From: a virus
Reading direction: 5' to 3' (one strand)
Length of the DNA: 64,000 bases
IMG/VR virus record: IMGVR_UViG_3300025545_000003
Span: 42,831 to 106,830 of that record
The notes below the pieces were generated by a model. The model ran no database searches. It saw only the letters and a list, made by a program, of their open reading frames with translations, and was not told where the DNA came from. The position numbers were made by a program, and so were the translations under genes. Numbering within the stretch: position 1 is the first letter of the stretch; each line of letters begins with the position of its first letter. Positions 1 through 64,000 of the stretch are shown in pieces.

Positions 1-1
1 G

Positions 2-193
2 GTCGGTGTTCCCCTCTGGATGTACCGCTCAGAGAAGAAGAAGGTGGAGGCCGGGTGTTGCGGGAAGCCGTGGATCTCCTACTGCCGTGACTCACAGGGC
101 GGCATCGGCTTGAACTGTCAGGAGTGCGACAACGGCACTTGGGTATCCTACTACCGCAAGGGCTTCGTTGAGGGCGAACAGCAACCATTCTAG
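2..193 (+). CDS. 3' end of a Cys-rich hypothetical protein (partial)
   Basis: Open frame from the window edge (VGVPLWMYR...CQECDNG...QQPF*) ending in TAG at 191-193. Confidence 0.5.
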   Translation, partial: VGVPLWMYRSEKKKVEAGCCGKPWISYCRDSQGGIGLNCQECDNGTWVSYYRKGFVEGEQQPF

Positions 194-263
194 GCTCGTA
201 GCTCAGTGGGAGAGCGCCTGCTTCACACGCAGGAAGTCCCCGGTTCAAAACCGGGCGGGCCTA
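192..263 (+). tRNA. tRNA-Val(CAC)
   Basis: AGGCTCG/CGGGCCT acceptor; anticodon arm CCTGC-TTCACAC-GCAGG; T loop TTCAAAA; no encoded CCA. Confidence 0.93.
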
Positions 264-281
264 CTTTGAAGGAGGGCTAAC

Positions 282-809
282 ATGGAAAGCACACGCAGAG
301 GGTTCCTTGCAGGAGCCGCTGGAGTCACAGGTTGGCTCCTGTTCGGCAAGGGTGCCGAAGCCGCAGCGAAGGCCGAGGGCAACCGTGTCCTGCGGGAGTT
401 CGATGAGGACGTTGAGGGGTTTCCGCATCACGTCATCGAGATGCAGTTGACCTACGACAACCCGATGCTCCAGTTCGACGTGCCACTGCCGGACTCGGAC
501 TTCGATGGCCTACAGATCAGCATCCCAAGGCGTCAGACGGTGGGCCGCCACACGGCGACGGAGCTTGTGGACTACCACAAGCGGAGCCAACCCGACGGTG
601 ACATCTGGGGGATCATCCGCCAGCGTGTACCCCAGATGGCACAGGCGAGGGTGAAGAATCCCGCCTACGGCGACCACAAGATGCACATCGCCACGGTGGT
701 GTGCCACTGCCCGAGCGGGATCGAGGTGGGCATGACGGTGTTGCCCGTAGGCGTGACCGTCGAGGACATGCACCTGACCATCCCGGCAACGCTGTTGCCG
801 CAGTCCTGA
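282..809 (+). CDS. Hypothetical protein with twin-arginine (Tat) signal peptide
   Basis: N-terminus STRRGFL, hydrophobic stretch, AEA/AAA cleavage-like site; GGAGGG RBS. Confidence 0.7.
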   Translation: MESTRRGFLAGAAGVTGWLLFGKGAEAAAKAEGNRVLREFDEDVEGFPHHVIEMQLTYDNPMLQFDVPLPDSDFDGLQISIPRRQTVGRHTATELVDYHKRSQPDGDIWGIIRQRVPQMAQARVKNPAYGDHKMHIATVVCHCPSGIEVGMTVLPVGVTVEDMHLTIPATLLPQS

Positions 810-827
810 CAACGCACAAGGCTCCAA

Positions 828-903
828 GGGCGAGTAGCGCAGTGGAAGTAGCACCGGCTTTACAAGCCGTAGGTCGTGGGTTCAATCCCCACCTCGCCCA
901 CCA
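828..903 (+). tRNA. tRNA-Val(TAC)
   Basis: GGGCGAG/CTCGCCC-A-CCA; loop TT-TAC-AA. Confidence 0.9.
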
Positions 904-907
904 TTCA

Positions 908-935
908 GGCTTAGCCGGACGCCCGTCCGTGTAGA
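908..935 (+). promoter_or_regulatory. Phage promoter motif GGCTTAG-N15-TGTAGA
   Basis: One of 12 copies with identical spacing found just upstream of genes. Confidence 0.7.
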
Positions 936-942
936 GAACCTC

Positions 943-1248
943 ATGAAGCAGGAAACCCAAGAGTGCCCCCTGTGCCACCGTGACTGCCCACAGGCGATCA
1001 TGACGGAGCACCACTTGAAGACCCGCAGGGTGGACAAGGACGACACGGCGATGCTGTGCCGGGAGTGCCACAAGACGGTACACGGGCTCTTTGACAACAA
1101 GGAACTACGGGACTCGTCCAGAGGGCTGGACACGGTCGAGGGGCTGCTTGCAGACCCCTTGATCCGAAAGGCCCTCTCCCACATCAGGAAGCTCCCGCCC
1201 GGTCAGTTCATGCGGATGTATCGGGCCGGACGCCGCAAGAAGCGCTAG
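943..1248 (+). CDS. Small HNH-family protein
   Basis: CPLC...EHHL...CRECHKTVH. Confidence 0.75.
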   Translation: MKQETQECPLCHRDCPQAIMTEHHLKTRRVDKDDTAMLCRECHKTVHGLFDNKELRDSSRGLDTVEGLLADPLIRKALSHIRKLPPGQFMRMYRAGRRKKR

Positions 1249-1264
1249 ACACCAATCCAAACAT

Positions 1265-1338
1265 GCCCCGGTAGCTCAGTGGATTAGAGCACACCCCTGC
1301 GGAGGGTGGGGTCGGAGGTTCGAATCCTCTCCGGGGTA
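1265..1338 (+). tRNA. tRNA-Arg(GCG)
   Basis: GCCCCGG/CCGGGGT; CACCC-CTGCGGA-GGGTG; GGAGG-TTCGAAT-CCTCT. Confidence 0.9.
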
Positions 1339-1398
1339 CTTGTGCGCCCGTAGCTTTATGGTTTCTCCTCCGGTATTATCCGGGCAACAGGAGGAACC

Positions 1399-1911
1399 AT
1401 GCCAACCTGCAAGAAATGTGGTGTCTCATTCCCCAACAGGATAACGGTTGAGGGGGGCAGGCGAAACATCTCCAGACGGAAATTCTGCCTGACATGTTCC
1501 CCTTGGGGGTCTCGAAACCGAAAAGACCTGAGTGCCCCCTCGATTACCAGCGGAGTGAAAACCTGCCCTCGGTGTGGGGACGTGAAGGAACTCACTGAGT
1601 TCTACACCAGACGGAGAGGTAAGGAGTCCGAGCCTTCCTCCTACTGTAAGGCATGCGCCGCAGAGGAAGCACGGGGACGTATGCGGGCATTGAAAGCCCG
1701 TTGCGTTGAGTACAAGGGAGGCGGGTGCCGGGTTTGTGGGTACTCGAAAAGCCTCGCTGCGTTGGATTTCCATCACAGGGATCCCAAGGAGAAAGGTTAC
1801 GGGATTTCGCAGATCCGAGGTTGGAAATTCGAACGGGTAAAGGAAGAATTAGATAAATGTGACCTTCTGTGTCGGAATTGCCACTCAGAGGTTCATGACG
1901 AGGCCCTGTAA
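1399..1911 (+). CDS. HNH homing endonuclease with N-terminal Zn fingers
   Basis: CKKC, CPRC, CRVCG...LDFHH...LCRNCHSEVH; lower GC than flanks. Confidence 0.88.
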   Translation: MPTCKKCGVSFPNRITVEGGRRNISRRKFCLTCSPWGSRNRKDLSAPSITSGVKTCPRCGDVKELTEFYTRRRGKESEPSSYCKACAAEEARGRMRALKARCVEYKGGGCRVCGYSKSLAALDFHHRDPKEKGYGISQIRGWKFERVKEELDKCDLLCRNCHSEVHDEAL

Positions 1912-1974
1912 CCCAGTGGATAGGGTGCCTGACTTCGAATCAGGTTGTCGCAGGTTCGAGTCCTGCCAGGGCCA
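1902..1974 (+). tRNA. tRNA-Arg(TCG)
   Basis: GGCCCTG/CAGGGCC; CCTGA-CTTCGAA-TCAGG; overlaps the HNH stop codon. Confidence 0.92.
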
Positions 1975-2011
1975 TCAGGTTGGGAGTTCGAATCTCCCCG
2001 GGCGTTCTTTT

Positions 2012-2088
2012 CAGGGGGTAGCTCAGTCTGGCAGAGTCCCGGCCTTGGACGCCGGTTGTCGCGGGTTCGAATCCCGCCTCCCTGACCA
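2012..2088 (+). tRNA. tRNA-Pro(TGG)
   Basis: CAGGGGG/CTCCCTG-A-CCA; CCGGC-CTTGGAC-GCCGG. Confidence 0.93.
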
Positions 2089-2188
2089 GCCGTAGGAAAA
2101 GCGTTGATCACGTATTGTTCAGATAGGAGTATGAGGGGGAGTGCCATGACCGGCATGTCGTAATCAACAACCCTCCGAGGAGGCGGAG

Positions 2189-2734
2189 ATGGAAACCTTG
2201 GTTTTGAGTCAGAGTTACACGCCGATAAGCCGAGTCCCGTGGCAGAAGGCCATCACATGGGTCGTGCTGGATCGTGCCGAAGTCGTAGAAGAGTACGACG
2301 AGGCCCAGATCCGCTCCGCCTACAAGGTCTTCCCGATGCCGTCGGTTATCCGTCTGCTCCACAACGTGACTGGCTTGTTCCGCAAGGGTGCGAAGTTCAA
2401 CCGCAAGAACGTATGGCTCCGTGACAAGGGGAAGTGCCAGTACTGCGGGACCAAGGTCTCCATGTCTGACTTCACGTTCGACCACGTCGTGCCCCAGTCC
2501 AAGGGCGGGCGCACCAAGTGGGAGAACATCGTCGTGGCCTGCTACAAGTGCAACCAGCGGAAGGGTGACCTCACCTTGGAGAAGGCACGGATGCGCCTGC
2601 GTGTCCCGCCGGTAAAGCCGAGGTCGCTGCCCGGTATGGCGTTCCCGACGTTGACGTGGGGAGACAAGATGCCGGAGACGTGGAAGGACTACCTCGGCTC
2701 CTACAGCTACTGGAACCAGTCCCTCAAGGAATGA
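2189..2734 (+). CDS. HNH endonuclease (McrA-like family)
   Basis: RKNVWLRDKGKCQYCG...TFDHVVPQSKGG...WENIVVACYKCNQRKG. Confidence 0.9.
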   Translation: METLVLSQSYTPISRVPWQKAITWVVLDRAEVVEEYDEAQIRSAYKVFPMPSVIRLLHNVTGLFRKGAKFNRKNVWLRDKGKCQYCGTKVSMSDFTFDHVVPQSKGGRTKWENIVVACYKCNQRKGDLTLEKARMRLRVPPVKPRSLPGMAFPTLTWGDKMPETWKDYLGSYSYWNQSLKE

Positions 2735-2738
2735 CCTG

Positions 2739-2772
2739 GCCGGGGTCGGATTCGTCCGACCCCGGTTTCTTT
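2739..2772 (+). terminator. Intrinsic terminator
   Basis: GCCGGGGTCGGA-TTCG-TCCGACCCCGGT followed by TTCTTT. Confidence 0.8.
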
Positions 2773-2786
2773 CCTCTACTACCATC

Positions 2787-2814
2787 GGCTTAGCCGCCCT
2801 ACTTCTAGGGTAGA
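2787..2814 (+). promoter_or_regulatory. Phage promoter motif GGCTTAG-N15-GGTAGA
   Basis: Conserved bipartite motif upstream of the Nudix gene. Confidence 0.7.
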
Positions 2815-2834
2815 GTCCCATGAGGAGGTGCTGC

Positions 2835-3410
2835 ATGGCCGGACACGATCAACTAGAACTCGACGTCGCCTATCACGGCGGACAGATCATCAACCTGACC
2901 CCCGACGCTGATTGGGTTTCTCTTCGCAAGATCGAGATCCCCTCCAAGAACATCGGATACGACTACGCCCACGAGGAGAAGTCCCGTGGACACATCATCG
3001 CCGTGCTCCCCTTCAGGGTGTCCTACGTGAGTGGGAACCGTGAGTATCTCATCCGCTCCGAAGTGATCCCGCCGTGGGGCCTCGCTCCGCAAACGTGTGC
3101 CGTCACAGGCTCATGGGACAAGGAAGGCGAAACCTTCGATGAGGTAGCCGTTCGGGAGATGCTGGAGGAGACCGGGTTCACCGTGACCCTCGGCGAACTG
3201 ATCGACTTGGGAACCTGCCGGGGCACCAAGGCGCTGGACACCGTCTACCACCTCTACGCCGTGGACACGTCCGGGAAGATCCCGGAGGAACCGACAGGTG
3301 ATGGTTCAGAGATGGAAGCCCTCGCCGGGATGCTTTGGGTAGAGTCGTTGGTGGACGTGGAGGATCCCCTGGTCCCCACGATGTTCCTTCGTCTTCAGTC
3401 CAAGGGGTAG
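2835..3410 (+). CDS. Nudix hydrolase
   Basis: Nudix box G-x-E-x7-REMLEETG; GAGGAGG RBS before ATG 2835. Confidence 0.85.
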   Translation: MAGHDQLELDVAYHGGQIINLTPDADWVSLRKIEIPSKNIGYDYAHEEKSRGHIIAVLPFRVSYVSGNREYLIRSEVIPPWGLAPQTCAVTGSWDKEGETFDEVAVREMLEETGFTVTLGELIDLGTCRGTKALDTVYHLYAVDTSGKIPEEPTGDGSEMEALAGMLWVESLVDVEDPLVPTMFLRLQSKG

Positions 3411-3413
3411 CGG

Positions 3414-4040
3414 ATGGCTCACAAGATCAAGCCCACAGATATCACCCTCGCCCACAGACGCCCTCCAACGTGGAAGGGCTGGATCCCAACCTTCACCGGA
3501 GACGGGTTCAACGTCCTGAAACCCGAGGTAGACCAGATCCGATTGGAGGACCTGGCCCACGGCCTCGCCTTCAAGTTCCGGTACGCTGGACAGACGACGC
3601 CCGTGACGGTCGCCGAGCACTCCATCATGGTTTCAAGGGTGATCGGGATTCTGTGGCCCGAGTCCAAAGAGATGGCGGGCGGCCTACTCCATGACTCCTG
3701 CCAAGCGTACCTGCACGACATCCAGAGTCCCGTCCGGCGATACGCCCGCATGGATCTCCCCCACGGAGAGAGCATCCCGTGGGACAAGCTAGAGGCCAAG
3801 GTCAACGGGATCATCGCCAAGGCGTTGGGGCTGGAGCCCCGATTCTGGGCCACCGCTACGGTGAAGGCTGCGAACCTGCTGGCAGTAGTGATCGAACGCA
3901 GGGACTGTGCGGTCCTCTCAAGGCAGACCCGCAAGGGCCTCCCCAAGCTGCCGGAGGAGATCGACCACCTGCATCTGTCCTACTTGTCGCCGGAGGATGC
4001 ACAGGAAGCGTTCTTGGCCGAGTACAGCAGCCTGACCTAG
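3414..4040 (+). CDS. HD-domain phosphohydrolase (YfdR/YfbR-like), degenerate active site
   Basis: EDLAHGL...RYAG...VAEHS...LLHD. Confidence 0.8.
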   Translation: MAHKIKPTDITLAHRRPPTWKGWIPTFTGDGFNVLKPEVDQIRLEDLAHGLAFKFRYAGQTTPVTVAEHSIMVSRVIGILWPESKEMAGGLLHDSCQAYLHDIQSPVRRYARMDLPHGESIPWDKLEAKVNGIIAKALGLEPRFWATATVKAANLLAVVIERRDCAVLSRQTRKGLPKLPEEIDHLHLSYLSPEDAQEAFLAEYSSLT

Positions 4041-4249
4041 TCCTCTTCCTCTGCCACGTCGACGGTGATCTCCTTCTCAGGGACCAACTCCAACAGGTCT
4101 TCCGCAATATCGCCGATCAGGTCAGCGTTCTCTGCCAGTTGTACCCGCTGAACCACGACGGTCTCTTCCGTCCCTGCGGTAGCGGCCTTCAACAAGGCCG
4201 AGAACTCTTTGAGGAGTGAGATCCTCTTGGCAAGCGCACGCTGGTTCAT
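4037..4249 (-). CDS. Hypothetical protein
   Basis: ORF coupled to upstream gene; acidic tail. Confidence 0.55.
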   Translation of the reverse strand: MNQRALAKRISLLKEFSALLKAATAGTEETVVVQRVQLAENADLIGDIAEDLLELVPEKEITVDVAEEED

Positions 4250-4704
4250 GGTTCCCCCGTAATGGCTCTGCACGCCGCCCTGAGTGCCCCCTGGAGCGTT
4301 TGCTCTGCGATGTGGGCATCGTCGGGCAGGAACGGCCCCTTGCAGCCCCAGCAGTCATTCTCGGGGCAATCAGGGTCCGTGTAGAACACAGGCTCGAGAC
4401 TGAAGGCGTTGGCGTTGTCCAACAGGGCCTCTGCGTCGTTCGCCTCTACGAACAGGTCGGCGTAGGACTGGAGGAGCGTGGCCTTCAGGACAGGGTCCAT
4501 GGTGAAGCCCGTCTCACAACACCCCGTGCGGAGGATGCCGAGGCGGCTGTCCCCGTTGTGCTTGCCGTGGATGTAGGAGTGCCGAGTGCAACGACCCCAC
4601 AGGGCGTGCAGGGACGGGAACTCTCCCCGCTTGCACAGGCCGCAGTGAGGCTTGATCTGGTAGCCTACATCCCGAAGGGTCTGGAACTTCATCTCGTCGG
4701 GCAT
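4246..4704 (-). CDS. Cys-rich hypothetical protein
   Basis: GAGGAGGAG RBS; CGLC, GCC motifs. Confidence 0.55.
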   Translation of the reverse strand: MPDEMKFQTLRDVGYQIKPHCGLCKRGEFPSLHALWGRCTRHSYIHGKHNGDSRLGILRTGCCETGFTMDPVLKATLLQSYADLFVEANDAEALLDNANAFSLEPVFYTDPDCPENDCWGCKGPFLPDDAHIAEQTLQGALRAACRAITGEP

Positions 4705-4714
4705 GTTCTCCTCC

Positions 4715-5200
4715 TCAGTACAGGGCGAGCACCACGATAGGCCAGAGGAAGGCCAGATGCCATAGTTGGTCAATGACCAGCACGAGGGACGGGCGGAACA
4801 GGAGCGGGGTCGTGATGAATTCATAGTTGGGGAATATGTCGGTCGGGACTTGGACATCAGTGCCCGTGAAGCTGCCGTCGTCCTCCGGTATCCGCATCGA
4901 AGTCATGCGGCGGAGGTACTTCGCCCACAGGAACACCACGAGGTAGGTGTCCCCGATGAAGTGGCTGACGTACAGGAGCAGGAAGCCCAACACCATCTCC
5001 CACGACTCCAGCCCGTACAGGTAGAAAGCCGGGATGAACATCACGGAGTAAATCAGGCAGTGGAGCGCCAGAATCCCGAACTTGTGGGACTTGGCCTCCG
5101 CCATCTTCTCGGTCTGGGTCAGCCAGTCGGCCACGAAATGCCAGAACACGAGGGGGACGAACAGGCCACCCGCTAGTGCGATGGTTTCAAGGGTGATCAT
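4715..5200 (-). CDS. DUF3307-family membrane protein
   Basis: HFVADW..Q, LH..IY, SHF..D, DQLWH pattern with hydrophobic segments. Confidence 0.75.
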   Translation of the reverse strand: MITLETIALAGGLFVPLVFWHFVADWLTQTEKMAEAKSHKFGILALHCLIYSVMFIPAFYLYGLESWEMVLGFLLLYVSHFIGDTYLVVFLWAKYLRRMTSMRIPEDDGSFTGTDVQVPTDIFPNYEFITTPLLFRPSLVLVIDQLWHLAFLWPIVVLALY

Positions 5201-5541
5201 GGTTTCTCCCTTGGGTGTTCCTCAACGACCACCCCGATGACAGACCCGCAGTAGGATGAGAACACACGCTTGACGTCGCCGTTCCCGAACTGCATCAGGC
5301 CGTCCTTCAGGAAGATGGCAGGGCCCTGGTAGTGGGTGTCTTGGACGTAGCAGACGGAGGATTGCTCGAACCAGTCTACCCGAGGGTGGCTGGCGAACCG
5401 GACACGCAGGGTCTCCCCGGTGTTCGGGTGTTGGATAGTGGCCCACACATCCTCATCTGCCCGGAGCGCTCGTACCTTGTCCTGCGGCAGGGGGAAACAC
5501 TGAGGTTTCTTGTGTCTCTTGTCGTGTCCGGGTTTGGGCAT
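5197..5541 (-). CDS. Hypothetical protein
   Basis: ORF in operon with overlapping stop/start. Confidence 0.5.
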   Translation of the reverse strand: MPKPGHDKRHKKPQCFPLPQDKVRALRADEDVWATIQHPNTGETLRVRFASHPRVDWFEQSSVCYVQDTHYQGPAIFLKDGLMQFGNGDVKRVFSSYCGSVIGVVVEEHPREKP

Positions 5542-5542
5542 G

Positions 5543-6271
5543 TCAGCCTCGTAGCTTGGCGAGGATGCCTGGTAGGTCACTCATGGGTCGGAAAGAGGGC
5601 TTCCCCATGCGGTGAGCCATGTAGTTGCAGCCGGGGTGGATCGGATTCGGCCCCACGGCAGGCTTGTCGTCCACGAACTGCCCCGTCCACCCGCACTTGG
5701 TGCAGATGTACACGTCCAGGTCGGGACAGGCCAACAGGTCGCCCCTGTGGATGAAGTTCTCCGGGGTCTCTCCGTTCTCGAACAGCTTGGTCGCTGCCAG
5801 CACGGCCCAAGCCTTGTCGCTGGAGTGGATCTCCCCGTAGAAGGTCAGGAGGACGTCGGGCCGCACGACCTTCGAACCGTCAGGCAACTCCAGCGTGGGG
5901 TAGTCCCCGACGAAGAAGTCGATGGTCAGGCGGTACTCCGGGTGCTTCTTGTCGTCCACGACCCGCTCGTACCGGCGGAAGTCCTCTGCGCTGGGCAGGC
6001 GGTCGTACTTCGTATTGACCTTCTTGTACCCCAGGACGCTCAGGAGGCCCATGACGGTGCCTACTGCCTCCTTCGGGCAGTGTATGTCCACGTCCTTGTG
6101 ATCGTGGGCGTGCTTGCGTTCAGCGTGGCCTGGGGGCGAGAGCAGGTGCCAAGCCCAACCGCCAGAGAACACGACGAAGGGCTTGAGAGGTTCCATGTCC
6201 GTTGCATAGGCGTCGATCTTGTACTGGTGCCAGCACTCGCCGTACCGCTCAGGGTTGTGTGGATCAGCCAT
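5543..6271 (-). CDS. Pol-beta-superfamily nucleotidyltransferase-like protein with C-terminal Zn finger
   Basis: GGWA...H-x-DVD motif; CTKC. Confidence 0.65.
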   Translation of the reverse strand: MADPHNPERYGECWHQYKIDAYATDMEPLKPFVVFSGGWAWHLLSPPGHAERKHAHDHKDVDIHCPKEAVGTVMGLLSVLGYKKVNTKYDRLPSAEDFRRYERVVDDKKHPEYRLTIDFFVGDYPTLELPDGSKVVRPDVLLTFYGEIHSSDKAWAVLAATKLFENGETPENFIHRGDLLACPDLDVYICTKCGWTGQFVDDKPAVGPNPIHPGCNYMAHRMGKPSFRPMSDLPGILAKLRG

Positions 6272-6274
6272 CTG

Positions 6275-6535
6275 TCAATCCTTATCAAACATGCGGTCGA
6301 GCGACCGGCTCATTGAATCCAAGGACTTCGACATCTCCGCCATGGACTCGTCGAACGCTGCGAGGGCCTTCTTGCCCTCCGGGCTCTCCGGGTCGATGTC
6401 CTTGCCGTTGACACGCAGGACAGTCACCTCGCCGTTCTCTCGAACGACCTTGGTGGAGGTGGACTCGAAAACCTCCCGGTCGATGGGGTTTATGACCCTC
6501 TTCAGGCGGCGGAAGGCTCGTCCAAGGGCACTCAT
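6275..6535 (-). CDS. Hypothetical protein
   Basis: Coupled ORF in operon. Confidence 0.55.
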   Translation of the reverse strand: MSALGRAFRRLKRVINPIDREVFESTSTKVVRENGEVTVLRVNGKDIDPESPEGKKALAAFDESMAEMSKSLDSMSRSLDRMFDKD

Positions 6536-7467
6536 TTCAGGGCATCTCCGATCTCTTCCCAAAGGCCGTCGTCGTCCATCGAGGTGCCCGAAAGGGCGTC
6601 CCTCGTGTCCGAGATGACCTCAAGGTCGTCAATGACGGACACGTCTACGAGGTTGTCCACCGTGGTGTCGAGCAGCTTGCTGGACACGTCGGCCATACCC
6701 GCCGACCGAACCTGCTGGTTCACCTTCTCGATGTGGTGGGCGATGCCTTCGGCCTGTGCCACGGCCAGCCCCTCACGGCGTTCCAGCTTGGGGATCGACT
6801 CCACCTTGGACTTCAGGGTACGGAGGCGCTCGCTGATCACGATCCGGGTGCTGGGGTCGGCCTCTGCGGCCTGTTCCCGTAGACGCCCGAACTCCGTCCG
6901 CAGGCTGTCCTTGTCCATACGGAGGAGGGCGGCCTTGGCATCCTTGGCCGTGTTGTGCAGGGCCAGCCAGTTGTTGATCATCTCGTCCAGCTTCCTGATC
7001 TGGCTGGTGGAGATCGAACTCTTGCGAACGTCATGCAGCTTGCGGAGTTCGTGGACGACCTCGCACATCCGCAGGAACGTCCGCTTGTGCTCCATCGTGC
7101 TGTCTTGGTTACGGACTCGCCGGTAACCGCTGTCCGGGTTCAGGTCTAGCTGGTGCCATGCCACGTCTACACCGAACACGGCACCGAGGAACCCAAGGGA
7201 TTGATCAGGCTCCAACCCCCACAGGGAGCGGAGGTAGTACCAGCGCTGCTCATCCACGTCCTCGGTCTTGGCGGTCACCGTGAGGAACCGCTGGACGAGG
7301 GCTAGGTCGGGAAGGATCCACAGGAAGGCGACCTCAATCCCGAGCACCACGAACAACCCCGTCATGCCACCCGAGGCGAGTCCGATGACAATGCCTCCTG
7401 CGAGGAATGACAGGTTGAGCCAATGCGTCAGGAAGGCCATCCGGTAGTTGGGGGTTTTATCGGACAC
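6532..7467 (-). CDS. Membrane protein with two TM helices and a coiled coil
   Basis: Hydrophobic N-terminus, helical charged C-terminus, GGAGG RBS. Confidence 0.7.
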   Translation of the reverse strand: MSDKTPNYRMAFLTHWLNLSFLAGGIVIGLASGGMTGLFVVLGIEVAFLWILPDLALVQRFLTVTAKTEDVDEQRWYYLRSLWGLEPDQSLGFLGAVFGVDVAWHQLDLNPDSGYRRVRNQDSTMEHKRTFLRMCEVVHELRKLHDVRKSSISTSQIRKLDEMINNWLALHNTAKDAKAALLRMDKDSLRTEFGRLREQAAEADPSTRIVISERLRTLKSKVESIPKLERREGLAVAQAEGIAHHIEKVNQQVRSAGMADVSSKLLDTTVDNLVDVSVIDDLEVISDTRDALSGTSMDDDGLWEEIGDALK

Positions 7468-7476
7468 GGGGGCCTC

Positions 7477-8508
7477 CTAAACGCTGATGGTCAACTCACC
7501 GCCACTGTCAGAAGCCTCTGAGGCGTCACTGATCAGGTGCAGGATCTTGGCTTCCAGACCGGCATACTCCGGCGTGTGCTTCCAGTCCTCCGGCCTGTTC
7601 GCAGGCAGTCGGATGTCGCCAGCGATGGTAGCCGGTCGGGTGGAGAGCACGATGATGCGGTCGGCCAGATCGAGGGCACGGCGCACGTTGTGCGTCACGA
7701 ACAGGATAAGGCAGGGGTACTTGTCCCGCAAGCGCACGATGATCTCTTGCATCGCCTTGCTGGACGTCGGGTCGAGGGCGCTGAACGGCTCGTCCATGCA
7801 CAGGATCTTGGGCTCAACGACCAGCGAGGTAGCGAGGCTACACCGCTGCTTCATCCCACCCGAAAGCTGATGCGGGAACTGGTGAAGGGAGTCACCCAAC
7901 CCGACCTCTTTCAGCAGGGTGATGGCCTTGGCCTCGATCTCCTTGTAGGGATCCGAACACGGGATCTTCAGGCGGGTGGCCTCAAAGCGGTCACCGATGG
8001 CCGCTACGAAGTCCTGCGCCACCTCCCAGGGCCAACGGGGCCGGGGGCCGAACAGGAACGGCTTGAAGGAGAGCATGACGTTGCCCAACACGGACAGCCA
8101 CGGGACCAGCACAGGGCTCTGGAACACCGTGACGACGTCGTCGTGCGGGGTCAGCACGGCCTCTCCGTTGATGCAGCACTCGCCCACCGTCGGCATCCGA
8201 ATGCCTCTGGGGTGCATGCCGGACACCATCCGCAGGAGGGTGGACTTGCCGCAGCCGGACGGCCCGAGGATGGCGATGGTCTGGTTGCCCTCCACCGTGA
8301 AGGTGATGTCCTTGACCACCTCGACCAGTTCGCCGTCGTTCCTGAAGGTCTGCCCGCAGCCCTTGAAGTCCAGCTTCAGGTCGCTGCCCTTGGCCGCCAC
8401 GGGGGCGGGAACGGGAGCCGGGGTAGCCGCCACAGGGGCAGCGGGTGCGGCGAAAGCCTCGTCGATGGAGACGTGTCCGTCTCCGGTGTTGTCCGCTGTG
8501 CCGCTCAT
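7477..8508 (-). CDS. ABC transporter ATP-binding subunit (NitT/TauT family)
   Basis: GPSGCGKS, LSGGMKQR, MDEPFSALD, VTHN. Confidence 0.93.
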   Translation of the reverse strand: MSGTADNTGDGHVSIDEAFAAPAAPVAATPAPVPAPVAAKGSDLKLDFKGCGQTFRNDGELVEVVKDITFTVEGNQTIAILGPSGCGKSTLLRMVSGMHPRGIRMPTVGECCINGEAVLTPHDDVVTVFQSPVLVPWLSVLGNVMLSFKPFLFGPRPRWPWEVAQDFVAAIGDRFEATRLKIPCSDPYKEIEAKAITLLKEVGLGDSLHQFPHQLSGGMKQRCSLATSLVVEPKILCMDEPFSALDPTSSKAMQEIIVRLRDKYPCLILFVTHNVRRALDLADRIIVLSTRPATIAGDIRLPANRPEDWKHTPEYAGLEAKILHLISDASEASDSGGELTISV

Positions 8509-9383
8509 GCTTCGCTCCCTTGGTTCAACATCGGGACGACCTTCTTGATGACCCGGAACAGGTAGTCGGAAAGCACCCCGAGGATCAGGATAATGAGGAT
8601 CGCAGCGTAGACCCTCGGTGTATTTTGGAACCGCTGTGCGTTGGCTTCCATAGCCCCGAGGCCGGTGGTGACGTTCATCACCTCCGCTGCTACGAGGTAC
8701 GTCCACGCTACGCCCGTACACAGGCGGATGCCGTCCCACAGACGGGGCAGCGCTGACGGCAGGACGTAGTACCAGAGCGTTCCCATGGGGCGGAACCCCA
8801 TGTCGACCGCCTTGTCGATGATCAGGGGCGGCACGTTCCTCACGGCGTCAAACGCCGCAGGGATAATGAACACGATGGTGCCGAAGGCGAGGAAGCTGAT
8901 CTTCATCTGCTCCTCGATCCCGTAGATCAGGATGAACAGCGGGGCGAAGGCCATGATCGGGGCGTTCCGCATGGGCATCACGAGGGCCTGTAGCAGACTC
9001 TCAAACCACCCGAAGGCCCCCATGAAGATCCCGATGGGGATCCCGAACAGGCACGCCCAAAACAACGCCAAGAAGATGCGCTTCAAGCTGAAGCCCGCCC
9101 CTTGGATTGCGCTGGAGTGGACGAAGGTGTCCCACCCCGGCTGGATGTCCCGCCATTCGCCCTTGGTCCCCTCCACGAGTGTCTGCGGGGGTGCGTCCAC
9201 GAACGCTTCCGCCAGCGCCCCGAAGGTTGCCTTGGGGGAAGGGAGGAAGTTGGGATTCACCAGTTCAAGCTTGGTCACGGCTACCCATGCCAGCAGGAAC
9301 AGGACAAGCCCCGCGACCGGGAGCACATAGCGCATGCTCCCGGTCGTAGGCGTGCAGATGTACTTCGCAGAGTGGGCCGACAT
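8505..9383 (-). CDS. ABC transporter permease (TauC/SsuC-like)
   Basis: LPSP, multiple TMs, LPSALP..W, LVAAE. Confidence 0.9.
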   Translation of the reverse strand: MSAHSAKYICTPTTGSMRYVLPVAGLVLFLLAWVAVTKLELVNPNFLPSPKATFGALAEAFVDAPPQTLVEGTKGEWRDIQPGWDTFVHSSAIQGAGFSLKRIFLALFWACLFGIPIGIFMGAFGWFESLLQALVMPMRNAPIMAFAPLFILIYGIEEQMKISFLAFGTIVFIIPAAFDAVRNVPPLIIDKAVDMGFRPMGTLWYYVLPSALPRLWDGIRLCTGVAWTYLVAAEVMNVTTGLGAMEANAQRFQNTPRVYAAILIILILGVLSDYLFRVIKKVVPMLNQGSEA

Positions 9384-9393
9384 GATCGCCCTC

Positions 9394-11079
9394 CTAGTTG
9401 GCCGAAACGAACAGGATCTCGGTGCGGCGGTTCCGTGAACGGCAGTCGGGGGTCTTCAGGTCGCAGAGCGGGTTGTCCTCGCCGTTGCCCTGTGCCGCAA
9501 TACGGGCCGGGTCGATGCCCTGCGAGATCAGGTAGTCAACGACCGCCTGCGCCCGCTTGCCCGAGAGGGTCTTGTTGCCGCTGTCACTGCCCACGTCGTC
9601 GGTGTTGCCCTCGACACGGATGCTCATGGCCGTCGCCAGCATCAACTGCGGCAACACCTGACGCTTCAGGATCGAGCGGGACTGCGTGTCGATGGCGTAG
9701 GCACCCGTGTCGAAGTGGATGCTCACCGGCTTGACCAGCTTGGGTGCCGCCGTCTTGGCGACCTGCGGGTTGTAGACCGGCTTCGCCGCTGCCACGGGAA
9801 CCGCTGCCACACCGGACGAGGCGGCGACCTGCTGGCGTCGGGCCATCTCAGCGTCGTACAGGGGCTTCACGATGGCTGCGGTACGCAGACCGTGGGCGCT
9901 GAAGCGCTGCGAGAGGACCGGGGTGCCGTCAGGCTCCGTGTACTCCGACCAGATGCTGTCCGCCTGCTTGTAGACCGTGTCGAAGAGGGGCGCAGTCCCG
10001 CCGAGGCCGAAGAAGGACGTGTTGTCGCCGAGATCGTTCCAGCGGACCCAGTTGAGCGCCTTGAGGGTGCCCTCGTACTTGAGTTCGTCACGGAAACGGG
10101 GCACGACCGTCGAGATCAGGCGGGCCGCTGCGGGCTTGTCCGCCGTACCTAGCTTGGCACCTTCCATGAAGATCTTCGCCACCTTGCGGGCGATCTCGGG
10201 CTGCTGCTGGAGGAAGTCCTTCTTACCGAGCAGCACGTCGGCGACCAGCGTGTCGGCGTCCTTGGTGCTGAACACACGGTGGGCACCGGGGCGGCACTCA
10301 AGGGCGAGCGTCACGTCAGGCTCCCACAGGCATGCCACGTCGACCTGCTTCTGACAGAACAGGTTGCGCCCGAACTCCCATGAGTCCATCGAGAACTTGG
10401 TCTGCTGGCGAAGCTGCCGCACTTCCTGCGGGTTCAGGTCGCTGTTGTTGATCCAGAACTCGTAGACCGTGTGGTCGGGGCTGAACTTCATCATGGCTGC
10501 GCCACGGCTGGCCAGCAGATCACGGGGCGTCTTCACGTTGGCCGCTGCCACACAGGCGTCACCGCCACGGGACCAGTCGATCTGGACGAACGCCTGCGCT
10601 TCGACGCCGGAGCGTGCGTAACCGGGCATGTTCAGGGGCATCTCGTCGACCACCTGCCAAGTGAAGTCGACCTCGCCGGACTGGAGGGCAGCGTTCTTCT
10701 TGTCCGGCTCCTCGATGAAGACGAACTCAAGCTGGATCCCCTCCTTGGCACAGATGGAACCCGGCTGCGTCGTCAGGCCGCCGCAGGCGATGATGCCCGC
10801 CATGTGACCGGGCCACTGCGACAGGGCCACCTTGTAGTGGGTCTTGGGCTGGACGCCGGTCGGCTTGATCGCCGCAGGGGCCTGGACACCCGCCACCGCA
10901 CCGGGGGTCGTCGTGGGGGTCACAGCCGCAGGCTGCGTCGTGGTGGCGGTCGCCGTCGCCGGAGCGGTGGCGGTCGCCGTCTCGGTCGTGGACTCGTGGA
11001 AGAACCCGAAGTACGCACCCGCCGCCGCTCCCGCGACGACTAGGACGAGCAGGATCTTTCCCATCGGCTTGAGCTTCAT
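9394..11079 (-). CDS. ABC substrate-binding protein (SsuA/THI5-like) fused to an OmpA-like peptidoglycan-binding domain
   Basis: N-terminal anchor, Thr/Ala linker, WPGH, DWSRGGD, WEP; C-terminal FD-x-G...EGNTD...LSGKRA...NRRTE. Confidence 0.88.
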   Translation of the reverse strand: MKLKPMGKILLVLVVAGAAAGAYFGFFHESTTETATATAPATATATTTQPAAVTPTTTPGAVAGVQAPAAIKPTGVQPKTHYKVALSQWPGHMAGIIACGGLTTQPGSICAKEGIQLEFVFIEEPDKKNAALQSGEVDFTWQVVDEMPLNMPGYARSGVEAQAFVQIDWSRGGDACVAAANVKTPRDLLASRGAAMMKFSPDHTVYEFWINNSDLNPQEVRQLRQQTKFSMDSWEFGRNLFCQKQVDVACLWEPDVTLALECRPGAHRVFSTKDADTLVADVLLGKKDFLQQQPEIARKVAKIFMEGAKLGTADKPAAARLISTVVPRFRDELKYEGTLKALNWVRWNDLGDNTSFFGLGGTAPLFDTVYKQADSIWSEYTEPDGTPVLSQRFSAHGLRTAAIVKPLYDAEMARRQQVAASSGVAAVPVAAAKPVYNPQVAKTAAPKLVKPVSIHFDTGAYAIDTQSRSILKRQVLPQLMLATAMSIRVEGNTDDVGSDSGNKTLSGKRAQAVVDYLISQGIDPARIAAQGNGEDNPLCDLKTPDCRSRNRRTEILFVSAN

Positions 11080-11145
11080 CTCGAACCTCCCTTGCGAATT
11101 GTCTGTCTCACCGTACCGGGGTCATTCCCGGCAGGCACCTTCGGC

Positions 11146-11862
11146 CTAGCCCTTCTGCTGGCCGAAGAAAGTCACGAGCTTGGTGTAACGGACGCCTTCC
11201 TTGGCCGCTGCGGCCTTGGCATCCTCGCCACGCTTGGTCACCGCTGCCGCCCTGTCCTTGGCCGAAACCTGAGACTCGGAGATGTCCTGCATCACCTGCT
11301 CACGTTCGGACTGGAGGGCGGCGATCTGCGCCTCAAGCGCCTTGATGCGGTCATCGCTGCTGGTCTTCAGGCCCTCGAACTGGCTCTGGATCGCCGTACA
11401 GCGGGTGGCTACGTCCTTGTCGATGAAGGATCCGTACTGGCGCAGGACGTTGACACGCTTCTCAGCGTCCGCCTTGACCGTGGGCTCGTCCCATGCGTCG
11501 TCGGCGGCGTCCATCGCCCGGATCATGGCGAGGCGCTGCGGTTCGGGGAACTGTGCGAGGTTGTCCAGCAGGGTGAGGACGGTGTGGGCCGAGTTCGCCC
11601 CGGTGCCTACCTTGCCTGCGGCGAAGACCTCGTCGAGCGTCCAGTCCAACGCTGTCCGCTTGGGGGCCGGAGGCGCTGCCGGGGCGGCGGGTGCCGCCTC
11701 TACGGGTGCCGTTGGGGTAGCCGTGAAGGCTGCCAGCGGGTCATCGGACACCGCAGGAGCGGCGACCTCGGTCACGTCGGTCGCATCGTCGGGGGTCTCT
11801 TCCGTGTCGTAGTCCACGAACATGGACAGGAACCCGCCCTTCTTTTTCTCTTCACCGGCCAT
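11146..11862 (-). CDS. Coiled-coil hypothetical protein, first gene of ABC operon
   Basis: AGGAGGT RBS; Pro/Ala linker plus coiled coil. Confidence 0.7.
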   Translation of the reverse strand: MAGEEKKKGGFLSMFVDYDTEETPDDATDVTEVAAPAVSDDPLAAFTATPTAPVEAAPAAPAAPPAPKRTALDWTLDEVFAAGKVGTGANSAHTVLTLLDNLAQFPEPQRLAMIRAMDAADDAWDEPTVKADAEKRVNVLRQYGSFIDKDVATRCTAIQSQFEGLKTSSDDRIKALEAQIAALQSEREQVMQDISESQVSAKDRAAAVTKRGEDAKAAAAKEGVRYTKLVTFFGQQKG

Positions 11863-11885
11863 CAGGCACCTCCTCTTGCTCTATC

Positions 11886-11913
11886 TCTACCCGAACCACG
11901 AAAGGGCTAAGCC
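11886..11913 (-). promoter_or_regulatory. Phage promoter motif GGCTTAG-N15-GGTAGA
   Basis: Upstream of the ABC operon. Confidence 0.7.
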
Positions 11914-11922
11914 CCCCGAGGG

Positions 11923-12924
11923 TCAGGCATCTTCACTTTTGTCTTCATCAGGGGTGCTCTCGTGCCACCCCATGACATACCCACACGTCTTGCAGAACCC
12001 GTCCCCGTCGTCCTCACAGGCCGAGATCCAGTCCCCATTCATGGCATCATCGTTCTCGAAGGAGCCCTCGCACTTCTCGGGGGCCTCTGCCCTCTCGGTG
12101 CCGTCGTCGTGGTAGAAGAACCGGACGAGGCGGGCGAGTTCCATCAGAGCCGTTTCCCAGTCCGGGCCGCCACAGTCGAGGCGGATGTCGTGACAGGACT
12201 GCCAGCGGTTGTACTTGTTCCACCCCTCCTCCGGGATCATCTCGTTGTCGTCCTCGGAGCGGTCGTACCAGCCTCCGGCTTCGACCCAGACACGGGACGC
12301 ATTGTTGCGGGGGTCGTCCACGCCGTCGGAAAGCTCGTCGTGGATGCGCTCCGCCAGCGGGTCGACGTGGTGGAAGGTGGTCTCAACGGACTCGTAGAAC
12401 CCGCCGCCGATCCGGTGTACCTCGTCCTGCCAGTCCGGGCCGTCGAACAGCATGGGGACGGCCTTGAGCACGCCCTCCGAGTCCGGCTCCGCCGAAACGA
12501 CCTTGTGGCCGGACTTGTCGACGTCCCCGATCTCAATGGGGTCCCCGAAGTAGCTGCCTCCCTCGGGCGGGCAGCGCATCTCGACAGGGTACGTCCACAG
12601 GGGGTGCTCCATCAGCCACTCGACCTCTGCCTTGCGGAGAGGGGCGTCCACGGGGAGCGGGGGAGCCGTCCGGTGGAACGGGAGTTCCTTGAACTGGAGG
12701 TGGGACAGGATGGTCTTCGCCAGACGTTCGGCGTCGTCCGACCGGAGGCCGAACCCCCGAACGGACTCGTCGAAGGACACCATGACGGAGCCCAACGCAG
12801 GGTTCCATCCAATGGTCAGGTTGAACTGTTGCGGGGCGGCCTGTTTCGGAGCGCCGCCCATCTCAGGGAACAGGGTGATGATCTTGCCGTTCCCGTTCCC
12901 GTTCCCGTTACCCTTGTCCGTCAT
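11923..12924 (-). CDS. Acidic hypothetical protein
   Basis: 333-aa ORF, GGAG RBS. Confidence 0.65.
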   Translation of the reverse strand: MTDKGNGNGNGNGKIITLFPEMGGAPKQAAPQQFNLTIGWNPALGSVMVSFDESVRGFGLRSDDAERLAKTILSHLQFKELPFHRTAPPLPVDAPLRKAEVEWLMEHPLWTYPVEMRCPPEGGSYFGDPIEIGDVDKSGHKVVSAEPDSEGVLKAVPMLFDGPDWQDEVHRIGGGFYESVETTFHHVDPLAERIHDELSDGVDDPRNNASRVWVEAGGWYDRSEDDNEMIPEEGWNKYNRWQSCHDIRLDCGGPDWETALMELARLVRFFYHDDGTERAEAPEKCEGSFENDDAMNGDWISACEDDGDGFCKTCGYVMGWHESTPDEDKSEDA

Positions 12925-12925
12925 G

Positions 12926-13186
12926 CTAGTCTCCGTTTCGGATCCATCTCAGGAGCCGGGGTTCCACTAAACGCCACCAGAGGGTCATGGCTACGATACC
13001 GAACAGGATGCCTCGGGCGTAATAGTACCGGGCCTCAAGGTTCTCGGACGCCATGTTGGTGTTCATGGTGATCTCGATCCCGGCCTCCGCACCAGCCATG
13101 AAGCCGGTGACGATCATGGCCAGCACCACACCGCACACAACTAGCCCGAACAGACAGGCGCAGGCCGTCCTTTGGAGTTTCGTCAT
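12926..13186 (-). CDS. Small membrane protein
   Basis: Two hydrophobic segments. Confidence 0.55.
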   Translation of the reverse strand: MTKLQRTACACLFGLVVCGVVLAMIVTGFMAGAEAGIEITMNTNMASENLEARYYYARGILFGIVAMTLWWRLVEPRLLRWIRNGD

Positions 13187-13189
13187 CCG

Positions 13190-13390
13190 TCACCTCTGCT
13201 TGAAGGCTCTGCCCTTACCGCACAGGAACAGGAAGGTGTCCCCGTCCCGTTCTTGGATCATCAGGTCGAAGTGCAGAGCCAACTCCTCGATCTCGTGGTA
13301 CTCAAAGCTCACGTACCCCTCACGGGGCGGAGCCTTCGGGTGGCCCTTCACCTCGGGCCACATCACGACTTTCAGACTGATGTCGTTCAT
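13190..13390 (-). CDS. Hypothetical protein
   Basis: TAATG coupling to rtcB. Confidence 0.5.
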   Translation of the reverse strand: MNDISLKVVMWPEVKGHPKAPPREGYVSFEYHEIEELALHFDLMIQERDGDTFLFLCGKGRAFKQR

Positions 13391-14802
13391 TACTCCAGCC
13401 CCTTGAGGTTGGCGACCGGGAACAGGCGCAGGGTCATCTTGGCGATGCCCTCGTCCTCCAACACCCGGAGCACAGCGTTGAGATCCTTGTAGGCGTGGCC
13501 GCACTCGTCCAGCGGCGTCCGCTCCGAGTTCATGACGATGCCCTCGACGATGGTTCCGTCCGCGCAGACGACACGGGCGTCCCGCATCTCCTCGTCGATC
13601 TCATCGTGGATTGCCCGAAGCTCACGCTTGGCCTCCCCACGTCCCATGAGCCGTCCGGCCCCGTGGTTGACGGAGCAGCCCGTCTTCCTCGTCCCGGAGA
13701 GCGGGAACAGGATCGCAGCCCCGTCCTTCATGGAACCGGGGATCAAGCACGGGTGGCCCGTCTCAGCCCACTTCGTGCGGGCGAGATCCGGGTGTCCAGC
13801 CGGGAAGGCACGGGTCGCCCCCTTGCGGTGAACGAAGCCCTCCGTCAGCGAACCGTCCGGCAGGTAGATGCGCTCCTGCTGGATCAGGTTGTGGCTGATC
13901 TCGTACAGGGTCTCAGACTCAGCCCCTCCGAACACCGTCGCCGTGGCGTCCGCCAGCCCTCTGGCTATGACGTGCCTGTTGGCGATGGCGTAGTTGGCCG
14001 CCGAGTTGTGGTGCGCCCAATACTCCTTCCCGAGATCCTCGTCCATGCGGAGGTAGGACTCCTCCCGTCGCTTGGACTGGAGGCACCGCAATCGGGCACC
14101 CTCGTAGAAGTAGTGGTTGGCCGTGTGCCACCCGTACCCACGGGAGCCGCAGTGCAGCATCAGCCAGACAGAGGAGTCCGTCGGGTCTACCTGCATCTCG
14201 ATGAAGTGGTTCCCACCACCGAGGGATCCCATCTGCGGGACGGCCTTCGGCCACGCCCGGTCGATGCGGTTGGCCTTGAAGTGCGCCGTGTCCACACGCA
14301 TGAAGACACGCTCGCACTCGTCCGCCGTGACACCCACCGGCTCTCCGCCGTGGGCAAGCATCTCCTGCACGTCCGTCCACCCGTAGGTCGGCATCTTGAC
14401 CGGACGGTGCGAACCGAGGCCCGTGGCTACACGCTCCTCAACCGCATGAATCCACTCCAGCCGCTTGGCCGGATCGACGATGTCCGCCGCCTTGAGGCTC
14501 GTCTTCATGTAGAGGACGCCGCACGAGATGTCGTAGCCGGAGCCTGACTGGACCAGCGTGTCGTCGGTCACGATGACGCTGCCGATGGGAACCCCGAACC
14601 CGAAGTGGGTGTCCGGCATCAGGAAGGCGTGAGTCACACCCTTGTAGGATGCGGCCTGTACAGCCTGTGCCCAGAGCCCCTCTTCGGTGGCCTCCCATAG
14701 TTCCTTGGTGAGGAAAGCTGTGACGTCGCACCGCATCCCGGCCCGTGCGGGCAGGACACAGCAGTTGTCAGTCAGCCAGTGGATGTCGTACTTGTGAGAC
14801 AT
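13390..14802 (-). CDS. rtcB: RtcB RNA ligase
   Basis: PDTHFG, GYDISCG, SLGGGNHFIE, HCGSRG, HRKGAT, PGSM, HGAGR, YKD. Confidence 0.96.
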   Translation of the reverse strand: MSHKYDIHWLTDNCCVLPARAGMRCDVTAFLTKELWEATEEGLWAQAVQAASYKGVTHAFLMPDTHFGFGVPIGSVIVTDDTLVQSGSGYDISCGVLYMKTSLKAADIVDPAKRLEWIHAVEERVATGLGSHRPVKMPTYGWTDVQEMLAHGGEPVGVTADECERVFMRVDTAHFKANRIDRAWPKAVPQMGSLGGGNHFIEMQVDPTDSSVWLMLHCGSRGYGWHTANHYFYEGARLRCLQSKRREESYLRMDEDLGKEYWAHHNSAANYAIANRHVIARGLADATATVFGGAESETLYEISHNLIQQERIYLPDGSLTEGFVHRKGATRAFPAGHPDLARTKWAETGHPCLIPGSMKDGAAILFPLSGTRKTGCSVNHGAGRLMGRGEAKRELRAIHDEIDEEMRDARVVCADGTIVEGIVMNSERTPLDECGHAYKDLNAVLRVLEDEGIAKMTLRLFPVANLKGLE

Positions 14803-14820
14803 GAGTCCCTCCTCGGGTCA

Positions 14821-14848
14821 TCTACACGGAAGCGGAGGGCACTAAGCC
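14821..14848 (-). promoter_or_regulatory. Phage promoter motif GGCTTAG-N15-TGTAGA
   Basis: Directly upstream of rtcB. Confidence 0.7.
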
Positions 14849-14851
14849 CGC

Positions 14852-15862
14852 TCAGGGCTCGACAGGCAAGAACTCAAGGGCAGCGAGGAGGTATTCGATC
14901 AGCTTGTCACGGCCCCATGCGTGGATCGTCATGGACTTGGCGTGGTCTTCGGGGCCCTGCCAGCGACCACTGGATTCGTAGGTCACCTTGTCCCGCTTCC
15001 CGAGATCCCGGAGGTGGTCCACGGCGAACAGGCGTTCCGACTTCATGGACAGGCTGATTACCCGCTTGCGGGGGCCGACCGTGAACTCGGTCTCGGCGTA
15101 GACGAACGTGTACCACGGCTCCGACTTCGTGCTGTCCCCGTAGTACTGGTTGGGGATCACGGTGGGTTCGAAGGTGCGGCCCGACTTGTCCTGCACCTCC
15201 TTGAACACCCCGGCCCAGAACTCGTCGTGGTTGCGGCGGATCGGGTCAATGATCTCTTCGGTGCGGGCCTCTTCTCGGGGGACGTGCTTCCAGCCGCCCT
15301 CCGTCCCGAGGTAGACACGGAAGATCATTTCCGGCCAGAGCGGCGGGTTCTCGGGGGCGAGGAGCGTCCGGGGGTTGTACTGGACGTACCCGGCACGGAA
15401 CGCTTCGATCAGGGCCTTGCCGTCCACGGGGAGGCGGTTCCCCTCGTCGTCCTCGTACCACTCGCCCACCAGCTTGTGGTCGTCGTTGTACTCGGACTTG
15501 TAGTGGTAGCCCTTGGCCGGGTCGAGGCCGAATGTCCCAGCGATGGCGTCGGCGTCTTCGTTCTCCTTGGCCTTCTTGAGGGGCATCCAGCCGTCCATCT
15601 CGTAGGCACGGGAAGCGGTGGCCAGCTTGGTGTTGAACCAATCGAACACCGGCTGGAGGAACGTCTCGGTAAAGTCGTCGGGGACGCCCTTCGGACCATC
15701 CGGGAAGATGGAGAACGTGCTGTAGCCGTTGTTGCTGATCTCCAAGGCACGGAGGCCGCAGGGGCAGAAGTGATGGGCCGAGTAACCGGCTCCCATCGTG
15801 CAGCCACCTTGTCGCCACTCGTTGCGGCCACAGGTGCAGTTGGGGAGTACTCGTTCAGTCAT
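14852..15862 (-). CDS. Hypothetical protein with N-terminal Cys motifs
   Basis: AGGAGGAG RBS; preceded by the GGCTTAG motif at 15884-15911. Confidence 0.65.
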   Translation of the reverse strand: MTERVLPNCTCGRNEWRQGGCTMGAGYSAHHFCPCGLRALEISNNGYSTFSIFPDGPKGVPDDFTETFLQPVFDWFNTKLATASRAYEMDGWMPLKKAKENEDADAIAGTFGLDPAKGYHYKSEYNDDHKLVGEWYEDDEGNRLPVDGKALIEAFRAGYVQYNPRTLLAPENPPLWPEMIFRVYLGTEGGWKHVPREEARTEEIIDPIRRNHDEFWAGVFKEVQDKSGRTFEPTVIPNQYYGDSTKSEPWYTFVYAETEFTVGPRKRVISLSMKSERLFAVDHLRDLGKRDKVTYESSGRWQGPEDHAKSMTIHAWGRDKLIEYLLAALEFLPVEP

Positions 15863-15918
15863 GGGCTCCTCCTATTCAGGGATCCCACACGGAACAGGAA
15901 GGGGCTAAGCCGGATCCG

Positions 15919-16401
15919 CTACTTGAAGTACACCCGAGGGGTGCCCTCTTTCACGTCCACCGCTTCAAGGACGGCATCCCGCTTGGCTTGATCAGCCCCG
16001 GCGACACGGGTAGCGAGGGTATCACGGGCCTTGTAGGTCACGACCGTGTCGAAGAAGCGGTCGAAGTCATCTCCCAGAATCCCCTTCAAGCCGTCCATGT
16101 CGGCGTCCTTGCGAACGACCGTGTTGGGCTTGGGGATCGAGACCGTACAGCGGGAGCCGTCGTTCCCATCGAAGTGCTCTGCGCCGGGATCTCCCGCACG
16201 GGCCTGTACGGCCAGTTCACGCAGCTTGCCCTTGATGGGTTCCAAGGCTTCCCCGGCCTCTTTGGAGATGCCCGCCAGCTTGTGCCCCAAGGCCACAGCC
16301 TCCTCGTCCGGCATGGCGGTGAGGAGGCTGGGCAGGGCACGGCGGAGGTCTTCGATGGTACGGATAACCGTGATCAGGTCGGCAGTTTTCGGCGTGGGCA
16401 T
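15919..16401 (-). CDS. Hypothetical phage protein
   Basis: Coupled ORF. Confidence 0.6.
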   Translation of the reverse strand: MPTPKTADLITVIRTIEDLRRALPSLLTAMPDEEAVALGHKLAGISKEAGEALEPIKGKLRELAVQARAGDPGAEHFDGNDGSRCTVSIPKPNTVVRKDADMDGLKGILGDDFDRFFDTVVTYKARDTLATRVAGADQAKRDAVLEAVDVKEGTPRVYFK

Positions 16402-17243
16402 CAATCTTCCTCGTAGCAGTGAACGTGGTAGATGCCGGGTGGGCCTTGTGACGCATTCGCCGAGCGAATCCAGACAGCATCCTCACCCTTCGACACCACG
16501 TTACCGCACTTCTTGCAGATGGCCTTCTGCTGACAGGTGATTCGTTGCGTTTCACCCGACATGCTCGTGGCACCACTCGTCGCCGGTCGGGCGGCGGGCT
16601 TTGAGGGCTTCACGGCAGGCCCCACGACGGTCGAGGGCTGTACCTGCTTGGCGGCAGCGGCGTCGATGTCCTCTTTGGCCAACAGGGTGGACAGCCGGGA
16701 CAGGTGAGCCGCCATGGCGTTGAGGCAGCGGTTCTTCACCGCACAGTCGGTGCATACGTCCGACTTGTCCGAGTACGCCCCGTAACAGGGCGTCTGCTCG
16801 ATGGCCAGCCCCCGAATGTAGGCGTCGTCGTGGTAATCGTTGCCCTCGTCGTGTCCGGGGGACACCGGCAAGGGCATCGAGGCTACCTGAGTTTTGTCAC
16901 CGTCCACGCTGTCCTCCGAGGACTTGGCATCCCGTAGGGACTGTGCCTTGATTACTCCATCCGGGGTCAGCTTCCACGTACCCCGGCCTTCACGGGCGGC
17001 CCAACCCTCTGCGATGAGGGTCTTGAACGCCGCCTGCATCCAACGCACGGTGCTGAAAGCGTTGACCCCTGCGGGCTTTCCGAACTGGTCGATGGTGATG
17101 CCCATGTCCACACAGGTCGGATCGTAGGTGGCCTCGCTTTGGACGGGGACGTCCGGCTTGAACCCGGAGAGCTTCCCCAGAGTCAGGAGCAGCGGGCTAA
17201 CGAAGCTCTTGGCGCTAACGGTGTGCTTGGGTGTGCCTCTCAT
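16401..17243 (-). CDS. Protein with Mrr N-terminal-like winged helix and Zn-binding motifs
   Basis: PLLLTL...VRW...L...GRGTWKLT-x-G; CTDC, CKKC, HVHC. Confidence 0.6.
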   Translation of the reverse strand: MRGTPKHTVSAKSFVSPLLLTLGKLSGFKPDVPVQSEATYDPTCVDMGITIDQFGKPAGVNAFSTVRWMQAAFKTLIAEGWAAREGRGTWKLTPDGVIKAQSLRDAKSSEDSVDGDKTQVASMPLPVSPGHDEGNDYHDDAYIRGLAIEQTPCYGAYSDKSDVCTDCAVKNRCLNAMAAHLSRLSTLLAKEDIDAAAAKQVQPSTVVGPAVKPSKPAARPATSGATSMSGETQRITCQQKAICKKCGNVVSKGEDAVWIRSANASQGPPGIYHVHCYEED

Positions 17244-17244
17244 C

Positions 17245-18483
17245 CTATCGGCCCCCCTTGAACCCGCCGACAGTGGATCCCGGAGGAGCCTTGCCAACGT
17301 CCAGCATGGAGATGTGGGGATCCATGATCTTGATCGCCGATTCCCGGTTCTCCTCGTCGGGTAGCCGGTCGAGCCACGAACGGGAGGCCAGCTTCAACAG
17401 GTTCTTCGGCACCTTGGCAGAGCCGTTGCACTCCAGCATGTCCTCTGCGTGCATCAGGATCGAGCACAGGCCACGGTGGGAGAACTCGCCGTACAGTTCG
17501 CCGTCGAGGATGGCCTCACGGAGCGACTTCGTCACCTTGCCCATCTTCTCGAACAGGGTGTCTCCGACCCGCTGTGCCAGCACCGGGAACTTGGCCCGGA
17601 CAATGGACTCCTCGTCCCGCCAGTCCATCCAGCGGAACTGGAAGACCTTCTCAAAGCGGTCGAGCAGGGAGGCGTCGATGGGGTTGGCCGAGATCATACG
17701 CCCACGTTCGTCGCCCGAACCCGCCGTGTTGCCTGTAGCGGCGACCAGCGTGCCGGGGAGTACCGGGTAGACCTTGCCAGCGGGGCCGTCGATGCGGCCT
17801 TGGATGGAGTCCGTGATGAGGCGGAGGTGTTCGGCCTGTTCCCGGTCGGCCCGGTCGAAGTCAGTGACCAGCATCATGTAAGGGATGCGTCGTCCGGTAG
17901 GGGTGACGAACCCGTCACGCAGGGCCTTGAGGGCCTCGCCCTCTTCCCAATGCGTGCCCGCCTCTGTGAACCCACGGCTGAAGAACCACGCCTCGATGTC
18001 CGTGCCCGGTTTCACCTGCCGGATCATCGCCGGGGTGCGGGTCAGGTTGCTCCAAGCGTGGAACAGGGCGTCCTTCCCGCTACCGGGAAGCCCCCACACG
18101 TAGATCGACCGCTTGAAGAACAGGGACACGACAGCGTGCTCCACGTCCTCCCCGAGCAGTCCGTACCGGGGGATCCGGTAATGGTCCGGCATGGGGAGGC
18201 AGTTTTCCACTGGCACGTCCACGTTAACCGGGAACTCGATCCGCCCAAACTTCACCTTCAGGGAGGTGGGCTTGGGCGGGTGCGCCCGCTTGCGGGGGTT
18301 CACAGTCTGCTGGAAGCGGGCATGGAGCCGCTGGCTGACGGTGCCCGCATCCGGGTACGTGTCGAGGTACTTTGATGCTGTCATGCCGTGGGCTTCCAAG
18401 AGGTGGTCCCCCAGGAAGTCCTGCTCTACGTGACCGCAGATCCGGCACTTGAGCCCATCAGGCTTGGTCTTGCTATCCGTCAC
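17245..18483 (-). CDS. CobS/MoxR-like AAA+ ATPase with N-terminal C2H2 finger
   Basis: GLPGSGK, ATGNTAGSGD, DASLLDRF. Confidence 0.85.
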   Translation of the reverse strand: MTDSKTKPDGLKCRICGHVEQDFLGDHLLEAHGMTASKYLDTYPDAGTVSQRLHARFQQTVNPRKRAHPPKPTSLKVKFGRIEFPVNVDVPVENCLPMPDHYRIPRYGLLGEDVEHAVVSLFFKRSIYVWGLPGSGKDALFHAWSNLTRTPAMIRQVKPGTDIEAWFFSRGFTEAGTHWEEGEALKALRDGFVTPTGRRIPYMMLVTDFDRADREQAEHLRLITDSIQGRIDGPAGKVYPVLPGTLVAATGNTAGSGDERGRMISANPIDASLLDRFEKVFQFRWMDWRDEESIVRAKFPVLAQRVGDTLFEKMGKVTKSLREAILDGELYGEFSHRGLCSILMHAEDMLECNGSAKVPKNLLKLASRSWLDRLPDEENRESAIKIMDPHISMLDVGKAPPGSTVGGFKGGR

Positions 18484-18525
18484 TTGCCCCTCTCGGTGAG
18501 TAGGGTTTCTCGTCCGTCTGCCCCT

Positions 18526-18593
18526 TCTACCCGTTGCCCCCTTTCGCTAAGCCCCCCGAAGCGTGGGCTTAGGCTTTTCTCGTTCCGGGTAGA
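18526..18593. promoter_or_regulatory. Back-to-back pair of GGCTTAG-N15-GGTAGA promoters
   Basis: Minus copy 18526-18553 and plus copy 18566-18593 between divergent AAA+ and vWA genes. Confidence 0.75.
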
Positions 18594-18631
18594 ATGGTCA
18601 CCGGGTGGTAACTTGCGCCCCGTGAGGTGAC

Positions 18632-21295
18632 ATGGCCAAGCCAGCAGCGAAACAGGAACTCACCCCCGTTGTAAGGGGAGACCGCTACCGACGAACCCAC
18701 AGGGCCTCCGTGATCGGTGTCCTGGGCCGTCAGGCTCCTCCCGTTCTCAGCCGGGGATCCATGTTCTACAACCTTGACCGCTGGACTGCACGGGCGCTCG
18801 TGTCCGAGATGTGCCAGTGGGCCGGGAAGAACAGGGGCTGCACCCCCACAGCGAAGGACGTAGCCGACTGGGTCTCCAAGGCCAACAACATGACCGCCCC
18901 GGAGCGGTGCATCGTCATTGCCAACACACCCGACAAGCTGCCCCTCAAGGTAGCCCTTGGCCTGACCGGCGGGGCGTACCACGAGGCGTTCCACACGAAG
19001 TACTCCTGCCGCAGACCACTACAGGTGAAGGAGTGCGTGAACTTCATCCTGCCCCGTTGGGCGCTGGTGAAGGACTGGAGTGGGCTCCACAAGGCCCTCC
19101 AAGAGTGGAACAACATCATCGAGGACATACGCATCGAGCGCCGGGGCCGTGAGGACTACGAGGGTTCGCACACGAAGCTGGCCGACTTGCAGGACTTCAT
19201 CCTCGACAAGGAGGCCGCAGGCGTCGAACAGGTGCGCTCCCACGGGGGCAAGCCGGGAGCCTTGTCTGTGATCGTCCGGGCGTTCCGTGACGTGGGTCTT
19301 GGGTACAACACCGAGCGCCAGCGTGAAGCCTTCGCCGAGTACAAGACGGACAACCCGGATGCCGTCGACCTTGTGATGACCGGCCCGCTGACCCCGATGC
19401 TTCAGGACACCATCGATCTGTCCGCCAAGGACGATCTCGGGTGCATCCGACTGGCGATGGACGTCGTTGCCAAGATCGGGGAGTTGGGCGGTATGGACGA
19501 GTCCGACGACAAGGCCCAGGACGGGCAGCACGGCGACGGGATGCAAACGTGCCCCGGTTGTGGCGCACCCGCCTCCAAGATCGTTGTACGGCCCCTCTCA
19601 GACGGCAAGGGAGGCAAGGTTCGGGGCAAGGGCCTCGCTACCTGCACGGCCTGTGGCCATCAGGAAGAGGTCGACGTCAAGAAGAAGTCTGCCGCCGATA
19701 AGGCCAAGGACAAGAAGGACAAGCAGGCGGGCAAGAAGTCCGCACCCGGCCCCAAGTTCGAAGGCTTCGACGAGGACGACTTCGACGATGAAGGCGACGG
19801 TGGGGGCGAAGGTGAGGCCGGTGACGGTCAGGGTGGCTCCGGTTCGTCCGGTGGCAAGTCTGACGGGGACGAGGACGGCGACGGTTCGTCCGGCTCCGGT
19901 GGAGACGAAGACGGCGATGACGACGGGGACGGCTCCGGGTCTGGGAAAGACGGCGATGAGGGTGACGAAGACGGCGACGGTTCCAAGGACGGCAGCGACA
20001 AGGATGGCGATGCTGCCGGTGGCGATGGTGGTGACGGAGACGGGGACGGGGACGACGAGGGCAAGGACGGCAAGGCCGGACAGGGAGCCAATCAGGGAAG
20101 CGCCAGCCAGCACCAAGGCATCGACCAGCCGGACATAGGCCCGGACGGGAGCGACCAGTCGGGCGGGGCCGGGGGGCACCACCACGCCCAAGGCCCCCAC
20201 GCAGGCAACGATCACAAGTGGGAGGACGTCGCCGAGCAGGCGTTGAACGACGCACAGTCCGGCAAGGACACCCACGCCCTCGACAACAACAAGGCGCTGG
20301 AGAATGCGGTCAACGCTGCCGAGGACAAGGAAGACTCGGACACGGAGACCGGCGAGGCCCCGTGGAAGCCCTACAATCCGGGCCTCGATGAAGCGCTGCT
20401 GGTTCCTCATTCGGGCCGGGGCCGGGAACACGACATGGCCGAAGCCACGAAGCTGGTCAAGTCCGTTACGTCCGAGTCCGCCTACACGAGAGCCCGCCTG
20501 CGGAACATCGTCCGGGCACTGGAGATGACCAGCACTGTTCATGGCGTACAGCACGGGCGCAACCTGTCCACCCGCTACCTCGTGGACTCCAAGGCGTGCC
20601 TGCGGGGCGGGGAGATGCCGAAGCGTCCCTACTACCGCAAGGGCTTGCAGACGGACATGTCGATGGCGGCAGCGGTTGTCGTGGACGAGTCCGGTTCGAT
20701 GAGCGGGTGGCTGGCCGACGCCGCCCGGATCATGATCGCCATCACGGAGCCTCTGGACGCCCTCAACTGCCCGACACTGGCCTTGGGATTCAGGGACGGG
20801 CGTCGGGGAGGGCGGTACAACGACTACCGGACTGACCCGGACGAGGACGTCAAGAACCGCCTGTACCACCGCCATGAGGGCGTCATCTACGACATCTTCA
20901 AGCAGTGGCACGAAGGATTCCGCACCGTGAAGTGGCGCTTCGCCAACACGAGGGCCACTGGCGGCACCCCGATGTCCGACGGGATCCAGTACGCCCTCAA
21001 CGCCATCTCCCTGCGGAGCGAAGCTCACCGCTTCGTGTTCGTAGTCACGGACGGTTGCCCCAACTACGGGCACGAGGCCGTGATCAAGCGGCAGATCCGC
21101 CTCGCCAAGCAGGCCAACATCCACGTCGTCGGGGTTGGGATGGGCTACGGAGCCAAGTACGTCGAGGCCCTGTTCGTGGACTCGGTCTACTCCGACAAGA
21201 TCCCCGAGATCCCCAAGGGGCTCGTCGCCAAGATGAACGAACTGGTCGATGCCCGCACGGGACGCCGGGGCATGGTCTACAAAGACAAGGGCTAG
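18632..21295 (+). CDS. CobT-like vWA protein with HExxH domain, Zn ribbon and Asp/Gly-rich linker
   Basis: HEAFH, EDIRIE, CPGC/CTAC, DESGSM MIDAS, GGTP, VTDG. Confidence 0.85.
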   Translation: MAKPAAKQELTPVVRGDRYRRTHRASVIGVLGRQAPPVLSRGSMFYNLDRWTARALVSEMCQWAGKNRGCTPTAKDVADWVSKANNMTAPERCIVIANTPDKLPLKVALGLTGGAYHEAFHTKYSCRRPLQVKECVNFILPRWALVKDWSGLHKALQEWNNIIEDIRIERRGREDYEGSHTKLADLQDFILDKEAAGVEQVRSHGGKPGALSVIVRAFRDVGLGYNTERQREAFAEYKTDNPDAVDLVMTGPLTPMLQDTIDLSAKDDLGCIRLAMDVVAKIGELGGMDESDDKAQDGQHGDGMQTCPGCGAPASKIVVRPLSDGKGGKVRGKGLATCTACGHQEEVDVKKKSAADKAKDKKDKQAGKKSAPGPKFEGFDEDDFDDEGDGGGEGEAGDGQGGSGSSGGKSDGDEDGDGSSGSGGDEDGDDDGDGSGSGKDGDEGDEDGDGSKDGSDKDGDAAGGDGGDGDGDGDDEGKDGKAGQGANQGSASQHQGIDQPDIGPDGSDQSGGAGGHHHAQGPHAGNDHKWEDVAEQALNDAQSGKDTHALDNNKALENAVNAAEDKEDSDTETGEAPWKPYNPGLDEALLVPHSGRGREHDMAEATKLVKSVTSESAYTRARLRNIVRALEMTSTVHGVQHGRNLSTRYLVDSKACLRGGEMPKRPYYRKGLQTDMSMAAAVVVDESGSMSGWLADAARIMIAITEPLDALNCPTLALGFRDGRRGGRYNDYRTDPDEDVKNRLYHRHEGVIYDIFKQWHEGFRTVKWRFANTRATGGTPMSDGIQYALNAISLRSEAHRFVFVVTDGCPNYGHEAVIKRQIRLAKQANIHVVGVGMGYGAKYVEALFVDSVYSDKIPEIPKGLVAKMNELVDARTGRRGMVYKDKG

Positions 21296-21329
21296 GGCTT
21301 AGCCCTTCTTCCAGACGGGTTGGGTATGT

Positions 21330-22550
21330 ATGGAAGCTGACACCCACATCCTGATCCAGTCCGTCTCCAAGGACCCAGTCGTACAGGCCCTGATCCGGGA
21401 GCACCTTGCCAAGAAGGTGAAGTCCCTCATGGGGATCCGTGAGAACTCGGACGACTTCGTTCGGGATCTCAAGGTGTACCTCGGCCCGCAAACCCTCGTG
21501 ACGAAGGGCAAGGGTCGCTGGTGGGTATGGGAACTGGAGGGCCTCCGTGTCCGTGCCCGCAAGCAGGCGTGTGAGTTCCTCGTCCCCAAGGGTTCCAGCG
21601 TAGAGGAAGCCTTCAAGGCTTTGGAGGACATCCCTGTCCTCTGGCCCGACCACGACAAGGAACTGCTGACGTGGGATGAGAAGCTGGCCCTCCGCAAGTT
21701 AGGCCACAAGGCTCTCGGACGGTTCCGCCTGCGGATCGGATCTTACCCACAGGACGAACTGAAAGCGTTTGTCATGGGAGTCTGCAACCGGCAGATCTGG
21801 ACGGACAAGGACGTCCGTTCCGCACAGGACATGAGCCTCTGCTTCCCCCTGCTTGCGATGGGGGCACTCAGCATCTCCGACAAGAAGCGGGCGAAGATTG
21901 AGGCCCGTGGATTCCTGCCGCCCGAACCGGGCAAGGAGCCGGAGGAGCCTGAGAGTGACCCGCCCAAGATGCCAAAGCTGCCGACCGACCCTCCGAAGCC
22001 CGAACCACCGGAGCTTCAGGAAGAGGTGATCCTCGACCCGGAGGCCATGTCCGACATCGAACAGCGGATCGGCTGGCAACAGGCCCCGGACAACGCACGG
22101 GCCGAGTACGAGGGCAAGATCAAGCGGCAGAACGAGGTCATCCGGCACGCCAACGACAAGCTGATGCAGGCGTACAAGGAAGAGACCCTCGCTGCTTGGG
22201 AGGCGGCTTGTGCGGGTGTGTTCGACCAGATCAAACAGATCACGGCGGACCACGATAAAGCGGTCGCCGACTACCACACCAGCCGGGAACCTTTGATGGC
22301 CGAGTACAAGGCCAAGCTGGCCAAGTGGGAACTGGTCAACGCCCGCAGGAGCGAGGCCGAGGGTGCCGCAAACATGCGGTACGCCGAGGACATCGGCTGC
22401 GTCTGGGATTGGTTCGACAAGTGCGCTCCCCGCTCCGTGAACGGGATGCCCATGTTCTTTTCCTTGCGGCTGATGAACCGGGCGGATTGGGAACGGGCAC
22501 ACAAGGCAATCATGGCTGAAATCAAGAGGCGGCAGTCGTTTACCGTTTGA
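21330..22550 (+). CDS. Hypothetical protein
   Basis: 406-aa ORF after a GGCTTAG motif (21296-21323). Confidence 0.65.
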   Translation: MEADTHILIQSVSKDPVVQALIREHLAKKVKSLMGIRENSDDFVRDLKVYLGPQTLVTKGKGRWWVWELEGLRVRARKQACEFLVPKGSSVEEAFKALEDIPVLWPDHDKELLTWDEKLALRKLGHKALGRFRLRIGSYPQDELKAFVMGVCNRQIWTDKDVRSAQDMSLCFPLLAMGALSISDKKRAKIEARGFLPPEPGKEPEEPESDPPKMPKLPTDPPKPEPPELQEEVILDPEAMSDIEQRIGWQQAPDNARAEYEGKIKRQNEVIRHANDKLMQAYKEETLAAWEAACAGVFDQIKQITADHDKAVADYHTSREPLMAEYKAKLAKWELVNARRSEAEGAANMRYAEDIGCVWDWFDKCAPRSVNGMPMFFSLRLMNRADWERAHKAIMAEIKRRQSFTV

Positions 22551-22633
22551 GGTGGGCTTAGGGCTGGCCGTTCTTGTGTAGAGAAGGTGAACGGGCCGAA
22601 AGGCCCCTGAAGGACGCTTACAAGGAGCACGAA

Positions 22634-23113
22634 ATGGACACCATCCTCACCCCCGAAGTTCGGCTGGCCATCGAGACCGGCATCAAGGACGGCCTCAAGC
22701 AGGTCGCCAAGGCCCAGGGCGACGCCAAGGACTCGGCCTCCCCCGACACGAAGACGAAGGGTCTCGTGATCAACCTCACGCTGGAAGTGGACGAGTTGGC
22801 CGTGGGCCACGACACCGACCGAGCGCCGACGTGCTCGATCCCCCTCCTGCCGACGCTGGCCCTCCTGACCAAGCGCATGGGTGCGACCCGCAAGGACGCC
22901 CTCGCCATGATCAAGGACGCCATGACCGAGGCCCTCACGCTGGACAAGCCCGCCGCCGCCATCCTGCTCGAAGAGTTCGGCGTGGCCGAGGCCGAGGAAG
23001 CCATCAAGACGCAGGTCATCAACGAACTGCCCCGCACCCCGGTCAAGAAGACCGCCAAGGCCAAGGGCGTGACGATGACCGTGACCGGCGTGGCAACCCG
23101 CCCGACGGAGTAG
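22634..23113 (+). CDS. Hypothetical protein
   Basis: AAGGAG RBS; GGCTTAG motif at 22555-22582. Confidence 0.7.
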   Translation: MDTILTPEVRLAIETGIKDGLKQVAKAQGDAKDSASPDTKTKGLVINLTLEVDELAVGHDTDRAPTCSIPLLPTLALLTKRMGATRKDALAMIKDAMTEALTLDKPAAAILLEEFGVAEAEEAIKTQVINELPRTPVKKTAKAKGVTMTVTGVATRPTE

Positions 23114-23116
23114 TTG

Positions 23117-23392
23117 ATGCGAGCCACCTACGAACGGGCGGCAGACAAGCGACGACTGATCCGGGTCATGTTCGAACGCCAGACGCCTGATGCCAGTGCG
23201 CCCGTCATCGAGGCGGTGTACGAGGTAAAGTACCCGGAGGACAACTTCATCTGTGATGACACGGCGGTCTTGATCCCCTTGTCCGTCACCCGGACGGACA
23301 CGAAGGAAACCGTTGTGCTCACCGACGAAGAACGGGACGATTGCCATCAGGCGGCAACCGAGAAGGCCGCAGCGATGGCCAACGAGGGGTAA
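23117..23392 (+). CDS. Hypothetical protein
   Basis: Operon ORF. Confidence 0.55.
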   Translation: MRATYERAADKRRLIRVMFERQTPDASAPVIEAVYEVKYPEDNFICDDTAVLIPLSVTRTDTKETVVLTDEERDDCHQAATEKAAAMANEG

Positions 23393-23877
23393 TGGGCGAC
23401 GGGCTCAAAAGGGTAGCCAAGAACTGCGGCGGCCTCATCGTGAACGACCCGGACGGCAACGTCACCCGGTACGACGCCCAAGGCCGTCTCTACGTGCGGG
23501 GATCCAAGCTCCGCCACATGATGGACAAACCCTCGACCCCCCTCTGGAACCTCACCTCTTACAGCACCGAACTACTGGCCTGCATGGACATTGTGATGAG
23601 GGCACGGCACGCCTCCGGGCTGTCCAGCGTAGCCTTCCACAAGGAGCGCCTCGGCAAGCAGGACTTCTGTTGGACAAGCTCCAAGCGCCTGTACGTGTGG
23701 GAGTACATCGCCGCCGACGGGACGTTCCTCGGGCGTGTGTTCGCCTCCAAGGAGGGCACCTCACCGGAGGCCGCTACCGTACAGGGTGTGCCTTGGCCGT
23801 CCTTCACCCTTGAACGGGGCAGGCAATTCATGAGAGTCTACATGACCGCCCTTGGGCTGGAGTACCCTGATGCTTGA
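23392..23877 (+). CDS. Hypothetical protein
   Basis: TAATG coupling. Confidence 0.55.
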   Translation: MGDGLKRVAKNCGGLIVNDPDGNVTRYDAQGRLYVRGSKLRHMMDKPSTPLWNLTSYSTELLACMDIVMRARHASGLSSVAFHKERLGKQDFCWTSSKRLYVWEYIAADGTFLGRVFASKEGTSPEAATVQGVPWPSFTLERGRQFMRVYMTALGLEYPDA

Positions 23878-24148
23878 GTTCCCGATGAACAAGTTCCCCA
23901 AGCTCTCTCAGGCCGAACTGATGATGGGGCTGCGGAACTGGGAGGATCTGGACGGGGCCGCCTACCTGTTGGGCAGGTCGATGGGGATGTTTGATCCCGA
24001 CGCCAGCTTCCAGACCGACCTGAAGTGGGTCTTCTGGTCCGCCAACCCGACCGGCGACTTCCTGTACCACATGATCTGTGGCCTTGTTGCGATGGGGATC
24101 TGGGAGCAGGACGAGGAAGGGGACAAGGTACGGTGGCACCATGACTGA
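23870..24148 (+). CDS. Hypothetical protein
   Basis: Overlapping operon ORF. Confidence 0.55.
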   Translation: MLEFPMNKFPKLSQAELMMGLRNWEDLDGAAYLLGRSMGMFDPDASFQTDLKWVFWSANPTGDFLYHMICGLVAMGIWEQDEEGDKVRWHHD

Positions 24149-24554
24149 TCGAGGCTGGCCGAAACAGATCATCATCCTCCGCACCGACCTCGGCATGCGG
24201 AAGGGCAAGATGGTCGCACAGGGAGCGCACGCCTCCTTGGGCGGGATTCTGGATCACTGCACAGAGGTCGGGGACGGCACCTTCGTGATCGGCCCCGGAC
24301 ACACAGGGTGGAATTGGGAAGCCGTCAAGCTGTGGCTCTCCGGCAAGTTCACCAAGATCGTGGTCGGGGTGGAGACCGAGCAGGAACTCCTCGACCTATA
24401 CGGTACGGCCCTGCGGGCCGGGATCGCCTGTTTCCTCTGCACCGACGCCGGGGACACTGAGTTCCACGGCGTACCTACGAACACTGCGGTCTGCATCGGG
24501 CCGGATTTTCCAGACGTGATCGACCCTATCACCGGCCACTTGAGGCTCCTCTAA
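24141..24554 (+). CDS. pth2: Peptidyl-tRNA hydrolase, Pth2 type
   Basis: RTDLGMRKGKMVAQGAHAS, KIVV, DAGDTE, IGP, ITGHLRLL. Confidence 0.93.
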   Translation: MTDRGWPKQIIILRTDLGMRKGKMVAQGAHASLGGILDHCTEVGDGTFVIGPGHTGWNWEAVKLWLSGKFTKIVVGVETEQELLDLYGTALRAGIACFLCTDAGDTEFHGVPTNTAVCIGPDFPDVIDPITGHLRLL

Positions 24555-24558
24555 CGAG

Positions 24559-24586
24559 GAAAGCCGGACATCGCTGTCCGGCTTTC
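24559..24586. terminator. Hairpin between convergent pth2 and ssrA
   Basis: GAAAGCCGGACA-TCGC-TGTCCGGCTTTC. Confidence 0.7.
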
Positions 24587-24593
24587 AAGCACT

Positions 24594-24959
24594 TGGTGGA
24601 GGTGCGGGGAATCGAACCCCGGTCCTAAGATGCCTACGCCAACGCACTACGCTCATTTCCCGTGTTTATCCCGCACGGGCAAGGTGCTTCGATCCTCAAC
24701 GCACATGCTGCTGTTAGTCATCGCCTTCAGGTAGCCGCCTGCCCGCTATCCTGAACGCCAACCCGTTTCTGCTGTAACCTCACGCCCCGAATCGGGTGCT
24801 CTGACGTGAGAATGAAGCACCAGCACAGTCTTTCGACTACGCTGCCGCCTGCATCGGAAGGGTCTCGTTGGCAATTAAGCCTTTGCCGTCTGTAACGCCC
24901 GACAGCACTCGGAACGAACGTTTAGCCTCGTACACCCCAGTCGAAACCAGTACACCCCC
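24594..24959 (-). ncRNA. ssrA: tmRNA; tag peptide (A)ANETLPMQAAA
   Basis: 5' GGGGGTGTACTGGTTTCGAC; 3' GGTTCGATTCCCCGCACCTCCACCA with G3-U pair; tag frame 24872-24837 after TTAATT. Confidence 0.95.
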
Positions 24960-24993
24960 AAGTTTTCAAAGAACAGCGTGTCCTTCTATACCA

Positions 24994-25021
24994 TCAACCC
25001 AATAGAAGGATCCTCTAAGCC
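24994..25021 (-). promoter_or_regulatory. GGCTTAG-N15-GGTTGA promoter of ssrA; boxA-like GTTCTTTGAAAA lies downstream at 24963-24974
   Basis: Motif match. Confidence 0.65.
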
Positions 25022-25079
25022 TACTTCGTGTAGGTGCATGGCGTAGGCTCACGGGGTAGAGTGGATGAGGAGGACGCAC

Positions 25080-26078
25080 ATGAAGATCACATGCTTCGGT
25101 TCCCGAGGTTCGCTTCCGGCCCCGTCCCGTAAGGACTTCAGCACCGTGGAGTTTGGCGGCAACACCAACTGCTTCTTCATCGAGGCAGGGCCTTTCAAGA
25201 TCATCGTCGGGTGCGGTTCTGGGGTTTCCATCCTGGGGGACGAACTGATGAAGCGTTGGGTGGAACAGGAGTTCCCCCATCAGCACTTCATCGTCCTGTT
25301 GACGCACTACCACTGGGACCACATCCAAGGGCTCCCGTTCTGCACCCCGTTCTACTTGGCCCACAACACGTTCCACTTCCACGGTCTCCGGCCTTCCGGT
25401 CACGAGGGCGGGGAACGGCTGGCGGACGGCTCGCACCCCAAGACGGTCGTGGAGACGATGCTGTCCCATCAGCAGTCCAACCCGCACTTCCCGGTGGCCC
25501 ACGAGTCTCTCCCGGCCCACAAGGAGTACCAGAGCCATGACCGCCAGTTCAGCGAGGCGTTCTGGTACGCCCACGAATGGCACAGGGGTCAGGAGCAAGA
25601 CGAGGCCACCCTGTTCCCCCACGGCCCCAGTACGGTGGGCGACAGGCCCGTTGGCGGCCCGGAGAACTGGATCAAGATCACGACCGTCCCGCTGGAGCAC
25701 CCGAACGGCTGCCTCGGCTGGGTCATCGAGTACGAGGGCAAGAAGGCGGCGTTCTGCTACGACATGGAACCCTTGCGGTTCCCGAACCAGAAGGTCTCCA
25801 AGCTGGGCCACAACGCCGACCTGATGGTTCTGGACGGTGCCTACACGGAGCAGCAGCTTCAGGGCATGCAGCAAGGCTTCGGCCACGGTTCCCCTGAATC
25901 CTGCATCGAACAGGCCAAGGACTCCGACGCCAAGTTCTGCCTCATCCACCACCACGACCCCAAGCACGACGACGACAAGCTCCGGGAGATGGAAGCCCAC
26001 GCACAGGACTATGCCCTTGGGGCGATGTTCCGGGGCCGGGTCGACTTCGCCCGTGAAGGCAACGTCTACGATCTCTGA
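25080..26078 (+). CDS. Metallo-beta-lactamase-fold hydrolase (RNase Z/PhnP-like)
   Basis: GSRGS, GGNT, THYHWDHIQG, HP, GHG, HHDP. Confidence 0.88.
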   Translation: MKITCFGSRGSLPAPSRKDFSTVEFGGNTNCFFIEAGPFKIIVGCGSGVSILGDELMKRWVEQEFPHQHFIVLLTHYHWDHIQGLPFCTPFYLAHNTFHFHGLRPSGHEGGERLADGSHPKTVVETMLSHQQSNPHFPVAHESLPAHKEYQSHDRQFSEAFWYAHEWHRGQEQDEATLFPHGPSTVGDRPVGGPENWIKITTVPLEHPNGCLGWVIEYEGKKAAFCYDMEPLRFPNQKVSKLGHNADLMVLDGAYTEQQLQGMQQGFGHGSPESCIEQAKDSDAKFCLIHHHDPKHDDDKLREMEAHAQDYALGAMFRGRVDFAREGNVYDL

Positions 26079-26615
26079 TCCCCTCACTTTTTAGAGGTTC
26101 ACCACCATCACCACCACAACTACGGCAACACCTACGGCAACCCGTGGGGCACCCGCAGCCTCCTGGGTAGTAACAACACCCTCAGTAGCCACAGCCGCAG
26201 CCGTAGCGCCTCCAAGGGCATCGGCAGCGCCACGAAGGGTGCAGGCGGCCAGTCCGTAGACTACGGGTGTAACACCATCGGTGAGAGGAGCATGGACTTC
26301 GTCGAGGACAGCCTCTGCTCCACCGAGTGTTCGGTGGCAGCGGCGTCGGCCAGCTTCGAGGACGAGGCACCCAGCAGGGGCATCCTCCGGGACGTCGGCA
26401 CGAAGTACGGCCACGAGGTCTCTTTCCACACGACCGAGACCACGTTCACCAAGGCCACGGACGCCCCGGTACTCGTCTGCACGCTGCGCTACGCCACCCG
26501 TGAGCGGCTGGAGACGTGGGGCGTGCCCCTCAAGCCCAAGTCGGGACCGGAAGCGCCCCAGGCGTTCCCTGCGTCCATGGACGGTTGCCCCGCCCCGAGC
26601 GGCTGGAACGGATAA
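26079..26615 (+). pseudogene. Open frame with His6 run and no upstream start; probable 5'-truncated gene (internal ATG 26292)
   Basis: Frame continues directly from the MBL TGA: SPHFLEVHHHHHHNYG... Confidence 0.5.
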
Positions 26616-26668
26616 TCCCATCCTTCTCCCTCTTGCCCCCGGTACAATGGGGGTAGGAGGGAGCCCAC

Positions 26669-26992
26669 ATGTCCAAGTTCACCGTCGACTGTTTCACCGA
26701 GAAGTCACTCCCGGAGCCGGGGTTCCCTGAGAACACCTACGAGGCGGCCACCGTGCTGGAGGCTGCGGCTGTTGTCCATAACTGCACCCGCAAGCAGGCC
26801 GGGATCAGGATGGTTCAGATCTGGATCGAAGAGCCGGACGACCGAGAGGCCGTCGACACGCTCAAGACGTGCCGGTGTGGGACGAAGGGATGCGATACAA
26901 AGCGCATTGACCCTGACGAGGTAGCGAAGGCGCTGGGGGCGGAGAAGGCCGTGAAGCCGAAGAACCTGCCCCGCAGGCCGGGGACACGGTAG
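26669..26992 (+). CDS. Hypothetical protein
   Basis: AGGAGG RBS. Confidence 0.6.
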   Translation: MSKFTVDCFTEKSLPEPGFPENTYEAATVLEAAAVVHNCTRKQAGIRMVQIWIEEPDDREAVDTLKTCRCGTKGCDTKRIDPDEVAKALGAEKAVKPKNLPRRPGTR

Positions 26993-27079
26993 GCGGAAGC
27001 GGAGGGAGTCGAACCCTCAAGGCCGTAAAGCTCGCCTGTTTTCAAGACAGGTGCCGTCGCCACGTCGGCTGGCGCTTCC
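26992..27079 (-). tRNA. tRNA-Ser(TGA)
   Basis: CCTGT-CTTGAAA-ACAGG; long variable arm; G73. Confidence 0.92.
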
Positions 27080-27101
27080 AAGTTGAACAGTAGGTCTTCG
27101 T

Positions 27102-27192
27102 TGGCGGAAGGAGGGGGAGTCGAACCCCCAAGGCGCTCATCACGCTCGACCACTTTCCAAGCGGCTGCCATCACCAATTGGCTTGCCCTTCC
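27102..27192 (-). tRNA. tRNA-Ser(GGA)
   Basis: GCCGC-TTGGAAA-GTGGT; GCCA end. Confidence 0.92.
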
Positions 27193-27196
27193 AAAG

Positions 27197-27283
27197 TGCG
27201 ACCGGAGGGATTCGAACCCTCACGCCAGTCATTGTTGACACTGGCCCCTCAAGCCAGCGCGTCTACCATTCCGCCACGGTCGC
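27197..27283 (-). tRNA. tRNA-Leu(GAG)
   Basis: CTGGC-TTGAGGG-GCCAG. Confidence 0.92.
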
Positions 27284-27288
27284 ATGAG

Positions 27289-27370
27289 TGCTGCCGGTGG
27301 GACTCGAACCCACACACCTCAAGGGCACGGGCCTCTCAGACCCGCATGTCTACCATTCCATCACGACAGC
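27289..27370 (-). tRNA. tRNA-Leu(GAG), second copy
   Basis: CGGGT-CTGAGAG-GCCCG. Confidence 0.9.
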
Positions 27371-27377
27371 ATAGAAA

Positions 27378-27492
27378 GCACCCCAGCACGTAGGGAACCA
27401 CGGGTTGGTTACCGCTGGCCGCCCACTCCTCCCAGAAGTGCTGCTTCTCTGTGGTCTTGGACACCCCTGATCTACAGCCCCGGCTGGGGTGC
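27378..27492. ncRNA. Unidentified structured RNA (~115 nt)
   Basis: Perfect 10-bp terminal helix GCACCCCAGC/GCTGGGGTGC filling the gap between two tRNAs. Confidence 0.5.
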
Positions 27493-27495
27493 CTT

Positions 27496-27585
27496 TGGCG
27501 GAAGGACGGGGAGTCGAACCCCGAAGGCCGGTTAAGGCTCGCTGGTTTTCGAAACCAGTGCAGTCGCCCATCTGCTTGCCCTTCC
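27496..27585 (-). tRNA. tRNA-Ser(CGA)
   Basis: CTGGT-TTCGAAA-ACCAG; GCCA end. Confidence 0.92.
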
Positions 27586-27586
27586 A

Positions 27587-27662
27587 TGGAGCGCTCGCCC
27601 GGACTTGAACCGGGGACCACCGGCTTCGGAGGCCGGGACTCTATCCACTGAGCTACGAGCGC
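27587..27662 (-). tRNA. tRNA-Arg(CCG)
   Basis: CCGGC-CTCCGAA-GCCGG; CCA end. Confidence 0.93.
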
Positions 27663-27665
27663 AAA

Positions 27666-27818
27666 GGTGGGGGAGGTAGGAATCGAACCTACAATGCCCT
27701 CTCGGGCGGTCTGCTTTACAGGCAGATGTCTATACCTTGCTGAAGTCGCAACAGAGTTCCCGACCGGGGTCAGGATAAGGTCGTCACAACGAGTAGCGTG
27801 ACTTTTGACCACTCCCCC
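27666..27818 (-). tRNA. tRNA-Tyr(GTA) with ~65-nt insertion in the D-loop
   Basis: GGGGGAG/CTCCCCC-A; TCTGC-CTGTAAA-GCAGA; 76 nt between D-stem strands GTC/GAC. Confidence 0.8.
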
Positions 27819-27822
27819 ATAG

Positions 27823-27895
27823 AGCCAACGACGGGAATCGAACCCGTAACCCCTTGCTTACCATGCAAGTGCTCTACCGTTGGAGCTACGTTGGC
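27823..27895 (-). tRNA. tRNA-Thr(GGT)
   Basis: CTTGC-ATGGTAA-GCAAG. Confidence 0.92.
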
Positions 27896-27913
27896 ATGCT
27901 TGAATCAGACAAG

Positions 27914-27985
27914 AGCCCAGTACCGGAGTCGAACCGATGTCAGCGGGTTACAAATCCGCTGCTCTGCCACTTGAGCTAACTGGGC
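27914..27985 (-). tRNA. tRNA-Thr(TGT)
   Basis: GCGGA-TTTGTAA-CCCGC. Confidence 0.9.
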
Positions 27986-28018
27986 AAATCAGGTGCTCTA
28001 CCGTTGAGCCACGCTAGC
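27986..28018 (-). pseudogene. 5' half of a tRNA (Thr-like) truncated in the anticodon loop
   Basis: GCTAGCGTGGCTCAACGGTAGAGCACCTGATTT abuts the next tRNA. Confidence 0.75.
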
Positions 28019-28022
28019 AAAG

Positions 28023-28094
28023 AGCCGAAGGTCGGAATCGAACCGACAACCTGCCGCTTACGAAACGGCTGCTCTACCATTGAGCTACATCGGC
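28023..28094 (-). tRNA. tRNA-Thr(CGT)
   Basis: GCCGT-TTCGTAA-GCGGC. Confidence 0.92.
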
Positions 28095-28149
28095 AAAGTG
28101 CGACCGGGGGGAGTCGAACCCCCACGCCTCAAAGGCACCGGATTCTAAG

Positions 28150-28229
28150 TGGCTGAGGTGGGAGTCGAACCCACACGCCCTAAGCGCCCGCCTCTAAAAC
28201 GGGTGCGTCTACCGTTCCGCCACTCAGCC
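28150..28229 (-). tRNA. tRNA-Leu(TAG), nested replacement copy
   Basis: GGCTGAG/CTCAGCC; CCCGT-TTTAGAG-GCGGG. Confidence 0.92.
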
Positions 28230-28724
28230 TTTTTCTTGTTTGGTCACGGAGGTCAACCCTTTGCTATTACACCACCCAGGTTGTTGGGAGTGGCAGTTAG
28301 GGCACAGGAATCGTAAGTTTTCAGGGCGGTTGTCTAACCAGTCTCGGTTGATGTGGTCCACCTGTAGCATGAGGGGTTTCCCGACCCACACTCCCTCGAT
28401 CCCACAAGATTCGCACGCATAGGGCCGCCCACTGTCAAGGAGAGCCCTCCGTAAGCGGTACGCTGCGGTACGCCTCCCTGTGTCCTTCTTTGACAGGGTA
28501 GTTAGCCACGGAGTCTTTCCCGGGCCTCCCTTATGGGCTGTTCCCTTGTTGGATCCTTGACCGTGGAAATGGACTGTGTCGAGTCCGTATTCCCGTACCT
28601 TACGGGTGATGTGCGTTTGTGTCCCGCCCGCCTGTTTCACCCCCAAATCTCGAAGCACGCCCGCCATGGAAGTGTTCTGTTGAACAAGTGGGGCTAGGAT
28701 CTCTTTTGTGTAACGTCGTCCCAT
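28224..28724 (-). CDS. HNH homing endonuclease
   Basis: CESCG...LQVDHIN...DNRPENLRFLCPNCHS. Confidence 0.92.
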   Translation of the reverse strand: MGRRYTKEILAPLVQQNTSMAGVLRDLGVKQAGGTQTHITRKVREYGLDTVHFHGQGSNKGTAHKGGPGKTPWLTTLSKKDTGRRTAAYRLRRALLDSGRPYACESCGIEGVWVGKPLMLQVDHINRDWLDNRPENLRFLCPNCHSQQPGWCNSKGLTSVTKQEKG

Positions 28725-28791
28725 ACACAGCTTACGGTATAGGCTAGCAACCGGAACCGGCGTGTCTACCGTTTCACCACGGTCGCAAAGG

Positions 28792-29635
28792 ATGACCACC
28801 CGTAGCCGGGATCCTGTTTTATGGACACATTCATCTAGTGGCCCCTACCCGTCCGCATAGCGCTGCTCACCCGCTCTTGGCCCAACCCCGATGCCGAGAG
28901 CGTTGCCCTGAAAAGAGCTTCTGCATTCCTTGGCGTGTAAGGCCGTGACGTTGGCAGAACAGATTGAGGGACGGGGTCACTTCGTGTTCAGCCCCGTCAG
29001 GAGAACGGACTTTGGGGTAGGGCTGCTTCTTCTTAGTGCGGCTGATCGCCGCCTTTTCCGCTTCCGTTGGGGAAGCCTTCCGACCACCCGATCCCACAGC
29101 GTTCTTATTGCCCCGCTGCAAAAGTGACAGGGCTTGCTTCGTTTCTTCTGTATGCTTGTAACCCAGGCTGTTGCCTGCTTCTGGGAGGATGTTGTACTTC
29201 TTGGCTTTCGGGGTCTTGTCCAACCACTCCTGTTCCTTCTCCAAGAGCTTGTCGTGGGCCGCCTGAACAAGCACAAAGAAGCAAATGTCCTCTTCACCCC
29301 TCTTGGCAAAGGCTCGTTGTAAGGGGGTGTTATGGTGGGTGCCTTTTCGAAGAAGCCTCCCATGTGCTGAGAACCTCTTGTAGAGATCCACTGCGGACCC
29401 GATGTAGAGCTTCCCCGAAGCCCTACTTCTGATGGCATAGACACCGCTCTTACCGTGTAGCGCAGAATAAGGGGTACCTTTCATGGAAGGGTCCAATTTC
29501 ATAGGCCAAAGATACCACGTTCCTGTTTGGGTTGCACCCTCGGAAGTGCGAACGGCCTACGGCCTCCTTCCTTCAGCAGTGGTGTCCCGAGCTTCCTCAC
29601 ATCCCTTGCGGGGTAGTGCGTGCCCTCAGTGGTCA
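28792..29635 (-). ncRNA. rnpB: Minimal RNase P RNA (~210 nt) interrupted by a GIY-YIG ORF
   Basis: GAGGAAGCTCGGGA (CR-I) pairs with ACAGGATCCCGGCTA (CR-V) as P4 with bulged U; P1 TGACCAC/GTGGTCA; P2 GGGCACG/TGTGTCC; AGATGAATG; GGGTAGG L15. Confidence 0.85.
28867..29502 (-). CDS. GIY-YIG homing endonuclease with NUMOD3-like motif (start may be 29484)
   Basis: SGVYAI...LYIGSA...R...E...YN; SLGYKHTEETK. Confidence 0.92.
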   Translation of the reverse strand: MKLDPSMKGTPYSALHGKSGVYAIRSRASGKLYIGSAVDLYKRFSAHGRLLRKGTHHNTPLQRAFAKRGEEDICFFVLVQAAHDKLLEKEQEWLDKTPKAKKYNILPEAGNSLGYKHTEETKQALSLLQRGNKNAVGSGGRKASPTEAEKAAISRTKKKQPYPKVRSPDGAEHEVTPSLNLFCQRHGLTRQGMQKLFSGQRSRHRGWAKSG

Positions 29636-29720
29636 TGGTGCCAGAGGGGGGACTCGAACCCCCACGCCTCAAGGACAGACGGTTTTGAACCGACCGCGTC
29701 TACCATTCCGCCACTCTGGC
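29636..29720 (-). tRNA. tRNA-Leu(CAA)
   Basis: GTCGG-TTCAAAA-CCGTC; ACCA end. Confidence 0.92.
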
Positions 29721-29728
29721 AAGTAAGT

Positions 29729-29817
29729 TGGTGGAGGAGGTGGGATTCGAACCCACTCACCGCAACGCGGACCAGATTTACAGTCTGGCGTGACTCTCCA
29801 ACTTCAACCGCTCCTCC
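29729..29817 (-). tRNA. tRNA-Tyr(GTA)
   Basis: CCAGA-CTGTAAA-TCTGG; ACCA end; atypical D arm. Confidence 0.88.
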
Positions 29818-29821
29818 AAAG

Positions 29822-29893
29822 TGGAAAGGGGTGGAATCGAACCACCGACACGGGGATTTTCAGTCCCCTGCTCTACCTCTGAGCTACCCCTCC
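29822..29893 (-). tRNA. tRNA-Phe(GAA)
   Basis: GGGGA-CTGAAAA-TCCCC. Confidence 0.93.
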
Positions 29894-30294
29894 ATGCGTT
29901 TCCAGTCCCCGAACTCCTCCTTGCCGCCCCTGCACCCCCAGTCCGAGTCGATGACCAGGCGGGACGAGATCCCGCCACGGGGCCGGAGGTCCGCTACGAG
30001 GCGCAACCGGGCCGGTTCATAGACCGCCACGAGATCCTCGTAGATGACGTTGATGAGGCGTTCGTAGGAGATCACCTTGGACCTGAAGGCCACCACGTAC
30101 TCCTTGAGTGCCTTCAGTTCGATGATCCAGTCCGCCGGGTAGAAGACCAACGTCAGGTGACCGAAGTCCGGTTGCTGTTTGACGCCCATGAACGTCAACT
30201 CCGGGATCTCCATCCTGATCTCGTACCCGTCTGGGTCGGGGTTCGGCAGCCTCTTCAGCTTGTCCTTCTCCGACCACTTGTCATGCTTGCCCAT
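29884..30294 (-). CDS. QueF-like T-fold protein lacking the catalytic Cys
   Basis: PELT...QPDF...ELKALK-x-Y...FR...SYE...PRGGI; no Cys at the EFTSLCP position. Confidence 0.85.
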   Translation of the reverse strand: MGKHDKWSEKDKLKRLPNPDPDGYEIRMEIPELTFMGVKQQPDFGHLTLVFYPADWIIELKALKEYVVAFRSKVISYERLINVIYEDLVAVYEPARLRLVADLRPRGGISSRLVIDSDWGCRGGKEEFGDWKRMEG

Positions 30295-30333
30295 GTCGTT
30301 CCCCCTTGTTGTCCGGGGAACTATACCGATCAG

Positions 30334-30407
30334 TGCCAAGGGGCGGGATCGAACCGCCGACACCCCGGATTTCACCCGAGTGCTCTACCTACCTGAGCTA
30401 CCTTGGC
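30334..30407 (-). tRNA. tRNA-Phe(GAA), second copy
   Basis: CTCGG-GTGAAAT-CCGGG. Confidence 0.88.
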
Positions 30408-30411
30408 AGAA

Positions 30412-30485
30412 GGCAGAGGTAGTGGGAATCGAACCCACCCGACGGTCGGTTTTGGAGACCAACCCGCTTACCCAGAGCCACCTCT
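30412..30485 (-). tRNA. tRNA-Trp(CCA)
   Basis: TTGGT-CTCCAAA-ACCGA; G73; short D arm. Confidence 0.85.
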
Positions 30486-30519
30486 ACAAGAATGTGCGGG
30501 GAATCGAACCGGGGCTTTG

Positions 30520-30975
30520 CTAGCGAATGAACTTGAGGGCTTGGGCGTTGACCATCTTCAGGATGTCACGGGGGGACATGGAGGCGAAGGAGGTCATCGA
30601 CATGGAGTGCGTGCTGGTTTCCTCGTCCTCGATCCCCTTTTCCTCTACATAGACGAACACCCACCACTGTACCTGGTTGCGTTGGAAGTCGGGGGTGAAG
30701 TACGCGATGACGTGGTCCTCACCCGGAGTCGAGGACTGGCTGGGGGAGGGGAGATTCGGGAAAGCGATCTCCACAGTCATCCCCTTCCTGTAAATCTCGC
30801 CCACATGGTCGGCCTGCGTGGCCTTGCCGACCTTCTTCATCCACTGGAAGAATGCCTTGTGGAACAGACCGATAAGGTCACCCGTTGCCGCCTCTTTCCG
30901 CAGAAGGGGCAGGATGTGCTTGCGGGTTTCAGGTACTTCATGGGCCAGTCTGACCAGTTCGCTTTTAAGATCCAT
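30520..30975 (-). CDS. Hypothetical, possibly virion-internal protein
   Basis: AGGAGG RBS; N-terminus LKSELVRLAHEVPETRKHILPLLRKEA. Confidence 0.65.
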   Translation of the reverse strand: MDLKSELVRLAHEVPETRKHILPLLRKEAATGDLIGLFHKAFFQWMKKVGKATQADHVGEIYRKGMTVEIAFPNLPSPSQSSTPGEDHVIAYFTPDFQRNQVQWWVFVYVEEKGIEDEETSTHSMSMTSFASMSPRDILKMVNAQALKFIR

Positions 30976-31017
30976 GGGGTCCTCCTGTGTCCCTAATGGA
31001 ACCTTATAGCCCAAGTA

Positions 31018-31102
31018 GGTGCCAGAGGGGGGACTCGAACCCCCACGCCTCAAGGATATCCGGGCTTAAACCGGATGCGGCTACCAGTTACGCCATCCCG
31101 GC
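31018..31102 (-). tRNA. tRNA-Leu(TAA)
   Basis: TCCGG-TTTAAGC-CCGGA; 3' half identical to that of Leu(CAA). Confidence 0.85.
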
Positions 31103-31111
31103 GTATGAAAG

Positions 31112-31197
31112 TGGATGATCAAGGAATCGAACCTTGCTGCCGCGTCAGCGGACCGGGGTTACAGCCCAGCGCAAGCACCAGCTTGACCGTATCATCC
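31112..31197 (-). tRNA. tRNA-Tyr(GTA) with atypical D arm
   Basis: GGATGAT/ATCATCC-A; CTGGG-CTGTAAC-CCCGG; D arm CAAGC-TGGT-GCTTG. Confidence 0.8.
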
Positions 31198-31200
31198 AGA

Positions 31201-31289
31201 GGCGGAGGGAGAGGGAGTCGAACCCTCAAGGCCGATTAAGGCTCGTCCGGTTAGCAACCGGGTGCAGTCACCGATCTGCTTGCCCCTCC
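31201..31289 (-). tRNA. tRNA-Ser(GCT)
   Basis: CCCGG-TTGCTAA-CCGGA. Confidence 0.92.
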
Positions 31290-31301
31290 GTGAATTGGAC
31301 C

Positions 31302-31410
31302 GGGTCGCTCTTATCGTCTTCCTGGGGCGTTGCCACCCCGCAGACGTTTATCCACGACCAACCGCTGTACAAGCGGCTGCGCTATCCCCCGAGGGGGAGC
31401 CCAACGACCC
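31302..31410 (-). ncRNA. Unidentified four-arm structured RNA (~110 nt)
   Basis: GGGTCGTT/AGCGACCC closing helix with three internal hairpins, one GNRA-capped. Confidence 0.55.
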
Positions 31411-31414
31411 AAAG

Positions 31415-31497
31415 TGCTGCTGAAAGGAGTCGAACCTTCACGCCCCGAAGGACACTTGGACCTGAACCAAGCGCGTCTACCATTCCGCCACAGCAGC
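31415..31497 (-). tRNA. tRNA-Leu(CAG)
   Basis: CTTGG-TTCAGGT-CCAAG. Confidence 0.93.
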
Positions 31498-31551
31498 AAA
31501 GAACGGTGCTGGAAGCTGGGCAACTCCCAGCACCGAAGACCTACTATTCAA

Positions 31552-31590
31552 TTGTCAAAGACCCTCTGGCCGCCGCCCTGTGGCAGAGGC
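31552..31590 (-). promoter_or_regulatory. boxB-like hairpin plus boxA-like GTCTTTGACAA
   Basis: Resembles rrn-leader Nus antitermination signals; lies between the terminator and the first tRNA. Confidence 0.6.
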
Positions 31591-31599
31591 CCTAAACGC

Positions 31600-31633
31600 A
31601 AAAAGCCCGCTCCGGGTGTGTCCGGGCGGGCTT
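31600..31633 (-). terminator. Attenuator (intrinsic terminator) of the tRNA operon leader
   Basis: AAGCCCGC-CCGG-loop-CCGG-A-GCGGGC-TTTTT. Confidence 0.85.
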
Positions 31634-31655
31634 CCAAGGTCAGCAGATGTTGTGC

Positions 31656-31754
31656 TTACCCCGTTACACCCTCCGGCGCACTCGTGGACAGATACGACCA
31701 GCCGGTAAGGCTGACGTGCGTCCGCAAGCTGAAGGTTGTAAATAAGGTCTGCAT
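31656..31754 (-). CDS. Leader peptide MQTLFTTFSLRTHVSLTGWSYLSTSAPEGVTG
   Basis: AGGAGAG RBS, 32 codons, stop 22 nt before the terminator; too short for the ORF track. Confidence 0.8.
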   Translation of the reverse strand: MQTLFTTFSLRTHVSLTGWSYLSTSAPEGVTG

Positions 31755-31778
31755 CTCGGTCTCTCCTGTTCGCCCCTG

Positions 31779-31807
31779 ACGCTAGAGGCCCTTTGGGCTC
31801 CTGTCAA
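31779..31807 (-). promoter_or_regulatory. Sigma70-type promoter TTGACA-N17-TAGCGT; a GGCTTAG motif lies upstream at 31850-31877
   Basis: Consensus -35, 17-bp spacer. Confidence 0.75.
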
Positions 31808-31929
31808 GGCTTTTCTCACGAAGATCCCCACAGGGGGGCTTCACGTCCGTCCACACAGAACAGGAAGGGCCTAAGCCCCTTGCCGGTAGATTCGTTATGA
31901 GGCTACTCCAGTAGGACATGGAGGCCCGC

Positions 31930-32529
31930 ATGAGCAAGCACACGAACCGGGTAGCAGCCCGGTATATTAAGAGAGCCGCCAGCGAAGACCGCAAACAGTT
32001 CGACATGGGCGTCAAGGCCATCGGGACATCGCTCCTGCGGATGAAGGACGTGGTCTTCCTCTGGACAGGGAGGGGAACACCCCCTCCGGGACACGGGGCA
32101 GAGGGCTACGAGTCCCTGGCTGACGTGTACGGCCCTGTGCAGCATGTCGTGAACAAGATCGAGGACCTTGAGAAAGCCTACATCAGCCTCAAGCGTGTTC
32201 GTGTGGCCTCCAAGCGGATGGACCCCAAGTTCAAGCGGGCCGTCATTCCGTTGTTCAAGCGGGCAGGCCTGGATGGCAACGGGCGGTTCAGGAAGCCCCA
32301 ACACGGGTACTCCAAGGCGTTGGACATCCTCGCCAAGTTCGAGATCGAACTGGACGACGTCGTGTCGTCCCACCTGTTCAACGGGGACAGCGGGACGATC
32401 CGGGCGGACCTGGCCTATTCGAACTCAGAGGACCCGTTCTCCCCTGAGTCGATTTCCAACTCGGTGCTGGTCATTTCGTTCACTAAGATGGCCAAGGACA
32501 GCTATGAGGTGCTGGCGTATCTGTCATGA
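31930..32529 (+). CDS. Hypothetical, possibly virion protein
   Basis: GGAGG RBS; N-terminal RVAARY motif. Confidence 0.65.
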   Translation: MSKHTNRVAARYIKRAASEDRKQFDMGVKAIGTSLLRMKDVVFLWTGRGTPPPGHGAEGYESLADVYGPVQHVVNKIEDLEKAYISLKRVRVASKRMDPKFKRAVIPLFKRAGLDGNGRFRKPQHGYSKALDILAKFEIELDDVVSSHLFNGDSGTIRADLAYSNSEDPFSPESISNSVLVISFTKMAKDSYEVLAYLS

Positions 32530-32714
32530 AACGACTGGCCCCGAGGGTACTGGCCGCTATGAAGCAACACCCGGAGTTCAGAGAGTACAAGAAAGCCCTC
32601 ATGGGTTGCTGTAGGGCACCGCAAGACAAGGTGATGCGCCGACGGCTGGTCGCCTTCAGTCTCCAGAATCCCAAGTTCCAGCCCATCATCACGGGGATCC
32701 TGGTCAATGCCTGA
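32526..32714 (+). CDS. Hypothetical protein
   Basis: ATGA coupling. Confidence 0.5.
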   Translation: MKRLAPRVLAAMKQHPEFREYKKALMGCCRAPQDKVMRRRLVAFSLQNPKFQPIITGILVNA

Positions 32715-32880
32715 GCTTCACCTCTATGACTTCGACGGCACCCTGTTCCGGTCCCCAGAGGAACCGAAGTGGTGGAGCGACGTGTCGAAGAAGAACTGGT
32801 GGACCTCCGCACCCTCCCTCGATGAGCCCTGTGTCCCCCGGCAGCCAAAGTTCAAGTACACGGGCAAGAACAAGCCCTAG
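32707..32880 (+). pseudogene. Truncated HAD-family (RNA-repair HAD_SAK-like) fragment
   Basis: MPELHLYDFDGTLFRSP...WW, stops after 57 aa. Confidence 0.6.
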
Positions 32881-32914
32881 CCCTCATGTCCCACGCTATC
32901 GGGTAGAATGAGGC

Positions 32915-34483
32915 ATGAAGAGCACGCCGAAACATATCAGGCACGGACTCACCGCCCGCAACCCCCTCCTCGAAGGAGCCCTCGCACTGGCCCGTGCGGT
33001 TGCCGTCACCTACGGTCCACATGGGCGTATCGCCTTGTTAGATAGATTCGCAGGGCTTCTCCCCACGAAAGATGGGGTCACAGTGGCGAGGGAGATCCAG
33101 TTGGAAGGCCCGAGGGCTCTCGGGGCGGACATCCTTAAGTACTCCTGCATAGCCCTGAATGATAAGTGCGGGGACGGAACAACCACCGCCGCCATCGTCA
33201 GCGCCGCCCTCCTTCGGGAAGGCCACAAGCGGATCGTGGCCGGGGTGGAACCGAGGACGGTTTGCAACGAGTTGCAAACCGCCTCCGAGAGAGCCATCGA
33301 GGCCATCCGTGAGATGTCCGTCCGGGCCGACAACCAGAAGGACCTGGATCACGTAGCCCGCATCGCCAGCAACGGAGACGATGACGTGGCCCGGTGCCTC
33401 GCTGAAGGTGCCATGGCCGTCGGCAAGGACGGGACGATCTCCATCGAGGACGGCTATGGCACGGAGACCGTGTTGGAGTACAAGGACGGCTTCGAGTGTG
33501 ACGCCCGCCTAGCCTCCCACCACTTCCAAGGCCCAGAGGGTGCCCTCAAGTTGGAAGGTGCCCTCGTGGCGGTGGTCAACCAGCCCATCCACCAGGTGAC
33601 AGACGTGGTCTCCCTGTTGGAGGAAGCCTCCCAGTGGCCCAACAACCCGCTGCTGATCTTCGCCCCCTCGTTCAGCGGGATGGTCAACATGACCATCGGC
33701 ATGAACATCAAGGCGTCGAACGTCACGGCTTACCCGGTGCTGGCTCCGGGCGTCCACGTCCAGAAGGTCGAGTACCTGAAGGACATCGCCGCCATGGCTG
33801 GGGCCGTGTTCATTGACCCGGAGGCGGGCCAGAGCGTTAGGAAGTGGCAGCCGGAGTGGTTCGGCTCCTTGCGCCGTGCGACCGTCGGCATGAAGTCCTC
33901 CCTGTTGGAAGGCTATGATGAGCCGGACAAGCAGGCAGCCCGTGACGCACGCATCCGGGAACTGGAGGGCTTGGAGCGCACTACCACCTCTGAGTTCGAC
34001 CTGGACAGGATCAAGGAGCGCAAGGCCAAGCTCGCCGACGGCTTCGTGATCCTACGGGTGGGCGGCATCACCGAGTCCGCTATGAAGGAACGCCGTGCCC
34101 GTGTGGAAGACGCCTTTGGAGCCGTCAGGGCGGCCCTCAGAGAGGGCCTGGTTCCCGGTGGCGGCACAGTGTACCTCCGGGCCGCCGAAGCGCTCACAGG
34201 GGAAGCACGGGGCACAGGGGGCGACATTCTCCGCAAAGCCCTCCAGGCCCCCGCACTGATGTTAGCTGGTAACGCGGGCCTCGACCCTCACGCTGTCCTG
34301 CACCAGATCGCTGAACACGATTCTCCGTGGGGCGGACTAGACGCCCGCACCGGACAAGTAAGGGACCTGTCACAGGACCCCAAGATAGTAGACCCCACAG
34401 CAGTAGCGGTTGAGGTGGTACGTGCCGCCGTGTCCGTTGCTGTAACTCTGCTGACGGTCGAGTGCTCCGTTGGCAAGGCTTAG
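32915..34483 (+). CDS. groEL: Divergent GroEL-like chaperonin
   Basis: TYGPHGR, TKDGVTVA, GDGTTT, RVGG, VPGGG, IVDP. Confidence 0.93.
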   Translation: MKSTPKHIRHGLTARNPLLEGALALARAVAVTYGPHGRIALLDRFAGLLPTKDGVTVAREIQLEGPRALGADILKYSCIALNDKCGDGTTTAAIVSAALLREGHKRIVAGVEPRTVCNELQTASERAIEAIREMSVRADNQKDLDHVARIASNGDDDVARCLAEGAMAVGKDGTISIEDGYGTETVLEYKDGFECDARLASHHFQGPEGALKLEGALVAVVNQPIHQVTDVVSLLEEASQWPNNPLLIFAPSFSGMVNMTIGMNIKASNVTAYPVLAPGVHVQKVEYLKDIAAMAGAVFIDPEAGQSVRKWQPEWFGSLRRATVGMKSSLLEGYDEPDKQAARDARIRELEGLERTTTSEFDLDRIKERKAKLADGFVILRVGGITESAMKERRARVEDAFGAVRAALREGLVPGGGTVYLRAAEALTGEARGTGGDILRKALQAPALMLAGNAGLDPHAVLHQIAEHDSPWGGLDARTGQVRDLSQDPKIVDPTAVAVEVVRAAVSVAVTLLTVECSVGKA

Positions 34484-34522
34484 CCCAGTGTTTTCACGGG
34501 TTGAAGAAGTAGGAGGTGGGAA

Positions 34523-34696
34523 ATGGAAGCACTTGGTTTGACACTCGGAGCCCTTGTCATATTCGGCAAGGCTATCGGCCTGTTCCTGCTCATCTTCCTC
34601 CCCTGTTGGGTGCTGGCACGCCTCGGGAAGGGTTACAAGAGGTGGGAGCGCCGACAGAGGGAGAGCGAATGGTCGATCAAGCTGATCCCGGACTGA
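34523..34696 (+). CDS. Small membrane protein (57 aa)
   Basis: GGCTTAG promoter 34477-34504; AGGAGGT RBS; MEALGLTLGALVIFGKAIGLFLLIFLPCWVL. Confidence 0.6.
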   Translation: MEALGLTLGALVIFGKAIGLFLLIFLPCWVLARLGKGYKRWERRQRESEWSIKLIPD

Positions 34697-35109
34697 CACC
34701 GCCCGCAGAACTGAAGCTCAAGGGCACGAACAACGAACACAAAACCATCGTGGTTGAGGTACGGATCTGCCAGAACCCGAACGGGATGATCTACTCCTCC
34801 CACAACCTACAGGACGCCGGGGACGAACGGGTGTCGAAGGGCATGCTGGGGCATGGCACACAGGCCATCGCTTACGGACTGCTGATCGAAGCCCTGCGCC
34901 GTGAGGCGTACCTGTCCACGCTGGCACAGTTGACCGGGGACAAGGATTTCCTCACCAAGTACAAGGATGGGGACGAGAAAACCCGTGAGGCGTTGGAGCG
35001 CAAGGTGGCCGAAACCCTCCGTCATGTCGTCAACTCCATCATCGAGAAGAACGGCACGGACATGTCGAAGGAAGTCCTGCACATGGCCCTGAAACAGATC
35101 GGTCGCTAG
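34669..35109 (+). CDS. Hypothetical protein
   Basis: GGAG RBS before MVDQ. Confidence 0.6.
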   Translation: MVDQADPGLTPPAELKLKGTNNEHKTIVVEVRICQNPNGMIYSSHNLQDAGDERVSKGMLGHGTQAIAYGLLIEALRREAYLSTLAQLTGDKDFLTKYKDGDEKTREALERKVAETLRHVVNSIIEKNGTDMSKEVLHMALKQIGR

Positions 35110-35157
35110 GTGCTCGCCCGTCAAGTTTCGGGTATCCTATGCAGGAGAGGTGATGTG

Positions 35158-35406
35158 ATGACCAAGTCGAGTGCTGCACTGGCGATCAAACGCCCGGTCC
35201 TGTTCAGGAAGTTCCGGGGCCTCAACGATGAGGATCCGCCTGACGTAGAGACCCCCACAGACCCGCAGGAGGCCATGGAGTTGGGCTACAAGCTCGGACT
35301 CAAGCGTGGGTGGGGCGAGGGACTAGCGGACGGCGTGGACGTTGGGTTGGATGTTGGCGTCGAGGTAGCAGCGGAAGCCGCAGAAGAACCCTTCGACGTC
35401 AATTAG
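35158..35406 (+). CDS. Hypothetical protein
   Basis: GAGGTG RBS; GxxxG repeats. Confidence 0.5.
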   Translation: MTKSSAALAIKRPVLFRKFRGLNDEDPPDVETPTDPQEAMELGYKLGLKRGWGEGLADGVDVGLDVGVEVAAEAAEEPFDVN

Positions 35407-35669
35407 CCTTTCCTCAACCGTACTCCCCCCTTCAAACGAATAACCAACGACGACGGCACGACGACTCCGTCTTCCGGTCGGCCCATCGGCGGGACAACTA
35501 CTCGAGACTTCGTGCGGTGTGTTCGGAACACGCCCAAGGGGGTTCGGACGGAATCATCCTCTTCCAAGGACAGGAGTGCGTCTGGCAGGCAGAACATGAC
35601 TGCCCGTACCTGTTCAGCGGGGACACCCGAAAACCGGGCGATCTTCTGTATCAAAAAATCGTATCTCAT
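35403..35669 (-). CDS. HU/IHF-like DNA-binding protein
   Basis: LIQKIA..SGV, V..LGVF..., size ~88 aa. Confidence 0.7.
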   Translation of the reverse strand: MRYDFLIQKIARFSGVPAEQVRAVMFCLPDALLSLEEDDSVRTPLGVFRTHRTKSRVVVPPMGRPEDGVVVPSSLVIRLKGGVRLRKG

Positions 35670-35780
35670 CTGCACCCTTCCGTAGAGCCCGAGGGACTCT
35701 CCTACCATACCCTTGGGTTCAATGATCGTCCTATGACGAGGCATAGGTAGAGCGCTCTACGGGACTCTCTGGAGGTCACT

Positions 35781-36230
35781 ATGCCCCAAGGCAAACTGTT
35801 CAAGATGGCGAGTACGCTCGACGACGCCGTTCTTCGGACTGCCGCACAGGACGAAGATGCACGACGTTTCCTGCTTGCTCTCCACCGGCAGGCCAAGGGC
35901 TGGGACAAGCTCCCGAAGGGCTGGACGCAGGAGAGCGTCAAGAAGTTCTGGTCGTCCCTGACCGGGGACGTGAAGCACAAGGTTACGAAGTGCATCAAGG
36001 AGATGGACGGGAAGTTCGACGACCCTGGTGCCTTCTGCGCTTCCCTGGCCGACATGGTGACCCCCGGCTGGCGCACCAAGAAGACCGCCTTCAACAAGTA
36101 CAACGCCCCCGAGGTGCTGGCCCAACTGTTCAAGGCCCTTTCCGCCGCCGGGTTGGATGACGCTGTGGCGAACCTCCGGCAACGGAAGGTCCCGCAGATC
36201 GTGGACAAGGCATGGAGGGATCGAGGGTGA
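35781..36230 (+). CDS. Hypothetical, possibly virion protein
   Basis: GGAGGT RBS; K/R-x-A motifs. Confidence 0.65.
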   Translation: MPQGKLFKMASTLDDAVLRTAAQDEDARRFLLALHRQAKGWDKLPKGWTQESVKKFWSSLTGDVKHKVTKCIKEMDGKFDDPGAFCASLADMVTPGWRTKKTAFNKYNAPEVLAQLFKALSAAGLDDAVANLRQRKVPQIVDKAWRDRG

Positions 36231-37150
36231 ACAAGCAAGCCGCAGCAGCCGTAGACCCCGTCCGCCAGCGGACTCAGTACACCTGCACTAAAGGGATCAA
36301 CTGGGACGATGCCCCTTTGGGCAAATTGTCTGATGGTGATGTGGCTCGCATGTATAAGGTCGCCCGTCCTGTGGTCTGTAATGCCCGCAATCGAAGAGGC
36401 ATCCCGCCCTTCACGTCACGGTATGTAAATGTGGTGTGGGATGATGTTCCTCTTGGTGGTTTTCCAGATGCTGTGCTGGCAAAGGAGCTTGGAGTGTCCG
36501 AGCCCACGGTTTCACGGCATCGTAACCAGAAAGGCATATGCCCCTTCCAGTCAAGGTTCATCACCACTGAGGGGGAGGCTGCACAAAGCTACCCAGAAGC
36601 CCTCATCGATCTTTTTTGGCATGAACAGGACATTGCACATCAATTCCAAGTCCCAATCGGCCCCTACGTGGCTGATTGGGTGGTGGGAAACACCGTAGTT
36701 GAGTACGCAGGGTTCATCGAAAGCCGAACTTTTGGGGACAGGTACCGGGAGAGGCTCGCTGTCAAGGTCTCCTTCTACAAGTCGCAGGGGTGGCATGTGC
36801 AGGTCATCTACCCCAATGACCTGGAATCTTTCAAGCCCAAAGGTTCGCCTGAAATGACACGGGACATCATCTCAGGAGGTGTTAATTGGTCAGGACAACC
36901 TCTCGGGAAAATGACGGACATGGATCTTGCATCTCGTCTGGGTGTCGGACAGACGACGGTGTCCCGATGGAGAAACATCTTTGGGATTGCCCCCTACAAG
37001 AAAAAGAAGCGGGACTGGACTCATGAGCCTCTCGGAAAGATGCCCGACCCGGCACTTGCAGCTCGTTTAGGGGTGAGCAAAGAAACTGTCCGACGTGCTC
37101 GTGTCATGTTCGGGATCCCGTCTTACAGGAGTGTCTGTCATGCAGCGTGA
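36227..37150 (+). mobile_element. Putative homing endonuclease (PD-(D/E)xK/Vsr-like core flanked by four HTH repeats) fused to the old peptidase N-terminus
   Basis: YVADW...VVEYAG core; repeats W-x3-PLG-x2-D-x2-LA-x2-LGV; low GC; starts with a copy of the peptidase N-terminus. Confidence 0.7.
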
Positions 37151-38738
37151 GGCCAAAGCAAACGTGACCCCTGTAAGGCAACGCACTCAATTTTCGTGCA
37201 TGAGTTGCTCCATGATGATGTGCCTCAAGGCCAACGGGGTCGACACGAACGAGGACGAGGTGAACCGGGTCATGGGTGCCAAGCCCATGCAGGGTGCCGC
37301 CTGGGAGGAAGCCCTGGCCGCGGCCCAGCACTACGGCATGCGGGCTACCCTCACCGTTCCAGCTACCGTCCAGCAGTTGAAGAAGTGGACTGACCGGGGC
37401 GTCCCCGTGATGATCGCTTGGAACCCCGAAGGCCGGGACTGGTCCCACGCCTCTGTGGTGTTCGACGTGGACGAGGACCTCAACGTCTACGTGGCCGACC
37501 CCAACATCCCGGACCCCGATGAGACCGTCCGCATCGTTCCCAAGGCCGAGTTCTACGGCAAGTGGTACGAGAAGTGGCCGAACTACCTCGTGCGTCGGCC
37601 CGCGATGGCCGTCGAGCGTGAGGTGTCCCCCGAGGGTCGCCAGATGGTCGCCAGCAAGGTGCCCGCCGACGCTGAGCCCGTGAAGGGCACCAAGTTCTTC
37701 GTCTCGAAGAAGCCCTCGAAGAGCCCCTACCGTGGCCAGCCTGAGCAGTTCAAAATCTTCAACGAGCACGGCGGCGTGGTCGGGGGATATCCCGACCGGG
37801 GTGAAGCCATCGCCAAGGCCAAGAAGATGAAGACGGCCAAGACCCTCATGCAGGTCAAAGTGAAAAACAAGGCCCCTCGTGACCCCGGCGCTGCACGCCA
37901 CGGGAAGCCGGGCGGAGCCGCAGGCGCTCACCACAACCGCGACCGCGACGTGTCCAAAGGGCGGAGCCGCAAGCCCAAGCACAAGAAGCCGATGGTGGAG
38001 CGTGAGGCGTCCCTGTTGGAGAAGCTGGCCCGGATCGACGAGAAGGACATGAACCGGGCCGCCCAACTCCTCCAGTACATGACTGAGAAGGAAGCGATGA
38101 AGCACCTCGTGAAGCAGGGGATGCATCGTCAAAACGCTTTCTTGGCGCTTAAGGCGGGCAAGATCCTCAACAAGGACCATAAGGGGCGCCTCGCCGCTTC
38201 CAAAGAGGCAGGCTACAAGGGGAACCCAGATGGCAAGGACATCTACCCAAACGAGATCGAACACGGGTACGGTGAGCCCATCGCTGGAGGAACTGACGTG
38301 ATGCGACAACTACAGAACAAGCTCATCCATGAACAGGGTGATGCAGTACCACAGCGGCCCGAGAGCCCCCGGATGGCCAGTCAGCTTTCCCTCTCCTCTG
38401 GTAAACCAGACCCCAAGATGACGGCTGCATTGAAGCAACGAGCCGAAAGGAAATTGCTCCGTTCCCGTAGCAAAGGTGATTTTGAGGGGGCATTGATGTC
38501 GGCTGGTTTCCACGCGAGGAAACACAGCACGACCGCCTTCGTCTATGCAGGCAACAGCTACGGGGCCGGTGTGTGGCGTGTCTCTTTCAAGGCAGGGGAA
38601 TACCTGAACCCCATCAACAACACAGGGGTCCGGGTACTGTCAGTGACCCCAGACCTCGACGTGACGGTCTTCCAAATCAAACAACGCCCCAGGATGGCCG
38701 CCCGTGTGGCCCACCTGTACCTCAAGAGGAGCCAGTAA
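37140..38738 (+). CDS. C39-like cysteine peptidase with long C-terminal extension
   Basis: Q-x5-C, WSHASVV, ADPN catalytic pattern. Confidence 0.75.
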   Translation: MQREAKANVTPVRQRTQFSCMSCSMMMCLKANGVDTNEDEVNRVMGAKPMQGAAWEEALAAAQHYGMRATLTVPATVQQLKKWTDRGVPVMIAWNPEGRDWSHASVVFDVDEDLNVYVADPNIPDPDETVRIVPKAEFYGKWYEKWPNYLVRRPAMAVEREVSPEGRQMVASKVPADAEPVKGTKFFVSKKPSKSPYRGQPEQFKIFNEHGGVVGGYPDRGEAIAKAKKMKTAKTLMQVKVKNKAPRDPGAARHGKPGGAAGAHHNRDRDVSKGRSRKPKHKKPMVEREASLLEKLARIDEKDMNRAAQLLQYMTEKEAMKHLVKQGMHRQNAFLALKAGKILNKDHKGRLAASKEAGYKGNPDGKDIYPNEIEHGYGEPIAGGTDVMRQLQNKLIHEQGDAVPQRPESPRMASQLSLSSGKPDPKMTAALKQRAERKLLRSRSKGDFEGALMSAGFHARKHSTTAFVYAGNSYGAGVWRVSFKAGEYLNPINNTGVRVLSVTPDLDVTVFQIKQRPRMAARVAHLYLKRSQ

Positions 38739-41005
38739 TGGCCGTCAAGCCCCTCACATGGTCCGTAAGCTGGCGGGAGATCGCCGAACGCATCCTGCTC
38801 ACCTACGACCTGACCCCCACAGGGAACGGATTGTACCGGGTGAACCTTGATGGCCATTGTTACGGGTCAGCCACCAAAGACAAGGCGGTGGCATGGGCGC
38901 TGGCCGATTTCACGAAGAAGTTGGAGACGGTGATGAAGTCCGTCGCCAAGTCTGCAAGGAGTGATCAGATGAAGAACGCGATGCAGGAACTCCGGGATCT
39001 CGCCGCCAGGTTCACTGAGGGCGAGTCTGTAGACGTGGCCAAGTACCTCCGTGACCACGGCAACCCCGAGGCCGCCGACAAGTGGGAAGCCATGAACGAA
39101 GAGTACGGCGACCTGCTCAAGAAGGCCGCTAAGAAGCCCCGCCCGGAAGAATACGGCATCGACCCCAGGAAGCATTACGTCTGGGCTGTGGATGAGGGCG
39201 ATGCATATGGCCCCTTCAACCCGAAGGATGCCCGGACATTTTTGGACAAGGTCCAGTCGCTGGGGTACAGCGTCCTGATCAAGACCGGCAAGGAACTCTT
39301 CGACTCCCTGGTGTTCCACAACCGCCTCGACCAAACGACGATCTACCCTCTCCGGGAAGCCCTGAAGAAGTACCGCATCAGGCTCGCTACCGCCTCTCTA
39401 GAGAAGATGGCCTCCTCGATGGAAGAGGGTAAGCTCTACCACTCCACGAAGGTGTCCAGTGACATCGAGGGGTCGTGGTTCTACGCCATCGAGCGGATGA
39501 AGAACGGCAAAATGAAAGGCGTCGTTGTCCACCAAGATGCGGGCCGCAAAGTACCCAACAAGGCGAAGAGCTACATCATCGACAGCCAGTGGGCGAGCAC
39601 CGCATGGAAAGAGACCGCCTCCTCCAAGGTCCCTTCCAATGTCATATCCAAGCTCAAGGGTTCGGGCAAGATGGCCTCCGACGTCACCGTCATGTTAGCG
39701 GAGAAGGACGGCAAGCATGTGATGCACAACCTTGCGATGGAAACCCTGGGGAAAATGGCTGCTCTGCTCACAGCCGCCAAGAACACCGAGGGTGAGTACT
39801 GGGGCCGCCGTGCGAAGGACAGTAAGCACGTCAAGATGAAGCCCGCAGAGGCCAAGAAGGTCATCAAGCAGAAGAAAGGGGACGGGAAAGACTGGCTCGC
39901 CGTTTGGTTGGTGCCTCCCGAGTACGTAGACGCCAAGGAGCAGGATTACCGTATCAAGCAGGGTTGGATCAATCCTGTCTGGGAATGGAACCTCGGTCCT
40001 CAGAAGGGTGGGGTCAAGGGACGCACAGCAGCAGCGTCCAACCCACTTCGATGGTCCGTAGACTGGCAAGAGATCGTTGACCGCATCATGGACACGTATC
40101 CCATTCATCTCACAGGACCGCGTTCCTACGCTGTAGAGAGCCCGTTTGGGTCCGGTGTTCATACACCAGACCTGAATGGAGCTAAGATGTGGGCCGTAGA
40201 AGACTTCGTGAAGCACCTGATGCAAGTGGCCAAGCGAACTCGTGTCAAGCTGGGTAGCACGGCGATGAAGGAACTGGAGAGGATGGCCGACTGGAAGCCC
40301 GGTGAGGTCGACCCTGAAGGTTCGTGGACCGAAGGCGAAGTGTTCACCGACGAAGAGGAGCCCAAACCCGAAGGTTCTATGATCCCCGGTCTGGAAGAGC
40401 GCATGGCCGCCCTGGTCAAGACAGCAGCGGCCCCGTCTGGCCTTTACGGCTACACCAAGCGGGTTCAGGCCGACTGTGAGTCCGCAACCCGCAAGATCGC
40501 CAAGCGTGCCCTCCTCATCGCCAAGAACGCCTACCGCAAGGATGAGAGGGTGGCGCAGTTCCTGGCCATGCACGCCAAGCGGGCCAAAAGCTCCTCCGCC
40601 CGCATCATCCTGACCGCCCTCAAGGAAATGGCCCCCAAGGTCGCCTCCTACAACGACGACGAAGCCTCGTGGCCCCACATCGCAACGGACAGCCGGGACG
40701 TGATCCTTCAGGCCAAGCGGGCCGGGGTGAGGTCCTACGGGCTGTACGGGTTCCCCACGAAGACTGCCAGCCTCGGCCTGTCCGCCTGCACGCAACTCCG
40801 TGAGGCCGCAGGGCACGTAGCCTCCGACATGCACGTCCGCCGTGCGGCCAAGCACGCCCTCTACACGGGCTTCCTCAAGCAGCACAGCAAGGAGGCCAAG
40901 TGTCATTACGCACGGCTCCTCCACGCCAGCTACCCGGAGGCCAACACGAAGGTCGCCGCAACCGCACCTTCGACCGTGGCCGGTTGGCTGTCCCACGACG
41001 AGTAG
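38738..41005 (+). CDS. Large multi-segment protein with internal repeats, possibly virion-internal
   Basis: Duplicated PL-x-WSV-x-W-x-EI and GLYG segments. Confidence 0.7.
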   Translation: MAVKPLTWSVSWREIAERILLTYDLTPTGNGLYRVNLDGHCYGSATKDKAVAWALADFTKKLETVMKSVAKSARSDQMKNAMQELRDLAARFTEGESVDVAKYLRDHGNPEAADKWEAMNEEYGDLLKKAAKKPRPEEYGIDPRKHYVWAVDEGDAYGPFNPKDARTFLDKVQSLGYSVLIKTGKELFDSLVFHNRLDQTTIYPLREALKKYRIRLATASLEKMASSMEEGKLYHSTKVSSDIEGSWFYAIERMKNGKMKGVVVHQDAGRKVPNKAKSYIIDSQWASTAWKETASSKVPSNVISKLKGSGKMASDVTVMLAEKDGKHVMHNLAMETLGKMAALLTAAKNTEGEYWGRRAKDSKHVKMKPAEAKKVIKQKKGDGKDWLAVWLVPPEYVDAKEQDYRIKQGWINPVWEWNLGPQKGGVKGRTAAASNPLRWSVDWQEIVDRIMDTYPIHLTGPRSYAVESPFGSGVHTPDLNGAKMWAVEDFVKHLMQVAKRTRVKLGSTAMKELERMADWKPGEVDPEGSWTEGEVFTDEEEPKPEGSMIPGLEERMAALVKTAAAPSGLYGYTKRVQADCESATRKIAKRALLIAKNAYRKDERVAQFLAMHAKRAKSSSARIILTALKEMAPKVASYNDDEASWPHIATDSRDVILQAKRAGVRSYGLYGFPTKTASLGLSACTQLREAAGHVASDMHVRRAAKHALYTGFLKQHSKEAKCHYARLLHASYPEANTKVAATAPSTVAGWLSHDE

Positions 41006-41013
41006 GAGGTGCC

Positions 41014-44000
41014 GTGACAGCGACAGATCAGATCCTCCGGCGGGCGGTTGAAGAAGCCGTTGACCTGGAGAAAGAACTCAAGAAAGCGGAGTCCCTGGTC
41101 CCTCAGTCCGTGTGGCTGAAGCTCCGCAAGGCGTTTACCCCCAGGGGTTTGCCGTTCTTCGAGTTCTACATCCTCCTCAAGAGGATCGAGATGGGCGAAG
41201 ATGTCCCGGACGACATCCGCAGGATGTTCATGCGGGCCGCCAACCGGCTCCTTCAGATCACCTCCCCCGTAGACGGACGCAACGTCTCTCCGGCCATCGC
41301 CAATCAGATCGCTGAGATCCGCCCGGAGATGAACATGCTCCTCGGGCGGCTCCTAATGGGCCGGACAGAGGACAACACGACCTGGCGCAAGATCACGGAG
41401 TTGTTCGTCCCGCTGTTCGTCGCCGTGGCACGGGACAAAGAGGTCTACATCAAGGCCCGCCCCTACGGCCCGAGGCGTTGGGGGATCATCCGCAGGATGA
41501 CAGGGAAGCAGGAGAGCGTAGAGAAGCTGCGGGACAACGATCCCGAAGCCTACGCCCTAACCAAAAAGTACAATGCCACGCTGGCCGAGATCGATGAGGG
41601 CGTCAAAGTACTCATCACCCGTCAGGGCCTGGAACCTGAGACGGGCTTCATCATGGGCCGCCCCGTCCAGTACGGGATCAACCAGGAGACTGGCGAGAAG
41701 CTCATATTCGACCGGGATGGCGACGTCCTGACTCAGGATGAGTATGTCACCAAGCGCCGGGAGAACGCAGAGGCCCGCAAGAAGATGGCGCTCATCCCCA
41801 CCCGCACGGAGGTCCCTGTTCGGGATCTCCTCCGGTTGGACCCCAACGACACTGACCAGCTTCTGGGTGAGATGGAGTGGGTGTCCCTTACAGATGACAA
41901 GGCCAAACAGGGACGTCTAACCCGCATCTTCCCGGTCAAGCAGAAGCCCACCTTCATCGTGGACGAGGACGGTGACACAGAGGCTCAGTACCACCCGGTC
42001 ATCGTGTCCGGGCGGTTCAAGGGCGTCTACCTCGACGACATGGTGAACTCACAGGGCCGCCTCATTGAAGGCACGGCCTACACGTACAGCGCCACCACGG
42101 GGCACGGCGGTAAGGTCCCCGTCCGCATCGATCCCGCTGACAGGGAGCCCTACGTGACTGTGGCCGACGTGACCACGGTGCGGACGTTCAAAGGCCGCAA
42201 GCTCCGCCAGAAGTCACAGAAGCTCTTCTTGAAGGTGCCCGGGTCCAAGGACTACACGGTGCTCAGGAACGCCCTCAAGGAACTGGCCTGCAACGTGGGC
42301 CGCAAGCGAGGGTGCATCCCAAGCATCACCCACGAGAAGGTGGAGGGCAGCCGTGCGGCAGCCTTCTACCTCGACCCCAAGGACTTCGGCGTCGTCATGG
42401 AGACCCTCCAAGGGATGTCGCTGTCAGCGTCCGCCCTGGAACTGGTCAAGTCCTACTACAAGGACCTCTCCAACGCAGAGGCGGCCACGGCGGAGGATAA
42501 CCTTACCAATTACACTGCGGGCAACCTTGGCGGCTTCGTGACCCGCAAGACGGACAGGGAGACGGGCCTCATCAAGCCCTTCGACCTGAACGTGATCCAG
42601 AAGCAGGCACTGGCCTGGATGGACGCCAACGGCGGGAACGGGGTTCTGGCACCGGAGACGGGCGTGGGTAAGACCCTCATCGCCATCGCAGGGATGCAGA
42701 AGCTCATCCGGGACGGGCTGGCCGACGAGGATGCCTCCTACACCCGGCCCGACGGCAAAGAGATCCAGACTAACGGACGGTTCCTCTTCGTGTGCCCGCC
42801 TGCCCTCAAGGGCAACCTCCCGAAAGAGATCCGGGCGTTCATCTCGGACTCCAAGGAACTCCGGGCACGGGTAGACATCATCTCGTACTCAGAGTTCTCC
42901 GGGTCGTCCAAGACAGGCAAGCCGCCCTCCCACATCGCTAAGTACTGGAAGCGTCGTCGGTGGAACACGGCCCTCTACGTGGCCATCTACTTCGACGAGG
43001 CCCACAAGATGCGGAACAGGGAGGCAGGCGCTGCGTCGGCAGCCCTGGACCTGTGGCACCCCCGCAAGATCTGCCTGACCGCCAGCCCTATGGACAAGCG
43101 CCCCATGGACGCCTACGTCCTGACAGCGATCACGAACAACACGCCCCTGAACGGCCCCTCCATTGAGGCCAAGGACAACCGCAAGGAGATGCGGCGGTTC
43201 AAGGAGCGGTTCTGTGAGACCATCGGTGGCCGCATCGTTGGGGTGAAGACCGACCCCCTCGTCCGCAGGGACCTGCACACATGGGTAAAGCGGAACATCT
43301 ACTACGCCGATAAGCGGAACACAGGGGACGAGCTACCCCCCCTCCAGGCTGAGAACATGGTCGCCGTGATGCCGCCCCAGGTGGAAGACGCCTACAGGGC
43401 GGTCACCGACCAGTTCGCCTACATGATGAAAGGGCTCGCCACCAGGTTCAAAGACAGGGAGAAAGCGGGGATCTCAGGCCGCCATCCCGACGTAGAGCGC
43501 ATCTTCGGCAAGGCGTTCAAGCCCGTCGTCAAGCTGCTCAACGACCTGGCGAACCACCCCGAGATCGCCCTGACGGACATCGCCCACATGATGCGGACGG
43601 AGACGCTCCCCTACCCGGACAAGTTGGGGGACCCGATCCCGCTCCCGCACCAGTTCAAGAGGGCACTCAAGGTCTGGGCTACCAGGTTCTCCCCGGAGGA
43701 GTTGGAGGCGGAGGCCGAACACATCCAGAGTCCGAAGCTCCTGGTGGCCGAAGAGGTCATCCGGGACAAGGTCGATGCCACGGACGGAGCCAGCCGTGCC
43801 CTCCTGTTCACGGACGACACCAGGCTCATCTGGTCGGCGGCCCGTCACATGGCGAAGAAGATCACCGGCTGGCACGCTGTAGCCCTCAAAGACGAGATCC
43901 ACTTCATGGACGGGGACGCCCCTATCCAGAAGATCACGTTTGAGATGCCGAGGGACCTCCTGGCCAAGATGAAGCCGGAGAAGCGTGACCAGGTACTCGC

Positions 44001-44574
44001 CGAGACAGGGGGCGTAACAACGCACACGCTGCCTTTCCATAAGAAGACGTACCGTAGGCACCCCCTGCTCCCTGCGGGCCCCGACAACGTCCATTACAAG
44101 GCCGACAACTGGCAACAGTTCGTCCTCAAGGAGATCATCACGCCCGACAGGCGGATCAGGACGTTGGCGTTGTACGGCCCGACCTATCAGTACGGGCACA
44201 ACCTCCAGGCCTTCGACACGGTCATTCACCTCGACCGGGACGGTTGGAACTCTGAGTCCATGAAGCAGCGGACAGCGAGGGCGTGGCGTCAGGGGCAAGA
44301 CCAGCCGGTCGACGAGATCACCATCGACGCAGTCTACGACCCGAACACCCCGGAGGCTCAGACGGAACTTGATGGCACGCTGGACGAGATCCGCAGGTAC
44401 TTCCAGGAGATGGACGCTGACGTGTTCAACGCCATCATGCGGGAGGCACAGGGACTGGACCTGGGCGGTGAGTGGGAGGGCCTTGCCCGTCACGAGTCCT
44501 CCAAGACCAGGCTGAACCAGGACATCATGGAACTCATGACTTCGCCCTACGTGGGCCGGGTGAGGGGAGTCTAA
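41014..44574 (+). CDS. SNF2-like superfamily 2 helicase
   Basis: ETGVGKT, FDEAH, LTASP, QRTARAWRQGQ; AGGAGGT RBS before GTG. Confidence 0.88.
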   Translation: MTATDQILRRAVEEAVDLEKELKKAESLVPQSVWLKLRKAFTPRGLPFFEFYILLKRIEMGEDVPDDIRRMFMRAANRLLQITSPVDGRNVSPAIANQIAEIRPEMNMLLGRLLMGRTEDNTTWRKITELFVPLFVAVARDKEVYIKARPYGPRRWGIIRRMTGKQESVEKLRDNDPEAYALTKKYNATLAEIDEGVKVLITRQGLEPETGFIMGRPVQYGINQETGEKLIFDRDGDVLTQDEYVTKRRENAEARKKMALIPTRTEVPVRDLLRLDPNDTDQLLGEMEWVSLTDDKAKQGRLTRIFPVKQKPTFIVDEDGDTEAQYHPVIVSGRFKGVYLDDMVNSQGRLIEGTAYTYSATTGHGGKVPVRIDPADREPYVTVADVTTVRTFKGRKLRQKSQKLFLKVPGSKDYTVLRNALKELACNVGRKRGCIPSITHEKVEGSRAAAFYLDPKDFGVVMETLQGMSLSASALELVKSYYKDLSNAEAATAEDNLTNYTAGNLGGFVTRKTDRETGLIKPFDLNVIQKQALAWMDANGGNGVLAPETGVGKTLIAIAGMQKLIRDGLADEDASYTRPDGKEIQTNGRFLFVCPPALKGNLPKEIRAFISDSKELRARVDIISYSEFSGSSKTGKPPSHIAKYWKRRRWNTALYVAIYFDEAHKMRNREAGAASAALDLWHPRKICLTASPMDKRPMDAYVLTAITNNTPLNGPSIEAKDNRKEMRRFKERFCETIGGRIVGVKTDPLVRRDLHTWVKRNIYYADKRNTGDELPPLQAENMVAVMPPQVEDAYRAVTDQFAYMMKGLATRFKDREKAGISGRHPDVERIFGKAFKPVVKLLNDLANHPEIALTDIAHMMRTETLPYPDKLGDPIPLPHQFKRALKVWATRFSPEELEAEAEHIQSPKLLVAEEVIRDKVDATDGASRALLFTDDTRLIWSAARHMAKKITGWHAVALKDEIHFMDGDAPIQKITFEMPRDLLAKMKPEKRDQVLAETGGVTTHTLPFHKKTYRRHPLLPAGPDNVHYKADNWQQFVLKEIITPDRRIRTLALYGPTYQYGHNLQAFDTVIHLDRDGWNSESMKQRTARAWRQGQDQPVDEITIDAVYDPNTPEAQTELDGTLDEIRRYFQEMDADVFNAIMREAQGLDLGGEWEGLARHESSKTRLNQDIMELMTSPYVGRVRGV

Positions 44575-44816
44575 TGGGCGACCGCTTACCCGAAACCATG
44601 GCCGAGTGGCAGGAATACATCGATGGGCTACGGGGAGCCGCCTTGTGGTCCAAGGCGGTCAACGCCAACACGCAACTCTTCGCCGACATCTTGCTGGCGG
44701 AAGGTTTCAAGATGGATGACGTGAGGGGCATCGTCACGATGTTCGCCGAACGTCTACTGGTCGATGACCAGCGCCTCCCCGAACACGGGGCCTACGACAT
44801 GCGGTCCCTCGTCTAG
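44574..44816 (+). CDS. Hypothetical protein
   Basis: TAATG coupling. Confidence 0.55.
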   Translation: MGDRLPETMAEWQEYIDGLRGAALWSKAVNANTQLFADILLAEGFKMDDVRGIVTMFAERLLVDDQRLPEHGAYDMRSLV

Positions 44817-46177
44817 CACATCAACAGGGAATCCGAACCAGCCTCTTTCACACAGCGGCGGGCCTCCGCCACGATAGAAGCCGCACGGTGGGGGCTGACG
44901 CCCTCCTCGTGAGCGATCTCCTTGACGGTGAACCCACAGACCCGCATGCGGATGATGCCGACGTAGCGCATCCACGCCTTCGGCTTCTTCTCCCGCACGA
45001 TGTCCTCGATCCGCTCCATGATCCCTTCGAACTGGATCCAGTCGTCTACGGCGTTGGGGGCGTCCAAGGGTTCAGAGGCGATGTCCATCATTTCGCCTGC
45101 GTGCCCGTCATCGCCACGCTGCCACACGATCCGGGGGTCGGACATGGGAGCCGTAACGACGCCGTGCTGACGCTCCGACTGAGTCCGTGCCCCGTACAGT
45201 TCCCGTGCGACGGGGTCTTTCCCCTCGTCCCGGATGTCCGTGTAACCGGCCCGGACAGCGTAGGTGGACAGCAGGGAGTCGGGGATCTTCTTGCCTGCCA
45301 GAATCCGCTCTCTCAGGCTGTCACGCTGGATCAACCGCAGGAGACAGTTCTGGACGTGGTCCTCGACCCGGTTCGTGCGGGCTGAGATAGGGAGCTTCTT
45401 CGCCACGGCACCGGCCATCATCTTCATCAGGTCGCCCTGGTGGCCGCCGGTCTCCTTGATCCGCTGACCCAGGAACTCGCCCGTGAGGTTGGCCTTCTTG
45501 GCTCCGGTGAGGCGGCGGGCCTCCTCGATCCCTGCGGTGGTCAGCCGCCACTTGCCGTGTCCGGCCTTTTCCACGTAGGGGATGGCCCGGTCACAGAGGT
45601 TCTTCATGGCCCAACGGGCACGCTCCGGGGCCAGCAGGGTGCCATTGGAAGTCTTCACGTCCCAGCCACGAGGGAGGGCCGCCAAGTCGTACCCCAGAAC
45701 CTGGAACACGTCCGGGAGAATCTCCTTGAAACTCAAGGGGTCAGGCTCGTAGTCGGTGGCCTGACCCAGCGCCTTGAGGATGGGTTCGTGGAATAGGGCG
45801 GGGGACGGAGCGGGGAGGGGACGGGGGCACAGCTTCTCGGCGAGGGCTACCCCTGCATCGGTGAGTCCCCACTTGCCACGGTGGCCGGTCAAGACCATCG
45901 GATTCTGGGAACGCCAGTGGAGGCGACGGTACGAGTACCAGATGCGCCGGTCGAAGCCGTTGGGCTTGTCCCGACCGGGGCGCTGCCAGCCGTCCTTCGG
46001 GTCGCCGTACTGACTGAGGTTGTCCGGGTCGTACCCGGCGTCACGGATCACGTCGGGGAGGATGTCCGCACTAGAGACCAGAATCCCGCTTTTGAAGTCG
46101 GTGGCCTTGCCTAGCTGCTTGATCAGGTGGGGCGTGAACTGTTGGGGAGACGGGAGACAGGGATTCACATTGGTCAT
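44813..46177 (-). CDS. Sigma-factor-like protein with two N-terminal Mrr_N-like winged-helix repeats
   Basis: Two (R/H)GKW-x-LT-x-AG repeats; VEDHVQNCLLRL (region 2-like); GFTVKEIAHEEGVS HTH (region 4-like). Confidence 0.65.
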   Translation of the reverse strand: MTNVNPCLPSPQQFTPHLIKQLGKATDFKSGILVSSADILPDVIRDAGYDPDNLSQYGDPKDGWQRPGRDKPNGFDRRIWYSYRRLHWRSQNPMVLTGHRGKWGLTDAGVALAEKLCPRPLPAPSPALFHEPILKALGQATDYEPDPLSFKEILPDVFQVLGYDLAALPRGWDVKTSNGTLLAPERARWAMKNLCDRAIPYVEKAGHGKWRLTTAGIEEARRLTGAKKANLTGEFLGQRIKETGGHQGDLMKMMAGAVAKKLPISARTNRVEDHVQNCLLRLIQRDSLRERILAGKKIPDSLLSTYAVRAGYTDIRDEGKDPVARELYGARTQSERQHGVVTAPMSDPRIVWQRGDDGHAGEMMDIASEPLDAPNAVDDWIQFEGIMERIEDIVREKKPKAWMRYVGIIRMRVCGFTVKEIAHEEGVSPHRAASIVAEARRCVKEAGSDSLLMC

Positions 46178-46290
46178 CCGGGGTTCCTCCTTAGGCAATC
46201 GCTCTTTCGAGCATGAGCCTTGGCTGGGTTTCGACCACCAACTTGAACGGGCTTTCTTACGAGCAGGTTGCGGTGGTGGCCTGTGCCTTG

Positions 46291-46318
46291 AATGTACCAC
46301 GCTCCTGTTGCCTGTCAA
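46291..46318 (-). promoter_or_regulatory. Sigma70-type promoter TTGACA-N16-TACATT
   Basis: Upstream of the sigma-like gene. Confidence 0.6.
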
Positions 46319-46422
46319 GGAAAACGCCATCCTAGATTCTGGAATGATAACAAGAACTTGCACGTCGCTCGGTGTTCGTTCTATACTGGTGTCGTGGTAG
46401 ACAGTGCTGAAAGGAAGCCAGC

Positions 46423-47607
46423 ATGACGCTGAACACATTGAAAAGAGACCTGGTGGCCCTCAACCGTGTTGCCCGGGATCTAGCATCCCGTGAGGCCGCT
46501 GCGGTCACCGATACGGACAAGCTGACACACAGGGTGGCCTCCCGCTGGGTGTCCGGTGCGTCCGGTGCCATGCGCCGTGAGTACGACATCATGCTTCGCC
46601 TCCAGACGCTAGAGGGTGCGGCCAACGTCAAGGACGGCATCTGGTGGAAGAAGGGCAAGCGCGGCCTTCCTCTGGCACAGGCGGCGTTTGAGAAGGCCAC
46701 AGTAGACCCCGAGTGGTTCTCCACCGGCTACACCCGCATGTATGAGGCGGTCGAGGCCAACGTGGCCCGTACCATCTCGTCGATGGGCCTGCCGGTCGAG
46801 GCGGACGAACTCATCAATCTGACCCTGATGGGCCAGTCGTTGACGAAGGAGGACAAGGCGGCCACGCCGATCCCCCGGTCAGCAGGCAAGACCTTGAAGA
46901 GCGGGATCCTGTCCGGCAAGGAGTCCCCTGTCATGGTCGGCAAGGGTGTCATCGCCTCGTGGATCAAGCAGAAGCTCATTACCCTCAAGCGTGACGCCCC
47001 TCCCGAACAGGAGATGCCCACGGACGAGGACGGCAAGGACTACGAGTTCGCTGCCCCGAGTGATGAGCCGGAGCCCGAATACAGCACCCCGCATGAGTTC
47101 CTGTCAGCCATCACCTACCGTAAGATGGGTGACCCGTTGGGCAAGAAGTTCCGTGCCTTGATGAAGAAGGCGTTTACCAACAACCGGGACTGGTCCCCCG
47201 CCATGCTGTACTGGCTGGAGCAGGCCGAGAAGGGCCGCTTCGTGCAGAGGAACCAGATGGCCGATTGGGCGAACATCTCACCCGGCAGCTTCTCCGTGAA
47301 CTACTGGAAGGCCGCTTGGGCGGCGTTCTTCAAGGAACTGTGGGCCGACAAGAGCCTCCTCAAGGAGATCAAGAAGCGCCTACAGGCCGAGGAATTGTTC
47401 GACGAGATCGTCAAGCCCGACCTGACCAAGCTCAAGGACGGCAACCCGCTGTCCATCATCCTCCCCCGCAACCGGAACCGTAAAAAGAAGAAGGCCGACA
47501 GGGACATGGTCGAGCACGTCACCACCCGGTGGATGGACGGCAGCATCATCGAGAAAGTCGTCCACCGTCATGTCGCCGAAAGGCCCGACAGCGTCCCGGT
47601 TTCCTGA
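46423..47607 (+). CDS. Hypothetical protein with possible HTH
   Basis: RVASRW motif; RNQMADWANISPGSFS. Confidence 0.65.
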   Translation: MTLNTLKRDLVALNRVARDLASREAAAVTDTDKLTHRVASRWVSGASGAMRREYDIMLRLQTLEGAANVKDGIWWKKGKRGLPLAQAAFEKATVDPEWFSTGYTRMYEAVEANVARTISSMGLPVEADELINLTLMGQSLTKEDKAATPIPRSAGKTLKSGILSGKESPVMVGKGVIASWIKQKLITLKRDAPPEQEMPTDEDGKDYEFAAPSDEPEPEYSTPHEFLSAITYRKMGDPLGKKFRALMKKAFTNNRDWSPAMLYWLEQAEKGRFVQRNQMADWANISPGSFSVNYWKAAWAAFFKELWADKSLLKEIKKRLQAEELFDEIVKPDLTKLKDGNPLSIILPRNRNRKKKKADRDMVEHVTTRWMDGSIIEKVVHRHVAERPDSVPVS

Positions 47608-47647
47608 ACCCCACTCATCCTGCCCCCTTACAGCCCCCTCTGTTTCC

Positions 47648-48240
47648 TTGACGTCGTGCCCTAACGGCGACTACCCTTTGTACTTGGTTCGACCGACCGA
47701 CCTGATCTCTGAAAATGAGACGTACTGTTGCCGCTCCGGTGCCGTTGAGTACTGGTCCCCTTGGGGATCGTGGAAAGCCACTGGAGGCAGAGAGTCATAG
47801 TCCTAATGACTTGGCAGGTATCCGGGTAACCGGAGGGGAAGCCATTGAGCTTTGAGAGCGCCCCCACAGGACGGTCTGTTCTTTGAACATGTCGAACCTC
47901 GTCATCTGCGGGACTCCTTGGTCCCCTCGATGGTGAAGGTGATTTGAGGTTTGCCCTTTCCGTATGGGAGAGGGCCTGGATGGGAGCCTTCAGGTGTAAC
48001 GAGGAACGCACCTGACCCCGGGTAGCCCATCACGGACTGCGGTAGAATGACCCTGACTCTCAGGACCATGATGAGAGAAAAGGGCGTCCGTAGGACGACC
48101 GGATGATGAGTAGGGATAGCGGTTAAGATTCCAGTGCTTGTTCTCGTCAACGTAGTAGCGACTGCAACGGCAGCCGGAAAATCCAGCGCAGGTTACCCCT
48201 AGTGGGGCTTGGGCGACGTGTATTAAAAACTCCCAAGTTT
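47648..48240 (+). ncRNA. Candidate large structured RNA or leader
   Basis: TTGACG-N18-TACCCT promoter, more than 12 hairpins, long-range helices, no credible ORF. Confidence 0.55.
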
Positions 48241-48330
48241 GCCTCTCCGCCAAAGTTCCACCCCAATAGTTTCAAGTTTAGACCCCGGCCTCGGTATTCT
48301 GTGTCTACGGGACCTCTGTAGGAGGGTGCT

Positions 48331-48888
48331 GTGACGATCAGGACATCAGAGTACGAACGCTTCGACACCCGCAAGATGGCTGTGGGCTGCCTGCATATCC
48401 TGTTAAGCCGTGCTCATGCGGACTTCCCTGGGACTACAAGGGCTGCTCCTGCACGTTGGGTGGTTGTTCAGTTGGCCCCTGGAGGGCCTCTAGCTCCCGC
48501 CTACAAGGGCTACTTCCCCTACAAGGTCATCTGGTACGTCTGGCAAAACGTGGTCGTTCCTGTGCTGGAAGACCCGACCTACCAGATCGTGACAGAGGAC
48601 ACGACGTCCCTGCGTGTGTCGTTGAACCAAGCCCTGATTGAGGAGGGTGACTACAAGGGGGTGACCGACAAGATCGAAGCAGCCCTGATCGTCCGTCTCA
48701 AGGAACAGGGTATGGTACAACCGGATGCAGAACCGGAGTCGTCCAGCACGCTGGTTGATCCTGTTGCACCCGGGGAGCCTATCGTCCTGCCTGACACAGA
48801 CCCCATGGACACGGGGGACTCCCTTGTGTGGCCGGAGGGGCACCCCAAGTTGACGTACCCCGAAGTGGATGGAGGCCCCAATGGCTGA
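48331..48888 (+). CDS. Hypothetical protein
   Basis: AGGAGG RBS. Confidence 0.6.
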   Translation: MTIRTSEYERFDTRKMAVGCLHILLSRAHADFPGTTRAAPARWVVVQLAPGGPLAPAYKGYFPYKVIWYVWQNVVVPVLEDPTYQIVTEDTTSLRVSLNQALIEEGDYKGVTDKIEAALIVRLKEQGMVQPDAEPESSSTLVDPVAPGEPIVLPDTDPMDTGDSLVWPEGHPKLTYPEVDGGPNG

Positions 48889-49099
48889 CGAGAAGAAAAA
48901 GGTTCCTGTCCCCAAGACGCTCTGGATCAAGTGCCGTGCGAGTGAGAAGTGTGAGGGCAACCAGGCCGAGATCATCATGCAGCGGGCACAGAAGCCCATG
49001 GGTCGTGCTGGGGGAGCCTTCAACCTGGCGGAGCGGGCCGGAAAGCTCATCAGATATCGCTGTACGACCTGCAAGGGCATCTTCCAGATCGGTCAGTAG
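48881..49099 (+). CDS. Small Zn-ribbon protein
   Basis: C-x5-C...CTTC. Confidence 0.55.
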   Translation: MADEKKKVPVPKTLWIKCRASEKCEGNQAEIIMQRAQKPMGRAGGAFNLAERAGKLIRYRCTTCKGIFQIGQ

Positions 49100-49147
49100 G
49101 CTCCTCGCCCGCTTTCCTCGGGTAAGATTCCCTTACAGGAGGTAAGC

Positions 49148-49810
49148 GTGGCATCCTGCATATTGCTCCACGGGCCTGGTGCCCGACAAGCCGCATACAG
49201 CAAGGCCATCGAGGTCGGTCACCTGTCAGGTGATTTCGGAGACACAGAGGAGAAGCGGGCCAAGCCCAAGAAGGACCAGACCCTCTTCTCCCTGAATGTC
49301 GCCGAAGCCCGTGAAGCGATGGCCCTACTGTTGGACACCCCCCTCTATGACTCCGTCGGTTGCGTCGTCATAGGCCCCGTGGACGAGGCACAAGCCAAGG
49401 CGACCGACGTCCTGCTCAAAGGGATCGAGGAGTTCGCTGAAGGCGTCGTGCAGCCGATCCTGTGGGCCTACGACTATGGCTCAGTGTCCGCTACCGTGCG
49501 CTCCCGGTGCATGGAACAGTGGGTGCCGGGAGCGGGCGAGTCCGACGAGGATGAAGACCTTGTGGCCACGGCGTGGGTCGCGGTGGACAACGCCCTGTCC
49601 GGTGACGTCCACCTAATCCCGTCTGATGTCCAGAAGTTCGCCAAGAAGACCCGGGATGTGCTGTCCTTCTTGAAGGCGTCGGCTGATGCGGTCAGTACAG
49701 ACCTGGACTGCCCCAAGAGACGGGCGCTGTGGGAACGGCTACGCAAGGTGGCCTCGCACTACAACCCGACGCCGACGGAGTTGATCTCCGCCTTGATGGG
49801 GGTGGGCTGA
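49148..49810 (+). CDS. DNA polymerase III delta'-like clamp-loader subunit
   Basis: LLHGPG, LLK-x-IEE, TVRSRC. Confidence 0.65.
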   Translation: MASCILLHGPGARQAAYSKAIEVGHLSGDFGDTEEKRAKPKKDQTLFSLNVAEAREAMALLLDTPLYDSVGCVVIGPVDEAQAKATDVLLKGIEEFAEGVVQPILWAYDYGSVSATVRSRCMEQWVPGAGESDEDEDLVATAWVAVDNALSGDVHLIPSDVQKFAKKTRDVLSFLKASADAVSTDLDCPKRRALWERLRKVASHYNPTPTELISALMGVG

Positions 49811-50805
49811 TGGCCAAAGAGAAGAAGGCACCCCCGAAGCTGGTTGCCATCGCAGGCACTGACGGGTTCAACCGTCGCCGTGCCCTCCGTAAGACCATCC
49901 TCGATCAGGAGAAGGTCGGGTGGCGTGTGTCCTACGCTGACGCCACCGACCCTATGTCCATTTGGGACGCCGCTGCGGCGGACGTGATGTTCGAAGCCCC
50001 GGTGCTGGTGGTCGTAGAGAAGCCCCACAAGGGGAAGCTCGATCTGTACCGTGAGTTCATGAAGCGGGATGAGGGCGAGTCCGTCCTGTTGCTGTACGTG
50101 GACGGGAAGCTGGACACACGGACCAAGGCGGGCAAAGCGTTCGCCGAGTTCCTGAAGAAAGAGGTGAAGGCCAAACAGATATACGACGAGGCCGAGTCCC
50201 CGTGGAAGCGTGAGGAACTGGCCGTCGAGTTCGTGATCATGGAGGCCAAGGACACCTTCGATAAGAAGATCTCGTTCCCCCTCGCCAGTGGGATCGTCCA
50301 GAGGGTCGGGACAGACAAGGGGCTCATCCACTACGAGTTGCTCAAGATGGCCGAACTGGCCTCCCTGGACGGGTCCACCACCATAGACGGCACGCACGTC
50401 AAAGGTGGCCTCGCACCTCTAGGGGTGGCCCTCACTACGCCCCTGACGAACGCCCTGTCCCGCAAGGATGGCGTGAAGGTGGCCAAGGTCCTGGACCGCA
50501 TCAAGAAGACGAACAAGGGTGACCCCACGATCTACATCTGCCGGTTGCTGGCCTCCACAGTCTACAGGTGGCTGGGTCCGCTCAGGATGAAGGCGGAGGG
50601 GATCGGGTTCAAGGAGGCCGCCCTCCGGCTGAACATCAACGAGTGGTACTACAAGAACAAGCTCGCCCCACAATCCGCCATGTGGACTCAAGGCGACGTG
50701 CAGGCTCTGATCGGCAAGCTGGCCCTCACCGAAAGAGACCTTTTGACCGGTGCCTTGAACCCCTGGATGAGTCTGACTGCTCGGCTTCTGGCCTTCTGTG
50801 GGTAG
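49810..50805 (+). CDS. holA: DNA polymerase III delta-like subunit
   Basis: MF...LVVVE, KLD-x-R-x-K, VG-x-D...EL-x-K. Confidence 0.7.
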   Translation: MAKEKKAPPKLVAIAGTDGFNRRRALRKTILDQEKVGWRVSYADATDPMSIWDAAAADVMFEAPVLVVVEKPHKGKLDLYREFMKRDEGESVLLLYVDGKLDTRTKAGKAFAEFLKKEVKAKQIYDEAESPWKREELAVEFVIMEAKDTFDKKISFPLASGIVQRVGTDKGLIHYELLKMAELASLDGSTTIDGTHVKGGLAPLGVALTTPLTNALSRKDGVKVAKVLDRIKKTNKGDPTIYICRLLASTVYRWLGPLRMKAEGIGFKEAALRLNINEWYYKNKLAPQSAMWTQGDVQALIGKLALTERDLLTGALNPWMSLTARLLAFCG

Positions 50806-50943
50806 GGTGATGCGGAGGGGGTTCGTTTTCCCTTCTATGAGCCCTACTCTGATGGAGTCCATGATGAAAACCCACCCCTCTAATACAGGGTGGTGCTCGT
50901 GCCACCCCCTTGCCCGAGGCGTCTTCGTAGGAGTAGTCACACA

Positions 50944-53900
50944 ATGATTTTCAGTCAGGCTGCCGGTGACCGAAAGGTCCGTGCTTTTTCCTTGTCCAGT
51001 TCGTTCCTTGAGGAGTTCCACGGCAAGCAGCCCAACTGGGGTCCGGTAGGCTATTTCACGTTCAAGCGAACCTACGCCCGTGAGCTACCCGAGGGTGGCA
51101 CGGAGGAGTTCTGGCAGACGTGTAAGCGGGTCGTCGAGGGTTGCTTCCAGATCCAGAAGATCCACTGCCGCCGGATGGCCCTCCCGTGGAATGAGGCCAA
51201 GGGCCAGAACTCGGCGCAGGAGATGTTCCGCCGCATGTTCGATTTCAAGTTCACGCCACCGGGGCGTGGCCTGTGGATGATGGGCACGGACGTCGTGTAT
51301 AGCCGGGGCTCCGCCGCCCTCCAGAACTGCGCCTTCGTGTCCACGGACAAGCTCGCTGAAGATTTCTCCGGCCCGTTCACCTTCCTGATGGACCTCTCGA
51401 TGCTCGGCGTGGGTGTCGGTGGAGACACCAGAGGGAAAGGGGCTGTCCGTATCCAGCGCCCCGACATGTCCGTCACGCCCTACGTGGTGGATGACAGCCG
51501 GGAGGGCTGGGTGGACCTGGTCCGTACCTTGCTGGAGTCGTTCGTGGGCAAGGCCCAGTACCCGAGGGTCATCGACTACTCGCCGGTGCGGGGCCGTGGG
51601 GCAGCCATCAGCACTTTCGGGGGCGTAGCCTCCGGGCCACTCCCACTCCAGAAACTGGTCGAGGGCATCACGAAGATCCTGCTCCCCAAGGGCGTCCGGG
51701 CTGAGTTCGACGTGGACTACGACGAGGCCACGGGCAAGATCGGGAACGTGATCGTGACGTTCAAGGGCAAGAAGGCTCCCACGCCGTACCGTATCGGGTC
51801 AGCCCAGATCGTCGATGTGTTCAACTACATCGGCAAGTGCGTCGTGGCCGGTGGCGTCCGCCGGACGGCAGAGATCATGTTCGGAGAGCCCGACGACGAG
51901 GATTTCGTGACCCTCAAGCAGGACGAGGAGGCCCTCAACGACCGCCGTTGGGCGTCCAACAACTCCGTGTTCGGGTACGTGGGCATGGACTACACGGACA
52001 TCGTGGATTCCATCGCCAAGAACGGGGAGCCTGGTATCTGCTGGCTGGAGAATGCCCGTGCATACAGCCGCATGGGACACCCTGCGGACAACAAGGACTG
52101 GCGGGTCGTGGGTACGAACCCCTGCGGTGAGCAATCCCTTGAGTCCTTTGAGCTTTGCAACCTCGTGGAGACCTACCCGGCCCACCACGATGACTACGAC
52201 GACTACGAGCGCACCCTCAAGATGGCGTACCTCTACGCCAAGACCGTGACCCTCGTTCCTACACACATCCCAAGGGCCAACGCTGTCATGCAGCGCAACC
52301 GCCGCATCGGCTGTTCCATGTCTGGGATCACACAGGCGATGGCCAAGCTGGGGAGACGCTCGTTCCTGAACTGGTGCGATGAGGGCTATGACTACGTGCA
52401 GCGCCTCGACCGCATCTACTCTGAGTGGCTGGGCTGTGGCCTCTCGGTCAAGACGACGACCGTGAAGCCTTCTGGGTGCCAAGTACAGGGCACTCTCATA
52501 AACACAGAAAAGGGTATTTTCAGGCTGTCCGAGTTGGGGGATGTGCAAGGAGAGATGTGGCAGGATATTTCTGGGTGGACTTCCCTTGGGAAAAACATCA
52601 CTAAGTTCTTTGTGAATGGGGATGGTCCTACTAAGCAGTTACGGACAGAGGATGGAAATCTTCTTGAGGGCTCTTTGCCTCATCAGTACCAGGTGGTGGT
52701 TGATGGCGATGTTGTTTGGAAGAAGGTTGCTGATATTGTGGTAGGTGACCAACTTTTGGTTTCTTTGGGGGACTACCAGAACAAGACAGAGCCTTCTCTT
52801 TTTCAGGTCCCTGCCCCATACCACAATACCAAGAGCATTCTGCAACCGAAGGAGATGAGTCCTGCGTTAGCATGGTTTCTCGGGATGTTGTATGGGGATG
52901 GTTCTGTCCATAAGAAGGGGTTGCGGATATCTTTCAATCGGAAAGAGGCTTCCCTTGTCCATTTCATTTCCCAGACGGTGAAGAGTTTGTTTGGGTTGGA
53001 TGCTCTTGTGGACGATGATCACAGTATATACATCAACTCGACCCACCTTTTGGCTTACCTAGAAGCCAACCATATGCTGAAGGACTTTTCACACTCCTTG
53101 GAGATGCCTTTGGCCATACGCAGCGCAGGGGTAGACAGCATCAAAGCGTTCATCACGGGTTTGTGGCGGGCTGATGGAGCGATCTATAACCGTTCTACTT
53201 GGGGCATCTGTACGGTGTCTGAAGGTTTCGCTAGAGACCTTTTGGTCCTTTGCCGAGCTGTGGGTTTCAATGTCAAGCTGAAAAATGCGGGTCCGGGTGG
53301 TTGGGGCTCTCGGGATAGGTGGCTCATTACTTCGCGGATGGGGGAACCTGATTTGCTCCGGTATGTGTCCCGTGAATTACGGGAGCGAGTCTTTGGGGAG
53401 GGTTTGTGGTTGGATCCTGTGGTAGATGTCACGGATTCCTATAGCCCGACCTTTGATATCGAGGTTCCTGACACGAAAGAATATGTGGCGAATGGGGTGT
53501 TGTCCCACAACACCGTCAGCCTCTTGTGTGGGGCGACACCCGGTATCCACTACCCCCACTCGGAGTTCTACATCCGGCACATTCGGGTGCAGAACACGTC
53601 CCCGCTGGTCCAGGCCGCACGGGACGCAGGATTCGACGTCCACCCCGACCCCTACGCCGACGACACGTCCGTGGTGGCGTTCCCCGTCCGGGAGAACCAC
53701 TTCACGAAGGGCAAGGCGGAGGTGACGGTCTGGGAGCAGTACCTGAACGCCGAGGACTTGCAGAAGCACTGGGCCGACAACCAGGTCTCCGTCACGATCA
53801 CCTTCACGAAGGACGAGGTGCGGGATCTCAAGCCCGCACTCGAGGCTTTTGAGGATCGGCTCAAGGGTATCTCGATGTTGCCCCTGGCGGACGAGGATCA

Positions 53901-54063
53901 CGGTTACCAGTTCGCTCCGTACCAGGAGATCGATGAGGAGCAGTACGCCTCGATGGTAGCCCGCACAAAGGCCATCGACTTCGGCGGGGCCGACACCCAC
54001 GACAAGGATTCGGAAGACAAGTTCTGCACGGGTGAAGCCTGCACCATTCTCCCCCCCAAGTAG
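50944..54063 (+). CDS. nrdJ: Class II (adenosylcobalamin-dependent) ribonucleotide reductase with intein
   Basis: PPGRGLW, LQNC, GGVRRTA, TNPCGEQSL..ELCNL, VKPSG|TVS, C-terminal C-x4-C. Confidence 0.95.
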   Translation: MIFSQAAGDRKVRAFSLSSSFLEEFHGKQPNWGPVGYFTFKRTYARELPEGGTEEFWQTCKRVVEGCFQIQKIHCRRMALPWNEAKGQNSAQEMFRRMFDFKFTPPGRGLWMMGTDVVYSRGSAALQNCAFVSTDKLAEDFSGPFTFLMDLSMLGVGVGGDTRGKGAVRIQRPDMSVTPYVVDDSREGWVDLVRTLLESFVGKAQYPRVIDYSPVRGRGAAISTFGGVASGPLPLQKLVEGITKILLPKGVRAEFDVDYDEATGKIGNVIVTFKGKKAPTPYRIGSAQIVDVFNYIGKCVVAGGVRRTAEIMFGEPDDEDFVTLKQDEEALNDRRWASNNSVFGYVGMDYTDIVDSIAKNGEPGICWLENARAYSRMGHPADNKDWRVVGTNPCGEQSLESFELCNLVETYPAHHDDYDDYERTLKMAYLYAKTVTLVPTHIPRANAVMQRNRRIGCSMSGITQAMAKLGRRSFLNWCDEGYDYVQRLDRIYSEWLGCGLSVKTTTVKPSGCQVQGTLINTEKGIFRLSELGDVQGEMWQDISGWTSLGKNITKFFVNGDGPTKQLRTEDGNLLEGSLPHQYQVVVDGDVVWKKVADIVVGDQLLVSLGDYQNKTEPSLFQVPAPYHNTKSILQPKEMSPALAWFLGMLYGDGSVHKKGLRISFNRKEASLVHFISQTVKSLFGLDALVDDDHSIYINSTHLLAYLEANHMLKDFSHSLEMPLAIRSAGVDSIKAFITGLWRADGAIYNRSTWGICTVSEGFARDLLVLCRAVGFNVKLKNAGPGGWGSRDRWLITSRMGEPDLLRYVSRELRERVFGEGLWLDPVVDVTDSYSPTFDIEVPDTKEYVANGVLSHNTVSLLCGATPGIHYPHSEFYIRHIRVQNTSPLVQAARDAGFDVHPDPYADDTSVVAFPVRENHFTKGKAEVTVWEQYLNAEDLQKHWADNQVSVTITFTKDEVRDLKPALEAFEDRLKGISMLPLADEDHGYQFAPYQEIDEEQYASMVARTKAIDFGGADTHDKDSEDKFCTGEACTILPPK
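52477..53511 (+). mobile_element. Intein with LAGLIDADG homing endonuclease (345 aa)
   Basis: Starts CQV, ends SHN before Thr; LGMLYGDG and GLWRADG; low GC. Confidence 0.95.
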
Positions 54064-54111
54064 CCCCACAACACAGCGCTCTCGGGTATTCTCCATGACA
54101 AGGAGGGACTC

Positions 54112-54645
54112 ATGGACGGGTTCAATGCGATTCTGTTAGAGGGCAAGTTCTATGCGAAGGATGACACGCTCTGGATGACGGAGCAGGGCAACGTCCATGA
54201 CGTTGACGACGCCTTGCGTCCGTTTGAGGGCATCCTCGTTCACGTAGCCGTTCACATGGTCCCCCCAATGCCCCCAGACCCTACGAAACGGGGCGGCGGG
54301 TGCTGTTACTGGCCCGAGGGCATGGAATGTCCCGCAGGTCACCACGAGCACCCTGAACGCCTGTTGAACGTCCACGGTGATGGGACCCTCATCTACAAGG
54401 AGGGCGACTGGACACAGGAAGCGACGTGGTGGCTCAAGCAGTTCGACGGAACGGAACTGCGGCTGCCTTTGATGTACCTGCCCGGGCATGACGCCCGGAT
54501 CGCCTGCGCCACGAAGTTCGACGCCGAACGGATGCAGGAGTTGCTGTCCAAGGAGGGACTCGGCCAAGTTGAGGCCCTGGGGACACAGGCGCAGAGCCTT
54601 CAGGACATCCTCCGCCAGATCCAGGACGCCACCAAGGAGAAGTAG
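54112..54645 (+). CDS. Hypothetical protein
   Basis: AGGAGG RBS. Confidence 0.65.
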   Translation: MDGFNAILLEGKFYAKDDTLWMTEQGNVHDVDDALRPFEGILVHVAVHMVPPMPPDPTKRGGGCCYWPEGMECPAGHHEHPERLLNVHGDGTLIYKEGDWTQEATWWLKQFDGTELRLPLMYLPGHDARIACATKFDAERMQELLSKEGLGQVEALGTQAQSLQDILRQIQDATKEK

Positions 54646-54647
54646 CG

Positions 54648-57002
54648 TTGCCTTTGTACTTTTCAGGCCGGGTCCACTCCGTCATCTACGATGACCCGGC
54701 CCAGGCTTTCTACATTCTGAAGATGAGTCTGGACGCTCCCGAAACCCCGGAAGGGCAGATCGGGATCGTCAAGGGCGTGCAGGCCACGGTCAAGGGGCAC
54801 GTCCCCGGTATCCCCATCAAGGTGGGGACGTGGTTCGGGTTTGAGGGCAACTGGAAGACCCACAAGACGCACGGGAAGCAACTGGCGATCACGAAGGCCC
54901 CCATCCTGAAGAACGGGTGGGACGCGGACACCGCTGAGAAGATGCTCTCCGCCAACGGGGTCGGCCCACGCCTTCTCCTGCTTGCACGGCAGTACTTGGG
55001 CGAGGATTTCGTTGCCGCCTTGTCCGACCCCAAGCAGTTGGAGGTCGTTCCGGGCATCGACGAGTTCACTGCCCTGCACATCTCCCAGCGGTGGACGTCG
55101 ACGCAGGCGTACTTCAAGACCCTCACTTTCCTCAATGATCTCGGCGTCCCCAACAGCAAGGTGCGGGAGGTGTGGGCCAAGTTCGGTGGTGAGGCAGAGG
55201 AGGTGCTGGCGAAGAACCCGTGGGCGCTGGTGCGTCTGGAGGGCTTTGAGTTCAGCGCCGCCGACGAGATCGCCATCCGTCTGGGCCTTCCCATGGACGG
55301 GGAGAACCGGGTGTACGGGGCCGTCCTGTACTGTGCCCGCACACAGCGGGGCATGGGTCACCTCTACATGCGAACGGGGCAAGTCATGGGGACTGTCCAA
55401 GCCCTGATCCCCGGTGTCACGACCAGGCAGGTAGCGTCGGCCCTCAAGGAGTGCCATCTCAACAAGGATCTCGTGGTGGACAGGGAAACCCTGCCGGGGG
55501 CCGTCGCGGTCTACGAGCCTTGGTCCTGGGAGATGGAGTCTGAGTCCGCCAAGCTGTTGCACAGCCGACGGAAGACCGCCGCCTACGGGAAGGGCGGGCT
55601 GGAGTTGAAGACCTACTTCAAGCGGCTCCGGGGTGTGGGGCCGGACACGAAGGCCAAGGCTGAGATGAAGCGCCCCAGGCTGGCGACGGTCATCAAGACC
55701 GCCATCGAGGAGTGGGGCCTGTCCTCCAAGATGGTCCTCTCAGACACACAGAAGAAGGGCATCTTCAACGCCCTTACAGAGCCCGTGTCCGTCCTGACCG
55801 GGCTGCCCGGAACAGGTAAGACGACCAGCCTGCGGGCCGCCGTTCGCATCCTTCAGGATTCCGACGTGCCCTTCCTCCTGTGCGCTCCTACTGGGATCGC
55901 AGCCAAGAACCTTTCCGCCCTGTCCGGGGCACCCGCCCACACGATCCACCGGGCGTTCTCCGCCCGAGGGAAGTCTGACGACAAGCGGGAGTCCACGTAC
56001 ACGGGCATCGTGGGTGAGGCGGACGGTGAGAAGGGGGACATGGGGCAGGGTTCGCAGTGGGGGTTCAGCGTAGAGCGCCCGCACCCGGCGGAGGTTGTGT
56101 TCGTGGACGAGTCCTCGATGGTGGACCAGCACCTTATGTACCGGCTGCTCACCTGTACGTCCCCGCAGTGCCGTCTGGTGTTCGTGGGCGACCCCGCACA
56201 GCTTCCCTCTGTGGGACCGGGCAACGTGTTGCGGGATCTGGTGTCCAGTGACGTGTACCCCGTTGTTCACCTGGTCGAGATCTTCCGTCAGGAGGAGACC
56301 AGCGACATCGTGTTCGCCGCCCACGACATCTACAAGGGCGAGGTGCCCTCCTACACTCAGGGGTCGGAGTTCTCGCTGTTGATCCTCAAGTCAGAGGAGA
56401 TGGTGCTGGAGGCGATCCTGAAGATGGCCTCCAAGCTGTACGATCAGCGCCGTAACTTCCAGGTTCTGTCACCCCGTCACGGGGGGACCGTGGGGGTCAC
56501 GAATCTGAATGACAGGATTCGGATGATCCTCAACCCACAGGGGATCGGGTTGCAGGAGGTTCGTCTGGGCGGTGACGTGATCCGGGAGGGCGACCGGATC
56601 ATGGTCGTCAAGAACGACTACGAGAAGGGCGTGTTCAACGGTGACGTGGGCAAGGTGTCCCGCATTAACCGCAAGGACAAAGAGGTGGAACTCAAGATCT
56701 TCGGCCAGCCTCCGGTGTTCGTGAAGGTGGCGTTCAAGGATCTCCCCCGCCTCATCCGTCTGGCCTATGCCTGTACCGTACACAAGGCACAGGGCCTGGA
56801 GTACGACGTCATCGTGATGCCGCTCATCGACGGGTTCAGGCACCAGCTACAGCGGAACCTCTTGTATACGGCGGTCACGAGGGCCAAGAAGCGGGTCGTG
56901 CTAGTGGGCACGCACACAGCACTGGCCTCCGCCGTGTTCAACGACAAGGAAGACCTCCGCAACACGCTTTTCAAGCAGCGACTCCAAGCTCTCGCTTCCT
57001 AG
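54648..57002 (+). CDS. recD: RecD2/TraA-family helicase
   Basis: GLPGTGKT, APTG, VDESSM, GDPAQLPSVG, TVHKAQGLE, YTAVTRAK. Confidence 0.93.
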   Translation: MPLYFSGRVHSVIYDDPAQAFYILKMSLDAPETPEGQIGIVKGVQATVKGHVPGIPIKVGTWFGFEGNWKTHKTHGKQLAITKAPILKNGWDADTAEKMLSANGVGPRLLLLARQYLGEDFVAALSDPKQLEVVPGIDEFTALHISQRWTSTQAYFKTLTFLNDLGVPNSKVREVWAKFGGEAEEVLAKNPWALVRLEGFEFSAADEIAIRLGLPMDGENRVYGAVLYCARTQRGMGHLYMRTGQVMGTVQALIPGVTTRQVASALKECHLNKDLVVDRETLPGAVAVYEPWSWEMESESAKLLHSRRKTAAYGKGGLELKTYFKRLRGVGPDTKAKAEMKRPRLATVIKTAIEEWGLSSKMVLSDTQKKGIFNALTEPVSVLTGLPGTGKTTSLRAAVRILQDSDVPFLLCAPTGIAAKNLSALSGAPAHTIHRAFSARGKSDDKRESTYTGIVGEADGEKGDMGQGSQWGFSVERPHPAEVVFVDESSMVDQHLMYRLLTCTSPQCRLVFVGDPAQLPSVGPGNVLRDLVSSDVYPVVHLVEIFRQEETSDIVFAAHDIYKGEVPSYTQGSEFSLLILKSEEMVLEAILKMASKLYDQRRNFQVLSPRHGGTVGVTNLNDRIRMILNPQGIGLQEVRLGGDVIREGDRIMVVKNDYEKGVFNGDVGKVSRINRKDKEVELKIFGQPPVFVKVAFKDLPRLIRLAYACTVHKAQGLEYDVIVMPLIDGFRHQLQRNLLYTAVTRAKKRVVLVGTHTALASAVFNDKEDLRNTLFKQRLQALAS

Positions 57003-57073
57003 TGGGTACGTTCCGGGTTCCCCCCGAGTAGATGGGGTGTGAACAGAACACGACCCTCGAAAGGGAGGACAAC

Positions 57074-57499
57074 ATGGCTGACGAAACGAAAGACAAGGCA
57101 CGAGCGGAACTCAGGGCTGAACTGGCCCGCATCAAGAAGGGCCTCCGGGTCACGAAGGTGGTCTGTACCCGTTCCATCAAGGGACGGTACGGAGATGCCT
57201 ACGTGGGCTTTTCGGCGGCCTGGGACACGATCCAGGACGATGCCGGGGGCGGGGCGGATCTCGTGTCCGCACAGGACGGTGACGTGGCAGAGGCCAACCG
57301 TGCCAGCGGGATGACCCTCAAGGAGTCCCGGATGGCGGCCCTCGTACTGGGGCTTCAGGCGGACCTGGCCGCAACGGACAACGCCATGGCGGGATCGACG
57401 ATCACGTCGGAGCAGCGTCTGGGCGCACAGAAGGCCATCAAGCACAACTACGCTTCGCTGATGAGCGAGGCGTTGTCGAACGGTAACGGAGGCAACTGA
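57074..57499 (+). CDS. Hypothetical protein
   Basis: GGAGG RBS. Confidence 0.65.
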   Translation: MADETKDKARAELRAELARIKKGLRVTKVVCTRSIKGRYGDAYVGFSAAWDTIQDDAGGGADLVSAQDGDVAEANRASGMTLKESRMAALVLGLQADLAATDNAMAGSTITSEQRLGAQKAIKHNYASLMSEALSNGNGGN

Positions 57500-58557
57500 T
57501 GACTACGGCGGCGTCCGACTTCCTGACGTTCACGGTTGAGGACGCCGAGGAAGTCTTTGGGGAACTCAAGGAACTGCACGTCGACCTGGACGCAGATCCG
57601 TTGGCCTACGGGCCGAAGCGGCTGAATAACAAGATGGCCGAGTGCCGTGGGGTGATGCACCGGGTGGAGCGGATCTTCCTCCGGGTGTCCAAGAAGCTGC
57701 ACGGGGTTACCCGTGCCAAGCGGCGGGCGGAACTGGACATCGAACTGGCCAAAATGCAGCTTCTGGCGGAGGACCCTCATGTCCGGGCCGGTCGCAGCGT
57801 GGCCGACCGTGATGCCGAAGCCTCGATGAAGCTCCGGGACGAGATCCTGGCTTTCGACGAACTGGAACTGACCGAGATCAGTCTGGCGCAGACGATGGCT
57901 GTGGTGAAAGCCAAGCGGGCCGACCTGAAGTCCACCGTTTCGATGCTCAAGGATCAGATCCGCCTCTGCAACGAGGAGATCGGGTTGGGGGCACAGTGGG
58001 GATCTAAGAAGGTGTCGGCCCCGGACTTCAAGCCCGTGGACGCCACGGCGGAGTTGGCCGACATCGACGGCATGTTGGGGGATATGGAAGGCGAGATCCC
58101 GCTCCGTGTGTTGGGATCCGATGACGAGGATGCCGAGGGGGCGGAGGTTGAGGTGCCTGTCCCGGTAGAGGACGAGGATGCCGTAGAGGATCTGGCGGAC
58201 GTGATCGCCACGGTAGGTGGGCTCACAGAGGAGCCTGAGCCTGTAGCCCCGGTGGTGGTGCAGCCTGTGCCAGAGGCCCCCACGCCGCCCGTGGAGCCGA
58301 CAGTAGAGGAAGCCCCCAAGGATGCCCCTGTGGAGCCGGAGGACGAATCTGGGGGGCTTGTGGAGCCAGAGGAGGCCCCTTCGGCGGCGGAAGCGTTGCC
58401 CGATAACACGCCCGCAGACCTGGCCGAATCCTTCCTTGACGCCATGCCCGAAGATGCCGTTTCGGACCCCTCCTTCAAGGATCCTCTCACGGGCAAGACC
58501 GCCGACGATCTGTTGGACGTGGACTCCATCCTCGATTCTTTTGAGGACATTGATTGA
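57499..58557 (+). CDS. Coiled-coil protein with acidic tail (possible recombination mediator)
   Basis: Helical N-terminus, E/D/P-rich tail; context. Confidence 0.55.
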   Translation: MTTAASDFLTFTVEDAEEVFGELKELHVDLDADPLAYGPKRLNNKMAECRGVMHRVERIFLRVSKKLHGVTRAKRRAELDIELAKMQLLAEDPHVRAGRSVADRDAEASMKLRDEILAFDELELTEISLAQTMAVVKAKRADLKSTVSMLKDQIRLCNEEIGLGAQWGSKKVSAPDFKPVDATAELADIDGMLGDMEGEIPLRVLGSDDEDAEGAEVEVPVPVEDEDAVEDLADVIATVGGLTEEPEPVAPVVVQPVPEAPTPPVEPTVEEAPKDAPVEPEDESGGLVEPEEAPSAAEALPDNTPADLAESFLDAMPEDAVSDPSFKDPLTGKTADDLLDVDSILDSFEDID

Positions 58558-58657
58558 GGGGGGGTTTCAACCCTTCCCCCGTGGAGTAGAACCAGTCGAC
58601 AAGGACCTGTCCGGTAGATGACCCGTCCTGTCCAGACTACTTTAGGAGGTGCGTATC

Positions 58658-59383
58658 ATGAGCGGTTACCAGGACTTCAGTTTCGGCGAGAATGACTCCG
58701 GCATCGGCGAGAAGACCAAGCGCTTCAAGGCCGAGGGGGGTCACACCTACAGGGTGTCCTTCGGGTGGTGGAAGAAGACCGACGAGAACGGTCTGGCCAT
58801 CATGGACGGAGCGCCCCAGTTCACGGGTGCTCAGGTGAACTACATCCCGAACGCGGGCTACATCGTGAACAGCGGTCCCGAGTTCACCAAGCTCGCCGGA
58901 GAGCCCGCCCGTACCCGCATCGGCACGGTGCTGGTCGTGTGGCCGACCCTCAAGGACGGCACCATCGACAAGACCCGGCTGGCGGCTGGCGACGTGGAAG
59001 TGATCCCGTGGATCTTCAGCGGCGACAAGTACAAGCGCCTGAACCACATCCACAAGGAGTTCCCGTTCGGCCAGCACGACGTGACGCTCTCCTGCACGGA
59101 TACCCAGTTCCAGAAGATCGACTTCAGCCCGTGCAAGGACAGCCTGCTCGCCAAGATGATGGGCAACGACAAGGCCAAGGGGCTGGTCGACAGCATCTTC
59201 GCCGACGTGGCCCGCATCGTTGAGGGCATCCGGGGCGAGGTCGGGCGTGAGATGACCATCGAGCAGGTTCGTGAGAAGCTGGCCGGTGGTGGCGGCGGCG
59301 GTGGCGGAAGCGCCCCGGTCGCACAGGCCGCAGCGGTAGCGTCCGAGGACATCGACTCCATGGTCGATGACATGCTCGACTAG
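58658..59383 (+). CDS. Probable single-stranded DNA-binding protein
   Basis: Aromatic beta-rich core, Gly linker, acidic C-tail; next to ruvC and recA. Confidence 0.65.
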   Translation: MSGYQDFSFGENDSGIGEKTKRFKAEGGHTYRVSFGWWKKTDENGLAIMDGAPQFTGAQVNYIPNAGYIVNSGPEFTKLAGEPARTRIGTVLVVWPTLKDGTIDKTRLAAGDVEVIPWIFSGDKYKRLNHIHKEFPFGQHDVTLSCTDTQFQKIDFSPCKDSLLAKMMGNDKAKGLVDSIFADVARIVEGIRGEVGREMTIEQVREKLAGGGGGGGGSAPVAQAAAVASEDIDSMVDDMLD

Positions 59384-59407
59384 ACACCTCCCGTCACCGG
59401 GGGTGGC

Positions 59408-60079
59408 ATGCGTGTTCTCGGTATCGACCCTTCCCTGACAAACTACGGGTGGGCACTCCACGACAGCGATGCCGTGGGTGCCCACCGTTGTTTGGCCCGT
59501 GGGCGCTTCCAAACGTCCGCAAAAACACTCTTCATTGACCGCTACATCGCCATGCGGGACGCTCTGCGTGCTCACATTGAGCAGATCGGCGTGGACTACG
59601 GTGTCACTCGTGTAGGGCTTGAGTACCCGGTGTTCAACGATCTCTACAGCGAGGGGATGTACGGTCTGTTCCTGTATACCTGTGAGGCCCTCCGGCTGGC
59701 ACAGGTGGACGTGGTCTTCTTCTCCCCGATGCAGATCAAGGCGCACGCCCGAGAGTCCCTGCAACGCCCGAAGGGCTGGAAGATGATGAAGCCCGACATG
59801 GTGGAGGCCGCCAAGACGGACTGCGGGGGCAAGGGGCGGTGGAACCACAACGAGGCGGACGGTTATTGGGCTGCTTGGACCGCTGCTAGGTTCTGGAAGC
59901 TGCATGACGGAGTAATAGGGGTGGACGACTTGAACCCCGTGGAGAGGAAGCAGTTCACGCAGATCCACACGTTCACACGGGGCAAGAAGGCCGGGGACAC
60001 CGTTTTCAAAGGGATACTCCACCGGGAGGACGAGCGTTTCTTCCGATGGTCACAGGAGGGACTACAAGATGGCGACTAG
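59408..60079 (+). CDS. ruvC: RuvC-like Holliday junction resolvase
   Basis: VLGIDPSL, E, P-x-x-IK, NEAD. Confidence 0.8.
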   Translation: MRVLGIDPSLTNYGWALHDSDAVGAHRCLARGRFQTSAKTLFIDRYIAMRDALRAHIEQIGVDYGVTRVGLEYPVFNDLYSEGMYGLFLYTCEALRLAQVDVVFFSPMQIKAHARESLQRPKGWKMMKPDMVEAAKTDCGGKGRWNHNEADGYWAAWTAARFWKLHDGVIGVDDLNPVERKQFTQIHTFTRGKKAGDTVFKGILHREDERFFRWSQEGLQDGD

Positions 60080-61280
60080 AAAGAAGACTGAAGTGGGCAC
60101 CAAGCGGAAGCGCAGCCCTTTGAGTGCAGCCCGTGGGGCTGTCAGCGGCATCCTCAAGGATGACGACTCCTACGTGGAGGTGGACGAAAGCAAGCTCAAG
60201 GAGTCCCTCCCGCACCTCCCCTCCGGCTCCATCGTGATCGACTGGCTCATCGGAGGCCGTGCGAACCGCTGGGGCGTCATGCCCTGTCCTGGGTTCCCCA
60301 GGGGGAAGATCGTCAACCTGTACGGTCAGGAAGCGGCGGGTAAGACGACGATGGCCCTGGAAGTCGCCAACAAGACCATCGAGAACGGTGGCTACGTGGG
60401 CTTCGTAGACTGGGAGCACGCCGTCGACCTGTCCTACGCCAGTGCCCTCGGCATCCCCGTCCAGAACGAGGACGTGTTCAACCTGGTGCAGCCGGTCTCC
60501 TTGGAGCGTGGCCTCACCGTCATCACGGCGATGGCACGGGCCGGGGTCGACCTGATCGTCATCGACTCGGTCGGTGCGGGTGTCCCCCAGGCCATCCTGA
60601 ACCAGACCCTCGACGAGAAGGGCAACGTGGGCCGTGTTGGCCTCATCGCACAGATCTGGTCGCACTTCCTCCGGGAGTTGCAGTCCACCATCTCCCGTTC
60701 CGGCTCCTGCGTCATCGGGATCTCCCAGCTTCGCAAGGCCATCAACACGACGGGGTACGGCGGCCCGACCAACACGCAGCAGGGTGGAGAGGCGTGGAAG
60801 TTCTACAGCAGCCTTCGGTTCGGCCTCCGCCGCATCAAGTACGAGAAGGGGAAGATCTACGATCCCCTCACCCACAAGAAGATCGATGCCGTCATCGCCT
60901 CCACCATCCGGGCCAAGATCGACAAGTGCAAGATCTCGGCGTCACAGGGCCACGAGGCCGACTTCTTCGTCCGGTTCGGCGAGGGCATCGACGACATGAA
61001 GTCGGTCATTGAGATCGCCAAGGCCCACGGGATCATCAAGGGTTCCAGTTGGCTGTCCTGGGAGCGGGGCTCCGGTGAGACCCTCAAGATCCAGGGCATG
61101 GAACGCTTCAAGGAAGCTCTCCGGGCCGCTGACGGGGCCGTCGACGAGTTGTCCCGGCAGGTGATGGACGCCCTCACGGTGGCTGGTCCCGGCACGATTG
61201 TGGCCGCAGAGGACGAGGACCTGGACGTCGATAGCATCCTGACCGGCGTGCGGGAAGCGGCGGACGACGAGGCTAACTAG
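60069..61280 (+). CDS. recA: RecA/UvsX recombinase
   Basis: YGQEAAGKTT, VIDSV, SQLR, GGEAWKFYSSLR. Confidence 0.95.
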   Translation: MATRKKTEVGTKRKRSPLSAARGAVSGILKDDDSYVEVDESKLKESLPHLPSGSIVIDWLIGGRANRWGVMPCPGFPRGKIVNLYGQEAAGKTTMALEVANKTIENGGYVGFVDWEHAVDLSYASALGIPVQNEDVFNLVQPVSLERGLTVITAMARAGVDLIVIDSVGAGVPQAILNQTLDEKGNVGRVGLIAQIWSHFLRELQSTISRSGSCVIGISQLRKAINTTGYGGPTNTQQGGEAWKFYSSLRFGLRRIKYEKGKIYDPLTHKKIDAVIASTIRAKIDKCKISASQGHEADFFVRFGEGIDDMKSVIEIAKAHGIIKGSSWLSWERGSGETLKIQGMERFKEALRAADGAVDELSRQVMDALTVAGPGTIVAAEDEDLDVDSILTGVREAADDEAN

Positions 61281-61317
61281 CGGTCTCCTTCGGGTAGAGT
61301 GACCGGAGGGAGGCTCT

Positions 61318-62415
61318 ATGCTCACCGTAAACGTACAGAATTTCCAATCCATCGCGGCGGTGAAGCTCCTCATCAAGGGCTTCACCGTCGTGACGGGTCA
61401 GAACAACTCCGGCAAGTCCGCCTTGATCCGGGCCATCCGTGGGGCACTCCAGAACACACGGGGCACGTCCTTTATCCGGCACGGGTCCAAGACCACGACG
61501 GTCAAGCTGGAGATGGACGACGGGCACACGCTGGAATGGTCGAAGGGTACGGCCAAAGGGGCCAAGCCCACCTACCATATCGATGGGGGTGACGCTATCC
61601 ATCCGGGGCAGTCCGTCCCGGATGAGGTGCGGGATCTGGGGATCGTCCCGATCACCGCTGGTGGCCGTGAGGTGTGGCCCCAGGTTGCCCCGCAGTTCAC
61701 GGGTCAGGTATTCCTGCTGGACCAGCCCGGTAGCGTCCTCGCCGAAGCCGTGGCGGACGTGGAGCGGGTAGGCCAGTTGAACGGCGCTCTCCGGTTGGCG
61801 GAGTCCGACAAGCGGGCCGCCTCGTCCGAGTTGAAGGTGCGGAAAGCGGACATCGGCGGCTTAGAGGCCAAGCTGGACGGGTTTAAGGGTCTGGAGGACG
61901 TGGAGGCCACGCTCGTACAGATTGAACAGGCCCAAGGGAAGGCCCTGACCATCGAGCGGGCCGTTTCGGGTTTGACGGATCTGCACGACAGGCACACAGG
62001 AGCCAAGGAGGCGGTAGGCCGCCTATCAGGGATCGAAGACGTGAATCTGCCGGGTGACGAGCCTTTTGAGGCCGTCCGGGTACTGCTGGGGGAGAAGGCT
62101 GGTCTGGAAGGGCTGGCCGCCAAGCATTCCCGCCTTGACTCGGAAGTTACTAGGTTGAGTGGCGTGGAGGAAGTCGGTGTAGACATCGACTTCACGCAGA
62201 CAGAACGCCGGTTGGCCGCCTTGGACGTGATGCGGGGCATGCAGTCCCGCTACCTCAAGGCGACCAAGAAGGTGACGGACACGGAGCAGGAGTTGGCGGA
62301 CGCTGAGTCCGCCTTGGACGCTGTGACCCAGGAGTTTACGGAAACCCTGGGTGGGTTGGGTGAATGTCCGGTCTGCGGCTCGACGCTGGCACATGAGCAC
62401 GGAGGTGCAGTATGA
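61318..62415 (+). CDS. SbcC/Rad50-like ATPase, N-terminal half only
   Basis: NFQS, GQNNSGKS, coiled coil, ends at CPVCG hook. Confidence 0.8.
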   Translation: MLTVNVQNFQSIAAVKLLIKGFTVVTGQNNSGKSALIRAIRGALQNTRGTSFIRHGSKTTTVKLEMDDGHTLEWSKGTAKGAKPTYHIDGGDAIHPGQSVPDEVRDLGIVPITAGGREVWPQVAPQFTGQVFLLDQPGSVLAEAVADVERVGQLNGALRLAESDKRAASSELKVRKADIGGLEAKLDGFKGLEDVEATLVQIEQAQGKALTIERAVSGLTDLHDRHTGAKEAVGRLSGIEDVNLPGDEPFEAVRVLLGEKAGLEGLAAKHSRLDSEVTRLSGVEEVGVDIDFTQTERRLAALDVMRGMQSRYLKATKKVTDTEQELADAESALDAVTQEFTETLGGLGECPVCGSTLAHEHGGAV

Positions 62416-63062
62416 GGTACGGCATCGTTGCGGTGGTACTACTGGGCATCGGCTTCCTGGCCGGGGCTACCATTCCAGGTCTCTTCGCACTGGAGGAGAG
62501 GCACGAGAACATTCAACCGTTCCCCGACTGTGGGGACGTTGCGATGACCTGTTTGGAGTGCCCGTCCTGTCCGACGTTGAGCGACCTGTTCTCCGTTGAC
62601 CGGGACGCACAGATCGACCAGATCGTGAAGGCCATGGAGGCCATCGCCTCTACGGCCTATCCGCACGACCTGGGCAAGCTGATCGAGGGTTGGGAGCAGT
62701 CCTACACGGCGAGGGACATCGCCCGGATCATCTTGGACCACGCTGAGTCCAACGACATTGACCCGCTGGTACTCACCGCCATCGTGTGGAAGGAGTCTAA
62801 GTTCCGGGTGCGGACGTTCGGCGACTACAAGAACGGCAAGCCCCGCAGTTGCGGGATGACACAGGTGATGACGACCTTCCGGGGCCGCCCTGAGTGCAAG
62901 GAACTCCTCGACCCCTACTTCGCCATCGGGTGGACGGCAGAGCATCTGGCCAAGTTCCCCGGCTGGTGTAAGGGGTGGATGTGCCTTCGCAAGTACAACG
63001 GGGGCGACTACGAGGTGAAGGTCTGGCGCATCGCCGATAGGATGCGGAGGGCTACGCTGTGA
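62412..63062 (+). CDS. SLT-type lytic transglycosylase with N-terminal anchor
   Basis: AIVWKESKF, GMTQV, YNGG. Confidence 0.75.
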   Translation: MRYGIVAVVLLGIGFLAGATIPGLFALEERHENIQPFPDCGDVAMTCLECPSCPTLSDLFSVDRDAQIDQIVKAMEAIASTAYPHDLGKLIEGWEQSYTARDIARIILDHAESNDIDPLVLTAIVWKESKFRVRTFGDYKNGKPRSCGMTQVMTTFRGRPECKELLDPYFAIGWTAEHLAKFPGWCKGWMCLRKYNGGDYEVKVWRIADRMRRATL

Positions 63063-64000
63063 AGGACACCACCCTCGTTTTCAGGACAGACGCCCACATC
63101 GCCGACACAGCCCCGCAGGCCCGTGTTGACGACTGGACGGCAACCATCCTCGACAAGATCGCACAGGTGAATGACATCGCCCGTGCGGAGGGGGCGGAGG
63201 CGATTCTGGACGGGGGCGATCTCTTTCACATCAAGAGCCCGACCCGGAACAGTCACCGCCTCGTTGAACGTGTGGCCGCCGTGCTGGCACAAGGGCCGCC
63301 GACCTTCTGTTGCGTGGGTAACCACGACGTGAAGTACGGCAACATGGAGTTCCTGCCGGAGAGCCCGCTGGGCGTCCTGTACGCCTCTGAGGCTGTCCAC
63401 AGGTTGTATGACACCCACGAGGCCGTCTTCGGTGGCGACGGGCGTCCTGTGGTGCGTGTGGTGGGCATCCCCTACCACGGCGTTGAGTACGACTGGAACC
63501 GCCTTACGTCATTGGTCAAAGGCGACGAGGACTACCTCGTAGCCGTGGCCCACTGCCTTGCCAGCCCGCGGGGCGGCGAGATGTTCGGGACGGAGGACAT
63601 CCTCCAGTACGGGGAACTAGCCAACCTTGCCCCGGACGTGTGGTGCTTCGGCCACTGGCACAAGGATCAAGGCGTCCAGCAGATCGGGGAGACTCGGTTC
63701 ATCAATCCCGGCAGTCTGTCCCGTGGGGCCTTGAACGAGGATGACGTGAAGCGCACCCCGAAGTGCGTCGTCATGCGGTTTGAGAAGTCTGGGGTCGTGA
63801 TCGAGGAGCGCAAGCTCAAGGTCGCCCCGGCCATGGAAGTGTTCGACATCGAGGGCCGTGCCCGACAGGAGGGTCGGGATCTCACGATGGAGACGTTCGT
63901 GGGTAACTTGAAGGACGTCCTTCTCGGCCAGTCCGATAGATCCATCGAGGACATCGTGCGGGCCGACGATGATCTCCCCGACGTTGTGAAGGAACGGGTG
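63059..64000 (+). CDS. sbcD: SbcD/Mre11-like nuclease (3' partial)
   Basis: TDAH, GGDLFH, VGNHD, GHWH, NPGS. Confidence 0.88.
   Translation, partial: MKDTTLVFRTDAHIADTAPQARVDDWTATILDKIAQVNDIARAEGAEAILDGGDLFHIKSPTRNSHRLVERVAAVLAQGPPTFCCVGNHDVKYGNMEFLPESPLGVLYASEAVHRLYDTHEAVFGGDGRPVVRVVGIPYHGVEYDWNRLTSLVKGDEDYLVAVAHCLASPRGGEMFGTEDILQYGELANLAPDVWCFGHWHKDQGVQQIGETRFINPGSLSRGALNEDDVKRTPKCVVMRFEKSGVVIEERKLKVAPAMEVFDIEGRARQEGRDLTMETFVGNLKDVLLGQSDRSIEDIVRADDDLPDVVKERV

Follow-up and report, generated by a model that had tools for sequence, protein, structure and literature searches.

To our knowledge, the safe ways into an essential gene recognised for selfish nucleases are introns and inteins, the alternative being an intergenic position. 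Intronless homing is the mode of spread of free-standing phage endonucleases, among them SegF, SegB and others of T4, and Hef. Hef is a Vsr-like member (PMC3239194). The fungal mitochondrial mORFs, found in atp6 of Allomyces macrogynus and in atp6, atp9, cox2 and nad3 of Glomus, carry a replacement C-terminus for the gene in which they reside (PMC3630166). We describe here a locus from a 64,000-nt stretch of viral DNA (the window; IMG/VR record IMGVR_UViG_3300025545_000003) that resembles each of these systems in part. Most probably, the locus holds a homing endonuclease gene of the free-standing kind, whose target is the beginning of the coding sequence of a C39-like peptidase in one clade of huge marine phages.

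Like the mORFs (PMC3630166), the element is an apparent endonuclease ORF that has entered a protein gene without an intron, bringing a divergent copy of the gene end that would be expressed with the gene while the native end becomes a displaced duplicate. As there, the carried copy is conserved as protein and diverged as DNA, and the inserted ORF can share the phase of its host gene. Unlike the mORFs, which replace the 3' end, it is the 5' end that is replaced here; the native start codon and leader pass to the nuclease rather than to the host gene; the setting is a phage rather than a mitochondrion; and the predicted nuclease is Vsr-like with helix-turn-helix (HTH) repeats, whereas mORFs encode LAGLIDADG or GIY-YIG enzymes. 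By analogy, the element may be regarded as a 5' mirror image of the mORFs, the mORF-type arrangement, an endonuclease ORF between a displaced native gene end and its divergent substitute, being seen here in reverse. The likeness to intronless homing by SegF, SegB and Hef lies in a free-standing nuclease gene that adjoins the targeted gene, a donor flank that appears to be co-inherited, and a linked allele that differs at the presumed target. One relative, L013, has exactly the plain intronless-homing arrangement, but most relatives, like the window, retain part of the recipient 5' end in translational fusion with the nuclease, so that the element lies within the gene rather than between genes. 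Finally, the predicted enzyme resembles the phage-borne EDxHD homing endonuclease I-Bth0305I (PDB 3r3p; PMC3239194) in joining a Vsr-like catalytic domain to HTH/NUMOD-type DNA-binding modules. I-Bth0305I, however, is encoded in a group I intron, carries its HTH modules only at the N-terminus, and has no significant sequence similarity to the window nuclease.

Two copies of the peptidase 5' end

All features of the locus lie on the plus strand. A gene for a 149-residue protein without family (35781-36230) ends in a TGA that overlaps the GTG start codon of the nuclease ORF at 36227 (GTGA, 36227-36230). This ORF comprises 307 codons (36227-37150) and opens with the native first 20 codons of the peptidase (36227-36286; MNKQAAAAVDPVRQRTQYTC), which run from the GTG to the catalytic Cys codon TGC at 36284-36286, now serve as nuclease start codon and leader, and are fused in frame to the ORF body (residues 21-307 and stop, 36287-37150). 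G+C content is 0.54 in the inserted ORF and about 0.60-0.62 in the flanks. The replacement first 20 codons of the peptidase (37140-37199; MQREAKANVTPVRQRTQFSC) run from ATG 37140 to the Cys codon TGC at 37197-37199 and are followed by the rest of the gene (residues 21-532 and stop, 37200-38738), which is native sequence from directly after the Cys codon. A preliminary description had placed two 20-codon stretches ending at the catalytic Cys at these positions, and reading the sequence confirms them. The copies agree at 12 of 20 residues and at 34 of 60 bases; over their last 10 codons, 8 residues are identical, and 6 of these 8 are specified by a different codon. The length of the copies is no coincidence, because 20 codons is the native distance from start to catalytic Cys in the peptidase family (start codons aligned for L005, L008, L009, L012 and L013). 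The same description called the downstream codons AT-rich, which is correct in direction but overstated, the GC3 values being 55% for the downstream and 75% for the upstream copy by a hand count on the printed codons.

Each ORF has its own translation signals. GGAGG lies 8 nt 5' of the nuclease GTG, and AGGAG (37127-37131), within the 3' end of the nuclease ORF, lies 8 nt 5' of the downstream ATG. The nuclease stop codon (TGA, 37148-37150) falls within an 11-nt overlap with the peptidase beginning at that ATG, and the peptidase resumes in a different frame from the nuclease ORF. We infer from the ribosome-binding site, the ATG and the intact frame that the substitute 5' end is expressed, and the peptidase, as read here, stays whole with neither intron nor intein. 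The upstream gene, the nuclease ORF and the peptidase are probably co-transcribed because the plus strand between them contains no sigma-70-like promoter and no terminator. In one metatranscriptome run, two 151-nt contigs fall inside the nuclease ORF, too few to claim transcription. The 106.8-kb record holds a single copy of the nuclease gene.

The peptidase matches Pfam Peptidase_C39_2 (PF13529) over residues 8-122 (5e-6), scoring 27.5 bits where the Pfam cut-off is 24. All of its homologues preserve Cys20 together with the WSHAS and ADPN motifs, and the catalytic Cys and His of a C39-like peptidase are both retained.

Domains and predicted fold of the nuclease

Four HTH repeats flank the nuclease core, two on each side: repeats 1 and 2 (residues 24-62 and 69-107; 36296-36547), the core (residues about 110-215; 36554-36871), and repeats 3 and 4 (residues 219-257 and 262-300; 36881-37126). 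The repeats, presumed DNA-binding modules, are identified by Pfam (HTH_23, 3e-13; HTH_17, 6e-12) and by repeat alignment, from which the form W-x3-PLG-x3-D-x2-LA-x2-LGV-x3-TV-x-R-x-R-x3-GI-x-P-F/Y is read. Searching with the core sequence gives no match in Pfam, PHROG or PDB; phmmer and a 44-sequence profile run against PDB sequences likewise give no match to 3r3p, the best nuclease being 3hrl at E 0.23. An AF2 model of the core (pLDDT 89.2), however, has the homing endonuclease I-Bth0305I (3r3p) as its best Foldseek match (probability 1.00, E 2e-3; TM 0.51/0.60 against 3r3p_B), followed by NGO0050 (3hrl) and then Vsr (1cw0). In VIA-align, the core superposes on 3r3p with Z 8.1 and an rmsd of 3.4 A over 83 residues, with Vsr at Z 7.7, TnsA at 7.6 and 3hrl at 7.3; two RAP-domain proteins rank above 3r3p, and the remaining entries down to Z of about 5.5 are all restriction-endonuclease-like folds. 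The core is thus predicted, with middling structural scores, to have a Vsr-like PD-(D/E)xK nuclease fold, and the modelled structure upholds the original designation of the ORF as an endonuclease. Residues E124, D128, H138, D150, E159 and Y173 are invariant across 44 nuclease homologues, and the first five could be EDxHD catalytic residues. At E <= 0.001 the nuclease has 2,103 relatives among database sequences, many of which share only the HTH repeats. One source labels a relative 'CsgD family transcriptional regulator'.

Empty, filled and differently joined alleles

Alignment-based scans of viral contigs identify nuclease homologues directly 5' of the same peptidase at eight other loci (L012, L013, L014, L020, L021, L022, L025 and L026/27); scanning viral contigs with one nuclease protein as the query had recovered none. 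In six related huge-phage contigs (L002, L004, L005, L007, L008 and L009), with peptidase domains 48-78% identical, the peptidase gene is uninterrupted and reads QY[T/S/N]C, with M (in L005, V) as the very next residue. These empty alleles are the insertion-free homologues expected if the nuclease is an insertion, as had been proposed. Counting the window, the 5' end of this peptidase gene is filled at nine loci and empty at six, and nuclease presence is patchy at one conserved site among related phages. The association of nuclease and peptidase is recurrent in this clade of huge marine phages. L012, L009 and L026 have homologues of the upstream gene 5' of their peptidase regions, and the sequence immediately 5' of the peptidase differs among relatives.

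Exact and degenerate searches turned up no empty allele belonging to the window's own phage species: an exact 20-nt query of the reconstructed empty junction has no match in IMG/VR, and a degenerate search for QY/F-x-C-MSCSMMMC returns only the L009 contig. The string MSCSMMMC directly after the Cys is common only to the window and the nuclease-free L009. In Logan contigs from three seawater DNA runs both junctions are bridged in the filled form and no joint skipping the insert is seen, at a depth too low to be informative on absence.

The left junctions differ among the filled loci. Two of the eight other loci have no visible leftover fragment, one of them clearly with its own start codon; in L013 the nuclease begins at a start codon of its own, unfused to the peptidase leader. 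The remainder keep a fragment of the recipient 5' end. With the window and the P-numbered homologues taken in, at least six junction types occur. The fragment runs to codon 11 in L014; in L020 it runs to codon 17 as an out-of-frame leader, and the nuclease starts at an ATG of its own; in P0006 it runs to codon 18. The join splits the Cys codon between TG and G in L012, L022 and P0011, follows the Cys codon in the window and P0003, and comes after about 44 codons in P0014. The junctions of P0003, P0006, P0009, P0011 and P0014 are known from protein sequences only. Insertion after the Cys codon, as first described, therefore holds for the window and P0003 but not for the relatives joined after codons 11, 17, 18 or about 44, or within the Cys codon.

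The spelling of the two copies is consistent with different origins. Of 9 nuclease-linked copies, 8 spell Gln14 as CAA (the exception, L025, has CAG), and of 10 unlinked or residual copies, 9 spell it as CAG (L008, unlinked, has CAA), a tally that does not count independent events, the linked copies having common ancestry. Codons 12, 15, 18 and 19 are also more variable among linked copies. The upstream copy in the window is spelled CGN-CAG...CAG-TAY, as in unlinked copies, and the downstream copy AGG-CAA...CAA-TTT-TCG, in which Phe replaces Tyr18 and Ser replaces Thr19, a spelling that is found in other linked copies. Over the last 30 nt, the upstream copy matches insertion-free alleles at 22-27 positions and the downstream copy at 16-21. 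Moreover, the downstream copy is identical to the linked copy of L012 at 49 of 60 nt and to nuclease-free L009 at 34 of 60, whereas the 15 codons after the Cys are 74% identical to L009 and 57% to L012. Sequence affinity thus appears to break at the Cys codon, L012-like before it and L009-like after it; a sliding comparison of the peptidase body beyond these 15 codons revealed no clean end of a co-conversion tract. These comparisons support a host-like upstream copy and a downstream copy that travels with the nuclease gene. They agree with the initial proposal that the element took over the original translation start. The companion proposal, that the element rebuilt the 5' end, stands in that a replacement is supplied, but the replacement is better seen as the 5' end of a donor allele carried with the nuclease. 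Its association with the nuclease suggests that the recoded end is probably resistant to cleavage, although the recoding could reflect mere divergence of the donor lineage and not selection for immunity. As a candidate recognition site we considered a 6+6 bp inverted repeat, GTCCGC-CA-GCGGAC, in codons 12-16 of the upstream copy here and in L012, and rejected it on finding it only partly kept in other empty alleles.

Proposed route of entry and competing explanations

We envisage that the nuclease cuts nuclease-free alleles close to the catalytic Cys codon and that a genome carrying the nuclease then serves as template for repair. The right end would recombine within the peptidase gene; the left end would find little or no homology beyond the nuclease gene, because the sequence 5' of the peptidase varies between phages, and would therefore be joined straight to the 5' portion of the nuclease ORF. 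The start codon and first 20 codons of the recipient would then drive translation of the nuclease, and the donor ribosome-binding site and first 20 codons, differently spelled and probably uncleavable, would restart the peptidase, leaving it complete with no RNA or protein splicing. A bolder extension, which we regard as tentative and rather doubtful, is that the retained 5' fragment and the recoded copy form a self-sufficient cassette, in which the leader gives the nuclease a promoter-independent start and a short left homology arm like the target. Such a cassette might home precisely into any peptidase-bearing phage, whatever lies upstream, and 'cut and bring a substitute' might then be a general route into essential genes without splicing.

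The strongest competing explanation, though an unlikely one, is that a homing endonuclease entered once and left an old immobile relic, its ORF now inherited vertically and possibly domesticated, for instance to regulate genes by binding DNA or to attack rival phages, with the 5' copies differing by drift alone. It draws on the junction QYTC-TKG common to the window and P0003, whose nucleases are only about 70% identical, so that this fusion may be old and vertically inherited rather than a mark of recent movement; on a nuclease protein without a single difference among 51 contigs, drawn from many seawater samples, with no empty form among the contigs examined; and on the transcriptional-regulator label of one relative. 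Immobility is harder to reconcile with an intact ORF that keeps the conserved acidic and His residues, with a G+C content still below that of the host, with patchy presence and absence among related phages, and with the variety of junction types at one site, which argues for repeated entry.

It is far less probable that the peptidase 5' end was duplicated or rearranged locally around the gene of an unrelated HTH protein, mobility driven by a nuclease playing no part. The core has no nuclease family match at the sequence level, and the family matches are mostly to HTH domains, as this explanation would have it; local duplication, however, should yield near-identical copies, and those observed are 57% identical, with the downstream one grouping with nuclease-linked copies of other phages. 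The predicted Vsr/I-Bth0305I-like fold of the core and the recurrence at the same site of the same gene in eight other loci also speak against it. A degenerate intron or intein with its splicing parts lost or unrecognised, for which the position next to a catalytic Cys codon would be typical, is scarcely credible given no Rfam intron match at E up to 1, the stop codon of the ORF, a peptidase that restarts in a different frame and from a separate ribosome-binding site and ATG, and a complete second 5' copy that makes splicing needless, all in keeping with the original claim of neither intron nor intein.

Taken as the work of a homing endonuclease, the locus and its relatives represent a third route for selfish nucleases in phages, in which the element enters a coding sequence and carries a substitute for the part that it severs. 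The replacement route is known at the 3' ends of genes in fungal mitochondria; here it is seen at a 5' end, where the nuclease takes the translation start of its host gene. The tandem HTH modules of the nuclease family might be re-targetable, and the filled, empty and differently joined alleles provide a ready test system for an uncharacterised family of Vsr-like nucleases.

The interrupted peptidase gene and its setting

The inserted ORF begins on the + strand with a GTG codon at 36227 that overlaps the stop codon of the preceding gene as GTGA, with GGAGG lying 8 nt upstream. It opens with MNKQAAAAVDPVRQRTQYTC (36227-36286), continues for 287 further codons, and ends with TGA at 37148-37150. 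The C39-like peptidase gene restarts on the same strand with an ATG codon at 37140, eleven bases ahead of the nuclease stop and 8 nt past AGGAG, and the resulting 532-codon ORF, which begins MQREAKANVTPVRQRTQFSC (37140-37199), exceeds the Pfam cut-off for Peptidase_C39_2. The two 20-codon copies agree at 12 residues and at 34 of their 60 bases; 8 residues are identical over the last ten codons, and six of these 8 employ a different codon. The preliminary description of an endonuclease ORF inside the peptidase 5' end, with two 20-codon copies and overlapping stop and start codons, is borne out, coordinates included. The G+C content of the inserted ORF is 0.54, and that of its flanks is 0.60 and 0.62. 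Searching the + strand at the locus for a sigma-70-like promoter or a terminator revealed neither, and the nuclease is therefore probably carried on the transcript and start codon of its host. The peptidase retains Gln14, the catalytic Cys20, and the His and Asp motifs, on which basis it should be functional. As previously proposed, an intron or intein is ruled out, given the lack of an Rfam intron, the stop codon of the ORF, and the change of frame.

One metagenome contig of 1.9 kb encodes a protein (P0001) that is 100% identical over 303 residues to the product of 36227-37147 but starts with MKTLT rather than MNKQ, reflecting either another upstream flank beside an identical cassette or an end effect of the assembly. 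The interior of the nuclease ORF is matched exactly, at 36602-36752 and 36856-37006, by two contigs of 151 nt in a marine metatranscriptome run, a weak hint of transcription, with DNA carry-over possible.

The source record (106.8 kb, IMG/VR) has an estimated completeness of about 20% and hence belongs to a huge phage, which is present in many seawater metagenomes. The + strand gene row around the locus also encodes a GroEL-like chaperonin of 522 aa upstream (32915-34483), with synteny kept in the related loci L002, L007 and L008. It is preceded by a tRNA block and a phage-borne tmRNA gene (24594-24959, - strand; tag peptide ANETLPMQAAA). The 22 tRNA genes lie in two blocks (192-2088 and 26992-31497) that contain same-anticodon pairs (Phe-gaa x2, Leu-gag x2) and some intervals of 440-1400 bp.

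Fold and DNA-binding repeats of the inserted ORF

Pfam matches in the inserted ORF are confined to helix-turn-helix (HTH) families (HTH_23, 3e-13; HTH_17, 6e-12), and correspond to four copies of a repeat of about 39 residues, two before and two after a core some 105 residues long for which no sequence match was found in Pfam, PHROG or the PDB. An all-against-one HMMER search gave 2,103 relatives, many of them alike in the HTH repeats only; E124, D128, H138, D150, E159 and Y173 are invariant across the 44 that cover the core. The AlphaFold2 model of the core is alpha/beta and confident (pLDDT 89.2), and its best Foldseek match in the PDB is the catalytic domain of the homing endonuclease I-Bth0305I (3r3p; probability 1.00, E 2e-3), followed by NGO0050 (3hrl) and Vsr (1cw0). 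VIA-align, a structure search independent of Foldseek, places two mitoribosomal proteins at the top (Z 9.9 and 8.5), which we take to be RAP-domain proteins (Vsr-like). These are followed by 3r3p (8.1), Vsr (7.7), TnsA (7.6), 3hrl (7.3), and further restriction-endonuclease-like folds. At middling scores, these structure matches give the core the nuclease fold that the preliminary description called for. Sequence comparison does not place the inserted ORF in the EDxHD family of PMC3239194, where Hef appears as a Vsr-like member.

In L020 (2451-2520), L018/L019, L021, L025, and the protein relatives P0008, P0024 and P0025, the place of the two C-terminal HTH repeats of the window's protein is taken by a tail rich in Cys (CxxC...CxxC, as in CTGCGRHFGS...CDVCWRR), and the number of N-terminal repeats varies from 1 to >6. 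This family seems to shuffle its DNA-binding modules about a core that stays constant.

Uninterrupted alleles and the carried 5' end

Insertion-free alleles, as sought by the preliminary description, were obtained by scanning viral contigs with the peptidase, which gave six distinct uninterrupted genes (L002, L004, L005, L007, L008 and L009) with peptidase domains 48-78% identical to that of the window. All read ...QY[T/S/N]C, with M (V in L005) as the very next residue. In L005, L008 and L009 the start codon lies exactly 20 codons before the residue that follows Cys, and 20 codons are therefore the native N-terminus of this peptidase family. Over the last 30 bases, the upstream copy matches the uninterrupted alleles at 22-27 positions and the downstream copy at 16-21, marking the former, by sequence, as the host-like copy. 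No empty allele of the same phage species was found, either as an exact 20-nt match to the reconstructed junction in IMG/VR or among the low-depth Logan contigs of three seawater runs.

Peptidase 5' ends that follow a nuclease (linked copies) have a spelling in common that sets them apart from empty or residual ones. Gln14 is spelled CAA in 8 of 9 linked copies, against CAG in 9 of 10 of the empty or residual ones. Three linked copies, and no unlinked one, have AGG at Arg13. Five linked copies carry Phe at residue 18, where every unlinked copy that extends so far has Tyr. Residues 12 and 15 vary mostly in linked copies. Since the copies are related by descent, these counts are not independent trials. 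Shared descent is, however, the very point: nuclease and 5' end travel together. Before Cys, the downstream copy matches the linked copy of L012 at 49/60 nt and nuclease-free L009 at 34/60, whereas the 15 codons after Cys are 74% identical to L009 and 57% to L012. Moreover, the eight residues after Cys (MSCSMMMC) occur elsewhere in IMG/VR only on the L009 contig. The return to native sequence at the Cys codon is sharp, and the 913-bp insert (36287-37199, + strand) thus has native sequence on both flanks up to this codon.

Recurrent association with the peptidase gene and a proposed route of insertion

The strongest evidence of all is the recurrence of the nuclease before the same peptidase gene, homologues lying directly 5' of it in L012, L013, L014, L020, L021, L022, L025 and L026/27. 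L013 has a plain free-standing gene with its own nuclease start codon (MPIDWDTQPLG) and no residual fragment, and none is seen in L021. L020 retains 17 native codons as a short out-of-frame leader with an ATGA overlap to the nuclease's own ATG. In L012 and L022 the leader enters the Cys codon (TAC TCN TG/G, the slash marking the joint) and is fused to the first HTH repeat; in the window and P0003 it runs through the Cys codon (TGC/ACT AAA GGG) and is fused to the linker that precedes the second ancestral repeat. Other junctions follow codon 11 (L014), codon 18 (P0006) and about 44 codons (P0014). Insertion after the Cys codon, as first described, therefore holds for the window and P0003 but not for relatives joined at codons 11, 17 or 18, inside the Cys codon, or at about 44. 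At least six different kinds of junction occur, and four of these fall no more than 10 nt from the Cys codon, a pattern that fits repeated break-and-join near this codon better than a single accident. Where a remnant can be seen at the DNA level, the joint is in frame at six loci, and the single out-of-frame case keeps the nuclease's own start codon. The shared junction of P0003, whose nuclease is about 70% identical, shows that a fusion can last long.

The gene preceding the insert (35781-36230) has 149 codons in the window and 287 in L026, and the L012 homologue (1033-2997) extends to 654; the stretch just 5' of the peptidase is variable in structure among these phages. Because this upstream sequence differs, a break in the first codons would leave donor homology on the right and little on the left. 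Such a break would fall in the recipient's peptidase, the right end would recombine within the peptidase body, synthesis would then copy the donor's 5' end together with the nuclease gene, and the left end would be joined without homology, the surviving joints being those that leave the nuclease translatable. Cleavage, the cut position, resistance of the recoded copy, and present mobility are what we infer.

The window element extends the intronless homing of phages, in which donor sequence on either side of a free-standing nuclease gene is carried along with it, as exemplified by the T4 Seg nucleases. The closest described kind of element is the mitochondrial mORF, an endonuclease ORF that enters atp6, atp9, cox2 or nad3, supplying a divergent C-terminus expressed with the gene, while the native C-terminus stays behind in a displaced position (PMC3630166, with the Allomyces atp6 case among its citations). 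Our element is its mirror image, at the 5' end, in a phage, with a nuclease that takes the host's start codon. The original observation is confirmed and its reading supported, with refinements. In L028 (2222-4274), a distant nuclease relative lies directly before a different gene, whose product looks, by eye, like a tRNA nucleotidyltransferase or poly(A) polymerase at its N-terminus; no duplicated gene end is seen. The family may target further genes too.
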